From assembly GCA_054661495.1 (NCBI GenBank), contig BAAFSQ010000316.1, positions 1 to 10,917 on the forward strand: DNA of 10,917 bases, written 5' to 3'. The position numbers and the translations under genes were made by a program. This stretch comes from Zygophlyctis sp. KS116 (taxonomy: Eukaryota; Fungi; Chytridiomycota). The notes under the pieces were generated by a model. The model saw only the letters and a list, made by a program, of their open reading frames with translations, ran no database searches and had not been told where the DNA came from. Of this stretch, positions 1-10,917 are shown one piece after another (positions within the stretch are counted from its first letter, which is position 1; each line of letters starts with the position of its first letter).

Positions 1-498
1 CGTTCAGATCCATGCTGTAACTTTGGCGACGCTTTAGATAATGCGTCTCGGCTAGCCAAAGCAGAAGAATATCCATTTTCAATTGCATCGTTGGCAATTT
101 GAAGAGCTAAGGCACTCTGATCTACTTGCCTTTGATTTGCCACAACATCCAATGATCCTAAATATTAAAATTGACTGAATACCTTTTCGAGAACCTGTAT
201 TCTTTGCTGTTTCTGAATAAGGCTCTTGGGATTTTGACAAATTCATTTTACTCGATATTACATTCCCGAGTGATCCAGAATTAATTTTTTGAGAATCAAT
301 AAGCTTCATACTATATCCATTCAGAGATGCATTTGACCCAAGTTTTGTATTTCTTAATGCGGAATCTAAATCAATTTTTTTTAGACTATTTGTAGATTCT
401 TTGAGTCCATTTTTTTCATTTAACAATGACTTTTGAGCTGCAGTAATAGATTCAAAAACTGCATCCAATGCCATCTCACTGAATGATGGATCCTGCAT
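1..498 (-). CDS. Unknown protein, 3' end beyond the window; exons 498-183 and 157-<1
   Basis: ATG at 498. A 25-nt GT-AG intron at 182-158 (gtattcagtcaattttaatatttag) matches the other introns. Removing it gives a frame open to the window edge (…KNTGSRKGSLDVVANQRQVDQSALALQIANDAIENGYSSALASRDALSKASPKLQHGSE…). No family recognised; start codon uncertain. Confidence 0.6.
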
Positions 499-568
499 AT
501 TTTATATTTGTTTACGTATGAATTCCATTGTTTGCGCCTCAAAAATAAGCTTTTTTAAAACCTGCGAA

Positions 569-957
569 ATGTTGTCTCACTTTAAGCCATCAGTTGTAAC
601 TTCCTCTTCTTCATCTGCAGTTGCTGCCAGGAAAAGAGTTTTAGGCCTCTACAAGGAATTCATGCGGGCGGTATACATACTTTTTAATATTAGGCACCAA
701 CCATTGTGACGTACTACCATTTGGACTTGCCGTCCTCAGTAATTAAATCAAAAATCCGCCAGGAATTTGAAAAGAATCGGTTTGTGAATGACTTGAAAAT
801 CATTGATATATTTCTATTTAAAGGAAGAACGGAATATGAAGAGACCATGAATATGTGGAAACAAAAGACTCATGTTATGAGATATTTTGATGAACTAGAT
901 TCAAGAGAAACAAGGCAATCAAATGGCTTTTTAGATAAATTTTATGCTGGACAGTAA
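569..957 (+). CDS. NDUFA6: NADH:ubiquinone oxidoreductase accessory subunit B14 (NDUFA6/LYRM6/NB4M), about 121 aa; exons 569-670, 694-957
   Basis: A 23-nt intron at 671-693 joins [14 protein letters not shown] to [13 protein letters not shown]…[48 protein letters not shown]-type motif (LYK) plus the WKQxTHVMRYF signature of NDUFA6. An in-frame ATG at 518 is a less likely start. Confidence 0.92.
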
Positions 958-1101
958 TTGAATTGATGATTTTATTACAATTTCTTATGAGATCATTTAC
1001 AATTCCTGATAATTGGCTAATCATGCTAAGAGATTAAGAAATCTCAGGAATAAAATATTTCGGACAATGTCGGACTTGCACTTAATAATTAAAGACTAAA
1101 A

Positions 1102-4075
1102 ATGGAGCGAAAGAGACAAAGGGAGTTTGAGGATGGGAACGAAGCTGTTCCTCCTACATCTCCAATTCAGGAGAATGAAGACATGACGCCATTTTCTGAA
1201 GATTCAGAAGAAAATATACAGGATGCGCACGCTCATGTTTTTGAGGATGATGAAGATGATGTTGAAAGCGAGGATTTGTTTGGAGATAATTTGGAGGGGT
1301 ATTTATTTTGATTAACAAGAGTGATTATAATGAAAATAATGCACTTGATCGGTACGATGTCGGGTCTGTAGATGGTGAAGAATATGGGATGATGGAGGCA
1401 GAAACGCGCCAATTGGTCGAAGCCAAGTTACGAAGGAGAGATCGGGAACAGGCTAGACTGCATGGTTTTCTTCCAGCTGCATTTTTAGATGAAGGTACGA
1501 TTTCTTGTATGGAATTTATAATAAGAGGAAGAAGAAGATGTTTCAATCAAGGTTAGAAGAAGAAGAAAGCATGATTTAGAGCCTGAATTTGAATTAGATG
1601 ATGAGGCTGTAATTAGTATTCTGTATCCCTAATATGTTTAGCCTGTTCTTGATTTAGAGGCTTTGAAAGATATTAAAGGACCAATTGATGAATATGTATC
1701 GAGGACTGGGCCGCGGGAGAGAATCAAGCAAGAATTTCATCGGTTCCTTACTTCCTATGTTAATGAGCACGGGGAATCCGTTTATGGTGAGCGAATCAAA
1801 ACAATGTGTGAAGGTAAAATCCAAAAATATCTAATCATAGCTAATGGAGAAAGTCTGGAAGTTGTATGGCAGCATCTCTACGAAAGTAGCGCTATTCTAG
1901 CGTTTCTAGTTTCTAATGCCCCTCAAGAGATCCTTAAAATATTTGATGTTGTAGCTTTGGAAGTTGTTCTTTCTGGTTTTGAAGAGTATTCGGGCATTAA
2001 GAATGAGATACATGTCCGTATTGCCGGAGTCCCGTCTGCTGATACTTTACGTGATTTAAGGTAATTTGGTCATCTCTTATTGCATTTAGGCAGCATCATC
2101 TTAATACTCTTGTTAAAGTGACGGGAGTAGTAACTAGGAGGACTGGTATATTCCCTCAACTTAAATATGTTAAATACGATTGCGTAAAATGCGGTGCTTT
2201 ATTGGGGCCTTATTATCAGGATACTTCAAAAGAAATCCGAATTGGAAATTGTCCTAATTGTCAATCTAAAGGACCTTTTAATGTCAACAGTGAGCAGACT
2301 ATCTATCGAAACTATCAAAGGTTAACTCTACAGGAAAGCCCCGGGTCTGTCCCTGCTGGACGAATCCCAAGGCACAAAGATGTGATTATGTTATGGGATT
2401 TGACTGATTGTGCCAGACCGGGCGAAGAAATTGTATTTTTTCCATTTGATTTTGTAGGAAGTAACCGGCATTTATCGAAACAACTTTGATGTATCACTTA
2501 ATATGAAAAATGGGTTTCCTGTTTTTGCCACTATAATTGAAGCGAATCATATTAGTAAGAAGCAAGATGAATTTGCTAGTTCTCGTCTTACTGAAGATGA
2601 TATTCGTGCTATCCGAGACATATCTAAAGATCCGCGTATCAGGCAACGGGTACGTAAATCAATTTTTAATAGAAATTAGATTATCAAAAGTATAGCGCCT
2701 TCTATATTTGGTCACGAAGATATTAAGACGGCTTTGGCTTTGGCGCTATTTGGAGGTGTTTTTAAAAATCCTCATGGAAAACATCGGCTGCGTGGTGATA
2801 TCAATGTTCTCATGATGGGAGATCCTGGAACAGCGAAATCTCAATTCTTAAAGTATTGTGAAAAGACAGCTTATCGTTCTGTATATACAACAGGTCAGGG
2901 GGCTTCTGCTGTTGGTTTAACGGCCTCTGTACATAAGGATCCCGTGACAAGAGAATGGACTTTGGAAGGTGGCGCTTTGGTAATGGCAGATAAAGGCGTG
3001 TGCTTGATTGACGAGTTTGATAAAATGAGTGATCAAGATCGGTAATAAGCTCTTTTTTATTTTCTAGAACATCTATCCACGAAGCCATGGAGCAGCAATC
3101 AATATCTATTTCCAAAGCAGGTATTGTTACATCCCTTCAGGCCCGATGTGCGGTTATCGCTGCTGCAAATCCTTTATTCGGAAAGTATAATCCCCAAGTT
3201 CCTTTTGCCCAGAATGTGGAATTGACAGAACCCATACTTTCAAGATTTGATATACTGTGTGTAGTTCAGGATTTGGCTGATCCTGTAATTGATGAACATC
3301 TTGCTCGTTTTGTTGTTGGAAGTCATATGAGGAGCCATCCCCTATTTGACCAGGAAGAAAGTGTAAATTTTTCTTTAATAACGTATATAGCCTTATGTTG
3401 AGGATATGAAGGATCCAGATGTATTCTCAATTTAACATTAATATTAGTTGATCGATCAAGATTTATTGCGCAAATACCTCATGTATGCTAGGGATCGTGT
3501 TTATCCCAAGATAAATAACATAGATCATGAAAAAATCGAAAAACTATATTCTGAACTTCGTCGTGAATCTATGGCAAGAATTTGATTTATTTAATCTATA
3601 GATTGGTGGTAGTATTCCAATCACTGTTAGATATCTGGAATCCATTATCAGAATGTCTGAGGCCTTTGCCAGAATGCATCTTCGTGATTTTGTCCGCCAA
3701 GATGATATTGATCAAGCCATAGCTGTCACCATTAAAAGTTTTATTTCAGCTCAAAAGTACTCTGTAAAAAAGACTCTATCAAAAGTCTTTGACAAGTACA
3801 TGTCTGTTGACCGTGATAGCTTCGAGTTACTTTTACATATCCTCTCAGAGATTGAAAAGGAGACCATACGATACAATTACTACCGCAGTGATTCAATTCC
3901 AGAGAAAATTGAATTGGACATGGAAGACTTTGAAACCAGAGTAAGTTTATCCCCCTAATATTAGGCTCGTGAACTATCAATTCATGATCTTGGACCATTT
4001 TACTCTTCCCAACTCTTTCGTCGTAGTTTTATTCTTGATGCCAAGAATCGTAAAATTCTAAATTCACGAAGATAA
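1102..4075 (+). CDS. MCM2: DNA replication licensing factor MCM2, about 880 aa, 13 exons
   Basis: Introns: 1299-1321, 1495-1525, 1609-1641, 1814-1840, 2061-2089, 2433-2457, 2650-2679, 3042-3067, 3363-3390, 3421-3447, 3574-3601 (GC-AG), 3941-3964. Spliced CDS is 2643 nt and stays in frame. Motifs: acidic N-terminus with histone-binding region [11 protein letters not shown]…LDRYD, Zn finger CVKC…[17 protein letters not shown], Walker [10 protein letters not shown], Walker B IDEFDKM, Arg finger [15 protein letters not shown]. Confidence 0.97.
3574..3601 (+). other. GC-AG spliceosomal intron (28 nt) in MCM2
   Basis: gcaagaatttgatttatttaatctatag must be removed to join LRRESM to [14 protein letters not shown]. 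No GT is available between the Met codon and the in-frame TGA. Confidence 0.85.
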
Positions 4076-4083
4076 AAAAAATC

Positions 4084-4100
4084 AATAAAGTCTTTTTATT
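4084..4100. terminator. Convergent AATAAA polyadenylation signals for MCM2 (+, 4084-4089) and ATP16 (-, 4095-4100)
   Basis: aataaagtctttttatt lies in the 43-bp gap between the two stop codons. Confidence 0.5.
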
Positions 4101-4118
4101 TGACCAATACATTCTTTT

Positions 4119-4583
4119 TTACTTTTGAGCAGCCAGCAAAGCATTATAAACCTCTGATGAAATTCTAGCTTCCATTTTCTCTTCTGCCTTTGCACCTGAA
4201 TTGATGACACGATTAGCTTCATCTAAAGCCTTTCTAACAGACTCCATATCAACTTCATCCAATGTTACAGCCTCTACTGCATTAATATTTAAAGAAGAAT
4301 CTGGGTTCATAACTGCAAACCCACCAGATAAAAAGTATTTTTTAGAGGATCCACTAGATATAATTTCTAGAATCCCTGGTTTTAACTGCGACACTGAAGG
4401 AACATGATCAGCCAATATCCCCATATCCCCATCGGTAGAGGAGATATTGACTTGAGTTGCAGGGGATTTTTTAAGCAATGTCTTGACTTAGTCTAGAAAA
4501 CTTACAGCATGAGGAACAGTCAAATTAACCAGTAGCTTTTGACCAGAAGCCTCTGCAAATGTTCTTTTCCAAATTCTTTGCAT
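4119..4583 (-). CDS. ATP16: Mitochondrial F1-ATP synthase delta subunit, about 146 aa; exons 4583-4506, 4481-4119
   Basis: 24-nt intron at 4505-4482 (gtaagttttctagactaagtcaag, in-frame TAA). Protein MQRIWKRTFAEASGQKLLVNLTVPHATLLKKSPATQVNISSTDGDMGILADHVPSVSQLKPGILEII…KYFLSGGFAVMNPDSSLNINAVEA carries ATP synthase delta/epsilon family motifs and a short Arg-rich presequence. Confidence 0.95.
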
Positions 4584-4674
4584 TTTTGAGGTTTGCTCAA
4601 CGCGAAACTTTGCATTTTTTCTTTCGCGTCGACGCGTGGCATGGGCAAGGGGAAAGTAGAAAAAAAACTTGAAA
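4584..4674. promoter_or_regulatory. Putative bidirectional promoter shared by ATP16 and ATP2
   Basis: 91 bp between divergent ATGs. Contains inverted ACGCGAAA (4600-4607) / TTTCGCGT (4622-4629), a perfect 12-bp palindrome CGCGTCGACGCG (4625-4636) at the midpoint, and ACGCGT (4632-4637). T-tract on the left, A-tract on the right. Confidence 0.7.
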
Positions 4675-6314
<1,640 letters not shown>

Positions 6315-6619
6315 ATGGTTTATTAATTTCTTCAAGAAATCTAAGATTGATTCACTAAGTAATTATAAGTATTGAGGAATGATTCCACAAGCAATTTGAG
6401 CTGGTTTGAGAGTATTTAAAAAATAGGTAAATGATTTACTTTATTTCCATATATTTCGCGACATAGAAATGAATTTCCTTATCGTAACACTTTTTAGTCT
6501 CATGCCATTTAGCTATCTTCATTTGGAAATCAAAGAATAAAATTAAATTAAAATTTTAATGGTGGTATTAAGAATGACTTCATATTCAAATATTTAAGCT
6601 ATTTTCCACACATAATCGA

Positions 6620-9600
6620 TCACTTGGCTCTTTTACTCCTTTTATTCTGTTTCCCATTATTATTCATTGGAGTGCCCATCTCCGAATTCCCCACTTCCGC
6701 AGGCTGATTACTAGCGGATGGTACTTCTCCTTTTTCTACTTGATCTGCTTCGGGAACTCTATATAGAGAGGACCTACGTCTGACCTGTATTACAACACCT
6801 ACTACGACCAAAGATATTAATAAAACCGCAGCAATAGCAATTCCTGCGATTGCGCCTACACCAATCTCTGAATTCGTTGATGGTGAATTGTTTGTTGGCG
6901 GAACAGTTGGTGAACCTGCAGATTGAGACGATGTACCCGTTGGCTGTGCAGAAGGTTGTAGAGTAGGTTGCAAAGTAGGCTGCAAAGTAGGCCTAATGGT
7001 AGCCTGCATAGTAGTCTTTAAGTTCACAGCTGTAGATTGAGACCCTGAAAGTTTTGAAGTTGCCACTGTAGATTGAGACCCTGAAAGTTTTGAAGTTGCC
7101 ACTGTAGATTGAGACCCTGAAAGTTTTGAAGATTCCACTGAAGAGTGAAATAAGGTTGATACAATTGAAGTTTGGAAATCCGAAAGTTTCAAAGAAGTGA
7201 CCGAAGACTGGATCGCTGGAGGAACAATGTTATTCTCCAACACAACGAAATCAGTTAAATGAGAGCACTGACAGGTTACGCTAAGGAAATCTCCAATTTC
7301 AGTAGTATTTAGTACTTTACATCCTTCAGTTGAGACAGATGCGCCGGTTAATGTTTCAGAAGAATCAGAATATTTGATCCAGGCGCATTCGGGAACAGTT
7401 CCTTTTGCTACTTCTATTGTAAATACAACTTCCATTGAAGTCGGACTGGTTTTGCCTAAAGTCGTCTCGTCCAAAAATGACATTTGGTTTATATCACTTA
7501 CCAATGAAATAGAAGAGTTCAGGTTTGAGAAAATGTTCGACTTTTTAGTACCGTAAATATAGGGAGGGCAGCCACTAGGTGCGAAGGATGAAGTGTCTAG
7601 CTCAGAAAATAAGAAAGAGCCGAATGTGGTTGCGTCCGCACTACCAATCCCAGCTGACATTGAAAAACTACCCTTGTCGGTAGAATATGCAACCTCACCG
7701 CAAACCGCACTGCCTAATGCACTCTGAGCTATGTCAAAAACAAAATTGTTCAAATTTTGAGAGAGAGTTTCGGCATTAGAAGAGGAACTGGAGGTTGAGC
7801 ATAAAAGATTGTCCAAAGAGCCCACTAAGCTGTCAAGACTCTGTGAAGTCAAGCTTGAGCCTTTCGCTTTATCCATGAGGTTAAACAAAGCGTTTGAAGC
7901 TGCAACTGAGTTAGAATCGGGCATTGAGCACTGGCTACCAATTGCGGAACTTAATTTTGATGCTATCAGAGCAGTCCCAGCATCGTCTATAGGCACCAAG
8001 CCGCTGTCTGTCAAAAAATCGAGTTCAGCTATAAAATCTTTTTGAAGATTAACAGCCCCAGCGTTAGATGATATATTTTCAAAGCCTATATCTGCAATTG
8101 CAGCCAATGTAGATATATAATTAGAAACACCCCCACTATTCAACAGCTCTTCCTTGCCTGAGCTAAGAAGTAATGTAGCTGAATCTAAGGCAACTTCAAG
8201 AGAAGTGGATCTAGTTACATTTACTGTAAATTGGGGAATGCTTGAAGCATTGGGAACGCCCCCAGAGGCGTCAGTGAGAGATACTTTAAAATCGTAGATA
8301 CCCTCTGAAAGCTTTAAATCAATATTCGGTTCGATAGAATTTAATGAAGCCGTTCGGTAGTTAACCTCGTCTGATTTTTTTAACAGTACGCTGTAAAATA
8401 GAGGATAAGAAAGAGAGTCTGTTTCCCAACCAGAACAAGATACTCTTAAATCAGAAAACTCAGCAACAGATGTGTTACTGGAAGTACAAATCCCATTTGA
8501 TGGTCGATTTAGTACTTTAAATTGAACTTCACTATAATTCGTTTGAACGGATCCATCAATAATCCGTACCTGTATGCAGTAATTGGTTCCAGCTCTTAGC
8601 GCATTTGTGGAAAATTTAAGAACATTATATATTGGGAAAACCGCAAAGTTTTCTCCAACAGAAAAGTCAATTAATTCTGCAACATCACCAGACGAGCAAT
8701 TAGAAACAGAGCGCCAATTATATTTTATATTTTTTGGCGATAGAACAGATGTGATATCAATATTTGCCGAAATTTGAAACGAACGATCTTCTGTTGAAGT
8801 CAGCAGCTTTGATGGTATCACAGTGAAAAGTGGCAACGAATCATTCTGAATGATGATGGATACATTTTTGGATACACCCATAGCACCAGTATCTTGATTT
8901 ATCACGGTTAGTCCTAAATTGTAAATTCCAGTTTCCAGGCTTCGAGTCAGATTCAAACTGCAGGTATTCAGTTCTAGTGGGTTTGAAGTTTGTAAATTTA
9001 TGCAAGCACCTAAAGTTGATGTAGTGCAAACCCAATTGCAAGTGAAGTTATAGAAAGTTTTCGGACGGTATGATAAGTCAATAATTTGGGGTAGCATAGT
9101 AAGGGGCTGTAAAGCTCCAACTGTACGATCAGAACCGGCCGACACTTGAATTTGATCAAGTGCAGTAGTGAAATTATATGATGCCGAAAAATTTGCATAG
9201 GCACTTGTTGCCGAAACATTCACCAAATATATTTGATTAGGCAGAAGTTTGTAGGGGGGTATATGAAGTGAAGAAACATTGCTACTTAGATCTGAATCGT
9301 CAGACGTTTTTCCATAAAACTTTATGCTAAAACTAAATTCACCAGGCAATGAACATTTAAGATCTGAAGTTCTATTAAGGCCAACTTGAGCTGTTATTAT
9401 ATTTCTATAATAAGTATCCACATCGCCAGAAGGAATGACTACATCAAGAAGAAGTTCACTGGTTTGACAATAGATTACTGGCGGAACAGTTGGAGAACCT
9501 GTAGATTGAGAAGATGTACCCGTTAGTTGTAATGTATGTTGGAAAGTAAGTTTCGAAGTAGGCTGTGCAGTATGTTGCAGAGAAGTCTTTAGGGTCACAG

Positions 9601-10917
9601 CTGTAGATTGAGTCGCTACTTGCAAAGAGGGCAGTGCAGGAGGTTGCAAAGTAGGCTGTGCAGTAGGTTGTGCAGTAGGTTGCAAGGTAGGTTGCAAAGA
9701 AGTCTTTAAGCTCATAGCTGTAAATTGTGCTACTTGCAAAGTAGGCTGTGTTAGTGTCACAGCTGTAGATTGAGTCGCTACTCGCAAAGAGGGCAGTGCA
9801 GGAGGTTGCAAAGTAGGCAGTGCAGTAGGTTGTGCCGTAGGTTGCAAAGTAGCCTGATTAGCAGTCAAAGCGGTAGATCGAGACGCTGGAAGTTTTGTAG
9901 TTTCCACTGTAGATGTAGATTTAGCAGCAGAATCAGTGACAACAGCGCTTTCTGCAGTATAACAGACTTCAGTAACAGCACTGTCGTGATCACATAGGGA
10001 ACCTCCATTAAAGGCATCCGATGAATAATAAGAAGTGATTCTTGAAGACCCGTCACAAGCTCCAATTTCGGTGCTTGTAATTCCGCAGTTAGCACAAAGA
10101 TCAGTTGTAAACAGGGTGCATCCAGATCCACCATTAACATCGTCTGCAATAAAGTAGCTAGTTACACGGAGTGATCCATCACAAGATCCAACAGTACTTG
10201 AACGGAGGGATCCATAACAAGGTCCAACAGTTGCAGTATGTTGTGCCGTAGGTTGAAAAGTAGCCTGATTAGCAGTCAAAGCGGTAGATCGAGACGCTGT
10301 TTCAACAGAAGTGACAACAGTGCTTTCTGCAAGGGAAGTTTCATCAGAAGTAGATTCAACAGAAGTGACAACAGTGCTTCCTGCAAAAGAAGTTTCATCA
10401 GCAGGAGATCCAACAGAAGTGAAAACAGTGCTATCTGCAATAAATGTTTCATCAGCAGTAGTTTCAACAGAAGTGACAACAGTGCTTTCTGCAAGGGAAG
10501 TTTCATCAGAAGTAGTTTCAACAGAAGTGACAACAGTGCTTTCTGCAAGAGAAGTTTCATCAGCAGTAGATTCCACAAAAGTGACAACAGTGCTTTCTGC
10601 AAAAGAAGTTTCATCAGCAGGAGATCCAACAGAAGTGAAAACAGTGCTTTCTGCAAGAGTAGTTTCATCAGCAGGAGATCCAACAGAAGTGAAAACAGTG
10701 CTTTCTGCAAGAGTAGTTTCTTCAGTAGTAGATTCCACAAAAGCGCCAACAGTGCTTTCTGAAAGAGTAGTTTCATCAGCAATAGTTTCAACAGTGCTTT
10801 CTGAAAGCGTAGTTTCTTCAGCAGTAGATTCCACAGAAGTGACAACAGTGCTTTCTGCAAGGGAAGTTTCATCAGAAGTAGTTTCAACAGAAGTGACAAC
10901 AGTGCTTTCTGCAAGAG
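6620..10917 (-). CDS. Large single-pass cell-surface protein with mucin-like repeats, REJ-like module and GAIN/GPS motif (polycystin-1-like ectodomain); 5' end beyond the window
   Basis: Frame is open from 10915 to the TGA at 6620-6622 (1431 aa in the window); the track's GTG start at 10834 is internal. REJ-like motif NRPSNGICTSS…RVSCSGWETDSLSYPLFYS, GPS motif PECAW…STEGCKVLN…VTCQCSHLTDFVVL, hydrophobic helix followed by RRR. Confidence 0.85.
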   Translation of the reverse strand, partial: LAESTVVTSVETTSDETSLAESTVVTSVESTAEETTLSESTVETIADETTLSESTVGAFVESTTEETTLAESTVFTSVGSPADETTLAESTVFTSVGSPADETSFAESTVVTFVESTADETSLAESTVVTSVETTSDETSLAESTVVTSVETTADETFIADSTVFTSVGSPADETSFAGSTVVTSVESTSDETSLAESTVVTSVETASRSTALTANQATFQPTAQHTATVGPCYGSLRSSTVGSCDGSLRVTSYFIADDVNGGSGCTLFTTDLCANCGITSTEIGACDGSSRITSYYSSDAFNGGSLCDHDSAVTEVCYTAESAVVTDSAAKSTSTVETTKLPASRSTALTANQATLQPTAQPTALPTLQPPALPSLRVATQSTAVTLTQPTLQVAQFTAMSLKTSLQPTLQPTAQPTAQPTLQPPALPSLQVATQSTAVTLKTSLQHTAQPTSKLTFQHTLQLTGTSSQSTGSPTVPPVIYCQTSELLLDVVIPSGDVDTYYRNIITAQVGLNRTSDLKCSLPGEFSFSIKFYGKTSDDSDLSSNVSSLHIPPYKLLPNQIYLVNVSATSAYANFSASYNFTTALDQIQVSAGSDRTVGALQPLTMLPQIIDLSYRPKTFYNFTCNWVCTTSTLGACINLQTSNPLELNTCSLNLTRSLETGIYNLGLTVINQDTGAMGVSKNVSIIIQNDSLPLFTVIPSKLLTSTEDRSFQISANIDITSVLSPKNIKYNWRSVSNCSSGDVAELIDFSVGENFAVFPIYNVLKFSTNALRAGTNYCIQVRIIDGSVQTNYSEVQFKVLNRPSNGICTSSNTSVAEFSDLRVSCSGWETDSLSYPLFYSVLLKKSDEVNYRTASLNSIEPNIDLKLSEGIYDFKVSLTDASGGVPNASSIPQFTVNVTRSTSLEVALDSATLLLSSGKEELLNSGGVSNYISTLAAIADIGFENISSNAGAVNLQKDFIAELDFLTDSGLVPIDDAGTALIASKLSSAIGSQCSMPDSNSVAASNALFNLMDKAKGSSLTSQSLDSLVGSLDNLLCSTSSSSSNAETLSQNLNNFVFDIAQSALGSAVCGEVAYSTDKGSFSMSAGIGSADATTFGSFLFSELDTSSFAPSGCPPYIYGTKKSNIFSNLNSSISLVSDINQMSFLDETTLGKTSPTSMEVVFTIEVAKGTVPECAWIKYSDSSETLTGASVSTEGCKVLNTTEIGDFLSVTCQCSHLTDFVVLENNIVPPAIQSSVTSLKLSDFQTSIVSTLFHSSVESSKLSGSQSTVATSKLSGSQSTVATSKLSGSQSTAVNLKTTMQATIRPTLQPTLQPTLQPSAQPTGTSSQSAGSPTVPPTNNSPSTNSEIGVGAIAGIAIAAVLLISLVVVGVVIQVRRRSSLYRVPEADQVEKGEVPSASNQPAEVGNSEMGTPMNNNGKQNKRSKRAK
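6782..6865 (-). other. Single transmembrane helix of the large ORF
   Basis: IGVGAIAGIAIAAVLLISLVVVGVVIQV followed by RRR (positive-inside rule) and a hydrophilic tail of about 53 aa. Confidence 0.9.
7030..7131 (-). repeat. 36-nt coding tandem repeat, about 2.8 copies (SKLSGSQSTVAT)
   Basis: tgtagattgagaccctgaaagttttgaag recurs at 7031, 7067 and 7103. Confidence 0.95.
7238..7393 (-). other. GPS motif (C-terminal part of a GAIN domain), predicted autocleavage HL|T at 7256/7255
   Basis: C-x-W…G-C…C-x-C-S-H-L-T-D-F matches the GPS consensus, with four Cys and catalytic His and Thr. The second conserved Trp before GC is replaced by Val. Confidence 0.85.
8205..9475 (-). other. REJ/PKD-like beta-sandwich module
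   Basis: IPPYKLLPNQIYLVNVSA, VSAGSDRTV, FTCNWVC, YNWRSV, LRAGTNYCIQVRI and NRPSNGIC…SCSGWETD…PLFYS resemble REJ-family motifs. Boundaries are approximate. Confidence 0.7.
9530..9860 (-). repeat. QPT(A/L) 12-nt low-complexity coding repeats with a longer internal duplication (LQPPALPSL[R/Q]VATQSTAVTL x2)
   Basis: Repeated gtaggttg/gtaggctg units; gtcacagctgtagattgagtcgctact occurs near 9594 and near 9755. Confidence 0.85.
9959..10225 (-). other. Cys-rich module, about two degenerate TSP1/spondin-like repeats
   Basis: Two copies of G-x-C-D-G-S-x-R-x-T-S-Y-x5-6-NGGS-x-C…C plus a truncated third (GPCYGSLR); 8 Cys in total. Confidence 0.5.
10300..10917 (-). repeat. 54-nt coding tandem repeat (18 aa, e.g. 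TTSDETSLAESTVVTSVE), at least 11 copies, continues past the window edge
   Basis: acagtgc anchor at 10317, 10371, 10425, 10479, 10533, 10587, 10641, 10695, 10749, 10791 (one 42-nt unit), 10845 and 10899. Confidence 0.97.

Follow-up and report, generated by a model that had tools for sequence, protein, structure and literature searches.

A single-pass REJ-GAIN surface protein in a chytrid genome, a candidate self-cleaving tether

The window analysed here, a stretch of 10,917 nucleotides that is the entire contig C316 of a 12.7 Mb assembly in 1175 contigs, encodes a GAIN-domain, REJ-type protein that is neither polycystin-1 proper nor an adhesion GPCR. The gene belongs to a chytrid REJ-GAIN family that is real and, apparently, undescribed in Fungi. 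Judged from the predicted fold and catalytic residues, the odds lean slightly towards a self-cleaving, sheddable surface tether and away from a receptor.

Gene structure

The minus-strand frame running from 10915 to 6620 is open over 1431 codons and closes with a stop codon at 6620-6622 (Table 1). Its 5' end lies beyond the contig edge, which cuts the frame within a 54-bp tandem repeat, so that the start codon and signal sequence are not visible, and a search for the continuation in the assembly and in metagenomes found none. A repeat match on contig C232 was rejected as the missing 5' part, since C232 holds a separate, complete gene. All the elements listed in the first-pass annotation (Ser/Thr/Glu repeats, Cys module, QPT stalk, REJ, helices, GPS, stalk, TM and tail) are found in that order, and the core of the gene bears 17 N-sequons.

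On the 3' side, the stop codon is followed after about 305 nt by the end of the convergent ATP synthase beta gene, and this gap contains no long open frame and none able to add TM helices. Splicing to further TM exons was ruled out, as the downstream region has neither room nor frame for them and the relatives end after one TM. The earlier reading of one TM helix, with no PLAT domain or further TM helices, is upheld by the 53-aa tail, the stop codon and the convergent gene. The PLAT domain that follows TM1 in PKD1 and its 11-TM channel-like region are thus lacking; nor does a 7TM_2 domain come right after the GPS, as in adhesion GPCRs, since Pfam gave no 7TM match and the one TM helix lies past a 130-aa stalk.

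Table 1. Features of the REJ-GAIN gene, its contig and related loci (window coordinates unless a contig or locus is given)
Feature	Position	Strand	Basis or remark
ORF, 1431 aa, 5'-incomplete	6620..10915	-	runs off contig end
Ser/Thr/Glu mucin-like tandem repeat, 18-aa (54-bp) unit, 11.6 copies	10298..10915	-	repeat analysis; 76-87% DNA identity to C232 stalk
Cys module, aa 233-318, two ~38-aa units	9962..10219	-	89% DNA identity to C84 array units
Gln/Pro/Thr (QPT) stalk, 12-bp repeats, partly duplicated in post-GPS stalk	9479..9961	-	PF04886, below cut-off
REJ module, four Ig/FnIII-like beta-sandwich domains	8213..9478	-	PF02010, 38.3 bits; model pLDDT 89; FnIII matches
GAIN subdomain A, helical	7706..8212	-	predicted structure, Foldseek
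GAIN subdomain B, beta-sandwich ending in GPS motif (C1177, C1199, C1215, C1217)	7235..7705	-	predicted structure, alignment
H-L|T predicted autoproteolysis site (H1219, L1220, T1221)	7253..7261	-	aligned to latrophilin-3 HL|T; cleavage inferred
Ser/Thr/Gln/Pro stalk between GAIN and membrane, 36-bp repeat	6866..7234	-	130 aa from cleavage Thr to TM
Single transmembrane helix, aa 1351-1378, then RRR	6782..6865	-	hydropathy
Cytoplasmic tail, 53 aa, basic end, stop codon	6620..6781	-	without the PY motifs common to many relatives
ATP synthase F1 delta and beta genes	4119-6314		divergent pair; introns 24-33 nt
MCM2 gene with many micro-introns	1100-4075		preceded by a LYR-family gene
C38 tandem parent genes	C38:15035-21689, 22001-28591		signal anchor, EGF, GT4-like, GT2, dibasic site, Ig-like region, REJ, GAIN, one TM
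Type 1 (microbial) rhodopsin exon, PF01036	L010:1322-1975	-	~1 kb from C38a
C96 paralogue	L013:6347-9564		core 86-92% identical
C84 protein, secreted, >1300 aa	L034:3493-7437		NHL propeller, ephrin-receptor-like Cys repeats, ~15 Cys units, Ser/Thr stalk
C232 protein, secreted, 410 aa	L026:1316-2548		Cys repeats, GPI-like end, no Pfam match, shares Ser/Thr/Glu repeat
PLAT loci	C2:88646-88951, C85:35370-35717, C421:1235-1480

The REJ and GAIN domains

In the genome profile search REJ (PF02010) was matched above its cut-off at profile positions 277-420, and this stood from the Pfam check proposed at first pass; the GPS half did not, as PF01825 reached 18.7 bits on the protein, under its cut-off of 22.5, and hmmscan on the same protein did not report REJ. 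The low GPS score is explained by the replacement of both canonical tryptophans (Ile1180 and Val1194), the second of which is kept by many other chytrid family members. Among 42 aligned relatives, REJ matched in 27 and GPS in 21, and the profile built from them matches adhesion-GPCR GAIN structures with E values down to 1.6e-12.

The AlphaFold2 model of the 760-aa core (pLDDT 89, pTM 0.87) consists of four beta-sandwich domains, a helical bundle and a beta-sandwich, and aligns with an animal REJ+GPS cluster with a TM-score of 0.65 over 563 residues. Together with the Pfam match, this supports the REJ similarity first read from the letters. Foldseek retrieved generic Ig arrays only with the entire 760-aa model, and GAIN emerged once it was modelled alone (the last 331 residues of the core, pLDDT 94). 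All ten matches at E<1e-3 were then GAIN structures, with an E value of 1.7e-9 to BAI3, onto which 249 residues superpose with Z 19.3 and rmsd 3.4. The predicted helical A and beta-sandwich B subdomains, about 320 aa in all, place this region among the GAIN domains, and the fold anticipated upstream of the GPS motif is present in the model. The axonemal doublet chains PDB 8glv_AE (Chlamydomonas), 9fqr_Hn (bovine sperm) and 9y6s_9f (Leishmania) also align with the GAIN model (Z 12-14, ~230 residues), and a GAIN-like fold in an intracellular flagellar protein is possible on these modelled matches.

In the GPS motif the four cysteines and the H-L-T residues, followed by F1223, align with latrophilin-3. 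The equivalents of H-L-T perform cleavage in latrophilin-1, where the T838A variant misfolds (PMC3321182); a T-to-A mutant alone would therefore be a poor control. The two replaced tryptophans are the main doubt that the sequence itself casts on cleavage.

A chytrid-wide family

A HMMER search of 1.84 billion representatives returned 56 matches (best E 5.5e-153). With the 760-aa core as query, a word-seeded search recovered no relatives, which is due to its length window and to sequence divergence. The named members, drawn from 30 clusters looked up and one targeted search, come from Spizellomyces, Powellomyces, Geranomyces, Thoreauomyces, Chytriomyces, Physocladia, Siphonaria, Dinochytrium, Nowakowskiella, Lobulomyces, Clydaea and Lobulomycetales MAGs. 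No non-chytrid is among them, many of the 56 matches carrying no name. By its core homology and single C-terminal TM helix the window gene belongs to this REJ-GAIN-1TM family, and Spizellomyces SPPG_05701, Chytriomyces KAJ3246689 and Physocladia KAJ3108281 are true members with the same layout (sequence E 1e-13 to 1e-31). The annotation of the chytrid relatives is automatic only (in UniProt some are 'GAIN-B domain-containing').

One clear TM helix follows GAIN in the paralogues and in the 37 relatives with complete ends. Chytridiales tails contain additional hydrophobic stretches, which are low-complexity runs of Ala/Val/Pro ahead of the PY motif. Between GAIN and the TM helix lie 3 to 124 aa, the window gene having the longest interval (130 aa if counted from T1221). 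The N-termini of the family vary, with GT4-like and GT2 domains in ten proteins and in upstream exons at two more loci, a plain signal peptide in the Spizellomyces member and an LRR and NHL N-terminus in P0063.

All ten GT-bearing proteins have a KR/RR-D/E site after GT2, and 20 of 38 sequences have a KR/RR site at the REJ/GAIN junction, compared with 7% of random windows. Of 37 tails, 17 contain an L/PPxY motif, where shuffles give 2.2 (maximum 7), the relatives being non-independent samples. KR/RR is an established Kex2 motif and PY an established Rsp5/Nedd4 motif, and the dibasic sites and PY tails of the family would fit Kex2 processing and Rsp5/Nedd4 recruitment. The visible part of the window protein has neither of the two dibasic sites, after GT2 or at the REJ/GAIN junction, nor a PY-motif tail.

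H-L-T/S is kept in 33 of the 37 relatives that reach the tail, and its retention across several chytrid orders at about 20% overall identity implies selection for cleavage. Members from Lobulomycetales and Dinochytrium (P0011, P0012, P0014, P0018, P0058 and P0036) keep REJ-GAIN and have lost the GPS cysteines and/or H-L-T. These are predicted to be natural non-cleaving variants, and cleavage would thus be dispensable in part of the family.

Paralogues and mosaic origin

The genome has five copies of the gene family. Two of them, C38a and C38b, lie in tandem, and since the same pair is found next to the same LMBR1 neighbour in another organism (L037), C38 is the old locus. The long exons of both encode GT2, a middle region, REJ, GAIN and the TM helix, and in an exon-by-exon comparison those further upstream correspond to the N-terminal portion of an annotated Chytriomyces protein, which begins with a signal anchor, EGF, GT4-like and GT2 in this order; C38a has a candidate signal anchor. 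The C38 proteins, anchored at both ends and with two predicted processing sites, are probably the more interesting members of the family. Over 670 nt (L010:4663-5332 and L011:1403-2072) the two genes share 99.6% identity in their GT2 regions, and the remainder is highly diverged, which is attributable to either recent gene conversion or assembly collapse. The rhodopsin exon close to C38a possibly belongs to a rhodopsin-guanylyl cyclase.

In the FastTree phylogeny the window gene groups with C96 and then with C38b with full support, the window gene and C96 being nested inside the C38b clade. Its conserved core begins at the first REJ domain, at a junction that is identical in C96 and C785, upstream of which the N-termini of these two copies are unrelated. 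The middle region of C38b, about 600 aa between GT2 and REJ, has no counterpart in the window gene. The core is under purifying selection, with dN/dS values of 0.18-0.26 against C96 and 0.11-0.13 against C38b. The C96 copy has a short Cys-rich N-terminus with no evident signal peptide; it carries a 10-nt frameshifting deletion near L013:8620, at the GAIN A/B boundary, and is probably a pseudogene.

Modules of the N-terminal half match other surface genes of the assembly. The Cys module is 89% identical in DNA to an array of about 15 repeats of a 38-aa Cys unit in the NHL-propeller surface protein on C84, and the 54-bp repeat reaches 87% DNA identity to the stalk of the GPI-type protein on C232. 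These high identities indicate a recent mosaic, and the window gene is a recent duplicate of the C38b glycosyltransferase-REJ-GAIN gene with its N-terminal half swapped for modules copied from other surface genes (85-89% DNA identity); the C84 gene may be donor or recipient of the Cys module. GT4-like, GT2, EGF and signal anchor are absent from the visible 1431 aa, whose 5' end is missing, and the assembly has two GT2 copies only.

The Cys module matched neither Pfam, TSP1 included, nor PDB sequences, and Atlas features point to the TSP1 clan at 0.75-0.80; a thrombospondin/spondin-like repeat is a weak lead on this basis. Its attraction lies in the TSP1-repeat proteins that Phytophthora spores secrete during attachment, according to Robold and Hardham (2005) as related in PMC3869178.

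Host, sample support and expression

The host of the gene is identified from its sequence context as a freshwater chytrid. Contig C316 also bears the genes for MCM2 and for ATP synthase beta and delta. Their introns are very short, and RNA contigs show two of them removed by splicing (33 nt at 4898-4930, 26 nt near 5719). A phosphate transporter on another contig has chytrids as its best named matches (Gorgonomyces 56%, Spizellomyces 53%). With all named homologues from chytrids, the fungal host supposed at first pass could be narrowed to this group. Animal contamination was ruled out by the micro-intron MCM2 and ATP synthase genes on the contig and by the same homologues.

Host DNA is present in lake and estuary metagenomes. 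Exact-match contigs from a different freshwater study cover 6632-9500, and the same independent sample holds the gene together with its 89% paralogue, with 40 of 40 variant letters equal to the paralogue on C96. An assembly artefact was ruled out by these contigs. RNA support for the gene consists of one exact 169-nt contig at 8524-8689 from an estuary metatranscriptome, for which DNA carry-over is possible; no transcript contig of the gene was seen in two RNA libraries, where the ATP synthase contigs had low depth.

Discussion

Cleavage and shedding emerge as the most likely mechanism from the predicted fold, the catalytic residues and the retention of H-L-T/S in the family. The protein would enter the secretory pathway through its missing N-terminus and would be glycosylated there, the stalks by O-mannosylation, as is general in fungi, and the core by N-glycosylation. 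GAIN would fold in the ER, where His1219 would activate Thr1221 for cutting of the L1220-T1221 bond, and the last beta-strand would stay inserted and keep the two halves joined non-covalently. A 211-aa C-terminal piece would anchor the complex on its stalk and the N-terminal piece (REJ rod, stalks, Cys module, mucin repeats and a further tip) would project outward until pulling or some other destabilisation released it. As a 7TM or channel domain is absent and 130 residues lie between the freed strand and the membrane, the outcome would be ectodomain release and not tethered-agonist signalling. The GPS stands directly before TM1 in adhesion GPCRs and PKD1 (PMC3321182), and its distance from the TM helix here makes tethered-agonist action unlikely. 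Single-TM membrane tethering favours GAIN cleavage (PMC12488864), and in bacteria MAIN domains cut themselves and, with no signalling domain present, can set surface proteins free (10.64898/2026.05.12.724683); counting against release, separation of the latrophilin fragments is predicted to be difficult (PMC3321182). It is plausible that the protein helps the cell to attach to a host or substrate or to detach from it.

The doubts about cleavage feed a rather unlikely alternative, an uncleaved or permanently joined structural glycoprotein of the surface in which GAIN is a rigid spacer or a folding checkpoint and shedding does not occur. Neither GPS tryptophan is present here, an entire chytrid clade has kept the domain though H-L-T is lost, and some animal GAIN domains are uncleaved, the latrophilin halves staying together (PMC3321182); the persistence of H-L-T/S in most of so diverged a family, through several orders, argues the other way. 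It is quite unlikely that the protein signals in trans as a co-receptor or mechanosensor through a multi-pass partner, like the Drosophila Cirl 1TM isoform or a split flagellar polycystin. REJ-GAIN is the polycystin-1 ectodomain core, chytrids are flagellated, the one-TM SpREJ1 triggers the acrosome reaction (PMC1934368) and Cirl 1TM pairs with the 7TM form (PMC13197933). However, the PKD_channel profile (PF08016) found no match in the assembly, a weak negative given that micro-introns and incompleteness limit the search, the three PLAT matches sit on other contigs, the post-GPS stalk is highly variable in length across the family and the tail is short, with no conserved motif. The mechanosensor suggested at first pass is accordingly weak, having no signalling bundle, a 130-aa stretch from GPS to membrane and a short tail.

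The missing 5' part invites a very unlikely reading in which it still bears GT4-like and GT2, which would make the gene the third to encode a Golgi enzyme-anchor polyprotein, here with a mucin region inserted. The GT part is found in the parent C38b and in most close relatives, and a third copy could be collapsed in the assembly given the near-identity of the C38 GT2 regions; against this stand the two assembled GT2 copies, the unmatched stretch of C38b between GT2 and REJ, and the sister copies C96 and C785, which start the core at the same junction after unrelated N-termini. A decaying duplicate with no function is likewise highly improbable: the sister C96 is frameshifted and has no evident signal peptide, and in the window gene itself the start codon is out of view and RNA support is thin, but 1431 codons stay open through repeat arrays, dN/dS is about 0.2 and identical contigs exist in an independent sample.

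The self-cleaving tether can also be set in a wider scheme that we hold to be unlikely, an undescribed enzyme-plus-anchor polyprotein system of chytrids. A signal-anchored GT4-like and GT2 glycosyltransferase would be made in one chain with the tether, glycosylate it or build a coat or adhesive glycan, and be set free by Kex2-type processing; GAIN would part under force, Rsp5 would clear the stub via the PY motif, and the window gene would be a freed, module-shuffled offshoot serving host attachment and release.

Among known systems, the layout comes closest to single-pass sea-urchin proteins. The premise that REJ-GPS proteins carry 11 TM helices and PLAT does not hold for SpREJ1, SpREJ8 and SpREJ9, which have one TM and GPS and no PLAT, SpREJ9 with a Ser-rich N-terminal region (PMC1934368). 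The window protein shares with them the order of REJ, GPS and one TM without an 11-TM channel region, with SpREJ9 the Ser-rich N-terminal region, and with SpREJ1, a heavily glycosylated receptor on the surface of a flagellated cell, a further likeness of setting. It differs in its fungal host, in the 130-aa stalk between GPS and TM, in having no visible C-type lectin domain and in a parent fused to glycosyltransferases. The suggestion of a possibly undescribed protein therefore holds for the fungal family, for which no literature description was found, and not for the REJ-GPS-1TM layout, already known from these proteins. As in polycystin-1, REJ Ig/FnIII modules directly precede a GAIN domain with H-L|T; unlike it, the protein has no PLAT, 11-TM/channel-like region or coiled coil, its GPS is not juxtamembrane, and a PKD2-type channel was not found in the assembly (a weak negative). 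A complete GAIN-A plus GAIN-B (Z 17-21) and variable adhesion modules with mucin stalks at the N-terminus recall adhesion GPCRs (BAI3/ADGRB3, latrophilin, GPR110), from which it differs in both GPS tryptophans and in lacking a 7TM domain, so that a tethered agonist would have no intramolecular target. In bacterial and archaeal MAIN proteins a GAIN-like autoproteolytic domain lies between a surface anchor and an enzymatic or adhesive cargo, with proposed release of the cargo (10.64898/2026.05.12.724683). MAIN is prokaryotic, anchored in the envelope and matches GAIN-B only, whereas this eukaryotic gene has GAIN-A, REJ, disulfides and a TM anchor and is not one of them; MAIN is nevertheless the best functional analogue, and the window protein most likely works like a MAIN tether. 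Many chytrid relatives have GT4-like and GT2, dibasic sites and PY tails, which the visible window protein does not.

GAIN and REJ are, to our knowledge, usually regarded as missing from Fungi. Fungal adhesion-type GPCRs have been described as lacking N-terminal domains (PMC3251606). Outside animals, GAIN has been recorded in Dictyostelium and Tetrahymena (PMC3321182), and a REJ+GPS protein in the brown alga Ectocarpus (PMC4700764). In the literature covered, which is incomplete, no description of REJ or GAIN proteins in chytrids or fungi was found. What is new is the fungal family, the glycosyltransferase fusion, the dibasic sites, the PY-motif tails and the module swapping. The chytrid-wide family carries the polycystin-1 ectodomain core into Fungi, which would fit its retention since the opisthokont ancestor, with later loss in yeasts and moulds, and a eukaryotic GAIN without any signalling domain offers a direct test of the proposed origin of GAIN as a release device. 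As far as we know, the molecules by which chytrid zoospores adhere to surfaces and depart from them are poorly known; Spizellomyces punctatus is transformable and has a family member, SPPG_05701, which opens the question to experiment.
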